DNA from: a bacterium
GTDB lineage: Bacteria > UBA8248 > JACPRG01 > G963555815
Assembly: GCA_965218795.1 (NCBI GenBank)
Contig: OZ244653.1
Location: 4,992,001-5,056,000 of the forward strand
Direction: 5' to 3'
Length of the DNA: 64,000 nucleotides
Positions within the stretch are counted from its first letter, which is position 1. The number at the start of each line of letters is the position of its first letter. The position numbers and the translations under genes are program-made. The notes under the pieces were generated by a model. It did not search any database, had not been told where the DNA came from, and saw only the letters and a program-made list of their open reading frames with translations. Below are positions 1 through 64,000 of the stretch, one piece after another.

Positions 1-549
1 GCCACCAAGACGTTGATTGAGACCTTCAAAAAGGCCATCAACGCCCTGACGGTGCGGGACAAGGGCGACGCGGAAATCCACGACACGATCAAGCTGCGCC
101 GGACGCGGCCTTTCGTGGTGAAGGACCAGAATTATCTCGTCCCCAAGAAAAGCGTTTTCAACCGCGTCATCGGCGACAATCGCCTGGAACTTCAGTTTGC
201 GAATTTCCTGGAGGGTTGCCCGGACGTGGCGTCCTACGCGAAAAACTACTTCGCAGTCCATTTCAAGCTGGATTTCGTGAATGCCGACGGGAACATCTCG
301 AACTACTATCCGGATTACTTGGTCAAGCTGCCGAACAAAAAAATCGTCATCGTCGAGATCAAGGGTCTGGAAGACCTGGACGTGCCACTGAAGATGGCGC
401 GCTTACGGCAATGGTGCGAAGACGTCAATCAAGCTCAGTCTGACATGACGTACGATTTCGTCTACGTGGATGAAGAGGGATTCAATCAATACGCTCCCTC
501 GACGTTTCAAGAATTGCTGGGCGGATTCCGGGAATACAAGGAGGATTGA
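1..549 (+). CDS. Type III restriction endonuclease Res subunit, C-terminal nuclease part (gene starts before window)
   Basis: Open frame with 'LELQFANFLE', 'YAKN', 'YYPDYLV..IVIVEIKG' (PD-(D/E)xK) typical of Res C-termini. Confidence 0.8.
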   Translation, partial: ATKTLIETFKKAINALTVRDKGDAEIHDTIKLRRTRPFVVKDQNYLVPKKSVFNRVIGDNRLELQFANFLEGCPDVASYAKNYFAVHFKLDFVNADGNISNYYPDYLVKLPNKKIVIVEIKGLEDLDVPLKMARLRQWCEDVNQAQSDMTYDFVYVDEEGFNQYAPSTFQELLGGFREYKED

Positions 550-726
550 AATAGACCTGCTTTCGCCCGATATATCGGCCCAGGCGTGGCCGATGCCGAC
601 CAGGGCGTGACGGGGATCCAGGAAGAGGAGTTTTCGCCTTTGCAGGATACGGCCCCATGCCTCCTTAAGCCTTCCACCGATTCCGGAACTCCGATCAGAT
701 GAACGGGGTGCGGTATCGGTCATAGG

Positions 727-1017
727 TTAGGCTGCATCCCCGGTGGTCTCGAAGCTGATCTTGAGCCGGGTGCCGGTGGCTCGCGCGATCCTTTCCAGCG
801 TCCTGGTGGACGGGTGGACGCGCCCGCTCTCAAACCGGGCCACGACCGATTGCGTCGTCTTCATGCGCCTGGCGAGCTGCGTCTGGGTGAGCCCGGCGCC
901 GATGCGGGCCTCGATCAGCGAGCGGGCCAACTCGAACTCCGGCCCCAACTCCTCATAGGCCGCCCGGTAGTCCGGGTCCCCGCTCCATTTCTTATGCAAG
1001 TCGCTTGCTTTGCTCAT
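727..1017 (-). CDS. XRE-family HTH antitoxin (HigA-like)
   Basis: MSKASDLHKKW...ARIGAGLTQTQLARRMKTTQSVVARFESG HTH; ATGA overlap with upstream toxin gene. Confidence 0.85.
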   Translation of the reverse strand: MSKASDLHKKWSGDPDYRAAYEELGPEFELARSLIEARIGAGLTQTQLARRMKTTQSVVARFESGRVHPSTRTLERIARATGTRLKISFETTGDAA

Positions 1018-1340
1018 TTCAGCACCTCCCTGGCGCGTTGCAGCGCCAAGTCGATCTCCCGGCGGGGCGTCTTCCGCGTCTTCTTGATAAAGACCCGCGC
1101 CACCACAACCCGTTCGTCCCGGACGGCGACATAGAGCGCACGCGCTATCCCGGCCCGGCCCTTGATGCGCATTTCCCAAAGCGGACCGGTCAAGCGCCTG
1201 ACATGCGGTGCGCCGACACGCTCCAGCCCGACCGCCTCGATCAACTCGCTGATGCGCAAGAACCGCGCCCGCAACTCAACGGGCAGAGCGTCAAGCTCTT
1301 TGTCTACGGTCGCATTCAGGGTCTCCACGGTCCAGTTCAT
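1014..1340 (-). CDS. RelE/ParE-family (Gp49/HigB-like) toxin
   Basis: 'PHVRRLTGPLWEMR..GIARALY..FIKKTRKTPRREIDLA' motifs; toxin-first order. Confidence 0.85.
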   Translation of the reverse strand: MNWTVETLNATVDKELDALPVELRARFLRISELIEAVGLERVGAPHVRRLTGPLWEMRIKGRAGIARALYVAVRDERVVVARVFIKKTRKTPRREIDLALQRAREVLK

Positions 1341-1349
1341 GGATACCAG

Positions 1350-1378
1350 AATATAGCACATTTGATATACTCATGCAA
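1350..1378 (-). promoter_or_regulatory. TA promoter with overlapping palindromic operator
   Basis: Minus strand TTGCAT-17nt-TATATT; imperfect palindrome TATAGCACATTTGATATA at 1352-1369. Confidence 0.6.
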
Positions 1379-1469
1379 CCAGGGCTTGCCGGACCGGTCG
1401 ATGCGAGGCAGCCGGCGCGGGAAAGGGCAATGAATGGGATTCCCGCCCTTGATCGAAGCATTCGAGGGC

Positions 1470-1735
1470 ATGCTTGAACCTGCCTGTGCGCCTGCCAAGC
1501 CGGCAGACAGGTCGCACGCAGACAGGCGGGAATGACGGACTAAGGCTACGGCGGGAATTCTGCGGGACGCAGACGCCTTCCTGCTCTCCCGATATGCCCA
1601 GGGCCGGGGACTGGACAGCCTTCGGATGTGCTGGCGTGCGGTCTGCGAGGACGTCGGACTCGGCAAGCTCCGGCTTCACAATCTCCGCCACACCCTGGCC
1701 GGCCATGCCGTCATGTCCGGTGAGTACCCGCCCCG
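1470..1735 (+). pseudogene. Tyrosine integrase C-terminal remnant
   Basis: 'WRAVCEDVGLGKLRLHNLRHTLAGHAVMSGE' (HxLRH box II); no intact gene. Confidence 0.65.
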
Positions 1736-2086
1736 GTCGGCCGTCTGCCCGGCCGTGGCCGGCATCGAGCGCGGTCCATGCACGCCCCTTGCAAACCCCT
1801 TGCAACGGCGTTGCAAGGCCGTTTAAAAATCATTCCGATCCCGTTCTCGATGATTTTGGCTCTGCTGCGCCCGCCTGTTAGGAATCCCCGCGGCCCATGG
1901 CCAAGGGGGTGGGGAGGAGTCCGGACCGGCGAAGGGCGAACAACATCCCCTCGGCGAGCGCTCGGGTTTCCGTGCCATTCAGATGAATCGGATCGTTTTT
2001 GGGATAAGCCGATAAGGGAGCGATGAACGAGTCGGTGAAGACCTTGCCGATGGGTCTGTGCTATCGATTCTTCTTGGTATTCCGAC

Positions 2087-2566
2087 CTATACCTTCGTCT
2101 TCATCGCTTCCGCGGCCTGCTGGATTGCGCTGATGATTTCATAGTAGCTGGTGCAGCGGCAGAGGTTTCCCTCCATGAATTTCTTGATCTCTTCTTCCGT
2201 CGGGTCGGGGTTTTCATCGAGCAGGGCTTTGGCCGTCATGATCATCCCCGGGGTGCAGTAACCGCATTGGAAACCGCCTTCTTCGATGAACGCCGCTTGG
2301 AGCGGGTGGAGCGCGCTCTCGTTCGGGGCGAGGCCTTCAATGGTTCTCACGTCCGTTCCGTCCGCGAAAGGCGCCAGCATCACGCAGGTCGCCACCGGAC
2401 GATCGTCCACCAGGGCCGTGCAGGCGCCGCAGATACCCACTCCGCAGACCTCCCGCGGCCCCGTCATTCGAAGCTGGTTGTACAGCACGTCCATGAACGT
2501 GTGATGGGACCGTACGGTGACTTGGTGTTCCTCGCCGTTGAGGGTAAAGCGGATTTCGCGTTCCAT
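2087..2566 (-). CDS. Molybdenum hydroxylase small (2Fe-2S) subunit
   Basis: CGVGICGAC and QCGYCTPG...CRCT motifs. Confidence 0.92.
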   Translation of the reverse strand: MEREIRFTLNGEEHQVTVRSHHTFMDVLYNQLRMTGPREVCGVGICGACTALVDDRPVATCVMLAPFADGTDVRTIEGLAPNESALHPLQAAFIEEGGFQCGYCTPGMIMTAKALLDENPDPTEEEIKKFMEGNLCRCTSYYEIISAIQQAAEAMKTKV

Positions 2567-4914
2567 CAGGCTTGAGCCTCCCGTTCTTCTCTCTCCCGCA
2601 ATGCGCGGAGCACCTTCTCCGGGGTGATGGGCAGGTCGTGAATCCGGACGCCGATGGCGTCGTAAACGGCGTTGGCCACGGCCGGGGAGGGGGGGGTGAT
2701 GGACGTCTCACCCGTCCCGCGCGCGCCGAACGGTCCGTCCTGGACCGCCGTCTCGATCAAGCGGTTTTCCATCACGTCCGGGATCTCTTCGAAGGAGGGA
2801 AGGATGTAGTCGACGAAATGCGGGTTCAACGGCTGCCCGTTATCGAAGTCCAGGGATTCGTAAAAGGTCTGCCCCAGCGCCATCATGGATGAGCCGGCGA
2901 CCTGTTGGACGCAGCTTTTCGGGTTGAGCGCGCTCCCCACGTCGACCGTATTGACGAATTTTCGGATGTGGACTTCACCGGTTTCCGTATCCACTTCCAC
3001 TTCGCAGGCTCCGCCGGCCGGAAACCAGTAGACCGTAGTGAGCTCTTCGACCGCCAGGCCCGTCTCCCTGTCCAGCTTTCCGCCCTTGGTCTTCAGGACG
3101 CCCCGGCCCAGGATGTTTCCGCCGTCCATCCCGAAGAAACCCTGAATCACCTCCTGAACGGTGACGGTTCGGCTGGGATCGGTCTTCGCGAAGACCTTCC
3201 CTTCGCGGATATCCATGTCTTCGGCTGCGGCCTCCATCATGTCGGAGGCGAGCTCCAGGATCTGATTCTTGGCGTCGACGGCGGCCATGCTCACCGCGGA
3301 TCCCACGTGGAAGGTCGACCGGCTCGAATTCGTCATCTGGTCATAGGGCGTGACGTTCGTGTCGGGATGAACCACGCTGACCATGTCATAGGTCACGCCC
3401 AGCGTTTCAGCGGCAATCTGCGCCATGACCGCGTCGGAGCCCTGTCCCATGTCCACCGTAGAGCAGAGGACCGAAACGCTTGAGTCGTTGTTCACCTTGA
3501 TGAAGGCGCTGGAGGTCGTCGGCGTCACGGTGCTCTTGATGGCGACCGATACTCCCCGGCCCACCTGGATATGGGGCTCGGCCGCGGGCTTGGGGGGGGA
3601 TTCCCAGCCGATTCCTTCGACGGCCAGCCGGAGATTCTCTCTGAAGTCGATCTCCTTCATGATGGAGGTGGTGATGAATTCGTCGCCCGGCTCGATCATG
3701 TTCTGATCCAGGAACTTCACCGGGTCGATGCCCATCTCGCGGGCAATGATGTCATTCTGCTGACCATAGGCCCAGGAAACCTGCGCCACGCCGAAGCCGC
3801 GGAACGGCCCGGAGGAAGGTTTGTTCGTCAAGACGCAATGCGAATCCACCCAGGCGTTGGGCATCTTGAAGGGGCCGCACGATACATAGCCGCAATTCTT
3901 CGCTACACGGGGACCGATGTCGGCGTAAGCTCCCGTGTCCAGGAATATCTCCGTCTTGCGGCCCTTGAAAAAACCGTCGTTCGTGACGCCCGTCTTGATC
4001 CGGACGCGAGAGGCGTGCTTGACGCATTCGAGAAAGCATTCCTCGCGGGTGAGGGTCAACCGGACGGGCCGGTTGGCCTTCCACGCCAGACAGGCCGTGA
4101 TCGGCTCGATCCGGGCATACGTCTTGGACCCGAAGCCCCCGCCCAGGTATCCGGGAATCATGATGCGGACGTTCCCCACCGGAACGTTGAAGACGCGGGC
4201 CACCGAGTTTCTCGCCAGGAAGGGATTCTGGGTCGAGGACCAGATATTGATCTTGTTCCCGTGCTCGATCTTGGCGATGGCGTTGAACGGCTCGAAGGCG
4301 ACGTGCTGCGTCGTCGGCGTCGTGAACTCGTGCTCGAAAATATGGTCCGATTCTTCGAACCCTTTTTCCACGTCGCCGTATCGAAGACGGTACTGGTTGC
4401 AGATGTTGGTTCCCGGCAGGGGCCGGATGGATTTCAGGTCCGCGAAGCCCGTCGGAGGGACCTGCAAATCCTCATGCACGAGCGGCGCCCCCTGGGCAAG
4501 GGCGGCATCGAGGTCGGTCACGGCGGGGATCTCTTCATACTCCACCTCGATGAGCGATATGCCCTCCTCAGCCGTGTCGATATCGACGGCGGCCACGGCG
4601 GCCACCCGTTCTCCCACGTACCGGACCTTTTCCATGGAGACGACCGGCTGGTCGTAATAAACAGGGCCGTACGTCGGCGTCCATCGGTCGTTCCCGATAA
4701 AGTCGTTGCGCGAGATCACGGCGAATACGCCGGGAAGACGCTCCGCTTTGGACGTGTCGATGTTCAGGATCCTGGCGTGAGGGTGTGGACTTCCCAACAG
4801 CCGGGCGTGCCCCGTGCCGGGAATGTCGTAATGCATCGTGTAAACGCCATCGCCGCGGACCTTGGATTCCGCTTCGGGGCGGGTTTCTGACAGACCGATG
4901 GTCACGTGGCTCAT
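2566..4914 (-). CDS. Xanthine dehydrogenase-family molybdopterin-binding large subunit
   Basis: GGGFGSK, FRGFG, MGQG, GARGTGE motifs; lacks the CODH AYxCSFR/AYRGAGR loop. Confidence 0.92.
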   Translation of the reverse strand: MSHVTIGLSETRPEAESKVRGDGVYTMHYDIPGTGHARLLGSPHPHARILNIDTSKAERLPGVFAVISRNDFIGNDRWTPTYGPVYYDQPVVSMEKVRYVGERVAAVAAVDIDTAEEGISLIEVEYEEIPAVTDLDAALAQGAPLVHEDLQVPPTGFADLKSIRPLPGTNICNQYRLRYGDVEKGFEESDHIFEHEFTTPTTQHVAFEPFNAIAKIEHGNKINIWSSTQNPFLARNSVARVFNVPVGNVRIMIPGYLGGGFGSKTYARIEPITACLAWKANRPVRLTLTREECFLECVKHASRVRIKTGVTNDGFFKGRKTEIFLDTGAYADIGPRVAKNCGYVSCGPFKMPNAWVDSHCVLTNKPSSGPFRGFGVAQVSWAYGQQNDIIAREMGIDPVKFLDQNMIEPGDEFITTSIMKEIDFRENLRLAVEGIGWESPPKPAAEPHIQVGRGVSVAIKSTVTPTTSSAFIKVNNDSSVSVLCSTVDMGQGSDAVMAQIAAETLGVTYDMVSVVHPDTNVTPYDQMTNSSRSTFHVGSAVSMAAVDAKNQILELASDMMEAAAEDMDIREGKVFAKTDPSRTVTVQEVIQGFFGMDGGNILGRGVLKTKGGKLDRETGLAVEELTTVYWFPAGGACEVEVDTETGEVHIRKFVNTVDVGSALNPKSCVQQVAGSSMMALGQTFYESLDFDNGQPLNPHFVDYILPSFEEIPDVMENRLIETAVQDGPFGARGTGETSITPPSPAVANAVYDAIGVRIHDLPITPEKVLRALREREEREAQA

Positions 4915-4927
4915 GGATCCTCCGTTT

Positions 4928-5800
4928 TCATCCAGTTCCGTTGCCGTCCAAAGCTCGCTTCAGGACCCGGCGGGCGAAGGCGCGCGAGAGCTCTTTCTTG
5001 TACCATTTCGATCCCCGGGAATCCTCCATGGGATCGACCTGTTCGTAGCAGCGCTCTGCAATCGCTCCGATGAGGTTGTCATCCAGTTTCCTGCCGGCCG
5101 CCATCTCGGAGACTCCCGGTACACGGAACGGTGTTTCCGTCACGGATCCGAAGATGACGTCCAGGTTCTCGCAAGACCCGTCTTCTGAAAGGTCCAGGAA
5201 CGCAGAGACACCCAGGCAGGGCCAGTCCGTGGAACTGTTGGGGGTGAACTTGAGATAGGCGGATCGGGTGCCCGGGGCCGAAGGCGGGACGACGATGTGC
5301 GTCAGGATCTCGTCCGGCTCCAACGCCGATTCAAGATAGCCGGTGAAGAATCCATCGAAGGGGATCTCGCGCTCCCCGCGAACGCTCCGGGCGCAGGCCC
5401 TGGCGCCGAGGCCGATCAGAACAGGGGGCGGATCGGAGTGGGGGTCGGCGTGGGCCAGCTCGCCCCCGAGCGTCCCCATGCACCGGATTCGTACGTTCGC
5501 CACTTGGCTCATGACTTCGCCGAGCAAGGGGCAGTGCGCACGGACCACGGGGGAGGTCTCCAGGGTACGGTGGAGGGCCCCGGCCCCGATGATGAGCCCC
5601 TGCTCCGGTTCATGGCGAATGTCGTCGAATTGGGGAATGCGGCGTACGGCGATAAGCCGCTCGGGTTGGAAGATCTTCTGTTTCATCAGGATGGCGAGGG
5701 CGACACCGCCGCCAACCACTTTGACGCCCTCTCCGGCCTTGGAAAGCTGATCGCACGCCTCTTCGAGCGAAGCGGGCTCCAGAATCTCAAGCTTTTTCAT
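4928..5800 (-). CDS. Molybdenum hydroxylase medium (FAD-binding) subunit
   Basis: VVGGGVAL, 'IRCMGTLGGELAHADPHSD' motifs. Confidence 0.9.
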   Translation of the reverse strand: MKKLEILEPASLEEACDQLSKAGEGVKVVGGGVALAILMKQKIFQPERLIAVRRIPQFDDIRHEPEQGLIIGAGALHRTLETSPVVRAHCPLLGEVMSQVANVRIRCMGTLGGELAHADPHSDPPPVLIGLGARACARSVRGEREIPFDGFFTGYLESALEPDEILTHIVVPPSAPGTRSAYLKFTPNSSTDWPCLGVSAFLDLSEDGSCENLDVIFGSVTETPFRVPGVSEMAAGRKLDDNLIGAIAERCYEQVDPMEDSRGSKWYKKELSRAFARRVLKRALDGNGTG

Positions 5801-6029
5801 TCATCGAAACCTTTCCGAGCGTTCGTCATGCGCTCGAATCAAGATCGAACTGCGTCCCCGCGAGCAGAAGCGTCTAACCCTCTCGGAATTTTCGGTTCAG
5901 GCTGGACAAGCTGACATTTCGAACGGTGGGTCTGCGCATACCGGCCTGCTCCCGGCAGGGAGCAGGCCGCAATTGACCTGGCCCCCGCATGAACCGGGAA
6001 CGGGAAAGAGTGTATCCCCCGCCCGAATT

Positions 6030-6357
6030 GGCTGTCAAGGCGGCGCCTCCAACCGTTCCGGGCCGCCTTATACTTGGTTGACGGTTACCCACCCCTTCCT
6101 GAATCAGGCGGGCCGCAGCTTCGGTGCTCATTCCGGGATGGATGTCGGAGTACTCCGGGGTGTCCCGACTTTTGTATGCATCGGTTCGGATCTGGACGAT
6201 GACGCCCGGGCCGATCCTCGCCTTAGGCCTTTCCCAACCGCCGGGTTCCTTCCCGGTGGGCGGAGTACATGATGTCGGGCGGAAAGGGCTCATTGGCGAA
6301 ATTTTCAATGGGAAGGCCGAGGTCGTAGATGCGAAGCGATTTGGCTCTCTTGGCCAT
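6030..6357 (-). pseudogene. Cyclase/kynurenine formamidase-family pseudogene with internal deletion
   Basis: N-term 'IYDLGLPIEN..EPFPPDI' ends in TAA; a different frame gives 'IGPGVIVQIRTDAY..HPGMSTEAAARLIQEGV'; no HxGTHxD core. Confidence 0.55.
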
Positions 6358-6555
6358 GGAAGGGTCTCCTGAATCGAGCGTGTCGGTCCGTTATTTTGAA
6401 TCTGCATTCACATCCCTAGACGGATGCGTTCGGCCCGCCGGTCCACGTGGGTGGAGGAGGATGGTTTGCGCCAAGGACCCGGATCCCCCGGGAAGGTGTA
6501 AGATGTCTTGCCTCGATTCAAGGCGCATGGATCGGGGTGAGGCTGATCTGCCAAC

Positions 6556-7740
6556 TTGCCCCCGTTACATTGGGAACTCCCTCTTTTGGCGACTCGGAAT
6601 CGCTGGATCCTGTTGGGTATCGCCTGGTTTGTCGCACTGAACCTGCGGGGAAACGCGATTTCCGTTTCCCCGCTCTTGCCGTTCATTCAGGACGACCTGG
6701 GGTTGACGTACGCCCAGGCGGGGTTCTTGTTCTCCGTGCCGACGATGATGATGTCGGTTTTCGGGTTCCCCGGCGGTTGGCTGGCCGACACCTTCGGCAT
6801 GAGGCGAACGATTACCCTCGGGCTGGTCTTGATCGTGACGGGATGCTTCCTCCGCGTGACCGCTTCGGGATTTCTCTTTCTCGTCCTCTGGACGGCGGTC
6901 CTGGGGGCGGGTATGGGGATCACCGGTCCCGGCCTCACCCGACTGGTCAAGGATGATTTCCCCGATTTGCCGGGAACCGCCACGGGCATCTACACGACCG
7001 GAATCGTCGCGGGCGCGACGATGGGGTCATTTCTGACGTTTCCCTATCTCGTGGACCTGACAGGATCGTGGAAGGGAACGTTTCTGATTTGGGGCGCCTT
7101 GGCGTTGGTGGTCCTGTTGGGATGGGTACTGCTGGCTCCGATCGGAGAAGGCGGATTCGGAGAGCGTCCAAAAGTGGCCGGCATCTGGCTCGACAAGACC
7201 GTCTGGAAGCTGAACATCATCTTTCTGGCGCAGGGCTTCACCTTTTATTCCCTGACCTCATGGCTCCCGACCTACTATCATGAACTCGGACTGCCCCTGA
7301 AGACAGGGACGGGGCTGCTTACGGTCTTTATCCTGCTCAACCTGCCTTCCAGCCTGATCATCCCCTTCATCTCCGACAGGGTCGGCGGGACGAAGACGAG
7401 TCTGATGGTATCGTGCCTGGTTTTGCTTCCCGGAATGGCCGCCATTCTCTTCTGGCCGCTTGCGATGCCGTGGCTGGTTGTCTTTTGCATGGGCCTGGCG
7501 ATGGGGGGGATCTTCGCCTTGAGCTTTGCGCTCCCGCTGGAGTACGTCCATCCGACGCGGGTGGGCAGCGTGGCCGGGGCCAACCTGCTGGTGGGATACG
7601 CCGGGACCTTTATCGGCCCCGTCATCATCGGGTATGTCCACGACGTGACATCGAGCTTCAGGGCGGGATGGATGGTCGTGCTCGTGGTCATCGTTCTTCT
7701 ATTCCTGACGGCCTGGTCGCTTCCAAAGAAAGCCCATTGA
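6556..7740 (+). CDS. MFS transporter (CynX-like)
   Basis: About 12 hydrophobic segments; 'ALNLRG', 'GWLADTFGMRR' motif A. Confidence 0.88.
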   Translation: MPPLHWELPLLATRNRWILLGIAWFVALNLRGNAISVSPLLPFIQDDLGLTYAQAGFLFSVPTMMMSVFGFPGGWLADTFGMRRTITLGLVLIVTGCFLRVTASGFLFLVLWTAVLGAGMGITGPGLTRLVKDDFPDLPGTATGIYTTGIVAGATMGSFLTFPYLVDLTGSWKGTFLIWGALALVVLLGWVLLAPIGEGGFGERPKVAGIWLDKTVWKLNIIFLAQGFTFYSLTSWLPTYYHELGLPLKTGTGLLTVFILLNLPSSLIIPFISDRVGGTKTSLMVSCLVLLPGMAAILFWPLAMPWLVVFCMGLAMGGIFALSFALPLEYVHPTRVGSVAGANLLVGYAGTFIGPVIIGYVHDVTSSFRAGWMVVLVVIVLLFLTAWSLPKKAH

Positions 7741-7836
7741 TCGAATCGGAGCGATTGAAGCATGGCCGATCCGGGGAACAACCGGTCGTTCGGGCGGCAT
7801 GGGCGGAGGCGCGGCAGGGCGGGAATCTCTTGCCCT

Positions 7837-8046
7837 TCAAAAAGTGAATGTCTCCTCTTCCGGGGCGTCCGGAATGGCTTTTGCGTTCAAACCCCGTTCC
7901 TCCAGGTATCGTCGCACGGCTTCCGTGACGATATCCGTGACGGTTACTCGATCCTGCGCAACCATGGAATCCAGCTTCTTGGTGATGTCCGGCGGGAAGG
8001 CGAGGGTGTGAACCCGCACTGCGCGGAACCTGACGCCGTGAGCCAT
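7837..8046 (-). CDS. Small ribbon-helix-helix (CopG-like) protein
   Basis: 69 aa with SD GGAGAGG; 'HTLAFPPDITKKLDSMV..VTDIVTEAVRRYLEE' RHH pattern. Confidence 0.65.
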   Translation of the reverse strand: MAHGVRFRAVRVHTLAFPPDITKKLDSMVAQDRVTVTDIVTEAVRRYLEERGLNAKAIPDAPEEETFTF

Positions 8047-8095
8047 GTTTCCTCTCCCGAGTGCCCGGGGATTGGGCTGAGGGAGCCGCCCCCGA

Positions 8096-8770
8096 TCAGG
8101 GGCCGGCCATCGCTGGCTTGCCTGCGAAATCCGGGTCGATAAATTCCATGTAGGGTTTTGAGTAAGAACCGATGAAGTGCTCCGTCCGGTCATGGACGAG
8201 CTTCTCGATCTTCTCCTGGACGTCCGGGGTGGTAGCGTATCGCTCGATGATCATCCGGCCGTTGTGGACGTGGTTGCCCTCGTGGGCCATGACCTCATCC
8301 TCGATGATCCGGGCGGTCTCCTTGTCCACGAGGGTCACGAGCTTCTCCATGCAAACCTTCAGGATGAACTCGCCCGTCAAGTTGCTCGCCGCGGCGATAT
8401 AGACTGGATGGTCCCAAGAGAGCGTCTTTTGTAGCATCCCGCTGTGGACGGGCCCCGGCCTGAACTTCGGGAGGTCCGATTCGGCGCCGCGATCGGCGAC
8501 GAGCTTCGCGAAGGTCAGGTAGTGATGATATTCCTCCACGAGCTGCTGGGTCATGAGAAGCTTGAGGTCGTCGTCCTCGGGAGGGAAAAGGGTGATCATC
8601 TTCGCGGGACACAGGACACCCAGGTAATACTCCCGCCATTCGTGGGACTGAAACGTCGCTGTGATCTCGTCCTCGGTCAAGGGCGGTGTCCGATCAAGCA
8701 CCTCCCGCATCCCGTCGAGGTTCCGTGTCGCCCTTTCGAGGAGATTTTTCGCAAATTTTTTGCTGTCCAT
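8096..8770 (-). CDS. Ferritin-like di-iron protein
   Basis: E...EEYHH...GE...HEGNH ligand spacing, helical; SD GGAGG. Confidence 0.7.
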   Translation of the reverse strand: MDSKKFAKNLLERATRNLDGMREVLDRTPPLTEDEITATFQSHEWREYYLGVLCPAKMITLFPPEDDDLKLLMTQQLVEEYHHYLTFAKLVADRGAESDLPKFRPGPVHSGMLQKTLSWDHPVYIAAASNLTGEFILKVCMEKLVTLVDKETARIIEDEVMAHEGNHVHNGRMIIERYATTPDVQEKIEKLVHDRTEHFIGSYSKPYMEFIDPDFAGKPAMAGP

Positions 8771-9398
8771 CGCCCCGCCTCCTCTCGGTTGAGAGCCGCA
8801 AGCCTTCCACTGGGAAGAAACCGTTCACGTCAACAGCCGTACCAGAAGTTGTAGGACGTGTCAATGGGTGTTCGGTCTGGTTCGGCCTTTGCTCAAAGGC
8901 GGAGGGATGGGATCAGGTATTGGATTTCAGCATATTGTGATGCGAGAAGTTCAGGGATAAGGGCCTGTCGCGGCTCGCTTAGATAGCAGAGACGGGAATC
9001 GGGGGGATCAATCCCTGATTTGTTGTTCTCTTTACTTTTGTATATTCGCGTCCCATATTTAGCAAAAAATAAACAAAAGTATAATGGAAAGGCTCCTTGT
9101 TCCTAAGGGGTCTCGAATTCTGGAGGTGCGTATTAGGTATTTGGGTTTCCATCTGTACGGGAATAACGAACTGTGGATGAGTCCCGCTGATCCAGCATTT
9201 TTTGGAATATTACGAAACAAAGCCAAAGAATCCTCTATTTTTCAATGAGTTATGATTTGGTTTTTGGGTTTGAGAGTTGGCGTATGGCTATGGATTCCCG
9301 CTCTCCGACAGAAGCACTTGGGGACGGGCCTTGGCGGGCGGAAATCTCTTTGGCCGGCAACCAAGCGCCGAGCAGGCCAGCGATGATGGGAACGGCGA

Positions 9399-9840
9399 TC
9401 ACCCATTCCAGCGTGGCCGCGATGCCGGGAACATCTCCTGGGCCATCGGCCCGGACATCATGAGGAAGAACCCGCCTAGAAACAGGAGTAACAGAGAAAG
9501 GGAACCCTTTGTGCCGAGAAACCCGGCCAAAAACAGCGCGGCCAGCCCCATAGTGACGGCGAAGATGGCCTCTCGTTTCAGCCGGTCGCCCGGAAAGCCG
9601 CCCAGAACCTCGCCGATGACGCCCAGGGCGAGAAAGACGGACAGGGCAATTCCGCCAGTCCAGGTGGACACGCCCCTACCTTGCAGCATCAGGGGCAGGA
9701 AGCTGCTGAACACGCCGTATGTCAGGTTTCTCAAGACCACGATGAGCCAGATGCCCGAGAGCGAGCGCCAGGGTCTCGTCCATGTCGCGGACCAGAAGGG
9801 CAGGTACGAGACGTTGGCCAACGCCGGTCGTTGTTGTCAT
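9399..9840 (-). pseudogene. Chimera: 5' end of a VOC/glyoxalase gene joined to an internal MFS fragment
   Basis: 'MTTTTGVGQRLVPALLVRDMDETL' then out-of-frame MFS text 'IWLIVVLRNLTYGVFSSFLP..GGFPGDRL'. Confidence 0.6.
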
Positions 9841-9854
9841 GTCGTTCTTCTTCT

Positions 9855-10020
9855 CCGCATAACAATCATTAGATTGATCCGCATAGGATGCGGAGTCTTG
9901 GGTTTCCGTCCGCATAACGCGCCATCTAAGGGATTTCCAAAGGCGCGCTAAAGCCTTTATATCCCTTGGGTTTCGTTCTGGACGTCGGATTATCAGGTCG
10001 TTTTATGCGGATCAGTATAA
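9855..10020 (-). other. Putative integron attI region
   Basis: Two GTTATGC (GTTRRRY-like) cores at 9857-9863 and 9912-9918 plus TATGCGGA repeats between the intI 3' end and the VOC ATG. Confidence 0.5.
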
Positions 10021-10040
10021 AACACCCCCCTTGGATTACC

Positions 10041-10157
10041 TCAAAGCCCGTCCACCGGACTGCGAAGGCCAGACAGGCCGTGGTTGGGAGGACATGAGTA
10101 TAGATCATCGTCGTTTTAGCATCCTTGTGGCCGAGAAGCTCTTGGACCGTTCGAATG
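10041..10157 (-). pseudogene. intI: Integron integrase C-terminal remnant
   Basis: '[23 protein letters not shown]' then a frameshift to '[14 protein letters not shown]'. Confidence 0.7.
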
Positions 10158-10162
10158 CGTAG

Positions 10163-10448
10163 GGGGTCAGGTCTTGAAACGTGCGCTGGTTTGTTCGGAA
10201 AATTCGAGTCTGACCCCAAATCCGCACAGGAGGATATCCGTCCGGGCGTTCCCCCGGGCGGTGATGTGGTACTGCCCACTCCAAAATTTCGGCCGGAGTG
10301 GACGAGACATGGGAAAAGCCCATCCGTAGGGAAAGTATGGAGCAAAAATCTGAGGTCAGTGACCTTTTGGGCTCAGGCAAGGGTCGGCCTTAGCAATCCG
10401 AGCATCCAAGTCACGCGAGCACAATCTGAAAATTCAAGCCCTGACCCC
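10163..10448. repeat. Inverted-repeat-bounded small element (REP/MITE-like)
   Basis: GGGGTCAGGTCTTGAA (10163) vs TTCAAGCCCTGACCCC (10433), 15/16 complementary; extra CTGACCCC at 10210. Confidence 0.55.
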
Positions 10449-10699
10449 ATTTCGTGCGAGGAGCGATTCAAGAAATTCGACAAATTTCCGAACGGACTGC
10501 GGTCCATCATCCGTCAAAGGGAAACATTCAGACAGTTGACTGCGTGTAGCATTTGACTATTTAATGAGCCCTGTTCACCCTGAAATGAGACCCAGTGAAT
10601 CCCGAAAGGAGGATTCTTTCCCGCCTGCATCGAACCTGTGGTTGGCTACAATTCATTCCATCGAGAAAAAGCCATCTTGCGATGGGGGGAGGAAAAGAG

Positions 10700-11695
10700 A
10701 TGAGTAAACTCGGAAGAACGGTGGGTTTGTGTCTCTTGGCATTCGCTCTCTTGATTTTCGGCTCGTACACGCACGTACAGGCTCAGGCGGCCGATAAAGC
10801 CAGCCTGCGGCTGAGTTGGCTTATCGTGGCCAACTTTGCACCCTTCTTCATGGGTGTAGATAAAGGTTTCTACAAATCAGAGGGCATTGACCTGACAATC
10901 CATGAAGGAAAGGGTTCCTCCCTTGCGGCCCAGATGGTGGCACAGAAAAAGAACACCTTTGGGGTGTCCGACGCCGGGGTCATGATCAAATCCATCGAGA
11001 ACGGGCTTCCGATTAAGATGGTATGGTGCCACACCCAGACCAACCCCATGTCCGTTCTCTCAAGCGCGGCGAAGGGGATCCGGGCGCCCAAGGATCTAGT
11101 TGGAAAGAAAATTGCCGGTTCGGCTCGCTCTTCCATGACCCTCCTGTTTCGCCCAATGCTGAAGCGGAACAACATTGATACTTCCAAAGTAGAGGTCTTC
11201 AACAGCAGTCCGCCTTTCCACCCATTGGTTCTCAGCGGAAAGGTCGACGCCATGCTAGGGTACTGGCCCGACAATGTCCCGAAATTCGAGGAATTCGGCC
11301 TCAAAGTGAATGTGGTCAAATACGCCGATTGGGGCCTAAACACGCTGAGCAACGGGCTCACGGCCCATCTTGACACCATCGCCAAGCAGCCTGACCTTGT
11401 GCGCCGATTTGTTCGGGCTTCCGCTCGGTCCTGGGAGTATGCCCAAACGCACATTCAGGAGGCCATAGACAGCCAGATGTCCCGGATGGCGAAGGGAAAG
11501 CGCTCCACCCAAGTCCAGACTCTCAAGAACACGATGCAGGGGCTGCACACAAAGAACTCCAAAGGGAAACCTCTCGGTTGGATGTCGCCTAAGGACTGGA
11601 AGGAGACCGTGGACACCCTTCACGGGACTGGGCTCATCAAGACACGAAGCCCCATCGATCGGTACTATACCAACCAGTTTGTTCCAAGCAGTTAA
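10700..11695 (+). CDS. ABC substrate-binding protein, NMT1/THI5-like
   Basis: Signal peptide; 'LRLSW..FAPFFMGVDKGFYKSEGIDL', 'PKDLVGKKI', 'PDLVRRFVRA'. Confidence 0.9.
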   Translation: MSKLGRTVGLCLLAFALLIFGSYTHVQAQAADKASLRLSWLIVANFAPFFMGVDKGFYKSEGIDLTIHEGKGSSLAAQMVAQKKNTFGVSDAGVMIKSIENGLPIKMVWCHTQTNPMSVLSSAAKGIRAPKDLVGKKIAGSARSSMTLLFRPMLKRNNIDTSKVEVFNSSPPFHPLVLSGKVDAMLGYWPDNVPKFEEFGLKVNVVKYADWGLNTLSNGLTAHLDTIAKQPDLVRRFVRASARSWEYAQTHIQEAIDSQMSRMAKGKRSTQVQTLKNTMQGLHTKNSKGKPLGWMSPKDWKETVDTLHGTGLIKTRSPIDRYYTNQFVPSS

Positions 11696-11711
11696 GAATC
11701 AAAGACAAAAA

Positions 11712-11765
11712 CGCCGGTAGGATATGGTTCGCACCTCAAGCCAGTTCTACCGGCGGTCTTCTTTG
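11712..11765 (+). terminator. Stem-loop/terminator after SBP gene
   Basis: CGCCGGTAG...CTACCGGCG followed by T-rich tract. Confidence 0.45.
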
Positions 11766-11968
11766 GCTTCAGGAAAGAGGTGTTCGGGTCGTGGCGCGAG
11801 GGGGCGAGCGCCTCGGCCGTTCGGCGGCAGTGAGAGTCGAAACCGGGGCGAGTACCGTTAGCCTTCGTCTCTCCCTGCTGAAGTCAACTCGAAACCGCCC
11901 GGGCTCATCCTTCTAACAGACCTCCTTCAAAGGCTTCCTGGGTATTCTCTTCAAGGAAAGAAGCCAAC

Positions 11969-13561
11969 ATGGGAAATCATTACCGGACGGGGCGCTCGGT
12001 CGTCTTCGGCAAAAGAGGGATGGTGGCGACCAGCCAAGTTAGCTCTACGCTGGCCGGTCTGGACGTCTTAAGGGAAGGGGGAAACGCCGTCGACGCCGCG
12101 GTGGCCGCTGCCGCCGTGCTGCACGTGGTCGAACCCTACAATACCGGTCTCGGCGGCGACATGTTCGCCCAGATTTGGTGGGCCAAGACAGGGGAGCTCA
12201 AGGGCTTGAATGGGAGCGGACGGGCCCCCGCGGCGGCAACCGTTGACGCACTTCGCCACCTCGGCCACTGCCAGATGCCGACCGAACACGTCCATGCCAT
12301 CACAACGCCGGGGGCACTCGACGGTTGGGTCACCCTCCTGGAGAGCTATGGCCGGATGGACCTCCCTCGGCTATTGTCTCCGGCTATTCGTGTTGCGGAG
12401 GAAGGGTTTGTCGTCCCCCCCGTCGTCAGCCAGGAGTGGGATGCATCGGCCAAAAAAATCTCTGTGGACTCCGACGCCGCCAGCCATTACCTCCTCGATG
12501 GCCGTGCGCCGCGCGTGGGGGAGATCTTTCGGAACCCGGCCCTGGGCCGTACGCTCCGGACCGTTGCAGAAGGAAGCAGAGAGGTCCTCTACCATGGGGA
12601 ACTGGGCGAGAAGCTTGTGCGGGCGATCGAGGTGAAAGGCGGTCTCTTGTCGATGGAGGACCTTGCGGCTCACCGCTCGGACTGGGTCGAACCCATTCGG
12701 ACGACCTTTCACGGATACGAGGTCTTGGAGCTTCCACCCAACGGCCAGGGCATTACGGTGCTCATGGCCCTGAACATCTTGGAGGAGATTGAGCTGTCCA
12801 CGCTGGAGCACAACTCCCCGGATTACTGCCACTTCGTCCTGGAGGCGATGAAACTGGCCTTCGCGGATTGCCGTTACCACGTCACGGACCCCGAGGCGGA
12901 GGCGATTCCCACCCAGCGCCTTCTCTCCAAGGCCTACGCGGCCGAACGGCGGGGTCTCATCGACTCCCGGCGTGCGCTGCCGGACGTCACTCCCGGCGGC
13001 TTTTCCTCAGGTGACACCGTTTACCTGGCAACGGCCGACTCCGATGGAAACATGGTCTCTTTCATCAACAGCCTTTTCTACCATTTCGGATCGGGCATAT
13101 GCGCCGGCGACACCGGCCTGCTGATGCAGAACCGAGGTGCGGGGTTCGTCCTGGACGAACGCCATCCCAACTGCCTGAAGCCTCACAAGCGGCCTCTTCA
13201 CACAATCATTCCCGCGTGCTTGATGAAGGACGCCAGACCCCATATGGTCTTCGGCGTCGTAGGAGGCGACATGCAGCCACAGGGCCACGTCCAGCTTCTC
13301 TTGAACTACCTGGTGTTCGGGATGGACATTCAGGAGGCCATTGAGGCGCCTCGAATTCGTATCACTGCGGGAGGTGAGGTCTGGCTGGAAGATCGGATCC
13401 CGAGTGCGGTGGCCGAGGATCTCACCCGGCGGGGGCATCATGCGAATCGGATGCACGCGCTTGAGTTCGGAGGTGCGCAAGCCATTGCCCGGGAAAATCA
13501 AGCCGCCATTTATGCAGGAGCTTCGGAGTCCCGGAAGGACGGGTGCGCCCTGGGATACTAG
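11969..13561 (+). CDS. ggt: Gamma-glutamyltransferase family protein
   Basis: GGNAVDAA, GLGGD, autoproteolysis site 'GDTVY', KRPLHT, GGDMQPQG. Confidence 0.92.
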   Translation: MGNHYRTGRSVVFGKRGMVATSQVSSTLAGLDVLREGGNAVDAAVAAAAVLHVVEPYNTGLGGDMFAQIWWAKTGELKGLNGSGRAPAAATVDALRHLGHCQMPTEHVHAITTPGALDGWVTLLESYGRMDLPRLLSPAIRVAEEGFVVPPVVSQEWDASAKKISVDSDAASHYLLDGRAPRVGEIFRNPALGRTLRTVAEGSREVLYHGELGEKLVRAIEVKGGLLSMEDLAAHRSDWVEPIRTTFHGYEVLELPPNGQGITVLMALNILEEIELSTLEHNSPDYCHFVLEAMKLAFADCRYHVTDPEAEAIPTQRLLSKAYAAERRGLIDSRRALPDVTPGGFSSGDTVYLATADSDGNMVSFINSLFYHFGSGICAGDTGLLMQNRGAGFVLDERHPNCLKPHKRPLHTIIPACLMKDARPHMVFGVVGGDMQPQGHVQLLLNYLVFGMDIQEAIEAPRIRITAGGEVWLEDRIPSAVAEDLTRRGHHANRMHALEFGGAQAIARENQAAIYAGASESRKDGCALGY

Positions 13562-13797
13562 ACCCGAGTGGAGAACAGGACTGACCGAGCGTGGGAGCTT
13601 GGGAAGTTCCGTTCACTCCGGGACCTTCCGTATCGATCGATACGCTCGAACTTGTGGGTTGGTCAGCCTTGGCCTGGAGAAGATTCTTGGACGGGCACAA
13701 GTAAGGTCAGGTTCTGAAGATTCCGTCTTCCGTCCAAGGTCCGATGACCACCGCTCTTTCCCCCTTTCCCCGAATCCCTTCCAGCGGCTCTACCGAT

Positions 13798-14568
13798 TCA
13801 GTCGATCCGCCCCTCCGCCTGCATGTATTCGCGGATTTGGCCGACGGATTGAGTAAAATCTGAAGTCTCCATGGTCTTTAACCCTCGCGGCCTTTCAAAG
13901 CTGATCGGGATGTCGGCGAGGACTCGGCCGGGGCGGTCGGAGAAGACGATGACCCTGTCCGAGAGGAAAACAGCTTCGGGGATGCTGTGGGTGATGAAAA
14001 GGACGGTTTTCCGACTCTTACCCCAAATGCGCATCAACTCAAGGTTCATCTGCTCCCGGGTCAAAGCGTCGAGAGCTCCGAACGGTTCGTCCATCAAGAG
14101 AAGCGTGGGATCATGGATGAGGGCCCGACAGATGGCCACTCGCTGCTGCATCCCTCCCGATAGTTGGTGTGGATACCGATTCTCAAATCCCTCAATCCCG
14201 ACCAGTTCCAGAAGTTCCATCGCGCGTTTCCAATGGACTTCCATATCCAGGCCGCGGATTTCTGCTTGGAGCAGAATATTTTTTACCACCGTCCGCCAGC
14301 TCATGAGCAGGTGGTTCTGGAACACGATGCCGATGTCGGAGTGAGGACCCTGGACAGGCTTCTCATTGACCATGACCAGCCCCCGGGTCGGGGAATAAAG
14401 GCCTGCCACGATTTTTAGAAGCGTACTCTTGCCACACCCACTCGGTCCCACGATGGAAACGAACTCTCCCTCACAAACGTGAAGACTTACACCTTCCAGA
14501 GCGTGGATGAGATCCCCGTCAGAAGCGTAGATCTTCCGTAGGTTATGGATCTCGATGATGTTCTTCAT
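13798..14568 (-). CDS. ABC ATP-binding protein (NitT/TauB-like)
   Basis: GPSGCGKST, LSGGMQQR, LLMDEPFGALD. Confidence 0.92.
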   Translation of the reverse strand: MKNIIEIHNLRKIYASDGDLIHALEGVSLHVCEGEFVSIVGPSGCGKSTLLKIVAGLYSPTRGLVMVNEKPVQGPHSDIGIVFQNHLLMSWRTVVKNILLQAEIRGLDMEVHWKRAMELLELVGIEGFENRYPHQLSGGMQQRVAICRALIHDPTLLLMDEPFGALDALTREQMNLELMRIWGKSRKTVLFITHSIPEAVFLSDRVIVFSDRPGRVLADIPISFERPRGLKTMETSDFTQSVGQIREYMQAEGRID

Positions 14569-14600
14569 CCTGTCCCGCTCATTCGCCTGTCCCCGAATCC

Positions 14601-15476
14601 CTAGTAGGTATATTCCTGGCGCCCCTCCTGGCCCTTCACGGCGGCGTGCCAAGGAATGAAGAGAGGCTCTAAAAGGGAGACGACTCCGTAGAGGCCGAAT
14701 CCGATACAGGCAAGTATGATGAGGAGAGCGAACAATAATGGGGTATCGACGTTTCCGTTGGCGACTAGAACCAGATAGCCTAAGCCACTGTTCGAGCCTA
14801 CGAACTCTCCCACAATGGCACCAATGACCGAGAGAGTGATGGAGACTTTGAGGCCGCTGAAGAGAAAGGGAAGCGACGTGGGTACCCGGGCCTTGAAAAA
14901 AACTTGGAGCTTCGTGGCCGACATCGATCGCACGAGTTCCAGCATTTCGGTCTCCACAGATTTGAGTCCTGTGGCCATCGAAATCACGATTGGAAAGAAG
15001 CAGATGAGAAAGGCCACAACGACCTTGGGTAGGATGCCGAAGCCGAACCAAAGCAGAAAAAGTGGGGCGATTGCCACTTTAGGCATCGTTTGGGAAAAGA
15101 TTAACAGAGGCATCAGGGCTCGGCCCACCGGCTCCGACCAAACGATTAGGAGGGCGCACGGCACCCCAATCGCCACCCCGAGTAAAAAGCCTGCGACTGC
15201 CTCATACGTCGTCACCCAGCCGTGTCGCAACAACAAGTGATACTGTTGGAAAATCTCGACCAGGATACGCTCAGGACTGGGAAGAATGTAGTGGGGCATG
15301 TTCAGGAGGTAGATAATGGCGTACCAAGCAGCGACTCCCCCGATGATGGCCAAGAGAGGATAGAGCATTCCCGAGAATCTCCGCCCAGAGCGAACGGTCG
15401 CCCTGATGCGGGTCATGTCTTCCTCAAGGTCCGGAAGACTCCGCGGAATAGATTGCGTGTCCTCCCCCTGGGTCAT
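14601..15476 (-). CDS. ABC permease (NitT/TauC-like)
   Basis: 'QTMPKVAIAPL', 'GAIVGEFVGSNSGLG'; start uncertain. Confidence 0.9.
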   Translation of the reverse strand: MTQGEDTQSIPRSLPDLEEDMTRIRATVRSGRRFSGMLYPLLAIIGGVAAWYAIIYLLNMPHYILPSPERILVEIFQQYHLLLRHGWVTTYEAVAGFLLGVAIGVPCALLIVWSEPVGRALMPLLIFSQTMPKVAIAPLFLLWFGFGILPKVVVAFLICFFPIVISMATGLKSVETEMLELVRSMSATKLQVFFKARVPTSLPFLFSGLKVSITLSVIGAIVGEFVGSNSGLGYLVLVANGNVDTPLLFALLIILACIGFGLYGVVSLLEPLFIPWHAAVKGQEGRQEYTY

Positions 15477-15810
15477 GTCCCCGTTCCCTCCATCGGATTT
15501 CCCGTTGGCTCGGCTCGGCTTGCTATTCTCTCTGGGAAAGAGAATTTTCTGCACTTCGCCCGGAAGCCTTACTCCTCAACCCGAATCTTGCAGCACCGGC
15601 ATGAAACGCGACGTGTCGTCATCTCGTGCCCTGTCCTGCGCATTTTGGACCACCGGGAGGGCCATTCTCCGTTAATAACTTCCTGTCTTTTGAATCCAGG
15701 GAAGACTCTGACTGTTTCGATGGCGTCCACTCTACGTCAACCCCAAATCAGGCGCAACGGATCACGTTGAAGGATGGAATGGAGGTTTCTCCACTGCCAG
15801 CCGTCACGGA

Positions 15811-17009
15811 TTACCTGCTCAATAGATCCAGCGCCAATGTGCAATAGATCTTGATGGTATTGATGTAGTCCTCGATGCTCTGGTGCTCGTTCGGACCGCT
15901 ATCAAAGCTTTTGATACAGAATTTGGCCGTAGGGATGCCTGCGTTGATGCGAAGGAAACGGCCATCGCTCGTGCTGTTGACACCGCCAATCCCAATAGGC
16001 TTGCCCATGACCTCTTCAAAGGCCCGCTGCAGGGCCTTGACGATGGGCTCTTCCGGCTCGATGCTCGACGGTGTTCCCTCGATATGGACGGAAATCTCCG
16101 AGCGGAAGTTCGGATCTTCGGCATGGAGACGGTCGAGCAGCCGCTGCACGTCCGCCAGGACCAGTTCCGTCGTCTGCCCCGGCAGGGTCCGGCAATCCGA
16201 ACGGATCACGCAGCGGTCCGCACAGATGGTGTCCGAGAATCCGGCATTGATCCGGTTCACGCTGAGCAAGGGTCCCCCTGGAATGTAATCGTGGGGCCGC
16301 CATCCGGTGAACTCCAAATCGCAGAACCCTCGACGACCTTCAGGGCTTGATAAATGGCATTGATACCCAGATGCTGCCGCGATGTGTGGGCTCCGAGGCC
16401 AAAGACGGTTACGTCGAAGATGACAATACCGCGATGCGCGATCTCCACCTTTACGGGCCGATCAGACTCTGTATAGACGCCGAAGTCGGCCTCGATCATA
16501 CGCTGGTCGACCATGACCTGAATCCCTTTGCAGCCGAACTGCAGCTCGTCCGCTGTCTGGGTCAAAAGGATATCCCCCCGCAATCGGATGTCGCACGCTT
16601 GAAGGGTTTTGACTGTAAACATGGCGGCCGCAAGACCGACCTTCATATTGTTGGACCCGATCCCCCAGACATGACCATCGTGGATCTCCCCGGAAAGCGG
16701 CGGATGCTTCCAGTTCTCTTCATCGCCGGGATGGACGGTATCCAAATGCGAGTTGAACAAAAGGACGGGTTTGCCGTCAGTTCCGCCCCACCGTCCCCGA
16801 TTGCTCACTCGCAAGGGATAGGGCTCGATCTGGTCCACCTCCATGCCGAGCTTCCGCATGTAGTCCGCACAGTAATCGGCGATCTCTTTTTCGTTTCCCG
16901 GCGGATTGTAGCTGGGAATTCGCACCAGATCCCGGAACAGGCCGACGGCCTCATCGACCGACTCATCCACCATTCGCCGCACCATTTCTTTGACTTCAGA
17001 CCCTGGCAT
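15811..17009 (-). pseudogene. M20 metallopeptidase (ArgE/DapE-like), frameshifted near 16320-16335
   Basis: 5' ORF has NSHLDTV and ADE; 3' ORF 15811-16317 has DCRT, TSDGRF, PNEH; the two ORFs overlap in different frames. Confidence 0.75.
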
Positions 17010-17204
17010 ATCAAACGCCCTTCGTCGAAGTGTCAAAGCCTCCAAACGGATATTGGAGACCGTCTATTTGCAGAACCTTTCTCGACAGCGAGAAGGTCCT
17101 TGAACGGAGCCTTCCACCAAATTTGCCGAATTTTCAGAATTGATGCAAGGAGAGTGACCTGATGAGTTTTGCCGAATTTCGAGTCGGATTCTGGCGAAAA
17201 CAAA

Positions 17205-17266
17205 AAGGGGTTACAGCAATCGCCGTAACCCCTTGAACCTTTTGGTAGCGGGGTACTATTTGAACC
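17205..17266 (-). other. tRNA 3'-end-like fragment plus terminator hairpin (possible att scar)
   Basis: Minus strand GGTTCAAATAGTACCCCGCTACCA followed by AAGGGGTTAC...GTAACCCCTTTTT. Confidence 0.45.
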
Positions 17267-17317
17267 GACGTCCACCTGGACGAGATCCCAGGGGTAGGGA
17301 GTCTGGTCTTTAGAGCA

Positions 17318-17526
17318 AAAAGGGGACGGATTTATTTTTCATCAAGAGTATGCTGTTTCTTGGGTCGGGTTTGTCCTTGTAGGTAAATGCGTTTGCCAAT
17401 CTTGACTGCGACTTCCTCTATTACAAATCCAGTGCTCCCGGTGAGTTGTCCACGCTGTACCGCTTGTCGGATGAGCGTCCATTCCGTCTCCGGCACGGCG
17501 TCTGAAAAATAAATCGGTCCCCTTTT
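17318..17526. mobile_element. 209-bp IR-bounded miniature element carrying a RAYT-like transposase tail
   Basis: 24-bp inverted repeats AAAAGGGGAC(G/C)GATTTATTTTTCA (23/24); inner text 'WTLIRQAVQRGQLTGSTGF..GQTRPKK'. Confidence 0.6.
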
Positions 17527-17544
17527 CCTTTCGCCCCTCCTTCC

Positions 17545-17571
17545 TGGATTCCTGCTTGCGCAGGAATGACA
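17545..17571. repeat. Palindromic REP-like repeat (GGATTCCTGCTTGCGCAGGAATGAC)
   Basis: Hairpin; related copies near 9290 and 50903. Confidence 0.55.
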
Positions 17572-17873
17572 AACGAGGCCCGCGTCCCCGGTTGCCTTAT
17601 ACAACCCGATCCAGCCCAGGTGCTTCTTCTGATCCGCATCCATTCCTCATCTTACGAGATGAAACCATGTATACGAACCCCACAGATGAGACGCCTGACG
17701 ACCTCGCGACCGGGCGGCGTCGCGGGCCTGTGCTTTGTTCAGTCCGGGACGTGAATATACCGCCGCGGCCGCTGGCGTTCCGGGCGGCGAAGGAGCCCAG
17801 CCGCCGAGAGGTGCCTTTTTCGTCAGGAAGGGTAAACGCGAAGGAGCGTAAACCAGCGAATCGCAATGACCTG

Positions 17874-17913
17874 AAGAAAGACCCCGCGGACACTTCACTG
17901 CGGGGTCTTTCTT
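17874..17913. terminator. Intrinsic terminator after aminotransferase gene
   Basis: AAGAAAGACCCCGC...GCGGGGTCTTTCTT perfect 14-bp inverted repeat. Confidence 0.75.
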
Positions 17914-17959
17914 GTTGCTGACTCGTTCCAAGAGGGAAAGCGTGCGGAGTCCCGGCCCT

Positions 17960-19168
17960 TTACCCTCCCATCTCACCCACGACCTTGGCCGTGCGCTCAA
18001 TGGCCTTTTCCAATTGCTCCATGGATTGCGCGAAGCACAGGCGGAGATAACCCTCTCCGTCGGGTCCGAATCCGTTGCCGGGGACGGTCGCGACGCCGCC
18101 CTGTTCAAGCAGGGTCTTGGCGAACTCCATCGAATGGAGTCCCGTTCCCTCGATGTTCGGGAAAAGGTAAAAAGCGCCCTTCGGGTTCGGGCAGCGAATG
18201 CCCGATAATTCGTTCAGGTTTTTCACCATGAAATCCCGTCGCTGGCGGTAGGATTCGACCATTTCCTGAATGACGCTGTCCTGTTGTTCGCCATAGGCCG
18301 TGACACAGGCCCACTGGGCCATGGAAGTCGGGTGGGTGTTCGTATATAGATTGAGCTTTGTCATTTCGGTGATGATGTCCGGCGGACCGGCCGCAAAACC
18401 GATCCGCCAACCCGTCATCGCAAAGGTTTTCGATGCCGCGTTGATCGTGATGGTCCGCTCCGCCATCCCCGGCAGAGCCGCCGGGCTGATGTGGTCACCC
18501 TCATAGAGGATCCACTCGTATACCTCATCCGAGAACAGGAGGATGTCCTTTTCCTGAACCAGCTCACAGATAGCATCCAGGCTGGACCGATCGATGACCC
18601 CGCCTGTCGGATTGCTGGGTGAATTGATAAGGAGAATTTTGGTCTTGTCCGTCATGAAGGGTTCTATGGCTTCCCGGGTCGCCATGAAATCGTTTTCCTC
18701 CTTCAACGGGTAATACACCGGCTCGCCGCCCGCCAAATGAACAATCGATGTATATTGCGGCCACCCGGGAGAAGGCAGCAGGACCTCGTCGCCGGAATTG
18801 ATAGTCGCCTGGACGCCTTCGTAAAGCGCGCCCGTTCCCCCCGGGGTGACGACCACCTGGTTGTCGGGGTCCACCAGGATGCCGTTTTCCTTATGAAGCT
18901 TGTCGGCCAATGCCTTGCGGAGCTCCGGGATTCCTCCGAAGGACGTGTAATGAGTGAACCCATCGTCCAGGGCGGTCTTGCATGCGTCCACGATATAAGC
19001 CGGCGTATCGAAATCGGGCTCTCCGACCTCCAGTCGAACGACATCCTTCATCTTTGCGGCGATTTCAAAGATTTCACGGATGGGGGAGACCCCGAGCAGT
19101 TGTACCCGATCGGAAAGAAAGGAGCGGCCTGTCACGAATTGCGCCTCCTTAAGGGGTTGGGAAATCAC
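17960..19168 (-). CDS. PLP-dependent class I/II (aspartate-type) aminotransferase
   Basis: GEPDF, NSPSNPTG, DEVY, SKTFAMTGWRIG. Confidence 0.93.
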   Translation of the reverse strand: MISQPLKEAQFVTGRSFLSDRVQLLGVSPIREIFEIAAKMKDVVRLEVGEPDFDTPAYIVDACKTALDDGFTHYTSFGGIPELRKALADKLHKENGILVDPDNQVVVTPGGTGALYEGVQATINSGDEVLLPSPGWPQYTSIVHLAGGEPVYYPLKEENDFMATREAIEPFMTDKTKILLINSPSNPTGGVIDRSSLDAICELVQEKDILLFSDEVYEWILYEGDHISPAALPGMAERTITINAASKTFAMTGWRIGFAAGPPDIITEMTKLNLYTNTHPTSMAQWACVTAYGEQQDSVIQEMVESYRQRRDFMVKNLNELSGIRCPNPKGAFYLFPNIEGTGLHSMEFAKTLLEQGGVATVPGNGFGPDGEGYLRLCFAQSMEQLEKAIERTAKVVGEMGG

Positions 19169-19256
19169 AGGGCGTGAAAGTTCGTGATTATAGCAGGGGA
19201 ATTCCTTTCAGCGTAGGACCCGGGGATCCCAACCCCAGGTTTCGACAAATCAATCA

Positions 19257-19286
19257 TTGACAGCGATGAACCGAGCAGGATACATT
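19257..19286 (+). promoter_or_regulatory. Sigma70-type promoter for scpA operon
   Basis: TTGACA-18nt-TACATT. Confidence 0.45.
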
Positions 19287-19361
19287 TCACTCATTGGGGT
19301 TGATGGCGCCCCCGGCCCCGGTCCCATCGGAGTTGCCGGTTGACCTGATTCAAGAGGACGA

Positions 19362-20093
19362 ATGACCTACAAAGTCCGCCTGGAAATCTTCGAGGGCCCC
19401 CTCGACCTTCTCCTGCATCTGATTCGGGAAAACCAGGTCAACGTCTACGATATTCCTATCGCCGCCATTACCGACCAATACCTCGAGTATCTGGACTTCA
19501 TGAAAGTGCTCAACATCGATGTGGCGGGAGAATACCTTGTCATTGCGGCGACTCTCACGCAGATCAAGTCGCGCATGCTCCTTCACCGGTCGGAAGAAGA
19601 TGAGGGTGAGGATGAGGATCCCCGTCAAGAGCTCGTGGACCGACTGCTTGAGTACCAGCGGTACAGGGAAGTAGCCGAAAACCTCCGGGACCGCGAAGGA
19701 GAGCATGCGGGGATCTTCCGTCGCGCATTGACGGAGGCATCGATTGAGGTCCCCGACGAACCCCCCGCTGAAGACGCGTTTTTGGAACAAGTCAGCATCT
19801 TTGACCTGCTCAAAGCCTTCGAGCGGATATTGGGCCAGATTGGAGACATCGGCCGCCACGAGATTGAAGTGGACGAAATGGAACTGGCTGAACGGCTGAC
19901 GTTCGTCATGAAACGGGTCCGGTCCGAAGGCGCCGAGTTCACACAAATGTTCGAAGGCGGGACCCGCCGGATTGAGTTGGTGGCAACGTTTCTGGCCATC
20001 CTCGAACTCATCCGGCAGCGGCAGATTCGGGTGCAGCAGAGCGCTATCCACGGCGCCATCTTTATCTATCCAACCGGGATGGAACGGGGGTGA
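19362..20093 (+). CDS. scpA: Segregation/condensation protein A
   Basis: FEGPLDLLLHLI, DPRQELVDRLLEY, FLAILEL. Confidence 0.95.
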   Translation: MTYKVRLEIFEGPLDLLLHLIRENQVNVYDIPIAAITDQYLEYLDFMKVLNIDVAGEYLVIAATLTQIKSRMLLHRSEEDEGEDEDPRQELVDRLLEYQRYREVAENLRDREGEHAGIFRRALTEASIEVPDEPPAEDAFLEQVSIFDLLKAFERILGQIGDIGRHEIEVDEMELAERLTFVMKRVRSEGAEFTQMFEGGTRRIELVATFLAILELIRQRQIRVQQSAIHGAIFIYPTGMERG

Positions 20094-20094
20094 G

Positions 20095-20616
20095 ATGAAC
20101 CAGGAGGAAGTCAAAGCGGTCATCGAGACGCTGCTCTTCGTATCGGAGGAGCCCGTCAAGGTGAACGACCTGGTGGGGTTGATGGGCGGACAGGTGGATT
20201 CGAGTGCCGTGGAATCGGCCCTCGCCGAGTTGACGGCGGATTACGAAGACCGCAATCTCCAGGTAAGGCAAGTGGCCGGCGGGTATAGACTGGCGACCCG
20301 GCCTGAGTACGGATGGTGGGTCAAGCGGTGCCTGAAACGAACGACGCGCTCCAGGCTCTCCCCGGCGGCCCTGGAGACCTTGGCCGTGGTCGCGTACCGG
20401 CAGCCGGTCACCCGGGCGGAGATCGAGGAAGTGCGCGGTTTGGATTGCAGTGGGGTGCTCCATACCCTGTTGGAGAAGGATTTGATCCGGATCGTCGGCC
20501 GCCGGAAGGTCGTCGGAAGGCCGCTGGCCTACGGAACCACTACCCGATTTCTCGAACATTTCGGATTCAACTCCCTGCAGGAACTGCCGAAGCTGGGTGA
20601 AGTCTCCAACGCCTGA
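20095..20616 (+). CDS. scpB: Segregation/condensation protein B
   Basis: IETLLFVS, LETLAVVAYRQPVTR, YGTT..FL..FG. Confidence 0.95.
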   Translation: MNQEEVKAVIETLLFVSEEPVKVNDLVGLMGGQVDSSAVESALAELTADYEDRNLQVRQVAGGYRLATRPEYGWWVKRCLKRTTRSRLSPAALETLAVVAYRQPVTRAEIEEVRGLDCSGVLHTLLEKDLIRIVGRRKVVGRPLAYGTTTRFLEHFGFNSLQELPKLGEVSNA

Positions 20617-21347
20617 TGCGACTCGTCAAATGGCTGGCCGGAGCGGGGGTCGCCTCGCGGCGCGGCGCGGGCGAGCTCGTGCTGGCAGGGCGGGTCAAGG
20701 TGAATGGGCGCCCGGTCAAAGAGCCCTGGCTCGAGGTGGACCCGGCCGCGGATCGGGTCCATGTGGATGGCAGGCAGGTCCGCCCCCCGTGGCCGGGTGT
20801 TTATGTTCTTCTCCACAAGCCCCGTCGTTTAATCACCAGCAGAAAAGATCCGCAAGGCCGGGCGACCGTGTTCGGGTGCCTGAAGGGCGTCAAGGCGCCG
20901 GTCCAACCGGTAGGAAGGCTGGATTATGACGTCGACGGCGTACTCCTCCTCACGACCGATGGCCCGTTGGCCCACCGGTTGACGCACCCCCGTTACGGTA
21001 TCGAACGGACGTATCGCGTCAAGGTTCGAGGGCACCCCGATGCTCGCGCCTTGCAATGTCTGTCCAAGGGAGTGGAGCTGGAGGATGGACCGGCGGTCGC
21101 CGAGACCGTCCGCCTGGAGAGCCGGCTCGAACGGGCTGCGTGGATACGACTGACGCTGAGGGAGGGCCGGAGCCACCTTGTCAAACGAATGTGCGAGCAG
21201 GTCGGATATCCCGTATTGAAGTTGCGCCGGATCCGGTTTGCAGGCCTCACCCTGGGAGGATTGAAATCAGGGGGGTGGCGTTATCTCAAGGATCCCGAGG
21301 TTCGAGGGCTTCGCAAGCAGGTCGGCCTGGGTTCGACTGACTCATGA
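20616..21347 (+). CDS. rluB: rRNA pseudouridine synthase (RsuA/RluB family)
   Basis: S4 domain, PVGRLD catalytic motif, scpAB context. Confidence 0.85.
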   Translation: MRLVKWLAGAGVASRRGAGELVLAGRVKVNGRPVKEPWLEVDPAADRVHVDGRQVRPPWPGVYVLLHKPRRLITSRKDPQGRATVFGCLKGVKAPVQPVGRLDYDVDGVLLLTTDGPLAHRLTHPRYGIERTYRVKVRGHPDARALQCLSKGVELEDGPAVAETVRLESRLERAAWIRLTLREGRSHLVKRMCEQVGYPVLKLRRIRFAGLTLGGLKSGGWRYLKDPEVRGLRKQVGLGSTDS

Positions 21348-22282
21348 ATCGATTCTTTTCGCGCCGGTTGATTGGATGGAGTGCAGTCCTCTGTCTGGGC
21401 GTATTGATCCGCACAGGGGCGGGGCAGGAAATCGAAGGCCCGATGAGCCGGGCCCGGACCGCCATGCGGGAGGGACGGCTCGAGACCGCCGAGGCGATTC
21501 TCGATGCGGTCCGGCGCGCTCGCTCGGAGGACCCGAGGCCGTACTTGGCCCTCGGCGATCTGGCCTTCGCGCGGCGCGAGTACGCACGGAGCGCCCAGCT
21601 CTACGGCAAGGCCCTGGGGCTGTCACCCGGCAATCTCAAGATTCTGGTGGGATTGGCGAAAGGGTCATATTTCGCGGGGGATCTCGAAGGCGCGAAGAGA
21701 CGGCTTCGAGAAGCTTTGAACCGAAACCCGACTGATCCCGAGTCACGGGCCTACCTGACGTACCTCGGCGAATCGTTGAACTGGCCGGAGGAAATCGGAA
21801 AAGCCGCCGCCTCGAAACGGATCACCCGGGGTGAAATGGCCGGTCTCCTGGCCGTTCAGATGGCCGACCGGCAGGGGCTTTGGAAGAACCCGTTCACCCC
21901 GGTACTGACCGACATTTCCTTGCACTGGGGGCGGGACCTGATCCTCAACGCCGTCCGGAGGGGATGGATGGCAGTGCGCCCGGACCACACCTTTGGACCG
22001 GGTGAACGGATGACACGGGCGACATTGGCGCAGGTGTTGTACAATATCTTCCGCAGGAAGGGAGTGGGCGCCGGAGACCTCTTTTCCGTGCGTCGACCGG
22101 TGGATATGGCGCCCCAGCATCGCTCCCTGCGGGCGGTGCTGTTCAGTTTGGGGCGGGGGTTGATGCGGGAAACCGGGGGCGGCACGTTTTCCCCCCTCGG
22201 CCCGGTGTCGGGCGTCGAAGCGATCGAGGCCCTGGAGCGCGTCAAGAGACTACTCTATCCGATGGGATTGGAAGGTGGCTAA
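21344..22282 (+). CDS. Secreted TPR-repeat protein with C-terminal SLH-like repeats
   Basis: Signal peptide, TPR helices, 'ITRGEMA', 'TDISLHW', 'FGPGERMTRA', 'FSPLGPVS'. Confidence 0.7.
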   Translation: MNRFFSRRLIGWSAVLCLGVLIRTGAGQEIEGPMSRARTAMREGRLETAEAILDAVRRARSEDPRPYLALGDLAFARREYARSAQLYGKALGLSPGNLKILVGLAKGSYFAGDLEGAKRRLREALNRNPTDPESRAYLTYLGESLNWPEEIGKAAASKRITRGEMAGLLAVQMADRQGLWKNPFTPVLTDISLHWGRDLILNAVRRGWMAVRPDHTFGPGERMTRATLAQVLYNIFRRKGVGAGDLFSVRRPVDMAPQHRSLRAVLFSLGRGLMRETGGGTFSPLGPVSGVEAIEALERVKRLLYPMGLEGG

Positions 22283-22907
22283 CCTTGAGGACCTGAACGT
22301 TCGAAGCGTAACTCGAGGAGAAGCCTTCGTTCGGCGAATCGGCAAGGCGACGGCGGCGGGGGGGATCGCGTGGAGTGTCCCGAACCAGATATCAGTCCTC
22401 CGCATTCTTTTGACGCCGCTCTTTATTACATTCCTGGTTTATGGAATGCGGGTTCCCGCACTCATCATATTCTGCCTGTCCGGCGTGACCGACGCCCTGG
22501 ATGGAGTGATCGCCCGAAGGTATCATCAGGAAACGGCCCTGGGGTCGATACTGGACCCTCTGGCCGACAAAATCCTTCTGGTCGCCAGTTTCTGGGTCCT
22601 ATCGACGATGGGGCTGCTCCCCACCTGGTTGACGATCCTGGTGGTCAGTCGGGACGCGATGATTGTCGGGGGGGCGCTGTACCTGCGGGTATTTGAAGAG
22701 GAACCGGCGATGCCTCCGACCCTTTTGGGAAAGATCACCACTTGCGTTCAGCTCGCAACGATCTTCTGGGTGCTTCTCTTTTACTTCATGGACGGCCGTG
22801 AGGCTCCCTACCTCCATCCTTTCTCGGTGGCCGTCGGTGTCATCACATTGATTTCCGGCTTCCAATATCTCCTCAGGTTCATGCGCCGGGCTGGCGAGTC
22901 CTCCTGA
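22275..22907 (+). CDS. CDP-alcohol phosphatidyltransferase (PgsA-like)
   Basis: 'DALDGVIARR..LGSILDPLADK' signature. Confidence 0.9.
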   Translation: MANLEDLNVRSVTRGEAFVRRIGKATAAGGIAWSVPNQISVLRILLTPLFITFLVYGMRVPALIIFCLSGVTDALDGVIARRYHQETALGSILDPLADKILLVASFWVLSTMGLLPTWLTILVVSRDAMIVGGALYLRVFEEEPAMPPTLLGKITTCVQLATIFWVLLFYFMDGREAPYLHPFSVAVGVITLISGFQYLLRFMRRAGESS

Positions 22908-23003
22908 AATGATCTGAGCGCCCCCGGATCGAGGGCGGGGATCACACCATCGGCTTGTCGCCGGCGTAGTGCAGGGGGAAGGACGGGGGCCGGTTGAACC
23001 GGC

Positions 23004-23525
23004 TTATTCCCCCGGGGGTTCCTCGCTCAGCTTGGCGAACATAAAGATCAAGTCGGCCAGCCGATTCAAGTAAGTCAGCAACTCGGGATTATCGAGCAGG
23101 TCCTCATCCCGAAGCCGGACGGCCCATCGCTCGGCGCGCCGAATGATCGTCGAGGCCAAATGAAACGCCGAAGAGGCCGCGCCGTTTCCGGGGATGACCC
23201 AGTCCGTCACCGGGCTCGCCGACTCGGCATCGGCCAGCCGGTCATCCAGCCACTGTACGTGCGCTTCGCCGATTCTCTCCGACAGCCGGTGCAACTCTGA
23301 GACCTCGGCCGCAAGTTCAGCGCCAATGAGGAAAAGCTCTTCTTGGATTCGGAAAGTATCTTCTTGGAGTCTATCGTCGGAAAGCAGCGCACGGGCCAGG
23401 CCGAGCGCGGCATTGGCCTCATGCACGACGCCGTAGGCCTCGACCCGAACGTGGTACTTGGGGACCCGGCCCCCGTAAAGGAGGTCGGTTTCACCCCCGT
23501 CTCCCCGGCGGGTTGAAATGGACAA
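23004..23525 (-). CDS. pduO: ATP:cob(I)alamin adenosyltransferase, PduO type
   Basis: 'STRRGDGGET', 'RVEAYG', 'RRAER', 'YLNRLAD'; TTG start with SD. Confidence 0.85.
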   Translation of the reverse strand: MSISTRRGDGGETDLLYGGRVPKYHVRVEAYGVVHEANAALGLARALLSDDRLQEDTFRIQEELFLIGAELAAEVSELHRLSERIGEAHVQWLDDRLADAESASPVTDWVIPGNGAASSAFHLASTIIRRAERWAVRLRDEDLLDNPELLTYLNRLADLIFMFAKLSEEPPGE

Positions 23526-23583
23526 GCGACATTCCCCTTCGTTCAATCCATGGCTCACGGAGGAATGATTCCCCCGGATGGGC

Positions 23584-24057
23584 TTAGCGGACCGTCGCCG
23601 GTCCGGCGACGCCCGTCTTGAGTTCCCGAAAACGGAGGGATGCTTGCCGGAGGTAGTCGAGCGTCCACTCGGTCATTTCGAGCGCGGCGAGACCCTCCAT
23701 GCGAACCCAGCGGGCTTCCGCAATGTCCGAGCGGGCGATGGCCTCCCCCGATACGGGCACACAAAGATAATCAATCAAGACGTAGTGGTATCGCACCCTC
23801 CCGTGCTCGTCTCGATCAATCCGGTCCAGTGTGGCGGCGCATTCGAGAATTTCGATCTTCAGCGCCGTCTCTTCTTCGATTTCCCGGTGAAGGGCATCTT
23901 CCAGGCGCTCACCGATTTCGACCGCTCCCCCCGGTATGCTCCAGACCCCCAGACGGGGCGGAACTCCACGACGCACGACGAGCACTTCGTCTCCGTTGTT
24001 GCGGAAGATAAAAGCCCCGACGCCGACGATCGGCCGCGAAGGATATTTTCGGCCCAC
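23584..24057 (-). CDS. NUDIX hydrolase
   Basis: Nudix box GGAVEIGERLEDALHREIEEET; GTG start inferred. Confidence 0.88.
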   Translation of the reverse strand: MGRKYPSRPIVGVGAFIFRNNGDEVLVVRRGVPPRLGVWSIPGGAVEIGERLEDALHREIEEETALKIEILECAATLDRIDRDEHGRVRYHYVLIDYLCVPVSGEAIARSDIAEARWVRMEGLAALEMTEWTLDYLRQASLRFRELKTGVAGPATVR

Positions 24058-24358
24058 AGCGGATATCCCCTCCTGGGTGATGGCATCAGGGGCGGGGGCC
24101 CGCCGGGCCCTCCGGTTTGATTCCGAGCGCCCCCTTGATAGGGCGAACCATATGCCCCGCGGGGATACGGTGTCAATGGACCCTGTGTATTCTGATTTTC
24201 CGCGTGATGGGGGGCAGATTGATATTGACACCCGATAGGCGCGATGATATGAGAGGCATTCTCAAGACTGTCGACGTCATCCGTTTCACCCTCAGGAAAG
24301 AGCGGGAGAAGTTGCCACGGGGCCATGAGCTCATGATAGAATCTGGAGGAGTCGGGGA

Positions 24359-24631
24359 GTGAATAAAAGTGAACTGGTTCAACTCATGGCGGATGGAGGG
24401 GGGATTACCCAGAAGCAGGCGGAAGCCGCACTCAAGTCGGCCCTGGACGGGATCAAGAAGACGCTGAAGAGGAAGAAGAAGGTCACCCTTATCGGATTCG
24501 GAACGTTTTCGGTGAGCAGGAGAAAAGCCAGGAAAGGTCGGAATCCGCGCACGGGCGAGACTTTGAAAATCGCTGCCAGGAATATTCCGAAGTTTGCGCC
24601 GGGGAGTGGATTGAAGGACGCCGTCAACTAA
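24359..24631 (+). CDS. hup: DNA-binding protein HU
   Basis: [19 protein letters not shown]. Confidence 0.95.
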
Positions 24632-24660
24632 GACGTATCCGCCATCGGGTTTCAACCGGA

Positions 24661-24701
24661 AAGGGCAGGCACCTGGAGCAGGTGGCCTGCCTTTTCTTCT
24701 T
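24661..24701 (+). terminator. Intrinsic terminator after HU
   Basis: GGGCAGGCACCT...AGGTGGCCTGCCTTTTCTT. Confidence 0.6.
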
Positions 24702-24737
24702 AAGACGCCGGAGGCGTTCGAAGGGGACCGTATTGCA

Positions 24738-25964
24738 TTGGACGTGGACGCTCAACTCGCTCTGCTGACCCGCGGGGTGGCGGAAGTCATCTCGGAGGAG
24801 GAGCTTCGGAAGAAGTTGGCCGAGGGGCGCCCTCTTCGGGTCAAGGCGGGGTTTGATCCGACGGCCCCGGACCTTCATCTCGGGCATACCGTCCTGATTC
24901 AGAAGTTGCGGCACTTTCAGGATTTGGGCCACCACGTTCTGTTTCTGATCGGCGACTTCACCGCGCGGATCGGAGACCCCAGCGGCGTATCCGAAACCCG
25001 CCCCCAGTTGACCGAATCTCAGATCCAGGAGAACACCCGGACGTACGAGGGGCAGGTCTTCAAAATTCTGGATGCGACCAAGACCGAAGTCGTGTTCAAC
25101 CATGCCTGGCTCGACCGGTTGTGCGCGGCGGACATTGTCCGCTTGTCGTCCAAGCAGACCGTCGCCCGGATGCTCGAGCGGGATGATTTCAGAAAGCGCT
25201 ACGAGGATGGTCGGCCCATCGGCATCCATGAATTTCTGTACCCCCTGCTCCAAGGCTACGATTCCGTGGAACTTGGCGCGGACGTGGAGCTCGGTGGAAC
25301 GGATCAAAAATTCAATCTGCTCGTGGGCAGGGATCTTCAGCGGGACCGGGGCCAGGATCCGCAGGTTGTGATCACAATGCCGCTTCTGGTCGGCACGGAC
25401 GGGCAGCGCAAGATGAGCAAGAGCCTCGGCAATCATATCGGCATCGATGAGCCGGCCGGAGAGATGTACGGGAAGGTCATGTCGATTTCCGATGAACTGA
25501 TGTGGGATTACCATGAGCTGTTGAGTGACCGGGGGGCGGAGGAAATCGCAACCCTGCGAAATGCGACCGGGGGAGGGGCCCGGAACCCCCGCGACGTCAA
25601 GGCCGATCTGGCGGCGGAGCTTACGGCCAGGTTTCACGGTCCGGAAGCGGCTGAGCAGGCCGCGGAATCATTTGTCGCCCGGTTCCGTCGGCATGAGACG
25701 CCCGATGAAATGGCCGAGCCGAGAATGTCGGTTCGCATGGAAGGGGGCAAAGCTTGGCTTTGCGAGGTGCTGGCCCGGGGCGGACTGGTCAAGAGCACAA
25801 GCGAAGGCCGACGGATGATCGGGCAGGGAGCCGTCCGGGTAGACGGGGAGAGGATGACGGATCCGGATCTATGGCTGGAACTGAACGCCCCCCGCGTGGT
25901 TCAAGTCGGGAAACGCAGGTTCGCCCGGATTTTGCCCGAAAATGTAACCGCTGAGCAGAAGTAG
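24738..25964 (+). CDS. tyrS: Tyrosyl-tRNA synthetase
   Basis: HLGH, KMSKS, C-terminal S4 domain. Confidence 0.96.
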
Positions 25965-26181
25965 GGATCCTTGGAGCCGGTATCTGCAATTTGGACGAAT
26001 CGATTTTTCCTGACTCTTGATTTGATTTTACGATAACGGATCGAAAACGATTGCTTCCCAATACTCCACGAATCGCTCAAACTCATGGTTTTTTTTGGAA
26101 AGAGAGTGGCATGGCAGTGGGGCGAGGGTTATATTTTTGGAGGCCCAGGAGGGGGCGGGATTCACCTGGGCCAAAAAAGGG

Positions 26182-26255
26182 TTGACAAAGGAAGGTAATC
26201 CTTCCAAAATACGAAATGCCTGAAATCAATCTGTCGTATCGTTCTTTGACAACGA
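26182..26255 (+). promoter_or_regulatory. rrn promoter and boxA-like antiterminator
   Basis: TTGACA-17nt-CAAAAT; GTTCTTTGACAA at 26241, repeated at 28414 before 23S. Confidence 0.65.
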
Positions 26256-26344
26256 AATAGGGTACATCGCAGTCCAACGGGTTCCTTTGAGCAGTACAAT
26301 TCGGATGGGCCGTTATGGTCTGTCTGAAAGCAAACTCGCAGTTC

Positions 26345-27910
<1,566 letters not shown>

Positions 27911-28155
27911 TAGCCAAGCGTCCCGTCGAACTGCCCGAGGGGCTGAGTACCTCCTCTTTCTTGAGGATGAGGAAAGGTTCCGACGAAGGCGAAAAGGTCA
28001 GGGGGACGGCTACACCAAGGTCGATACCCCGCGGGCTGCGATGTCCCTGTTCTAATTCTTCCGTCGCTCTACGAGAAGGTCGAAACGGCCGGTCGCGAGA
28101 GGCAACAGCGGCCCGGATCACCGAAAGGTCTGGCGGCATTTCGGTGATTTGCATT

Positions 28156-28232
<77 letters not shown>

Positions 28233-28245
28233 TTACGGACCAAAG

Positions 28246-28321
28246 GGGGGTGTAGCTCAGCTGGGAGAGCGCCTGCCTTGCACGCAGGAGGCCAGCGGTT
28301 CAAATCCGCTCACCTCCACCA
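28246..28321 (+). tRNA. tRNA-Ala (TGC)
   Basis: Cloverleaf, loop TTTGCAC, CCA end. Confidence 0.97.
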
Positions 28322-28485
28322 ACCGCTACCCGTCGGAAGACCGACTGGAGAGACGGCTCTGATTGCGATGCGACGGAAAATTTTTGGCATCCTGCCCCAA
28401 GGTGGGTGCCATTGTTCTTTGACAATTGAATAGCGTGAAGCCACTGAAGGCAATTGCACTGAGGCGGGATCATCGAGTTTTTCAT

Positions 28486-31511
<3,026 letters not shown>

Positions 31512-31613
31512 ATGATGGCTTTGTCCATCCTTCCTGCCCGCTGGCATTTGCCGACGGAAACTTCGCGCTATTCAATGTCCCCCGGAAGTCCGAACCTCCG
31601 GGGGATCCCCTTT

Positions 31614-31731
<118 letters not shown>

Positions 31732-31743
31732 ATTTTTTTTGAT

Positions 31744-31780
31744 GGCCCTGTCCTCGTCCCGAGGATGGGGCCCTTTTTTG
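31744..31780 (+). terminator. rrn terminator
   Basis: GGCCCTGTCCTCG..CGAGGATGGGGCC followed by T-run. Confidence 0.75.
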
Positions 31781-32108
31781 GCTTGGCCCGTTGCCTATGA
31801 ATCAGAATCGGGCAGGTATAGAAAACCCTCTGTTCTGACAATATGGAGTTGACCCGGTTTCGTGGACGGCGAAGGGCTTGTCGTGACAGGAATAGGATTT
31901 CCCGTTAAGATGGTGACGGTTTTCAGGAACCCCGTCGGAAATCTCAGACGTCGCCAGCGTGGCGGAGGGCACGGGCTCGCTTCAGGAGGGCCGAGGCGTT
32001 GTTTTCCAAGACCTCGATTGGGAGGCTCTGCCGGGTGGTCCCGGACAGAGCGGCGCTCGCTCGCTCCGTTGCCTCCACGCAGGGGTCCATTCGTGAAAGG
32101 AGACAAAG

Positions 32109-33164
32109 ATGAGAACTCGTGCGAACTCGCTTTCTCGGACGGGCATCCTGTTGGCAGCGTTCTTACAGATGGGCCTGTTCGGCGCCTTTCCGGTTCATGC
32201 GGAAATGACCGAACTGGCTTATACGGAGAACTGGGTCCTGGGGGCCGAACACATCGGCGATTTTACGGCGCTGGCCAAGGGCTTCTACGAAGCGGAAGGG
32301 CTGAAGGTCAAGATCACCCGGGGCTATGGATCGGCGGACGCAGTGAAGCGTGTTGCTGCAGGGGCGACTAAGATCTCCCGCTCGGCGGCAGAATCGGTAA
32401 TCTCCGGCCGGGCGGCGGGTGCCAAGATCAAGATCATTTTTGTCACCTTTCACAAGGGACCCTACGCAACTGTTTACTTGAAAGGGAAAGGGATCTTACG
32501 GCCAAAGGACCTGGAAGGACGCAAGATCGCCCAAACAGCGGGGGCCTCCAGCACGAAGTTGTGGCCGGCCTACGGCAAGGTCGCTGGATTCGATGCATCG
32601 AAAATCGTCAACATCTACATGGGAGGGGCCGCCTACGTCCCGAGCCTGATTGCGGGAAAAGTAGACGCCACGTCAGCTTGGCTGGTCAACCTCCCAGCCT
32701 ACCAAAAAGCGGCGGCGCAGGCGGGCTTGAGCGGAAGACTGGGAACCTTCCTGTGGGCGGACTATGGACTGCAGCTCTACGGGTCGGTGGTCATCGCCTC
32801 TGACCAACTCATCGAATCAGAATCCGATCTGGTCCGTCGGTACACGCGCGCCGCCATGCGGGGGTTCACATATGCCATCAATCACCCCCAGGAGGGGATT
32901 GACGCCTGGATGAAGTACAACGTGGGGCGGGCGCGAGAGGTGATCGAGGGTGAGTTTCGGCTCGTGTTGAAGCTGACCTTCGACGATCTGTTCAAGAAGA
33001 ACGGCCTGGGTTACGCCGATCCGGGAAAAATGAAAAGCGCGGTCGGGCTGGTCAGGAAACACCTCGGATTGAAGGGGCCACTGAACTCGCGGGACACCTT
33101 CACGAACAAATTCATCGAGGCGACTCCCCGGGCCTGGCGGTTCCCGAAGCGGACGAAGATGTAA
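32109..33164 (+). CDS. Orphan ABC substrate-binding protein, NMT1/THI5-like
   Basis: Signal peptide; 'AKGFYEAEGL', 'PKDLEGRK', 'DLVRRYTRA'. Confidence 0.88.
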   Translation: MRTRANSLSRTGILLAAFLQMGLFGAFPVHAEMTELAYTENWVLGAEHIGDFTALAKGFYEAEGLKVKITRGYGSADAVKRVAAGATKISRSAAESVISGRAAGAKIKIIFVTFHKGPYATVYLKGKGILRPKDLEGRKIAQTAGASSTKLWPAYGKVAGFDASKIVNIYMGGAAYVPSLIAGKVDATSAWLVNLPAYQKAAAQAGLSGRLGTFLWADYGLQLYGSVVIASDQLIESESDLVRRYTRAAMRGFTYAINHPQEGIDAWMKYNVGRAREVIEGEFRLVLKLTFDDLFKKNGLGYADPGKMKSAVGLVRKHLGLKGPLNSRDTFTNKFIEATPRAWRFPKRTKM

Positions 33165-33357
33165 CTCATCCATCGACGGGCGCGCGTTCCCGGTTCATTC
33201 GGCTTTCATTCCAGGGACTCATCTCGTCCCCAGCGGGGGGTGCGGGCCGCTCTTTTCCCGGTTGGCCCGCGCACACAGGGCATTCGCGGGGTATCGAGGC
33301 GCGGGAACGTCTTTCTTCGTCTCCCTGATCCATTCACGGCCGAGGATGTATAACGCG

Positions 33358-35127
33358 ATGAGCGCGAGTCTGTACGGCTCCGATGTGATCGTCGAACTCC
33401 TGCGACGCCTCGGAATCGAGTTTGCGGCGCTCAATCCCGGCGCTACCTTCCGGGGCCTTCAGGATTCCCTCGTCAACTTTCCTCCCGGGCTGGGAGACGG
33501 TCACCGCCCGCCGGAGCTGATCCAGTGCCTCCACGAGGAGATATCCGTCTCCCTCGCTCATGGGTACGCCAAGGCGGCGGGGAAGCCCATGGTCGCCTGC
33601 CTGCACGACATCGTGGGCCTTCAGCACGGAACCATGGCAATCTTCAACGCTTGGTGCGACCGTGCGCCCATTCTGCTGCTCGGCGGCGGCGGACCGATGG
33701 ACCTCACGCGTCGGAGGCCTTGGATCGACTGGATCCACACCGCCCTCGTCCAGGGTTCCCTGGTCCGCGATTACGTCAAGTGGGACGATCAGCCCGCGAA
33801 CCTCGCCAGTGTGCCGGAATCCCTCTTGCGGGCTTACCGGGTGATGCTCACCGACCCGCCCGGGCCCGTTTACGTCTGCTTCGATGCTGATATTCAGGAG
33901 GATGCGGTCGACGGCCTCCCCGAGCTTCCCGACACCGATCGATACGCTCCCCCGCCGGCCCCATTGCCGGAGGAGGACCGGCTGGAGGAACTGGCGGAAC
34001 GGCTGGTGCAGTCTGACTTTCCCGTCCTCGTGGCCGAGTTCCTGGGTCGTGAGCCGGAATCGGTATCCGCCCTCGTCGAGCTGGCGGAAGTCCTCGGAGC
34101 GCCGGTTCTGGATCACGGCAGCCGGTTCAACTTCCCCTCGAACCATCCCATGGATTTCACCGGCGCCGCCGGGCAGGTTCTCCCCAGAGCCGATTTCGTC
34201 CTCGCGCTCGATACCCCGGACTTGTTCCGCGCGCTGACGACCCAGGACAAAGCGACCCGGGAAACCGACTTCCGGCTCCGGGAGGGATGCCGAATTGCGC
34301 ACATCTCCATCTTCGATTTGTCGATACGCGCCTGGTCCACCGATTATCAACGTCTTCCGCCGGTCGATTTTCCGCTGGGGGGAAGCGCCGCGCGCGCCGT
34401 GGCACCGCTCGTTCGGATGGTCCGGGAAAAGCTGGAGAAGAACGCCGCCCGCAGGGAGGCCGCTAGGGATCGGTTCGGCAAGGTCCAGGCGGAGGGGGTG
34501 GAGATCCGCCGTGGATGGGTGAACGCGGCGCGGGAGGCCTGGACGGAAACGCCCATCGCTCTCCCCCGTCTGGCCGGCGAGCTCTGGCGATTCCTGAAAG
34601 AGGAGGACTGGGTCCTCACCAACGGCACCCTCTTCGGCTGGGAGCGGAGGATGTGGGACTTCAACGCCACCCACCGGACCATCGGCCACAGCGGGGGGGC
34701 CGGACTCGGATACGGAATGGGCGCCTCGATTGGCGCCGCCCTGGCGCATCGCGGGAGCGGCCGGCTTTGCGTCAACCTTCAGTCCGACGGAGACCTCCTC
34801 TACACGCCTTCCGCCCTGTGGACGGCCGTTCACCATGAGATTCCCCTTCTCACAGTTGTGGTGAACAACCGGACGTACTACAACTCCGAGGAGCACGCCC
34901 TGGCCATGGCCGGACAGCGGGACCGCCCGGCTGGGCGCGCGGGCATTGGCACGCGGATCGAGCATCCGAGCGTCAGCTTCCCCCGGCTTGCCGAATCGTT
35001 CGGCCTTGCGGCGTTTGGCCCTGTGGAGGAGCCGGACGATCTGGCCCGGACTCTCGAAAAGGCCATTGCAATCGTCAAAACGGAACAAAGACCGGCTGTT
35101 GTGGACGTTGTGACCAGAGCCCGATAG
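33358..35127 (+). CDS. Thiamine pyrophosphate-dependent enzyme
   Basis: 'HEEISVSLAHGY', TPP motif 'SDGD..VNNRTY'. Confidence 0.9.
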   Translation: MSASLYGSDVIVELLRRLGIEFAALNPGATFRGLQDSLVNFPPGLGDGHRPPELIQCLHEEISVSLAHGYAKAAGKPMVACLHDIVGLQHGTMAIFNAWCDRAPILLLGGGGPMDLTRRRPWIDWIHTALVQGSLVRDYVKWDDQPANLASVPESLLRAYRVMLTDPPGPVYVCFDADIQEDAVDGLPELPDTDRYAPPPAPLPEEDRLEELAERLVQSDFPVLVAEFLGREPESVSALVELAEVLGAPVLDHGSRFNFPSNHPMDFTGAAGQVLPRADFVLALDTPDLFRALTTQDKATRETDFRLREGCRIAHISIFDLSIRAWSTDYQRLPPVDFPLGGSAARAVAPLVRMVREKLEKNAARREAARDRFGKVQAEGVEIRRGWVNAAREAWTETPIALPRLAGELWRFLKEEDWVLTNGTLFGWERRMWDFNATHRTIGHSGGAGLGYGMGASIGAALAHRGSGRLCVNLQSDGDLLYTPSALWTAVHHEIPLLTVVVNNRTYYNSEEHALAMAGQRDRPAGRAGIGTRIEHPSVSFPRLAESFGLAAFGPVEEPDDLARTLEKAIAIVKTEQRPAVVDVVTRAR

Positions 35128-35158
35128 GCGGCTGTTTCGGCGAGAGGGGAGAGCCTGA

Positions 35159-36133
35159 ATGATTCGGACACGAATCTGTGAGCTGCTCGAAATCCAACAT
35201 CCCGTCGTGATGGGGGGCATGGGTACGGGGACCTCTGCGGAATTGGTGGCCGCGGTTTCCAACGCCGGCGGATTCGGGACGCTCGGGGCGACAAACCTGA
35301 ATGCGAAATCGATTCACGAGGCGGTCGCGGACGTTCGCGAGAGAACCGACCGGCCGTTTGGTATCAACTTCCTTCTCTTCCGGATGGACGACGAAGCCTT
35401 CGAGGCCGCCTTAAAAGCCCGGCCACCCCTGATCGCGTTCGCCTGGCCGTGGCCCGATCAGGATATTCGGCCCTACTTCGACCGCGTTCACGAATCCGGG
35501 TTGAAGGTGATGTCCATGGCGGGGGAGGTCCCGGAAGCCCTCCGGATGGCGGAATCGGGGGCCGACATCATCGTCGCTCAGGGGACGGAAGGGGGCGGCC
35601 ACGTCGGATGGATGGCCACCTCGACCCTGGCGCCTATGGTGGTGAGCGCCGTGTCGCCCCTCCCTGTGCTGGCCGCAGGGGGTATCGCGGACGGGCGTGG
35701 TCTCGCAGCCTCGCTGGCCCTCGGGGCTGAGGGTGTACTCTTAGGCACGCGATTCCTGGCCGCGGACGAGTCGCCCCTTCATGAGAACCATAAGCGGGCG
35801 ATCGTGGGAAGCGACGGGCACGACACGGTCCTCACCGAAATCCCGGACATCGCTGCGGGTCAGGTGTGGCCTGGAGCCATGGCCCGCGCCCAGCGCAATG
35901 CATTCATCGAGCGTTGGGCCGGGCGCGAGTGGACCCTGCGGCAGAATTATCATCAGGTCGGCAAGGAGGTGCTGGCCGCGCGGAAGGCCGGGGACGTGAA
36001 TCACGCGCCCCTTCTGTTCGGTCAGGATGCCGGATTGATTGACAGCGTCCTGCCCGCCGCCAAAGTCATCGATCGGATGGTGCGGGACGCGGAGGAGATC
36101 ATCACGGGCCGTCTCTCCAAGGCGATCCTCTGA
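35159..36133 (+). CDS. Nitronate monooxygenase/FabK-family flavoprotein
   Basis: QGTEGGGH, AAGGIADGRG, LGTRF. Confidence 0.9.
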   Translation: MIRTRICELLEIQHPVVMGGMGTGTSAELVAAVSNAGGFGTLGATNLNAKSIHEAVADVRERTDRPFGINFLLFRMDDEAFEAALKARPPLIAFAWPWPDQDIRPYFDRVHESGLKVMSMAGEVPEALRMAESGADIIVAQGTEGGGHVGWMATSTLAPMVVSAVSPLPVLAAGGIADGRGLAASLALGAEGVLLGTRFLAADESPLHENHKRAIVGSDGHDTVLTEIPDIAAGQVWPGAMARAQRNAFIERWAGREWTLRQNYHQVGKEVLAARKAGDVNHAPLLFGQDAGLIDSVLPAAKVIDRMVRDAEEIITGRLSKAIL

Positions 36134-36332
36134 GCGGAGGTGGCTTGGGTTCAGCAAGCGCGGCAGCGATCCCCGGCCGAGACGGTCGGCGACTGAAACG
36201 GATTGTTCATTCTCGATCTCTTTGTCAAAATGTAACCTGTCGAAGTTTCCGGTTTGAATGGATGACGGAGAAGCCGGAGGCCAAGCGAGCGATGTCCCCG
36301 TTTACGCGGAGATGGTGACGAGGTTGAGGACG

Positions 36333-37331
36333 ATGCCCCCTGGAAAGGTCGAAATCGGTATCCATCTCAGCAATCGCGCCTGGTCGATGAAGGAAGGGGA
36401 ACGGGCTTCGGTCAAGAAGACCCTGTTCGAGATGGCCCGAAAAATCGAGGCGGCCGGTTACCATTCCATCTGGCTTGGCGACAGCGTTGTCGCCAAGCCC
36501 CGCTATGAAGCGTTGAGCCTTCTGGCCGCGTTGGGCGCCGTGACCGAGCAGGTCAAGCTCGGCGTCACCGTTCTGCTCCCCGTTCTCCGGCATCCCATCC
36601 ATCTCGCCCATCAGGCCGCGACCATCGACCGGATATCCGACGGGCGTCTGATTCTGGCCTTCGGAGCGGGCAATGCGGGGGAGCGGGGCTCGGTGTACGC
36701 CAATGAGTTCAAGGCCCTCGGCGTACCCGTTCATGAGCGCGGAGCGCGAATGGATGAGACGATCGATATTCTCCGAAAACTCTGGAAGGAAGAGGCAGTG
36801 ACCCATGAGGGACGCTTCTTCCGGTTCGAGGACGTGACCATCGAGCCGAAACCCGTCCGCCCGGAGGGCATCCCGATCTGGACGGTCTGCGGCCACGGCC
36901 TTCGGCCCCTGATTCCGGCCCAGGTCAGGCGGGTCGTGGACCGGGCCGACGGCTGGATGACGGCGGTGGCTTTTCCCGAAGATTGCGTGAATACCCGAAA
37001 GACGCTGGAGGAAACGGCCAAGGCGTCCGGGAGGGATCCATCCACCCTCCACTCCGCGTGCACACTGCGGGTGAACATCAATTCCAACAAGCAGCGGGCG
37101 CGGGAAGAATTCGAGAGTCATTTGCTCGAATATTACCGGAACGTCAAGTTCTGGAAGGAGGTGAACGGGCACCACATATGGGGCCCTTACGGCGACGCAG
37201 GGTACGTCCGGGAACGGATGGAGGCCTTCGTTGACGCGGGCATCAGGACCTTTGCGATCCTGTTCACGGCGCCCGATCAGATGAAGCAGTTCGACGAGTT
37301 CACGGAAAAGGTTTGGCCACACTTCAGCTAG
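36333..37331 (+). CDS. Luciferase-like (LLM) flavin-dependent oxidoreductase
   Basis: IWLGDS, 'TIDRISDGRL', PKP; start inferred. Confidence 0.88.
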   Translation: MPPGKVEIGIHLSNRAWSMKEGERASVKKTLFEMARKIEAAGYHSIWLGDSVVAKPRYEALSLLAALGAVTEQVKLGVTVLLPVLRHPIHLAHQAATIDRISDGRLILAFGAGNAGERGSVYANEFKALGVPVHERGARMDETIDILRKLWKEEAVTHEGRFFRFEDVTIEPKPVRPEGIPIWTVCGHGLRPLIPAQVRRVVDRADGWMTAVAFPEDCVNTRKTLEETAKASGRDPSTLHSACTLRVNINSNKQRAREEFESHLLEYYRNVKFWKEVNGHHIWGPYGDAGYVRERMEAFVDAGIRTFAILFTAPDQMKQFDEFTEKVWPHFS

Positions 37332-37372
37332 ATGGACGGATGGTACGCGGTTCCTGGAAGGAGGGATTGAGA

Positions 37373-39013
37373 ATGAAGCGACGAATCTCGATGTGGGGGT
37401 GGGTTCCCCGGACGGCCCTCGCAGTGTTGCTGGCGTGGGGCGGGATGTTGGCCGGCACGTCGTACGCACAGGGGAAGACGGTGACGCTCGCATCCACGAG
37501 CGATATCTTTCGCATCGCCAACCCGGCGATCTTCCGGCTTTCCTCGCTCAACTACTGGTGGTATCAGGTATTCAGCGCCCTGGTGCGGCCCGACAAAGAC
37601 TTCAATGTAGTGCCGGACCTCGCCGAGTCCTGGACTGTCAGCGACGACCGGAAGACTTACACCTTCACCCTGCGAAAGGGCGTCCGATGGCACGACGGCG
37701 AGCCCTTCACGGCGGAGGACGTGAAGTTCACCTACGAGCTGATGCTCCATCAGGACAACCGGGCGGCCTCCTCTCATTGGCCGTACTTCGGCTACGTCCA
37801 GGGCGCGGCGGAATACCGGAAGGGAAAGGCGAAATCGATCAGGGGGGTCGAGGTCCTCGGGCCCCACAAGATCCGCATCCGGCTGAATGCCCCCTACGCT
37901 GCGTTCATGATCATCTCGGCAGGCCAGCCGATCGTGCCGAAGCACGTTCTCGAAAAGGTCCCGGTCAAGACCATGATCAAGAACAAGTTCACCCATTATC
38001 CCGTGGGCACGGGCCCCTACGTCGTCGAGTCCTGGAAATCCAGGGACCGGACCGTCCTGCGGAGGAATCCGAACTATTTCGGCAAGGCGCCGAGGTTTGA
38101 GCGGATCATCTGGCGGGCCCTGCCGGATACTTCCTCCCGGCTGTCTTCTCTGCGGACGGGCAAAATCGACGTGAACGGGATGTACGCGGCCGTCCCGGTG
38201 GACGAGTTCTCAAACCTGGACAAGGATGCGTGCTGCCGGGGAGTCCGGATGCCCGGCCAATCCAACTGGTTCATGGATTTCAATCTCAAGAATCCCATGT
38301 TCCACGACGCTCGGGTCCGGAAGGCCGTCAGCTACGCCATGGACCGGAAGGCGATACTGAAGCATGTCTTCAACGGTTGGGGGGTTATCAACAACACGCC
38401 GTTCCATTCCTTGTCCTGGGCCCACAAGAAAGACGTGACGATCTACGACGGCGATCTCGCGAAGGCGAAACAACTCCTCGAAGAGGCCGGCTGGAAGGTT
38501 GGGTCCGACGGTATTCGCGTCAAGGATGGAAAGCGCCTGAGCTTTACCTGGCGGGTCGGTATCGGGCGAGCGGCCGCCATCATGGCCGAGGCCGCCGCGC
38601 CGATGCTGCGCAAGGCGGGGATCGAGGCCAAGGTGGAGCGCCTTGATTTCATCACTCTTTGGTTCAAACACTACGTCAAGAAAAAATACGACGCCCTTTC
38701 CCACCTCCATCCCAGCAGCATCTACGCGGACCCGGATTACGACCTGTTGCGGTGGTACGATCGCCGGATCAACAAGACCGGGTACAACAACCCGAAGGTC
38801 GAGGAGATGATCAAGAGGGCGGCGGTGACAGTGGGTCGGGAGAAGCGGAAGGCCATCTATCACGAACTGCAGGAAATCCTCGCGAAGGACGCCGTGCGGC
38901 TCTGGCTGATCCAGACGGATGAGCTTTGGGGCGTGAGCAAGGACTTGAAGATGGCCGACGCTCCCACCGGTTACCGCAAGATCCTGGCCATCGAGACCTG
39001 GGATAAGAACTAA
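37373..39013 (+). CDS. ABC peptide/nickel-type substrate-binding protein (family 5)
   Basis: 'PDLAESW..YTFTLRKGVRWHDG..TAEDV', GTGPY. Confidence 0.93.
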   Translation: MKRRISMWGWVPRTALAVLLAWGGMLAGTSYAQGKTVTLASTSDIFRIANPAIFRLSSLNYWWYQVFSALVRPDKDFNVVPDLAESWTVSDDRKTYTFTLRKGVRWHDGEPFTAEDVKFTYELMLHQDNRAASSHWPYFGYVQGAAEYRKGKAKSIRGVEVLGPHKIRIRLNAPYAAFMIISAGQPIVPKHVLEKVPVKTMIKNKFTHYPVGTGPYVVESWKSRDRTVLRRNPNYFGKAPRFERIIWRALPDTSSRLSSLRTGKIDVNGMYAAVPVDEFSNLDKDACCRGVRMPGQSNWFMDFNLKNPMFHDARVRKAVSYAMDRKAILKHVFNGWGVINNTPFHSLSWAHKKDVTIYDGDLAKAKQLLEEAGWKVGSDGIRVKDGKRLSFTWRVGIGRAAAIMAEAAAPMLRKAGIEAKVERLDFITLWFKHYVKKKYDALSHLHPSSIYADPDYDLLRWYDRRINKTGYNNPKVEEMIKRAAVTVGREKRKAIYHELQEILAKDAVRLWLIQTDELWGVSKDLKMADAPTGYRKILAIETWDKN

Positions 39014-39029
39014 CCCGACTCGAGTCTGC

Positions 39030-39066
39030 CCGAAGGCCGGGGCGCGAAAGCGTCCCGGCCTTTTCA
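39030..39066 (+). terminator. Intercistronic stem-loop after SBP gene
   Basis: GGCCGGGGCGC-GAAA-GCGTCCCGGCC-TTTT. Confidence 0.6.
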
Positions 39067-39123
39067 CCCGGCAGCGGACTTCTCTCAACCATTCTTCCTC
39101 TTCAGGAAGGCCGCCGAGCGAAC

Positions 39124-40077
39124 GTGGGCAAATACCTCTGCAAACGTCTCCTCCAATTCATCCCCATCCTGTTTGGAATCTCGGTTGTTTCATTTCTGAT
39201 CATTTATCTGGCCCCCGGGGACCCGACCAACCTTCTCGTCAACGTGGAGATCCTGACGGACGAGGAGTTGCTCGAAGTCCGCAGGAGTCTCGGACTGGAA
39301 CAGCCCATGCCGGTTCAGTACGTCAAGATGATGGTCGCGCTGTTATCCGGGAAGCTTTATTCGTTCGAGACCGCGCAGCCGACCTGGGTCATGATCCTCG
39401 AAGGGTTGCCCACCACGCTCGCACTCATCGCCGGCAGCATCCTGTTCGCTTTGGTCTTCGGGGTGCCGTGCGGCGTCATTTCGGCCCTTCGGCCGTATAC
39501 CCGAATGGATAACGCGCTCACGGTTCTGTCGTTGTTCGGCGTCTCCATTCCCCAGTTCTGGTTCGCATTGATGATGATCTATCTGTTCGCGGAATCCTTG
39601 GGGTGGATGCCCGCAACGGGTATGTTCTCTGAAGGGCCGAGGGTCTTTCCCGTCCTGGACGTCTTGCGCCACCTGGTCATGCCGGTCGTGGTGATGGGGA
39701 CGGTTTCCCTTCCGCCCATTGTTCGTTACACCCGGAACGCCATGATGGAGACGCTCGGGCAGGACTATGTCCGTACGGCCCAGAGCAAAGGCTTGCCCCG
39801 GTTCACCGTGGTCTACCGCCACGCCCTGAAGAATTCCCTCCTCCCCGTGGTGACCGTGCTGGGACTGCTCGTTCCCCTTCTTTTGGGGACTGCGGTCGTC
39901 GTCGAGTACGTATTCGCCCTGCCCGGCATCGGGAGCCTGGCCATCAGCGCCGCCCTGTTGAGGGATTATCCCGTCGTGATCACGGTGAATTTCCTGGCCG
40001 CGGTCCTGGCCTTGACCGTCGGCCTGTTCGTGGACATCACGTACAGCTTCTTGGATCCGCGGATCCGGTACGTCTGA
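39124..40077 (+). CDS. ABC permease (DppB/OppB-like)
   Basis: 'DYVRTAQSKGL..HALKN', 'DPRI'. Confidence 0.93.
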   Translation: MGKYLCKRLLQFIPILFGISVVSFLIIYLAPGDPTNLLVNVEILTDEELLEVRRSLGLEQPMPVQYVKMMVALLSGKLYSFETAQPTWVMILEGLPTTLALIAGSILFALVFGVPCGVISALRPYTRMDNALTVLSLFGVSIPQFWFALMMIYLFAESLGWMPATGMFSEGPRVFPVLDVLRHLVMPVVVMGTVSLPPIVRYTRNAMMETLGQDYVRTAQSKGLPRFTVVYRHALKNSLLPVVTVLGLLVPLLLGTAVVVEYVFALPGIGSLAISAALLRDYPVVITVNFLAAVLALTVGLFVDITYSFLDPRIRYV

Positions 40078-40091
40078 TCGGAGGAACCCTT

Positions 40092-41039
40092 GTGGCCACC
40101 GGCATTCCTGCGGCGAAGACCCACGAGATCGAATCGGCGGGGCCCGGCCTGACGGGCGCACCGGTGGCGGCCGGTTTGCCTCCTGCGGCGGGGTTCTGGA
40201 GGCGGTTTCTTCGAAACCGGCGGGCCGCGATCGGTCTCGGGTTGCTGATGCTGTTCTACCTTCTGGCGATCCTGGCGCCCGTCCTGGCGCCTCATGGGGT
40301 GGACGAGCAGAGTCTGGCAACACGGCTGAAGCCACCGGGCTTCTCGCACTGGATGGGAACGGACCGATTCGGCCGGGACATCCTCAGCCGCGTATTGTGG
40401 GCGGGTCAGATCTCCCAGTCAGTTGGGCTGCTGTCGATGACGCTCAGTATTCTGGTGGGCATTCTGGTGGGCGCGGTGGCGGGCTTCCATGGGCGGTGGG
40501 CGGACCATCTGTTGTCCAGGCTGACCGAGACCTTCATTACGTTTCCTACCTACTTCATCATGATTGCCGTTGTCGCCCTGTTCGGGACGAGCTTTCTGAA
40601 TCTGATTCTGGTGATCGGGCTGACTTCGTGGCCGATCACGGCGCGCGTCGTCCGCGCGGAGTTCCTCTCCTTGAAGGCCCGGCCGTTCGTGGAGTCCGCG
40701 CTTGCGACGGGGGCTGGGAAGATCCGCGTCATGCTGTGGCACATCCTGCCGAACGTCGTGCCGGTCATCGTGGTCGCGGCGACGCTTCGGGTGGCTTACG
40801 TGATCCTGGCCGAGGCGGGGTTGAGCTATTTGGGGTTCGGCATCCAGCCGCCCACGCCCAGTTGGGGGAACATGGTGGCCGAAGGACGAACATACCTGAG
40901 AACGGCGTGGTGGATCACGCTGTTCCCGGGGCTGTTCATTTTCTTCTCGGTGATGGCCTACAACCTGATCGGGGACGGCCTGCGGGACGCGTTCGACCCG
41001 AGAATGGGGGCGGGAGGCCGTGCGTCGGAAAAACATTGA
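40092..41039 (+). CDS. ABC permease (DppC/OppC-like)
   Basis: 'GTDRFGRD', 'HILPN', 'GDGLRDAFDP'. Confidence 0.93.
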   Translation: MATGIPAAKTHEIESAGPGLTGAPVAAGLPPAAGFWRRFLRNRRAAIGLGLLMLFYLLAILAPVLAPHGVDEQSLATRLKPPGFSHWMGTDRFGRDILSRVLWAGQISQSVGLLSMTLSILVGILVGAVAGFHGRWADHLLSRLTETFITFPTYFIMIAVVALFGTSFLNLILVIGLTSWPITARVVRAEFLSLKARPFVESALATGAGKIRVMLWHILPNVVPVIVVAATLRVAYVILAEAGLSYLGFGIQPPTPSWGNMVAEGRTYLRTAWWITLFPGLFIFFSVMAYNLIGDGLRDAFDPRMGAGGRASEKH

Positions 41040-41147
41040 CGCAAAAACGGCCCGGTACGGTCATTCATAGGCCGAAGGCCGGCCCGGGAAGCCCTGGGAC
41101 TGTCGAGCGCAACGCGGCAGAAAGGAGGGGGTATTTCTCCAGCTCTC

Positions 41148-41540
41148 TCAGGACTCTTTCCGTTCTGCCAACTCGATGCTGATGCTGTCCGGTCCTTTGA
41201 TGAAGGCGACCTTGACGCCCGGCCGGAGCTCCCAGGGCTCGCAAATGAACTCGGCCCCCTTCGCCCGGAGGTCTGCCGCCGCCCCGTCCATATCGTCCAC
41301 CAGCAGACCCAAGTGGTCGAGTCCGTAGCGCGGCTCGGTCCCCGTGCGAATCGGGTCTTCTCCCTCTGCACGGCCCGAGACCTGGAAAATCATCCCGTTC
41401 AGGTCAAAGGTGAACGAGGGCGCGCCGCCCAGTTCCCGCTCCCGGATGACCTCTGCGCCGAAAAACTCTTCCCAAAACTTGCGCGCCCCATGGGGGTCTT
41501 CGCTCCGAAAGTGAATATGGTCATATTGGTACGTCGCCAT
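41148..41540 (-). CDS. VOC/glyoxalase-family protein
   Basis: 'DHIH', 'LDHLG', 'GPD..IEL' metal-ligand pattern. Confidence 0.85.
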   Translation of the reverse strand: MATYQYDHIHFRSEDPHGARKFWEEFFGAEVIRERELGGAPSFTFDLNGMIFQVSGRAEGEDPIRTGTEPRYGLDHLGLLVDDMDGAAADLRAKGAEFICEPWELRPGVKVAFIKGPDSISIELAERKES

Positions 41541-41556
41541 GTTTTCCCCTCTGTTC

Positions 41557-42438
41557 TCAAACGGGAACGTGGATGCTGAGCTCTTCGTAGTCCGTCTCTT
41601 TCATCTCATCCCGAAGCCCCCAGCTTTCCAGCCAGGCGTGCGTTTCTTCGAAGAAGCCTTGACCGTACGGCTCGAAAACCATCAATTCTCCCAGGCAGAA
41701 TCGGGAGTAATCATAATCGCCGCGCATTTCTGTCGGGATGTTTCTTTCCCACAGGGGGAGATACGGCGCCGGGTTGGCTCGAAGTTCCTCATCGGCTCGC
41801 CTGAGCACGCGGAAGTATGCCTTGAGGGCCTCCGGGTCCAAGTCCTCGCTCACCCAGAAGAGGATTCGGAACTGGCCCATCGCCAATCGGCGATGGCCCC
41901 GCTGCAAGGCCATGTCGATCACCGGGTCCACGAGGTTGATCGCATCGATCTCTCCCGCCTCCAGAGCCTGAAGCCGTTTTCCCGGCCCGCCCAGGTCGTT
42001 GAGGACGATTTTTCCCCGCGGATGGATCATCTCCATCGCCTTCAGGGTTGTGTAATGGGTTCCCGCGCGAGCTCCGATACCGATGGGCACGTTCGCCAGA
42101 TCGAGAAGGGATCGGAAAGGCGAGTCCGCCCGGACGAAAAACGAATAGTTCGCCACGCCATAGAGGTCGGGGACGAATTTCCCCATGCCGGCTCCGGCGT
42201 TGGATGCGGAGCCCCAGTGGCATGCCGCGTTGACCACCGTGATCCCCTCGATGAAGGGGCGGTCCTGCGGTCTATCGTAGTACGCCTTGTCCTGGTGGCT
42301 GAGCAAGCCGTGGGTGACGTGATCCAGATGCTCAGGGGTCAATCCTTCGTCCTGATAATAGCCGTACTCCAGCGCCATCCACTCATGGAGCCTCATGAAA
42401 TGCGGTACGACCTTGATGGGTGTCAGATCCCGCGTCAT
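41557..42438 (-). CDS. Periplasmic-binding-protein-fold (SsuA/THI5-like) protein without signal peptide
   Basis: 'GYYQDEGL', 'VRADSP..LLDL', 'ALEAGEIDA'; SD AGGAG; no hydrophobic N-terminus. Confidence 0.65.
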   Translation of the reverse strand: MTRDLTPIKVVPHFMRLHEWMALEYGYYQDEGLTPEHLDHVTHGLLSHQDKAYYDRPQDRPFIEGITVVNAACHWGSASNAGAGMGKFVPDLYGVANYSFFVRADSPFRSLLDLANVPIGIGARAGTHYTTLKAMEMIHPRGKIVLNDLGGPGKRLQALEAGEIDAINLVDPVIDMALQRGHRRLAMGQFRILFWVSEDLDPEALKAYFRVLRRADEELRANPAPYLPLWERNIPTEMRGDYDYSRFCLGELMVFEPYGQGFFEETHAWLESWGLRDEMKETDYEELSIHVPV

Positions 42439-42650
42439 CTTCGCCTTCTCCTTATCTTGTACGGCAAATCTCTTGGCCGCCGTTTCCCCCTGTTTCGATT
42501 GACGAGACTCGTTTCGCAGCGGCGCCGCCTTCAATAGAGATCGAAACAAGGATTGCGTAAAGAATACGCCGGGGAACCATTCCTCAGGGCATGTGCCATG
42601 TCTTCATTCCGCATTTTCGCGGGGCGGTGGATTTGCACCCCTATGATTCC

Positions 42651-43673
42651 CTACGGAGCCTTGACCCCGAGGGCCGGCAGAACCTCGTTCACGTAGATGG
42701 CAAACTGTCTTTCCTGATCGCTTGCGGTCAGGCGGATCGTGATATGGTCGAACCCCGCACCGATATAGCTTTGGAGGGTGTCGACGCACTGTTCGATCGA
42801 ACCGTGGGCGGTCCAGAGCTTCACCATGTCCTCCGGCCAGTCGCGGTCGTAGTAGGCGTCTAAATATTGCTTGCTCTCCCGATAGGCGGCATCCCGGTCG
42901 GGGTTGACATTCATGTTGTAGTAAAGAGAGGTCTTGAAGGTTGACTTGTCGAGGCCCTCTTCTTCTCTCGTGGCGTGAATGCGCGCCAGGAAATCCTTGA
43001 ACATTTCGGGTGTGAGCAGCGTGGTCTGCCAACCGTCGGCGTTCAGGGCAATGCGCCGAAGCGCCCTGTCCACCCCCTCCTCCCCGACCAGCGCCGCTCG
43101 CGGGGTGGCCGCGATCCAGATGGGGCAGGGTTGCTGAACGGGTTTGGGGAGCAGGTTCACGTCCTCGAATGAATAATGCTTTCCGTGATAGGAGGCCCGC
43201 TCGCTCGACCAGAGCTCACGCAGCGCGGCGATGATCTCGACCATACGGCGCGGCCGCTCCTGGCTCGGGATGCCCATGACCTCGAGCTCCTTGGCCGCGG
43301 CCGGGGTCTGGCTGGCGGGGTATCCCATACAGGCCACGAGCAAGGCCCGGCCTTGGGAGAGCACGTCCAGGCTCGCCCATTGGAGCCCGAAAACTACGGG
43401 GTTCCGCTGGACGATGGTCGCCATGCAGGCCACACCCAGCTTGACGCGAGAGGTCCGCCCGGCGATGGCCCCCAGAAGCGGGATGCATTCCAGCCTCGGT
43501 TTACTGAGGATGCTGTCTCCCGCCCAGACGTCGGTCAGAATCCCGGTTTCCTCCGCCTTCACGGCCATTTCCACCAGCTCTCCGGCATCGACAATCCCGA
43601 CGATGACTCCCCGGTTCGGGAGCGTCAGCCCGAAATCGACCTTTTTCTCCGGCAAATTGCTTCTCCTTTGCAT
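42651..43673 (-). CDS. Luciferase-like (LLM) flavin-dependent oxidoreductase
   Basis: VWAGDS, 'SLDVLSQGR', PKPVQ. Confidence 0.88.
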   Translation of the reverse strand: MQRRSNLPEKKVDFGLTLPNRGVIVGIVDAGELVEMAVKAEETGILTDVWAGDSILSKPRLECIPLLGAIAGRTSRVKLGVACMATIVQRNPVVFGLQWASLDVLSQGRALLVACMGYPASQTPAAAKELEVMGIPSQERPRRMVEIIAALRELWSSERASYHGKHYSFEDVNLLPKPVQQPCPIWIAATPRAALVGEEGVDRALRRIALNADGWQTTLLTPEMFKDFLARIHATREEEGLDKSTFKTSLYYNMNVNPDRDAAYRESKQYLDAYYDRDWPEDMVKLWTAHGSIEQCVDTLQSYIGAGFDHITIRLTASDQERQFAIYVNEVLPALGVKAP

Positions 43674-43691
43674 CCGCGTGTTCTTGTCGGT

Positions 43692-44882
43692 TCATGAACA
43701 TGATCGGCCCCCGTTTCGCCAGGGACGCACGGGAGCGTGCGTGATCAGCTCCGGCCCGTCGGCCCGGACGATCATTTCCTCTTCGATACAGGCCCCGGCC
43801 ACTTCAGGCACGGAGATTCCCGGTTCGATGCACAGCACCATGCCTTCCTCGAGTCTATCCTGGACGCCCTTTTGAATAAGAGGCGACTCCAGCGTTTCCA
43901 GCCCGATGCCGTGTCCCATGAATGCCCGGCTGTGCGCCCCGTAGCCTTCCCGCTCGAAAACGGCCTGGGAAGCCTGGTAGACGTCGTCGCTCTTCATGCC
44001 CGGCATGCACGCAGCCACCGCGACCTCCGTTGCCTCGGCGCACAGGTCGAGAATCTTCAATACCTCGCCGGCGGGCTCGCCGATGAAGGTCGTTCGGAGG
44101 ACATCGTACTGATAGCCTTCGAAGGCCCCGATGACGTCCATCCGGACAACGTCGCCTTCCTCGAGGACCCGCTTCGTCGCCTGGGGCCAGCGGATTCCCC
44201 ACGTGGACCAGGGGCCGGAATGAACCCGGACATACCGGACGAAGTCCGCCCCTTGCCGTATTCCTTCGGCGATGGCCGCCGCGCAGACGTCGGCCTCGGT
44301 GTTGCCCGGAATACACGCGGCCATGGCGGCCGTTTGTGAGGCGTCCGCGATCCTCGCCGCCTCCTTCAGAAGCTCGATCTCGGCCTCGGTCTTGAGCCCT
44401 CGGAGGCCGCGGACGATTTCGTCGGCCGGCTCCCACTTCACCCCCGGAAGGGCGGCGGTGAGATCCCGGTACAACGCAAGCGGCATGATGTCCTCACCGA
44501 CAATACCGGCCCGGGCCTCCGTCAACCCGCGTTCCGCCAGCGCCTCCCGTACCGTGGGCGCAATGATGGAGGTGATCCTCACGTCCTGAATGGGGACCAG
44601 GTCCTTGCGGTAACCCGTCCGGTCCGCCAGAAGAATCGGTTCTCCCTCCGCCGGAAGAAGGAGGACGCCGTGCCCCGCGCCCCGGCTTTCCTTGGAGAAG
44701 GCGCCGGCGGGGAAGGGGGGAAAGTGGTTGGTGAGGAAAGTCAGGTCGCCCATTCGGTCGTAAAAGGAGCGGCCGATGACGAGGAGGAGGTCCAGTTTCC
44801 GCTCCGTCATGGCCTTCCGGGCCCGATCAAGCCGATCGGGGATTTCCGACTGGGGCGTCCCCGCCCCTTCCATGCGAACCAT
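43692..44882 (-). CDS. M24-family metallopeptidase (Xaa-Pro/creatinase-like)
   Basis: 'MD..GYQYD..RT', GHGIGL, IEPG, IEE. Confidence 0.88.
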   Translation of the reverse strand: MVRMEGAGTPQSEIPDRLDRARKAMTERKLDLLLVIGRSFYDRMGDLTFLTNHFPPFPAGAFSKESRGAGHGVLLLPAEGEPILLADRTGYRKDLVPIQDVRITSIIAPTVREALAERGLTEARAGIVGEDIMPLALYRDLTAALPGVKWEPADEIVRGLRGLKTEAEIELLKEAARIADASQTAAMAACIPGNTEADVCAAAIAEGIRQGADFVRYVRVHSGPWSTWGIRWPQATKRVLEEGDVVRMDVIGAFEGYQYDVLRTTFIGEPAGEVLKILDLCAEATEVAVAACMPGMKSDDVYQASQAVFEREGYGAHSRAFMGHGIGLETLESPLIQKGVQDRLEEGMVLCIEPGISVPEVAGACIEEEMIVRADGPELITHAPVRPWRNGGRSCS

Positions 44883-44933
44883 TTGGAATCCACCTCCAGG
44901 AAGGATCATGAGGCGAGACGCACGACCGCGCGC

Positions 44934-46133
44934 TCAGCCGGTCTGGGCCCGCCTCAGGTATTCACGGATCAAGCAGGAGAAAACGGCGACGCCGAACGGC
45001 AGGACGTCCTCATCGATGTCGAAACGCGGATGGTGAACGCTCTGTATGATGCCCCGCTCCTCGTTGCCGCATCCAAGACGGAAAAAGGCGCCCGGCACCT
45101 GTTCCAGGAAATAGGAGAAGTCCTCGGAGGCCATGATGGGAGGGATTTCCTGCACGGCTTCTTCATCCATGTCCGCCCCGAGGGTTTCTGCGAGGAAGGC
45201 CGTGCAGTCCGGATCGTTGATCATGACGGGATAACCTTCCTGGAGCTCGACCTCGGCCGTTGCGCCGAACCCGGCGGCCACCTGAACGGCCATGTCATGG
45301 ATGCGCGTCTTGGTGAGGTCGCGGATCTTCTGATCCAGCGTTCTCAAGGTTCCGATCATCCGCGCCGATCCCGGAATCACGTTGAAGGTATTCCCGGCCG
45401 TGAGGCTTCCGAAGCTCAAAACCGCGCTTTCCATCGGGTTGACGTTTCGGCTCACGATGGTCTGAAGCGCGGTGAGTACGTAGGACGCCGTCACAATCGG
45501 ATCGATGACCGTATCGGGACGCGCCGCGTGTCCCCCCTTGCCGATGATGGTGATCTCGACCCGGTCGAAGGCGGCCATGGCGTGCCCCGGTGTCAGCCCA
45601 ACGGTCCCGACCGGGAGAGAATGGACCATGTGCGCGCCGAAGATGGCGTCCACGGACGGGTCGGAAAGCGCGCCGTCTCGGATCATGGCCGCGGCGCCCG
45701 CCCGCCCCTCCTCCGCGGGCTGGAAGATGAACTTGACCTGGCCGGACAGGTCGCCGAGAAACTCGGGGTGCTCGGCCAGGAAACGGGCGGTTCCCAGAAT
45801 GATCGTCGTATGGGCGTCATGTCCGCAGGCGTGCATGACGCCCGGCCGCGTCGAAGCGTACGGGACGTCATTCTCTTCGTGAATGGGCAGGGCATCCATG
45901 TCGCCGCGGATGGCGACGGTGGGTCCCTTCGTATCGTCCCGAAGGAGGCCGACCACGCCGGTCTGACCCACCCCCGTACGATGGGGAAGGCCGAAGGATC
46001 GAAGATTTTGCGCCATCATCCCGGCCGTCCGGGTTTCCTCGAAGGCCAGCTCGGGGTGCATGTGCAGGTCTCGCCGGATTTCGACCAGCCAGGGCTTATA
46101 GGATTCGGTGATTTCGGAGAGGAGTTCTTTCAT
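44934..46133 (-). CDS. M20 amidohydrolase
   Basis: HPEL, RGDMDAL, MHACGHD, FQPAEE, EDF. Confidence 0.93.
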   Translation of the reverse strand: MKELLSEITESYKPWLVEIRRDLHMHPELAFEETRTAGMMAQNLRSFGLPHRTGVGQTGVVGLLRDDTKGPTVAIRGDMDALPIHEENDVPYASTRPGVMHACGHDAHTTIILGTARFLAEHPEFLGDLSGQVKFIFQPAEEGRAGAAAMIRDGALSDPSVDAIFGAHMVHSLPVGTVGLTPGHAMAAFDRVEITIIGKGGHAARPDTVIDPIVTASYVLTALQTIVSRNVNPMESAVLSFGSLTAGNTFNVIPGSARMIGTLRTLDQKIRDLTKTRIHDMAVQVAAGFGATAEVELQEGYPVMINDPDCTAFLAETLGADMDEEAVQEIPPIMASEDFSYFLEQVPGAFFRLGCGNEERGIIQSVHHPRFDIDEDVLPFGVAVFSCLIREYLRRAQTG

Positions 46134-46258
46134 CGATTGTTCCGATGACCAACCGAGAGAAGGGACCGAATGGACCTTCATGTCCGGCAGGACCTGACCG
46201 GCAACGGCGATGTCAGGGCATGATTCATGCCGGCCCGATCCGCCTTTCGGGGTTCGCC

Positions 46259-47113
46259 CTAACCCGCGCCGGTTGCCGCCAGGATGGCCCGTCGGCAGTG
46301 AACCCGGGCCAATTGTGCGCGGAATTCCCTTGAAGCAAACAGGTCTTCCAGGGGCTCGACGCCCTTGTCGACTTGATCCGCGGCGGCCCTCGCCCGATCT
46401 TCGTCAATCGCCCCGTCCTTCAGAGAATCCTCGACGCCCGAAGCTCGGTACGCCCGCCCGCTCAGGCCCGTGACGCCGACGCCCGCATCGATACACTGCC
46501 CGTTTTCCATTGCCAGCTGGACGGCGACGCCGACCACGGCAAACCCGGAGGCCCGCTGGGCGGCCTTGTGGTAGGCGCTGGCGTCGCTTGCGCAAGGGAT
46601 CCGGACTTCTTTCAGAATTTCATCCAGACCCAGCGAGGTCGCGTATGCATCCGAGAAGAACTCGTCGATTGGGATTTCCCGCTCGCCGCTGGGGCTCACC
46701 GCCGCGACCGTGGCCCCAAGCGCGATGACCGCAGCCGGGTAGTCCGCGGCCGGGTCCGCATGGGCCAGGCTTCCGCCGATCGTTCCCTTGTTCCTGACCT
46801 GGACGTCCCCGATTTGGGATGCGACCTCGGAGATCAACGGACAGCACCCCTTCAAGACGTCCGATGACTCGATGGCGTAGTGGGTCGTGCAGGCTCCGAT
46901 ACGGCAGACGTCTCCATCCTTTTGGATGTAGGCGAGGTCTTCGATACGGCCGATATCGATCAGAAACCCGGGCCGCGCAATTCGCGTTTTGAGAAGAGGG
47001 ATCAAGCTGTGCCCCCCCGACATGATCTTGGCTTCTTCGCCATGCTGGATAAGGAGTCCGATGGCCTCATCGATTGTTGCAGGAGCGTGGTATTCGAACT
47101 CGTTCGGGATCAT
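46259..47113 (-). CDS. coxM: CODH-like medium (FAD) subunit
   Basis: GGHSLIP, RNKGTIGGSLAHADPAAD. Confidence 0.85.
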   Translation of the reverse strand: MIPNEFEYHAPATIDEAIGLLIQHGEEAKIMSGGHSLIPLLKTRIARPGFLIDIGRIEDLAYIQKDGDVCRIGACTTHYAIESSDVLKGCCPLISEVASQIGDVQVRNKGTIGGSLAHADPAADYPAAVIALGATVAAVSPSGEREIPIDEFFSDAYATSLGLDEILKEVRIPCASDASAYHKAAQRASGFAVVGVAVQLAMENGQCIDAGVGVTGLSGRAYRASGVEDSLKDGAIDEDRARAAADQVDKGVEPLEDLFASREFRAQLARVHCRRAILAATGAG

Positions 47114-49458
47114 GGTCGCTCTCCTCTTGTCATCTGCCAGATCTTCTCGGCCCGAAGCGGCATGTCGATGTGCGTGACTCCCCACGGCGCCAGGGCATCG
47201 ACGACGGCGTTGACCAGAGCGGGGGTCGAGCCGATGGTTCCGGCTTCGCCGACCCCCTTGGCTCCGAGCGGATTCACGGGTGTCGGGGTCGTCGTCCGAG
47301 CCAGCTCGAACCACGGCATCTCCGTAGCCTTGGGAAGGGCGTAATACATGAACGACGTGTTGCGCGGCTGCCCGTCCTTGTCGTACACGAGCTCCTCATC
47401 GAGCGCCTGCCCCAGTCCCTGGGCGATCCCGCCATGGATCTGCCCGTCCACCAGCAGCGGGTTGATGACGTTTCCGACGTCGTCGACGGCGACGTAGCGG
47501 AGAATATGAACGTCCCCGGTCTCCGGATCGACCTCTACGACGCAAATGTGCGTACCGAACGGAAAGGTAAAGTTTTCCGGCTCAAAGTAATAGGTGGCCT
47601 CCAGCCCGGGCGTCTCCCCTTCAGGAAATTCGAATCCTCCAATGAGGGCGGGATGATACGCGCCGAGGGACACCGTCAAGAGGTCGACGCGCTTGTCCGG
47701 TGCGCCCTTGACGTAAAATCCCCCCCCTTCGAGGACCACGTCGGAGGGATCGCACTCCAGGTGGACGGCGGCGAACTTGCTGGCTTTTTCAATCACCTGA
47801 TCGCGGGCCACGAGAACGGCCGCGCCTCCGACGGCCGTGGCGCGGCTGCCGAACGTCCCGATCCCGTAATGAAGGACGTCGGTGTCTCCGTGAAGCACGA
47901 TGACATCGTCGATCGGTACTCCGAAGCCTTCAGCCACAATCTGGGCGAAGCTGGTCTCCTGTCCCTGTCCGTGCGGAGAAGTGCCGGTGATGACGGTGAT
48001 TGTACCCGTCGGCTGTATGCGGACCGTCGCGCACTCCCACCCACCCGCCGCCAATGCCGAGGAAGGGCCCATCCCGCAGATTTCGACGTAGGTGGATAGA
48101 CCGATGCCGATGTACCGGCCCTGCTTGCGGGCTTCCTCCTGTTCCTTCCGAAGCTCCGCATAGCCGACCTTCTCGATCGCATTGTCCAGGGCGAGGGCGT
48201 ATTTTCCGCTGTCGTAGACCATTGCGCTGGCTGATGTGAAAGGGAATTCATCCGGATTCGGGAAGTTCTTCCTGCGAATTTCGACGGGGTCCATTCCCAG
48301 CTCGCGGGCGGCGATATCCACAATTCGCTCGACGCAGAAGGTCGCTTCAGGTCGGCCCGCGCCCCGATACGCATCCGTTGCGATCTTGTTGGTGAAGGCC
48401 GCTCTCACCTGCACGTCCATGCTCGAAATTTTGTACGGCCCGGGCATCATGCCCCCGGTGAGACCGACGATGGCGGGGGTCAGCAATTGATGGTACGCCC
48501 CGATGTCCTGGATGACGTTGTATCGAATGGCCGTCATCGTCCCGTCGTTCATGAGGCCGAGCTCCACTTCGCCCACCTGACCCCGGCCGTGTATGGTCGC
48601 CAAGAAGTTTTCCGAACGGCTCTCGATCCACTTGACCGGCTTCCCGAGGGCCCGGCTGGCGAAGCCGACAAGCGCCTCTTCGCGGTAGACGTTCAGCTTG
48701 CATCCAAAGCCGCCGCCCACCTCGGGCGCGATGACACGGACCAAATGCTCGGGGATGCCCAACTGAAGCCCGATTTGGGTTTTCAGAATGTGGGGAATCT
48801 GGGTGGACGACCAGAGTGTGAGTTTCCCGGTTCCCTGGTCGAATTCCGCCAGGGCGCCCCGAGTCTCCATGGGGTTGGGAACGACCCGTCCGTGCACCAT
48901 CCTCTGGCGGACGATACGGTCGGCCTTCTTCATCGCCTCTTCAACCCCTTCCCCCATGGATTGGGTGAAAGCCACATTGTCCTCATACTCATCGTGGACC
49001 TTGGTACTCCCTGGCTCCAGGGCCTGTTCCGGGTCCACAACCGCCGGCAAGGGATCGTATTCAACGTGAATCCTGTCAGCCCCGTCCTGGGCGACGTACC
49101 GGTCCGCGGCCGCCACGGCGGCGATGGGTTCGCCCACGTACCGCACCGTGCCCTGCGCCAGGATTGGGTGATGGGGGATCTTCGCGCCTTCCGGAGCGCC
49201 TGCCGTCGGAACCGGACCGATGTCCCGGGTATCCTCGCCGGTCCAAACCGTCGCCACCCCCGAGAGCTCCAACGCGGCGCTCGTATCGACGGATTCCAGG
49301 CGGGCATGGGCGTGCGCGCTGCGGACGATGGCGATATGCAAACAACCCCGCGGTTCGAGATCATCGACGTAGCGGGCCAACCCCTGGATAAGACGGGGGT
49401 CCTCCCGGCGTTTGACTGGCTCGCCCACGAGCTTCGGAGGTTTCAGGGTTTCGGCCAT
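47110..49458 (-). CDS. coxL: Form II CODH-like large subunit
   Basis: AYRGAGR active-site loop, GGGFG, GAKGVGE; S-L-M order. Confidence 0.85.
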   Translation of the reverse strand: MAETLKPPKLVGEPVKRREDPRLIQGLARYVDDLEPRGCLHIAIVRSAHAHARLESVDTSAALELSGVATVWTGEDTRDIGPVPTAGAPEGAKIPHHPILAQGTVRYVGEPIAAVAAADRYVAQDGADRIHVEYDPLPAVVDPEQALEPGSTKVHDEYEDNVAFTQSMGEGVEEAMKKADRIVRQRMVHGRVVPNPMETRGALAEFDQGTGKLTLWSSTQIPHILKTQIGLQLGIPEHLVRVIAPEVGGGFGCKLNVYREEALVGFASRALGKPVKWIESRSENFLATIHGRGQVGEVELGLMNDGTMTAIRYNVIQDIGAYHQLLTPAIVGLTGGMMPGPYKISSMDVQVRAAFTNKIATDAYRGAGRPEATFCVERIVDIAARELGMDPVEIRRKNFPNPDEFPFTSASAMVYDSGKYALALDNAIEKVGYAELRKEQEEARKQGRYIGIGLSTYVEICGMGPSSALAAGGWECATVRIQPTGTITVITGTSPHGQGQETSFAQIVAEGFGVPIDDVIVLHGDTDVLHYGIGTFGSRATAVGGAAVLVARDQVIEKASKFAAVHLECDPSDVVLEGGGFYVKGAPDKRVDLLTVSLGAYHPALIGGFEFPEGETPGLEATYYFEPENFTFPFGTHICVVEVDPETGDVHILRYVAVDDVGNVINPLLVDGQIHGGIAQGLGQALDEELVYDKDGQPRNTSFMYYALPKATEMPWFELARTTTPTPVNPLGAKGVGEAGTIGSTPALVNAVVDALAPWGVTHIDMPLRAEKIWQMTRGERP

Positions 49459-49507
49459 GTGTCAACTCCTCCGTTATGGTGTGGAGGGGATCCGCGATTG
49501 AATTGAG

Positions 49508-49975
49508 TCAGTCCCCAGCCTTGGCCGCACCGCGGATGGCCTCGATGATGTGCTGATATCCGGTGCAGCGGCAGAGGTTTCCTTCAATTCCCCGCCGAAT
49601 CTCGTCGTCCGATGGACTGGGATTTCGGGACAGGAGTTGTTTTGCCGCCATCAGCATTCCGGGCGTGCAGTATCCGCATTGTAACCCGTGATGTTCCCAG
49701 AAGTTCTCCTGGACGGGATCCAGCGTCCCGTTGTCCGCCAATCCTTCGACGGTCGTAATCTCGGAGCCGTCGGCCTGGACGGCCAGCATGGTACACGATT
49801 TGACCGCCATTCCGTTTTGGAGAATGGTGCAGGCGCCGCAGATGCTGGTTTCGCACCCTACGTGGGTGCCGGTCAGTCCCAAGACGCCCCTCAGGTAGTG
49901 GACCAACAGGAGCCTGGGTTCGACCTCATGGCAGTGGGTTGTGCCGTTCACGGTCATTTGAACGGGTTGCTTCAT
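49508..49975 (-). CDS. coxS: CODH-like small (2Fe-2S) subunit
   Basis: CETSICGAC, HGLQCGYCTPG, CRCTGY. Confidence 0.88.
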   Translation of the reverse strand: MKQPVQMTVNGTTHCHEVEPRLLLVHYLRGVLGLTGTHVGCETSICGACTILQNGMAVKSCTMLAVQADGSEITTVEGLADNGTLDPVQENFWEHHGLQCGYCTPGMLMAAKQLLSRNPSPSDDEIRRGIEGNLCRCTGYQHIIEAIRGAAKAGD

Positions 49976-50221
49976 TTCTTTTCACCCCCAGGGCGAGTGA
50001 CGATGGTCGGGATGGCCGCCGCAGTCAAAGGGTCCGGCCAACCAACGGGCTGAGGCATGACAAGATTTGATGTCGAGAAGTATACCACACGGTTTTTGGG
50101 GATTCGCAGACAGGCTGCGTCTCCCGAAGAATGTGGAAAAGCGAATGGACCTGCAAGGCGCCATTTTCTCTTTCAGGTCGAGTCAGGGGAGATTCGGAAC
50201 GGATTCCGAGCCGGCGGGTGA

Positions 50222-50878
50222 TCAGGATTTCACCTGATACAGGCTTTCCCAGGCGGGGATCTGACGATCCGCCTTCCCGGTCGCTACTTCAATCACGATG
50301 TCCTGAAGTGTTCGGGTGGTTGCGTACTTTTCAATGACCAAGCGGTTCAGGTTCACGTGGAATGTCTCGTCCCGCCCGAAAACGGCATACATGTCCGCCA
50401 CCCTGCCGTACCCGAACTTGCGGCAGCCCTCTATCAGGACGTCATTGACGGCCAGGGCCGCGGACTCGCCGATGTAAGAACCCGAAAACCCGGCGAGAAA
50501 GTGCTTCCTCAGGTTCTCCAGCGTGACCTCGTGCCAGTTCTTCTCCTCTGGAAGCTGGGTGCCGGGTCCTCCGCTTTCGGGGTATTCCGCGCGAAGCCTT
50601 TCGATGGTGCGGGTGAAATCACGGAAATGCCGAACCTCGTCGTGAATGAATTTCCCTATGGCCACAAAGATGTCTCTGGGGATTTCCGGGCCCATCTGAA
50701 TAAAGGCCGAGGACATCAACTGGGCAATCTGAAGCTCGCGCAGATTCCTCTGGTCCATCCACCGCAGCATATTGTTGACGCCGGGCTCCTGCCGGAAAAA
50801 CGTCTGGACGCAATCCAGGGCGCCTCTGTTGAGCCGGTCCCTCTGTCGATTCAACTCTTCCAAAAAGGCTCGTGACAT
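50222..50878 (-). CDS. Ferritin-like di-iron protein (paralog of 8096-8770)
   Basis: RE...DEVRH...GE...DETFH. Confidence 0.72.
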   Translation of the reverse strand: MSRAFLEELNRQRDRLNRGALDCVQTFFRQEPGVNNMLRWMDQRNLRELQIAQLMSSAFIQMGPEIPRDIFVAIGKFIHDEVRHFRDFTRTIERLRAEYPESGGPGTQLPEEKNWHEVTLENLRKHFLAGFSGSYIGESAALAVNDVLIEGCRKFGYGRVADMYAVFGRDETFHVNLNRLVIEKYATTRTLQDIVIEVATGKADRQIPAWESLYQVKS

Positions 50879-50902
50879 CGCCTGGAAATTCCTTCGGATA
50901 AC

Positions 50903-50956
50903 AACCCGTCATTCCTGCGCAGGCCGGGGCAGGCTTTCCGCCGGAACGACGGGGTT
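50903..50956. repeat. Imperfect palindromic REP-like repeat
   Basis: AACCCGTCATTCCTGCGC...CCGCCGGAACGACGGGGTT; shares GTCATTCCTGCGCA with the 17545 copy. Confidence 0.5.
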
Positions 50957-51006
50957 CGGCCGGCTGGCGGCGCGAATCGGCGGATCTGCAGCCCTGCCCC
51001 AAACCA

Positions 51007-51810
51007 TCAGATCATCCATACCGCGATCGTGAGGCCGGAGAGAATCAACTGGAGTAGGATGAGTCCCACCAGTTTCGGCCGTTCTTCCCGAACGTAACGC
51101 TTCAGTGCGGCGTAAACCCCCTGCTTAACGGATTGTTGCAAAACCCTTGGCGATCGCTGGTATCGGGCGATCCATTTTCGTGCTCGGTGAAGCCCTGCAA
51201 AGAGTGTCCCGATGGCGGCGCACAACAGGAGAATCCGGTACACCGCCAACAGGTCGGTCTCGGTAAAACTCATAGGGAGCCGCAGAACCAGGGAAAGGCC
51301 CGTAATAATAATCGCGCCGATTACGGATGCCCATACCTTTTTGTAGTGGTTATTGAGCCCTGCCTGGGTCCACTTTTTCGTGACGTATTGAATGATCGGG
51401 CCGACGGGTGCCCATACGTTTTTGGAGTGGTTTTTGCTTTCTGCCGGGACCTTGGCTTCCGCGCGATCAACGACATATTGCTTGAGCGAGTCGGCCAGCA
51501 TCCGGACAGTAAAAAGAATGACGGCCACATCGTCGAGCAGGCCGCCCACTGGTATGACATCCGGTACCGCGTCCAACGGGGAAATGAGATACACGAGGGC
51601 ACCAATGGCTGCCGCCTTTTTCACCCATGGCACGTTCGGGTCCAAGGCGAATCGCCACAGCAATTGTACCTTGTCCCATATTTCCGTGATGGGACCCCTT
51701 TGCATGGAGCCGAGTTTCTTGTCAATCTTCTCGATGTCTTTTTGATCGGCCCGTTTCGTGTACTTCTCAAGTAACCGTTGGCGTAGTCGGCTTCTGCGCT
51801 CTTGATTCAA
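51007..51810 (-). CDS. YkvA/DUF1232 membrane protein with C-terminal extension
   Basis: 'ALVYLISPLDAVPDVIPVGGLLDD'. Confidence 0.8.
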   Translation of the reverse strand: MNQERRSRLRQRLLEKYTKRADQKDIEKIDKKLGSMQRGPITEIWDKVQLLWRFALDPNVPWVKKAAAIGALVYLISPLDAVPDVIPVGGLLDDVAVILFTVRMLADSLKQYVVDRAEAKVPAESKNHSKNVWAPVGPIIQYVTKKWTQAGLNNHYKKVWASVIGAIIITGLSLVLRLPMSFTETDLLAVYRILLLCAAIGTLFAGLHRARKWIARYQRSPRVLQQSVKQGVYAALKRYVREERPKLVGLILLQLILSGLTIAVWMI

Positions 51811-52313
51811 GATTGGCGCTCCTTCCGTACCCCCCGTACCCCTCGCTGTCTGCCCGTTCAGGTCGTTTCCTCACTTCCGCCACGATGGGATCGTCCTTCA
51901 TATATCACCCTCCAAAAGTTCCTCCGCATGCAGATGATCGCCGGCTCATAACCTGAATCGTACCCGCGTTCGTGCTGATCAGGAATTTCCCATCCTCCCG
52001 AGGTAACAAATGTGACGGATCAATTGGCCTCCGTTTTTCCGGGTGACCGAAAATCGGCGCATGCGGGGCTCCGCCAGAAAGCTGTCGATGAACGCTTTGT
52101 CTCCCAATGGTTTCCCCTTCACTGATTGAAAATGGGTCCTTGAACGGGTCAGGGATTGATTTTCTCTCTACATGTTGCTCGATTTTTTGTACGCTTTTGA
52201 TTGACGGTGCTCTGTCCACGGACGACCTCGGCCTCCTTAAGGAGTTCCGGGGATTTCCGGAGCCGGAGGTCGAGAATCCCGGCCCGAACGCAGGTTTCGC
52301 GGAGCGCCCGGGG

Positions 52314-53468
52314 TTATGCGGAAGCCGGCGGGATCGGGTGTTTGAGCCGGGAGCGTTCGGTCATCCGCCGGACGACCTCGGCCGGGTCTTGAGTTTGATG
52401 ATAGATCTGAAGCTGCCGTTCGGCCCAGGTTGGCCGGGTGGTCATCTCAAGCACATTTTCCAGATAATTTTGACAGCCCAGCCGTTCTGCGAGGGGTCTC
52501 AGTTCCTCCACCATTGCATGAAGGGCCTCCCGGACCGGTTGGACATGGTACGTGTCGAAATCCACAAGCTGCGCGTTGAGACCGTATCTTGCCCCCCGCC
52601 ATTTGTTCTGTCCGATGATCATCGGATGACACCCATGGAGATACGTCCCATGGTCGATTTCGTCTGAGAGATACTGAACCAGACACTGGATCACGGCGGC
52701 GAGGGAGAGACAATCGGAAAAAGAGCCCGGTACATCGCAGATCCGGACTTCGACGGTGCCGAACTTGTGGTGCGGCCGGACGTCCCACCAAATCTCACGA
52801 ATCGTTTCGATGTAGCCGGTGTCTATCAGGTGGTTCACCAGCCAGACGTACTCGCTCCAGTTTCGCATGAGGGGCGGAAGACCGGCGGTCGGAAGGCCGG
52901 CCATCACCTTGGACCGCCACGAGTATAGCCCTGTGACCCGGCCCTCCCAAAAGGGACTGTTGCAGCTGATGGCCAGGAGAATCGGCAGGTGGCGGGAAAT
53001 GCGGTCGCAAATCATGACCGCCTTGTCCCCGCTGTCCACTCCCACGTGGACGTGCAGACCGGCCGTCATGAGCTGGCGGGCGGTATCCTGAAGAAGATTG
53101 ACAAGGCCTTGATACCGTTCCTGTTCTGTAATCCGTTGCTCCTGCCAGCTCGAAAACGGATGGCTTCCCGACCAGAACAGCTTCAGATTCGACTTGTCGG
53201 CGATGTCTTCCAGGGCCAAAAGCTTCTGGCGAATATCCACCTCCGCTTCCGCAACGGTGGAGCAGACGTTGGAATTGATTTCCACATAGCACTGCATCAA
53301 CTCCGGTTTGACAAAATCCTCAATGTGGGACGGGACCTGCTCCAATACCCGATCATTGGCGCTGGCGAGCGCGAGAGAATCCGTGTCGACAAGTGCCAAC
53401 TCGATCTCGACCCCAAGTGTAGGAGCCGTGCTGGAAGTGAACTCAAAGCGTCCCATGGGCTGCTTCAC
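52314..53468 (-). CDS. ybdK: YbdK-family carboxylate-amine ligase (GCS2)
   Basis: TLGVEIEL, GLHVHVG, WWDVRP, TVEVRICD. Confidence 0.88.
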   Translation of the reverse strand: MKQPMGRFEFTSSTAPTLGVEIELALVDTDSLALASANDRVLEQVPSHIEDFVKPELMQCYVEINSNVCSTVAEAEVDIRQKLLALEDIADKSNLKLFWSGSHPFSSWQEQRITEQERYQGLVNLLQDTARQLMTAGLHVHVGVDSGDKAVMICDRISRHLPILLAISCNSPFWEGRVTGLYSWRSKVMAGLPTAGLPPLMRNWSEYVWLVNHLIDTGYIETIREIWWDVRPHHKFGTVEVRICDVPGSFSDCLSLAAVIQCLVQYLSDEIDHGTYLHGCHPMIIGQNKWRGARYGLNAQLVDFDTYHVQPVREALHAMVEELRPLAERLGCQNYLENVLEMTTRPTWAERQLQIYHQTQDPAEVVRRMTERSRLKHPIPPASA

Positions 53469-53742
53469 GAAATTGCATATTTCAAGCCGATCCGGTTGCG
53501 AAAGAATCTCCCTTGCAAGGAAAAGGCATGTTCTCGATTCCTTGTCGGGTCATTCCGATTTGCGAATAATTCGTTTTCCGGCAATCTCCTCATCCCAACG
53601 ATCATGGTGAGCAATCGAAGTTATCCTGATGCACGGCGCCAAGTCAAAACATTTGGAATTGATTCGGAGCGGCCGTCGCTCAGTATTGAGCGGGATCCAC
53701 CCTATAAGGCAGCTATCGAAAAAGGGCGGAAGACAGAAAAAT

Positions 53743-53839
53743 TGGCGGAAGCGCGTGGGAGTCGAACCCACCCACCGGGGTTTAGACCGGTACACTGGGT
53801 TTGAAGCCCAGGAGGGACACCGGAACCCTATGCGCTTCC
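53743..53839 (-). tRNA. selC: tRNA-Sec (TCA)
   Basis: 97 nt, 8-bp acceptor GGAAGCGC/GCGCTTCC, anticodon loop CTTCAAA, long variable arm, GCCA end. Confidence 0.93.
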
Positions 53840-54117
53840 TCAATGTGACGCCGGGACGCCTGAATCCAAGCACGCACGGATTCCCGTGCGGACCCGTGGA
53901 TTCGAGTTTCGGCGGTTTCATAGACAATAGCTACTTAGCACACGCCTTCGGACCTGTCGAGGAGGCCGGCCCGGATTCTGAGGAGCCCCAGTGATTTGGG
54001 CGACCGCCACCCTCTCACACCGCAAAACGGTCGAAGGTTCCCGGAAATTCCTGACAATCTGGAAATTCTTGCCCCCGGGCCTTGGCGGCCCCGTCGATTG
54101 AGTGGTTCACCGATTGC

Positions 54118-54942
54118 GGTCTGTTAACACTAGTGATGTGAGAAATGGTTGAGATCATGTTATCCTTTGCGGATGGAAATCACCCAAGCTCAGTACGAAC
54201 GCATTGCACCCTCCCTGCCGGTGCAACGCGGCAACGTCAGCCTGTCGAACCTGCAAGTGCTCAACGCCATCCTGTACGTCGCCGAGCATGGCTGCAAGTG
54301 GCGGGGGCTGCCGACCCGGTTCGGCAACTGGCACACCATCTACACCCGGATGAACCGCTGGTCCAAGAACGGGGTGCTCGACCGGGTCTTCGAGCAGTTG
54401 CAGCGGGAACGGATCGTGCGCATCAAGCTCGAAGCGGTGTCGCTGGACAGCACCCTCGTCAAGGTCCATCCCGATGGAACCGGGGCGCTACAAAAAACGG
54501 CCCCCAGTCCATCGGCAAGTCGCGGGGCGGCTGGACCACCAAGATTCATCTGGTTGCCGCGGATGCTCGAACGGCCTTGACGTTCTCGCTGTCGCCCGGA
54601 CAGGCACACGATGCGCCGGAAGGGCGCAAGCTGCTGAACCGCCTGGGTCGGCGGTCGGGCAACCCGTCCCTGGTGATGGATCGCGCATACGAGGGCAGCG
54701 AGACACGCCAACTGGCCTTGGCGCTGGGGTACACGCCCGTGGTTCCGCCTCTTAGGACCCGGCACGATCCCTGGGCATACGACCGGGAGACGTACAAGAG
54801 GCGCAACGAGATCGAGCGTCTGTTCCGGCGATTGAAGGGCTTCCGCCGGATCTTTACCCGCTTCGAGAAACTCGACGCCCTGTACCTCGGCTTCATCCTG
54901 TTCGCGCTCATCGTCGATGCACTGCGCTAGGGTTAACAGGCC
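54118..54942 (+). mobile_element. IS5-family element, two-ORF frameshift type
   Basis: IRs GGTCTGTTAACACTAG / CTAGGGTTAACAGGCC; ORF from 54173, A6 slip site near 54492, second frame ends 54930; 'YKRRNEIERLF'. Confidence 0.88.
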
Positions 54943-55280
54943 CTAGTCGTACATGTAAAAGAACCTTTTCAATCGATCGTTTCGAATCGCCCATTTACGC
55001 TTGAGTGATAGTCTATTATAATTCCTTTGCGAATCGACGCTCAACGCTCAGAGAAGTCGCAAGCGGATTAGGCGTTCCAATTGGAGAGCTTGTGGATGGG
55101 CCTATAGAGACACAGAAGGTAGAGTTCGCAACTAAATCGAAAGCGTATAATACCTCTTGAAGGCGATGGATGAGCACCTCATCTTTGACGTGGGAACCAA
55201 GCGCGGGGCGATAGATTTCGACGAGCAAACGCCCGCCGCCGAAGCCCTTCCAAGCGAATAAAGCACCGATTAGGTATGCG

Positions 55281-57511
55281 ATGAAGTACTTCAAGTACAT
55301 CGTTTTTTCCCTTATCCCTCTTTTTGTACTTCTCGGTATAGCTGAACTAATATCCCGGTTTGGCCCCTCAAGCCCTTTTCGCTTCGCTCAACAAACACAA
55401 AACGTCTACGCGTTCAAAGCGCAGCATCTCAAAGGGTACTTCAAAGGGGTTCCGGGACAATACATTCACGAACACATTGGGCATGACGGGGAAAAAAGGC
55501 GCATTCCTTACACTATTAACGAATTGGGATTTCGTTCAGCGGAGTTTTCTCCAAAGAAACCACGAGGCATATATCGCATCGTGGCGATGGGAGGCTCTTC
55601 TGTTATGGGGGTTGAGTCTCCATATGAGAGAACCTGGCCTGCTTTGCTCCAACAAAAGATGGGATCGAAATTCGAGGTCTGAGGTGGTCCCAGCAAATCG
55701 GACAGGTTGCTAAGGTGTATTCCACCGACTGAGGGAGGGATACGCAATGACGACACGACGGCGATTCACGGGGGAGTTCAAGGCGAAGGTAGCGCTGGAA
55801 GCACTGCGCGGGGACAAGACGGTTCAAGAAATCGCGGTGCGGCACAAGGTGCATCCGAACCAGGTGAGCGCCTGGAAGCAGCGAGCGGTGGAGGGGCTGA
55901 AGGAGGTATTCTCCAAGGGGGCGGAGCGGGCACGTGGGGACCATGAGGTGGAGATCCGGGACCTGCATGCGAAGATCGGGGAGTTGACGGTGGAGCGGGA
56001 TTTTTTGTCCAAAGGGCTCAAGTGGTGAGCCGGGAGGGACGCAGGGCCATGATCCGTCGCGACCATCCCAAACTCAGCTTGAGCCGTCAATGCCGCCTGC
56101 TTTCCATCAGCCGATCCTCGCTGTACCACACGCCCAAGGGCGAGAGTGCGCAGAACCTGGCGTTGATGCGGCGGATCGATGAGTTGTTCTTGAAATACCC
56201 GTTCTACGGCAGCCGCCAGATGGTCCGTCATTTGTGGCGCGAGGGAGTCCGTGTCGGTCGTCACCGGGTTCGGCGTCTGATGCGGCTGATGGGCCTACAG
56301 GCCATCTACCAAGCGCCGAGAACCACCAGACCACATCCCGAACACCGGGTTTATCCCTATCTTCTCAAGGGACTCGCCATCGAGCGGCCCAATCAGGTCT
56401 GGACCGCGGACATAACCTATATCCCCGTCCAGCGCGGCTTCCTGTACCTGGTAGCCGTCATGGACTGGGCCACCCGCCGTGTGCTCGCCTGGCGGCTGTC
56501 CAACACCCTGGATGCCCGCTTCTGCGTCGAGGCCCTGACCGAAGCCCTGGACCGCTACGGCCGGCCTCGGATCTTCAATACCGACCAAGGCAGCCAGTTC
56601 ACCAGCCTCGCGTTTACCGCTGTCCTCCAAGACGCCGGCGTCGCCATCTCCATGGACGGCCGGGGCCGATGCATGGACAACATCTTCATCGAGCGCCTCT
56701 GGCGTTCGCTCAAATACGAAGCGGTGTATCTGCACGAGCTCACCGACGGCTTCGCAGCCCAAAGGGCCATTGCCAAGTGGCTCGACTTCTATAACACCGA
56801 AAGACCTCATTCCGCCCTGGCTGGCTCTACCCCGGCCGAGGCCTACGAAAAAGGACTGCCGCCGCAGATGCAGGCCAAGCCCCACCGCTTGCCTGCCCCT
56901 CTGCCGGCTCAACCAGAACAGAAAGACGGGTCAAACAGGACGCTGGCGGCATGATCAATGAACCGAATACACCTTCACTCAGCCGCCTAACTGTCCAAGA
57001 TAGTGGGACCACCTCATTCTACGAAAATCAAATCATTAGATATTCTACAAGAAACTCAAGAAACTGGCTTTTACGGTTGCATGGCCATCTCTATGGAAGG
57101 AGTGGTTTCTACACTCGATTGGTCGAGCGGGTATCGATCTGGAAGACGGGAAGTCCAGTCCCTTGGTTTGAGTACGTAGACCGCTATAAGGAGCGCCACC
57201 GAGAGAACATAGAAGAACTTATAGAATTATTGAAAGCGCGAGGGGTAAGGTTAGTGTTCGTTCTCCAACCACTTAGAAAAGGAGGATATCACGACGCCCG
57301 CCATCGAAATTTGCTAAAGCAACTTGAAAGCTTAGGAAAGCAGCGAGGCGTTGAGGTGTTGGACCCACGGCCTTTATTCAACAATCCTAAGTTGGACCGT
57401 CCTTCGTTTCACGATGTTGTTCATCTGACAGAGGAAGGGAACGAACTCCTAGCCCAATTTTTTGCTGAGCAGCTTCCCCAAAGATTCTCAGATCTCCGTT
57501 CGTCTCGCTGA
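55281..57511 (+). pseudogene. SGNH/GDSL hydrolase-like gene disrupted by IS3
   Basis: 5' part 'RIVAMGGSSVMG'; 3' part (57017-57511) 'DVVHLTEEGN'; lower GC than flanks. Confidence 0.75.
55680..57016 (+). mobile_element. IS3-family element (orfA 55747-56028, orfB about 56025-56954)
   Basis: IRs TGAGGTGGTCCCA..GGACAG / CTGTCC..TGGGACCACCTCA; DDE motifs WTADITY, TDQGSQF, IERLW. Confidence 0.93.
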
Positions 57512-58718
57512 TTCCGTTGAGCTGCAACCCTGGAGTTTGGAGCTTGACCTTTCCTGGTATAGGACCAAGTGGGTTGAGAGTTTTCGGTTGTGATCATAGA
57601 GCGAAAAGTGGATTTACCCCGTTTTTGTGGACAGTTTATGGCTGTCGTCCCCAGCCCTGATGTGGGCGACAGCCGGTGGACGTACAGCCTTCCCCAAGAG
57701 CGGTGGATAGGGTATCCCCGGAGGGTATGTCTTGACCACCTTTGGCTCGCTGCTCCGGGAAGCACCGGGGACGGTTCGAGCCGGACGATGAGCGTTGCGC
57801 ACTGCACGTGGCGTTTCCTTCGCCGCGGACCGCTCGAAGTCGTTGGGGCTGAGGTAACCCAGGGCCGAATGAGGACGGCGTGGGTTGTACCAGCCTTCGA
57901 TGAATTGGAAGATCGCCATGCGCGCTTCGGCCTGGGTACGGAACGAGCGCCGGTCGATGAGCTCGCACTCCAGCGTGGCAAAGAAGCTCTCGGCCATGGC
58001 GTTGTCGAAGCAATCCCCGGCCGACCCGGTCGAGGGAACCACCCCCATCTCCCGGCACCGCTTGCCGAAGGCAAGCGAAGTGTACTGCGAGCCCTGGTCG
58101 GAATGATGCACGACCCCTTCGGGCCGGCGCTGTCCCAACGCCATGTTCAGGGCCCCGAGCACCCGTTCGGTGCGAAGATGGTGGGTCATGGACCAGCCCA
58201 CCACCCGGCGGCTGAACACGTCGAGCACGACCGCCAGGTACACGAACCCCGTCCAGGTCGGCACGTAGGTGATGTCGGCCACCCAAATCCGGTCCGGCGC
58301 ATCGGCCTGGAACTGGCGTTCGACCCGGTCCGGGGCCGCACGATGGCTCTGGTCCACGCGCGTAGTGCGCGTGCCTCGGCGTCGGCTCACCCCGCCCAAG
58401 CCCGCCTCGCGCATCAGACGAGCTACCCGTTTGCGGCTCACCCGACGCCCGTTGGCCGTCAACTCGGCATGCATCCGAGGCGCCCCGTAGGTGCCGCCAG
58501 ATGCCTCGTGGATGACCCGGATCGTGCCCCCCAACGCCTCCGTCGTGCTTCGCACGATTGGAACGCCCACGGCTTCGCCACGTGTAGTACCCGCTGGAGG
58601 AGACACCCAGCACCCGGCACATCGTGGCCACCCGATGACAGGCTTGGTTCGCCTTCACGAGCCCGAAGACCTCCCCGGCACCGAGCCGGTCTCCCGTGCG
58701 AACCAGACCGCGGCTTTC

Positions 58719-60083
58719 CTAAGAAACTGCCTCCGCACCCTCCTGCAGAACATACCCCAGAGAAGCGGCCCGTCGGCGAAGATTCTTCACCACACGCTGA
58801 CGATAACGCTCTTCATAGTATGAAGCGCCGGGATCCACATACTTCTGCCCATATCGCAGCGTGTTGTATAGCAGGACCGCAATCTTTCGGGCGGTGGCAG
58901 TCACCGCCTTGGCCTTGCCGATCCGCGCCGACAATCGACGATAGAACGCTCCGAGCGCGGTCTCGGTCCTGCCCACCGCCACCGCCGCCAGACGCAGCAC
59001 CGCAGCGGCCCGATTCGACGTACGGCGCGTTCTCGAGGCCAGAACGCGTCCACCGGAGATCTTGTTCGCCGGCGCCAATGCAAGCCACGACGTGAAGTGC
59101 TTCGCGCTCGGCCATCGAGACATATCCGTCCCACATTCGGCGATGATCTTCAGCGCAAGGTAGGGGCCGACTCCGTGAATCTGGGTCAGGTCTACGCCGA
59201 GCAACGCATACAGGGCGCCTCGTACGTCGAAGTTCAATCCGTTGGGCTGACGCGCCTTGTGCCGAGGCGCGGGCAGCGCCGCCGACGGCTCATCGACGCC
59301 ATCACTGAGGCGACCCAGGACCGCCTCGATTTCCTGGTCGCAGCGAGCCACTTGTGCTTGATACACATCGTACAGCTCCAGGGCCTGTCTCAGCGCAAAG
59401 ACGTGCTCGCGTTGGTAATGCCCGACAAGCGCTTCACGGATCGTCTCGCGTGAGGATTTACAACGGCTGTCGCGCCATGCCGCGAGTAAGTCGGGGTCGA
59501 CGACCCCCGACGCGATCGCCCGAATCATCCGCAGCCCCGTCACCCCCGTGATGTCGGACACAACATGGTGAAGCTGAACATTCATCTGGGTCAGCGCCTT
59601 TTGCATGTGTTGAATGTGCGCCGCTGCATAGTCCAGGAGGCGCTCGCGCTGTCTCAGGTAAGACCGCAACTCTGCGATCCCGCGAGTGGGGCGAAAACTG
59701 GCTCGCAACAAACCGTACTGGTGCAGCTGCTGCAGCCACTGCGCATCGTTCACGTCACTCTTGCGTCCCGGAACCGTCTTCACCTCCCGAGCGTTCACCA
59801 CGATCACTTCCAATCCATGCTCTTGAAGGATCTCGAACAACGGGATCCAGTAAACGCCCGTGGACTCCATCGCGACCGTCTCGACCCCAGCCTCTTCGAA
59901 CCAGTCGGCAAGACGCTGCAGGTCGTTGGTAAAGGTCTTGAAGGTGCGTACGGGCTCGTCAGTACCCTTCGATCCCACCGCGGCCACATGGATTCGCGAC
60001 CCAATGTCCACCCCCGCCGCATTGGGATGGACCACCGTCATGCCTCGGGAAGAACGTTTCGTCCTGCGCTTTGTACTCGCCAT
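58719..60083 (-). CDS. IS110-family recombinase
   Basis: RuvC-like GVDIG, MESTG, KSDVNDA; 'ISGG' serine motif; ARK; SD AAGGAG. Confidence 0.93.
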   Translation of the reverse strand: MASTKRRTKRSSRGMTVVHPNAAGVDIGSRIHVAAVGSKGTDEPVRTFKTFTNDLQRLADWFEEAGVETVAMESTGVYWIPLFEILQEHGLEVIVVNAREVKTVPGRKSDVNDAQWLQQLHQYGLLRASFRPTRGIAELRSYLRQRERLLDYAAAHIQHMQKALTQMNVQLHHVVSDITGVTGLRMIRAIASGVVDPDLLAAWRDSRCKSSRETIREALVGHYQREHVFALRQALELYDVYQAQVARCDQEIEAVLGRLSDGVDEPSAALPAPRHKARQPNGLNFDVRGALYALLGVDLTQIHGVGPYLALKIIAECGTDMSRWPSAKHFTSWLALAPANKISGGRVLASRTRRTSNRAAAVLRLAAVAVGRTETALGAFYRRLSARIGKAKAVTATARKIAVLLYNTLRYGQKYVDPGASYYEERYRQRVVKNLRRRAASLGYVLQEGAEAVS

Positions 60084-60330
60084 GGGTCCCTCTCCTTAAT
60101 CATGTTGGGAGATGTCCGAGAGGCGGGACGGCGGTTCCCATCATTTTCCTAATCGGGCTCGTCGATCGACGGCGCCACAGTCAAGTCCGCAGCAGTCCCT
60201 GAACCACGTTTTTTGCGGGGTCATGATCCTCCAAAAAGCTGACGGTTGCTCCCCCCGGACATCGCACATTCTACGCTGCCCACCAAGTTTCCATTCGTCC
60301 AGGAAGACGCCGTCTTGTCCCGTTTTTTAG
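58722..60330 (-). mobile_element. IS110-family element with CT core at both junctions
   Basis: Junctions gatc-CT-aaaaaacg and gcagttt-CT-tagg; removal restores host orfA EILRKAAVWF. Confidence 0.88.
60111..60263 (-). ncRNA. Candidate IS110 bridge/seek RNA
   Basis: Closing stem GAUGUCCGGGGGG/CCUCUCGGACAUC; TAGAAT -10 at 60268-60273; four segments matching target and donor flanks. Confidence 0.6.
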
Positions 60331-60630
60331 GATCTCCCGCTCTTCGCGAAGCTGACGGACCTCTCGACGAAGCCGCCGCAGCTCCTCGAGCTCCGTACTT
60401 GTCAGACCGTCCTCACGACGGCCCTCGTCGCGGTCGGCCTGGCGCACCCAGTTGCGAATCACCGAAGCAGAACACTCGAACTCCCGGGCCAGCTCCCCGG
60501 GCGTACGGCCCGAGCGAACCAACTCAACCATCTGGCGCCGGTATTCCGGCGCGTAGGGTGAATGAGTTTTCGCCATCTGAACACCTCCTGCCCACAGTCT
60601 GAAGGTGTCCACAAAAACGGGGCAAATCCA

Positions 60631-60997
60631 GCCAGCCCACGGCTTGGCGCCGTGCCGTGGGCCTCACCAGTTTTTTGACAACAGCTCCTTCAGCGCCGCG
60701 TTGTCCAGTTGTGCCTCCGCCAGAAGTCGCTTCCCATTCTCCGCCTCCAGCTCGCGCAGACGACGGGTGCCGGATATCTCCATCCCCCCGTCCTTCGACT
60801 TCCAGCGGTACAACGTCTGCTCCGATATGCCATGGTGACGGCAGTTCTCGCGTGCCGTGGCGCCGGCCTCATGCTCGCGCAGCACCCCGACAATCTGCTC
60901 TTCGGTAAACCGTTTGCGTTTCATATCGAGTTCTCCTGTACTCAGCCTCTCCAGGAAAACTCCACATGCAATGGCCTGAATTACGGGGGGAAGGTCA
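60631..60997 (-). mobile_element. Truncated IS3-family (IS407-like) element: IR, orfA 60664-60924, first codons of orfB
   Basis: TGACCTTCCCCC end; MKRKRFTEEQI..ELLSKNW; cut at the neighbouring IS end. Confidence 0.8.
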
Positions 60998-61339
60998 AAT
61001 CGACCGCAGGTCTTTCATCCCGCCGGACTACACGATCATAGAAACTCCGTTGCCGCAGGGTGCCCTGAATCCCGAATTTCCAGGCCGCCCGCGGGGTGGC
61101 GAAATCGGGGCGGCACGTTGCCGTCGGGCCTCGGATTCTCAACCCGGTTCAGAACACCATCATTCCAGAGACTGGACGACCGGACCGCGCATTGGATTCA
61201 GGCCGGTAGCCTCTCCGAATCCGGATGTCTTCAGCTTCCGCGACATGCAGGGGTATGCGTATTCCGTGACGACGCTGGTAAGATAACGGGTTTCGGGTCG
61301 ACAACCGACTCTCATGGGAACCCCACCTTCCTTCGCGCC

Positions 61340-62542
61340 ATGACATCCACTCCAGACATGACCCGCTCAGGCCGCCGAGGACTGTACCACCGGAATTTTA
61401 TTCTGAACATTCTTGCGACCTTTATCTTCATGCTTAACTTCACGGCGTTTCATCTTCTCCCGCTGCTGGTGAAGGGGCTCGGAGGCACGGAAGCGGATAT
61501 CGGATTCATCGCCGCCACGGGGTGGATTGCCTCCTTTGTCTTCACCCCGATATCCGGAATGCTGGCGAGTCGGTGGGGCGGGAAGAGAATGCTTTTGTGC
61601 GGGGTAGTCTCCTTGACCCTGGGCGGGGCGGGCTTCCTGCTGGTTGGACGGATTGGACCGTTGATTTACCTTCTCCGTGTCTTCCAGGGGGTCGGCCTTG
61701 CCGTCGCATTGACGGCCGGCTATACGCTGGTCGCCGCTTTCAGCCCGGCGGCCCGCCGCGGCGAGGGCTACGGCATCCACATGGTCTTTACCCTTTTGCC
61801 GCATGCAATCGGTCCCTGGGCCGGTGAGACGGCCATCACGGCCGGGGGATTTCCGGCGCTCCTTCTGCTCGCCGCGGGTTTCGGAGTATTGTCCCTTCTG
61901 TTTGGCGCCATGCTCCGCTCCCCCGAAGGCGCTTGGGAACAAAAGTCCGCAACGTCCTATCCGGCGTTGGTGATCCGGCGTGAAATTTGGCCCGTCATGG
62001 GAACCATCCTGCTTCTGGGGTCGAGCTTCGGATCCGTCCAGACGTTCATCCCCACCTACATCAAGAGCCGAGGTTTCGAGACGGTCAGCTTCTTTTTCAT
62101 CACGTACACCATCGTCGCGGTATGCGTTCGAATTTTCCTGGGCCGACTCTCCGATCGGCTGGGCCGTCGCAGGATTATCCTTCCAAGTCTCTTGGGCATG
62201 GTGTTCGTCGTATCTCTTTTGGCCGTGGCGTCGCAGGCGGTGACATTTACGGCGGCTTCCATCCTGTTCGGTCTCAGCCAGGGACTTTCTCTTCCCACAC
62301 TGGGCGCGCTGCTCGTCGACCGGGTGGAAGAAATGGACCGGGGGCGGATTCTGGGCCTGTACACGGGGTTTTTCCATCTGGGCATATTTCTCAATACGTC
62401 TTCGATGGGGATCGTCGCTGCAAGGTTTGGATATCCACCGCTGTATGGGCTCACTGCGGCCGCGGCCGCGGCGGGCGTCATCCTCTTTGCCGTATATGAT
62501 CCGTCGCGCAGGTCCGGGCCGGCCCTGCCCGGAGGCGCTTGA
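61340..62542 (+). CDS. MFS transporter
   Basis: 'GMLASRWGGK', 'GRLSDRLGRRR', about 12 TM; start inferred. Confidence 0.88.
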   Translation: MTSTPDMTRSGRRGLYHRNFILNILATFIFMLNFTAFHLLPLLVKGLGGTEADIGFIAATGWIASFVFTPISGMLASRWGGKRMLLCGVVSLTLGGAGFLLVGRIGPLIYLLRVFQGVGLAVALTAGYTLVAAFSPAARRGEGYGIHMVFTLLPHAIGPWAGETAITAGGFPALLLLAAGFGVLSLLFGAMLRSPEGAWEQKSATSYPALVIRREIWPVMGTILLLGSSFGSVQTFIPTYIKSRGFETVSFFFITYTIVAVCVRIFLGRLSDRLGRRRIILPSLLGMVFVVSLLAVASQAVTFTAASILFGLSQGLSLPTLGALLVDRVEEMDRGRILGLYTGFFHLGIFLNTSSMGIVAARFGYPPLYGLTAAAAAAGVILFAVYDPSRRSGPALPGGA

Positions 62543-62634
62543 CGGTCGCCCGGGTTTAGGCGGAGGATCGAATCGGGCCTGCCGGCCGACTCGTGTCCGG
62601 AATGTGCGGGAAACCATCCGGGAAGGAACGTCGC

Positions 62635-63552
62635 GTGAAGATTCTGGTTTCGGGAGGGGCGGGCTTTATCGGTTCGCATGTGACGGATGCATACGCAGGC
62701 GACGGACATGAAACCGTCGTCGTGGACAGCCTGACCCGCGGAAACGAAAGCAACCTGAACACCGCGGCGGCTTTCCACGAGGTGGATCTTTGCGATCGGT
62801 CCGCCCTGGAAGCCGTTTTCGAGAAGGAGCGGCCCGGGTACGTGAATCATCACGCCGCTCAGGTGGATGTGCGGCGGGCGGTGGAAGACCCGTCCTATGA
62901 CGCCCGTCAAAATGTTCTCGGCACAATCAATCTTCTCGAATGTTGCCGTGTGTTTTCCGTTCAGAAATTCGTCTATATCTCGAGCGGGGGGGCCGTCTAC
63001 GGAGAGCCGGCCTCGCTGCCCGTGGCCGAGGACCATCCCATCCGTCCCCTGTCGCCCTATGGCCTCTCAAAGTACATTGGGGAGGAATACGTAGAACTGT
63101 ACAGCCGGCTCCACGGCCTGGATTACACCATTCTCCGGTACCCGAATGTGTACGGTCCGCGGCAGGATCCCAAGGGAGAGGCCGGCGTCGTGGCCATTTT
63201 TGCCCAACTCCTTCGGGCAGGAGAGCGGCCGACCATCTTTGGTGACGGCTCGAAGACTCGGGATTATGTATTTGTCGGGGACCTCGTCCGAGCCAACTTG
63301 CTTGTGACGGGGAACGTCGGAAGCCGTGAGAGGTTCAATCTGGGATGGGGGGAGGAGACCACGGACCAGCAGGTTTTCGAAGCCGTCCGCGATGCGCTCG
63401 GGTCCACAGTGGAACCGATTTACGGTGAAAGGCGCCAAGGCGAGATCGAGCGGATCTGTCTGGACGCCTCCAAGGCGGGAAGGGAGCTGGATTGGCGCCC
63501 GGAAGTGTCTTTTCGGGAGGGGGTGAAGCGGACGGTGGAATCCGGTCGGTGA
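62635..63552 (+). CDS. NAD-dependent epimerase/dehydratase (GalE-like)
   Basis: GGAGFIGS, YGLSK, NVYGP, RDYV; GTG start inferred. Confidence 0.92.
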   Translation: MKILVSGGAGFIGSHVTDAYAGDGHETVVVDSLTRGNESNLNTAAAFHEVDLCDRSALEAVFEKERPGYVNHHAAQVDVRRAVEDPSYDARQNVLGTINLLECCRVFSVQKFVYISSGGAVYGEPASLPVAEDHPIRPLSPYGLSKYIGEEYVELYSRLHGLDYTILRYPNVYGPRQDPKGEAGVVAIFAQLLRAGERPTIFGDGSKTRDYVFVGDLVRANLLVTGNVGSRERFNLGWGEETTDQQVFEAVRDALGSTVEPIYGERRQGEIERICLDASKAGRELDWRPEVSFREGVKRTVESGR

Positions 63553-64000
63553 CGGAGCCGCCCCGGATGATTCTGTATTCTGCACCTGCCCGCAATTTTG
63601 GGACTGGACGATAAGCGGCATTCTCAAAAGGTCGTGGAGTTCACCATGACACTCGACAAATCACCTGAATCCCTTTATTTCACGATGCCCCTCTCCCTGG
63701 GTCAGCCGAATCATCGGTTTGGCCCTCGTCCTGGTGACTGCGGCGTCCTGCGCCATGACGGCGGGTGGCTTCAACCTGAGGGGATTGCCGCCTCGAACCG
63801 AGGCAATTACGATGAGCACTCCGGCTCTACCGGAAGTCCTTGGGCTTAACCCCCGATGACCGGCGGTCAACGCAAATCCCGGTTGGGCGTATGACCACAC
63901 GAAGAATGATAAGGAAGCCGAGGTTTACCTTTGAGGCAAGTCCGTCTCGCCCGGAAATTCTCAGTCTCAGTCCGACCGATACGCGGCCAATGACCCCTCA

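Follow-up and report, generated by a model that had tools for sequence, protein, structure and literature searches.

An IS110-family element in the A-run heptamer of an IS3-type orfA, with a covarying leader RNA that probably guides its recombination

The element and its recombinase

The window, by which is meant the whole stretch of 64,000 nucleotides that was analysed, contains on its minus strand a mobile element made up of a leader and a recombinase gene (Table 1), inserted in an IS3-type orfA (HTH_Tnp_1) at ...E I L K K A A.... The recombinase harbors an N-terminal DEDD RuvC-like domain (PF01548, E 4.5e-23, residues 23-167) and a C-terminal Tnp domain (PF02371, E 1.2e-13); both domains, together with a short shared core that is not accompanied by target duplication, identify the element as a member of the IS110 family. 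The catalytic serine of the protein is found in KISGG, where LAPANKISGG aligns with LTPRRYESGS of IS621 and the serine itself with that of the IS621 ESG; the text of Siddiquee et al. (PMC11187229) gives the catalytic serine motif of the family as G--P----SG. A search of plasmid proteins with the recombinase returned the generic label "IS110 family transposase" and no named element. The stop codon TAG (58721-58719) lies inside the element, the reading frame ending 1 nt short of the right end. A Shine-Dalgarno-like AAGGAG is present 5' of the reading frame, at about 60098-60093. The genome contains four copies of the element, all in the same IS3 context, and in two of the four the reading frame is broken past residue 150 by a 1-nt insertion; that of the window is intact.

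The inverted repeat formed by GTTTCT and AGAAAC is 6 bp long and asymmetric, its distance from the core being 4 nt on the right side of the element and 30 nt on the left. In the alignment of homologs both hexamers are near-invariant, and the spacing between AGAAAC and the core, 30 nt in the window copy, is variable.

Table 1. Position of the element, its junctions and the components of its leader RNA in the window
Feature	Position	Strand	Evidence or remark
IS110-family element	58718..60324	-	1607 nt with one AA core copy; empty sites and contig joint; layout 5'-AA/CGGGACAAG ... GCAGTTTCTTAGG-3'
Recombinase ORF, 454 aa	58719..60083	-	ORF list and Pfam domains
Right junction	58705..58717	-	core AA (58717-58716), then right target A-GCCGCGGTCT
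GTTTCT adjoining the right end	58722..58727	-	inverted repeat of GGAAAC 60292-60287; family consensus AGAAAC
Left junction	60323..60338	-	target-derived GGGAGATCCT + AAAA + core AA (60324-60323)
Conserved leader RNA	60108..60274	-	covariance model R1, 146.6 bits; span includes the -10-like box
TAGAAT, -10-like box	60268..60273	-	TAnnnT in nearly all homologs, 5' of P1
Closing stem P1, 5' strand GAUGUCCGGGGGG	60251..60263	-	pairs with 60123-60111
Closing stem P1, 3' strand CCUCUCGGACAUC	60111..60123	-	
Helix A, 5' strand AACCG	60243..60247	-	pairs with 60206-60202 (UGGUU), closes the target-binding loop; RNAalifold
Target loop, 5' strand UCAGC-UUUUU	60233..60242	-	contains the right-target-guide candidate GCUUUUU
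Right-target-guide candidate GCUUUUU	60239-60233	-	complementary to top strand AAAAA-GC; absent from the original prediction
Hairpin f (U-GG(A)GG / CCCC-G)	60216..60233	-	98.7% of cells paired
Target loop, 3' strand AAAAAAC(G), putative left-target guide	60207..60214	-	equals top-strand left target (A-run) + AA core
Helix B, 5' strand GGGAC	60195..60199	-	pairs with GUCCC 60129-60125; inside AGGGACUGC
Donor loop, 5' strand ACUUGACUG	60178..60186	-	no complementarity to the left end: 3.54 vs null 3.58
Hairpin D, caps the donor loop	60154..60177	-	99.3% of cells paired; both-sided changes at 3/8 pairs
Left-donor-guide candidate UUAGGAA	60146..60152	-	equals top-strand right end TTAGG + AA core

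Element ends, core and insertion site

Two empty paralogous IS3 sites of the same genome read GAGATCCT-AAAAAAA-GCCGCGG; they also read GGGAGATCCT-A7-GCCGCGGTCTGG and GGGAGATCCT-AAAAAAA-GCCGCGGTCTGGTTCGCACGG, the flanks of the window copy joined via seven A's. The four occupied sites of this genome read CCT-A6-CGGG and TTAGG-A3-GCCGCGG, with an overlap of 2 nt. Public contigs aligned to the window show a joint between 58715 and 60323, with 1607 nt skipped and 2 bases ambiguous, and the loose contig ends at this joint read CCTAAAAAAAGC. In a second genome, which carries many copies of a relative, empty paralogous sites read ...CATCTTC-AAAAAAAA-GTGGCCGAC (i.e. TTC-A8-GTGGCC), and occupied sites read ...CTTC-AAAAAAA-CGGGCTC... 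and ...GTTTCTTAGG-AAA-GTGGCCGAC (i.e. TTC-A7-CGGG and TTAGG-A3-GTGGCC). Taken together, the empty sites of the two genomes and the contig joint place TTAGG at the right end of the element and an AA core within the A-run, the target being the A AAA AAA heptamer of the IS3 orfA. Donor and target share the AA, and A7 is converted into A6 and A3 with no target duplication. TTAGG (58722-58718) and the stop codon TAG therefore belong to the element, whose right end is ...GTTTCTTAGG with 58718 as its last base; the A's of the left junction belong to the target, and the element proper begins at C60322. With these ends, the circle junction would read ...GTTTCTTAGG-AA-CGGGAC..., or equally ...GCAGTTTCTTAGG-AA-CGGGACAAG....

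The restored target, GAG ATC CTA AAA AAA GCC GCG, encodes EILKKAA with the A AAA AAA in frame, and this is the heptamer at which IS3 elements usually undergo -1 frameshifting. Seven IS3 copies of the genome are without the A-run (GAGATACTGGCAAAAGC), and all seven are unoccupied.

The original prediction had assigned a CT core (60330-60329) and TAGGAAA as the right target, which according to the empty sites is 4 nt off. The flanks joined by this assignment do keep the IS3 reading frame, as ILRKA; nevertheless, the joined site that it predicts, GATCCTTAGGAAA, was absent in a search of the whole genome, and the empty sites lack TAGG. As a result of this displacement, only two of the four guide segments that had been proposed in the leader hold.

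Structure and strand of the leader RNA

At least 499 relatives were confirmed by tblastn in contigs representing one genome per species, from which the best 80, with 62-92% identity, were taken. A pattern scan of viral and metagenome contigs yielded 99 loci, 36 of which matched the covariance model at E up to 1e-5; the remaining loci were dropped as chance pattern matches. The homologs compared are thus 80 genome loci and 36 metagenome or viral loci, all of them related elements and therefore not independent samples. RNAalifold on 42 leaders, combined with reading of the alignment, resulted in a closing stem P1 and helices A, f, B, C and D, the structured RNA proper corresponding to 60263-60111 (~150 nt). 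The TAGAAT box (60273-60268) and the long closing stem (60263-60251 / 60123-60111) are found exactly where they had been predicted.

P1 comprises 13 bp, including two G-U pairs, and in the homologs both-sided changes are seen at 9/9 pairs. Helix A is paired in 99.8% of cells, with both-sided changes at 3/5 pairs and a G-U that is invariant in 89/89, and helix B in 98.7%, with 3/5 pairs changed on both sides and compensated examples such as UGGGCUG/CAGCCCA and GGGGUGGC/GCCACCCC. In the alignment that was not fitted to the model, the paired cells amount to 86.6% (shuffles, 77.4%), with a covariation score of 0.306 vs 0.143 (0/500 shuffles). For the 92 distinct model-aligned sequences the values are 93.8% vs 82.6% and 0.318 vs 0.130 (0/500 shuffles), with pair counts that lean towards the structure since this set (alignment A3) was fitted to the model; its covariation score drops sharply on displacing the pairing partners by 1-3 columns. 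The leader is thus a conserved and covarying structured RNA. The fold of the single leader sequence is indistinguishable from shuffles (z = -0.02) and differs from the covariation-supported structure, and a scan of 58500-60700 with Rfam 15 gave no bridge-RNA family, the best matches having E 0.19 or worse, below the gathering scores.

Three pairs are invariantly G-U or U-G (89/89, 90/90 and 92/92) and a fourth is G-U in 32/89. On the other strand these would become C-A mismatches, which identifies the sense strand as the structured one; the strand specificity that the original prediction had ascribed to the closing stem holds and extends to the whole structure. It could be argued that an RNA of the opposite strand carries the segments, in IS621-like sequence relations and circularly permuted order, given that the reverse complements fit the IS621 rules under the originally assigned ends. 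Such an RNA would have to accommodate the C-A mismatches, it disregards the conserved TAnnnT box that lies upstream in sense orientation, and the IS621 strand rules are already followed by the sense RNA once the ends are corrected, all of which makes it very improbable. A sigma-70 promoter scan returned 0 full promoters. The strand and ends of the RNA are taken from covariation and the G-U pairs; the leader would be transcribed in sense, with ends as in 60263-60111, and the TAGAAT box may act in its promoter.

The guide segments proposed originally

An upstream RNA with segments matching target and donor had been predicted; the covarying RNA is confirmed, and two of the four segments, the second and the fourth, hold as guide candidates. 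All four strings are present on the minus strand (AGGATC 60230-60225, AAAAAACG 60214-60207, AGGGACTGC 60200-60192 and TTAGGAAA 60152-60145; segments 1 to 4), and they had been interpreted, with the CT core, as nested guides AGGAUC / AAAAAACG / AGGGACUGC / UUAGGAAA of opposite polarity to IS621. Segment 1, the supposed left-target guide, is a part of hairpin f, GG(A)GG-loop-CCCC, its six bases being the A of the bulge, two G's of the stem and three bases of the loop; the stem is conserved, and the loop varies among homologs that share the left target and is unrelated to it. (The GATC within AGGAUC is self-complementary.) Segment 3, for which a donor-guide function had been claimed, contains the 5' strand of helix B, AGGGAC pairing with GUCCC in this covarying helix, and it varies while the right end GTTTCT is constant.

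The frequency of such matches was assessed in 1000 mononucleotide shuffles of the 239-nt leader. The 8-nt identities of segments 2 and 4 were reached by only 11/1000 and 10/1000 shuffles. For the left-target site assigned originally, the longest wobble-allowed match in the leader (7 nt) was reached in 294/1000 and a 7-nt Watson-Crick match, located at 60113-60107 and not at AGGAUC, in 30/1000; for the donor-end site assigned originally, 6-nt Watson-Crick matches were found in 249/1000 and 10-nt wobble-allowed ones in 60/1000. The 6-nt AGGAUC and the wobble-dependent AGGGACUGC are therefore within chance, as had been cautioned, in contrast to the two rare 8-nt identities. The heptamer AUCUCCC (60113-60107), complementary to GGGAGAT of the left target (the 30/1000 case), was likewise attributed to chance because it is not conserved in the tails of the homologs.

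The two segments that remain are guide candidates with other partners than those proposed: segment 2, AAAAAACG, matches the left target and core, not the element end, and segment 4, UUAGGAAA, the right end and core, not the right target. Covariation with target and junction sequences, which had been put forward as the test of the proposal, follows the same division, being observed for AAAAAAC and in part for UUAGGAA, but not for AGGAUC or AGGGACUGC. Once the ends are corrected, the core is where all guides end, and not where they start as had been thought, and the strand with which each of them pairs is that of its IS621 counterpart; along the RNA they come in the sequence target, target and then donor (the target loop followed by the donor loop), with no nesting. 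The nested arrangement of opposite polarity is accordingly left with the presence of the four strings, the preserved reading frame and the non-randomness of segments 2 and 4 in its favor, and against it the empty sites, the missing joined site, the helix and hairpin that contain segments 3 and 1, and the ease with which shuffles match their sites; it is hardly credible.

Two target guides

In the target loop, the AAAAAAC of the 3' strand (60214-60208) has as its trailing C the first base of the element and is the same as the left junction over 7 nt in 76/84 elements. Variant forms of this segment (GGGAAAC, GGCAAAC, CTCAAAC, AAGAAAC, GAAAAAC and TAAAAAC) are accompanied by the same variant in the junction of the element concerned in 6/6 cases. 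Copies of one element within one genome differ at this junction (AGCAAAC vs GGCAAAC in L070/L062, AGAAAAC vs A-AAAAC in L034/L032), and tandem copies join as TTAGG-AAA-C, without the left-junction bases, from which it follows that these bases are target-derived. By its identity to the top strand, AAAAAAC would be a left-target guide that ends at the core as the LTG of IS621 does. A handshake-guide reading of the C(G) that follows AAAAAA was tried and rejected: the second base correlates similarly with several positions of the left end, and the first is invariant on both sides, hence without covariation, which leaves this reading as speculation only.

The 5' strand of the same loop contains the second candidate, GCUUUUU. 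This strand has the form N5-UUUU(U), in which the U-run can pair with the A's of the top strand and the preceding bases are complementary to those that follow the A-run. Examples of guide and flank are GC-GC in the window and AGUGC-GCACT, UUCGC-GCGA, UCAAC-GTTG, AAGGC-GCCT and AAAAG-CTTT elsewhere, and variant guides fit variant flanks at loci such as L079, L075, L175, L144 and L010. For the 57 distinct guide/flank pairs, contiguous pairing averages 1.79 vs 1.10 +/- 0.09 in shuffled pairs (permutation test, 0/5000). It is 1.55 vs 0.75 (0/5000 shuffles) in the subset without the common GC, and weaker inside the GC subset, at 1.94 vs 1.69 (3/5000 shuffles). The guide is short, with 2 to 5 bp past the U-run, and 14/57 pairs score 0, which indicates that the right-target requirement is loose. 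When the leader was scanned against the four half-sites by mutual information and excess matches, the right-target pairing was the only one recovered (columns 39-40), in scans where clade signal for the ends of the element itself dominated. Both target guides therefore covary with the flanks, and together they cover both target strands.

These results also bear on the possibility that the leader serves mainly as a 5'-UTR that controls translation or stability of the recombinase, with incidental matches to the flanks. The leader does lie directly 5' of the reading frame and includes the Shine-Dalgarno-like AAGGAG; yet six independent guide variants track their own junctions, the right-flank complementarity was equalled in 0/5000 shuffles, and the precedent within the family is RNA-guided recombination, so that such a role on its own is extremely unlikely.

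The donor loop and recognition of the element ends

The second internal loop, flanked by helices C and D, has UUAGGAA in its 3' strand, and the five nucleotides before the core in this segment equal the right end in 67/74 elements. Among ten variant donor guides, five fit a variant right end (UCAGG/TCAGG in four elements and AUAGG/ATAGG in one) and five do not; since TTAGG and UUAGGAA are both nearly invariant, the donor covariation consists of two types of change. UUAGGAA is probably a left-donor guide, as its LDG-type relation to the right end suggests. For a right-donor guide, six RNA regions were compared with the core and left end in a longest-complement test, and the observed value equalled the null in all six; the half-site scans gave no run for the left end of the element either. 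With no left-end complement above chance, one of the four canonical guides is missing or unrecognised.

It might thus be proposed that the RNA guides the target only, as a short seekRNA-like molecule, that UUAGGAA is structural or protein-binding, and that the GTTTCT / AGAAAC repeat is read by the recombinase. The failure to find a left-end guide in the six regions, the scarce variation of TTAGG and UUAGGAA with five of ten variants lacking a matching right end, and the near-invariance of GTTTCT and AGAAAC in the family would all agree with this; moreover, Siddiquee et al. (PMC11187229) describe in their text that short seekRNAs holding just the target matches suffice for movement. On the other hand, UUAGGAA shows an exact 7-nt identity to the right end and core in the window and an identity of 5 nt in 67/74 elements, TCAGG/UCAGG (four elements) and ATAGG/AUAGG (one) change together, and the variable spacing of AGAAAC suits a fixed protein dimer site poorly. 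We regard a target-only RNA as rather unlikely.

Proposed mechanism

The reading that we favor, with a probability of roughly 0.8, is that of an intact IS110 element in the A-run heptamer of an IS3 orfA, whose leader is a sense bridge RNA that guides recombination. The leader would encode an RNA of ~150 nt (60263-60111) with a 13-bp closing stem and two internal loops; this RNA would be transcribed, and the recombinase would bind it. Loop 1 would recognize the target, GC-UUUUU of its 5' strand pairing with the top strand across the right target, core and A-run, and AAAAAA-C of its 3' strand pairing with the bottom strand across the left target and core. Loop 2 would present UUAGGAA on its 3' strand in a putative donor-guide role. 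Strand exchange by the DEDD/Ser recombinase would follow at the shared AA, by a chemistry presumed by analogy with IS621.

Comparison with known guide-RNA systems

Several features described in the texts on IS621 (PMC11208160, PMC11208158) are shared by the present element: a DEDD and Ser recombinase; a non-coding RNA, here a predicted one, encoded by the left end 5' of the gene; a pair of internal loops, with target first and donor second; left guides, of which the donor one is a candidate here, equal to the top strand and a right-target guide complementary to it, all ending at the core; and a 2-nt core common to donor and target, with no duplication. The relationship between the proteins is, however, very remote (phmmer E 1.9e-5, confined to the C-terminal domain), and the recombinase is of 454 aa compared with the 328 residues of the solved IS621 chain (326 aa in the preprint). 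Instead of CT, the core is AA in a homopolymer; the right-target guide has a U-run that can pair with the A's of the cognate left target too; and no right-donor guide was detected in the leader. The target loop is also reversed. In IS621 the LTG is 5' (about nt 43-53) and the RTG 3' (74-80), followed by the handshake bases 81-82 (PMC11208158); here the binder of the top strand is 5' and that of the bottom strand 3' of hairpin f, giving an order along the RNA of right-target guide, left-target guide, the 60186-60178 strand and the left-donor-guide candidate. A guide architecture different from that of IS621 had been announced by the original prediction; the one it described is not found, and what does differ is this order inside the target loop. 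When the opposite DNA strand is taken as the reference, the arrangement of the loops is identical to that of IS621, and the conserved C after AAAAAA occupies the IS621 handshake position; its match to the first base of the element is suggestive only, both being invariant.

Similarly to the seekRNAs of the IS1111 elements ISEc11, ISPa11 and ISKpn4, as given in the text of Siddiquee et al. (PMC11187229), the match to the top strand is placed 5' of that to the bottom strand, there is overlap between the two in the target, and a subterminal inverted repeat is present (here GTTTCT / AGAAAC). According to the same text, the non-coding region of those elements is downstream of the gene, whereas here it is upstream, and their recombinases have 330-350 aa, not 454; their subterminal repeats measure 7-17 bp (PMC11187229, PMC11208160), in contrast to the asymmetric 6-bp repeat found here. 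By its upstream non-coding region, 6-bp repeat and 454-aa recombinase, the element falls outside the IS1111 group. ISEc21, the sole IS110-type element tested by Siddiquee et al. (PMC11187229), resembles it in having an upstream non-coding region and in inserting in IS3-family transposase genes; it differs in that its target consists of the codons surrounding the DDE's second D, and not of the A-run (KK) in orfA, and in that its bottom-strand match is 5' of the top-strand match, the reverse of what is seen here. The size of the recombinase fits, on a comparison of size alone, the group of 395-455 aa around IS110 itself mentioned in the text of Siddiquee et al. (PMC11187229). A guide order of IS1111 type thus appears to be combined in this element with a long recombinase and an upstream leader of IS110 type.

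Durrant et al. (PMC11208160) have described a diversity of predicted bridge RNAs in the IS110 family, and the present layout may already be drawn in Extended Data Fig. 10c of that work. The literature surveyed, in which Durrant et al. and Siddiquee et al. are represented by their texts apart from figures and supplements, contains no account of IS110 insertion at slippery or frameshift heptamers, of guide-order variants or of the present subfamily.

Significance and targets of the family

It is conceivable, at slightly less than even odds, that the element represents a large and widespread IS110 subfamily, with at least 499 relatives, characterized by an upstream bridge RNA of mirrored IS1111-like guide order, an AA core within a homopolymer, only three detectable guides and specialisation for the A-run heptamers (KK codons, where -1 frameshifts usually occur) in transposase genes of other insertion sequences. 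If this is true, retargeting would take place through 1 to 3 guide-base changes (GGGAAAC, GGCAAAC, CTCAAAC and others). Of use to the bridge-recombinase field are a family remote from IS621 whose RNA structure is well supported, the natural retargeting events by which its target guides are defined, the mirrored guide order in an upstream leader and the AA core. The case also illustrates that an error of 4 nt in the ends of an element can create a spurious "new guide architecture"; wrong ends of ISfinder entries are flagged as a general problem in the text of Siddiquee et al. (PMC11187229).

If the same reading is correct, the element would be a hyperparasite, splitting orfA-orfB genes of IS3 type and genes of IS630 type precisely where they frameshift. 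Biologically, it represents a clean case of an insertion sequence that disables others at a programmed-frameshift site. Translation of the left flanks gave 95 distinct insertion contexts, and the 83 with at least 40 open codons were scanned for domains. A transposase domain was found in the upstream flank of 57/83 distinct contexts. HTH_Tnp_1 (IS3-type orfA) occurs in 40 of the 83, HTH_33 or HTH_32, which are typical of IS630-type transposases, in 15, DDE_Tnp_1_4 in two and HTH_28 only in one, while 25 show no family. Nearly all junctions of the family are located within an A-run that is read as KK, and these junctions and the flank domains indicate that the family preys mostly on other insertion sequences.

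Copies of the IS110 element and its subterminal repeat

In two of the four copies of the IS110 element in this genome (GCA_965218795.1), a single C is inserted on the sense strand at the position equivalent to window 59633, which shifts the recombinase frame past residue 150. Of the other two, one is the window copy and one lies at 1740134; both are intact. The inserted base is also seen in contigs of one sequencing run. Family alignments show a near-invariant 6-bp inverted repeat: GTTTCT adjoins the right end, and its partner AGAAAC, immediately preceded by a covarying hairpin, lies some 30-45 nt in from the left end. This repeat is possibly a protein site, or an RNA pairing in a junction-spanning transcript.

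Coordinates of features of the IS110 element and its host IS3
Feature	Location	Strand	Remark
IS110 copy with 1-nt insertion	own genome 2706306-2707915		
IS110 copy with 1-nt insertion	own genome 4907810-4909419		
Inverted repeat, window copy	window 58722-58727		GTTTCT
Inverted repeat, window copy	window 60287-60292		GGAAAC instead of AGAAAC
Short ORF resembling IS3-type orfA	window 60664-60924	minus	MKRKRFTEEQIVGVLREHEAG...; directly upstream of host IS3
Host IS3 orfB	window 57614-58658	minus	split over two overlapping frames
Frame with orfB N-terminal part	window 57636-58658	minus	
Frame with rve domains	window 57614-58606	minus	

The host IS3 and its paralogs

With its orfB split in this way, the host IS3 copy looks defective even aside from the IS110 insertion in its orfA A-run. 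Since a second orfA-like ORF lies next to it, the insertions may be nested, with the IS110 element inside an IS3 that is itself within or beside another insertion sequence. Two more IS3 paralogs of the same genome, at 2643972 and 3131650, read CCTAC-AAAAAA-GCTACGG and are unoccupied despite the six-A run and the GC on its right.

Tandem copies and relatives with other targets

Head-to-tail tandems of related elements share the junction GTTTCTTAGG-AAA-C followed by the left end (L018:2871-2920, L015 about 1860-1890 and the L064 right flank). The AA junction deduced by comparing empty with occupied sites is one A shorter. Rather than marking a plain circle junction, such tandems could mean that an element inserted at the left junction of a copy already present. 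One relative, found at seven loci of one genome (L062, L066, L068, L069, L064, L070 and L067), has the left-target guide UGGCAAAC, the leader-RNA segment identical to left target plus core, and occupies sites of the form ...GGGC-AAA-C... within DDE_Tnp_1_4 transposase genes. Flank combinations vary among its copies in that genome, which suggests that these have recombined with one another. In a further subgroup the insertion point follows ...AQEAFKK, where an HTH_33 winged-helix domain ends (left flanks of L010, L009, L011, L015, L018, L024, L029, L117 and L123). The A-run at these sites, too, may serve those transposase genes for frameshifting or slippage.
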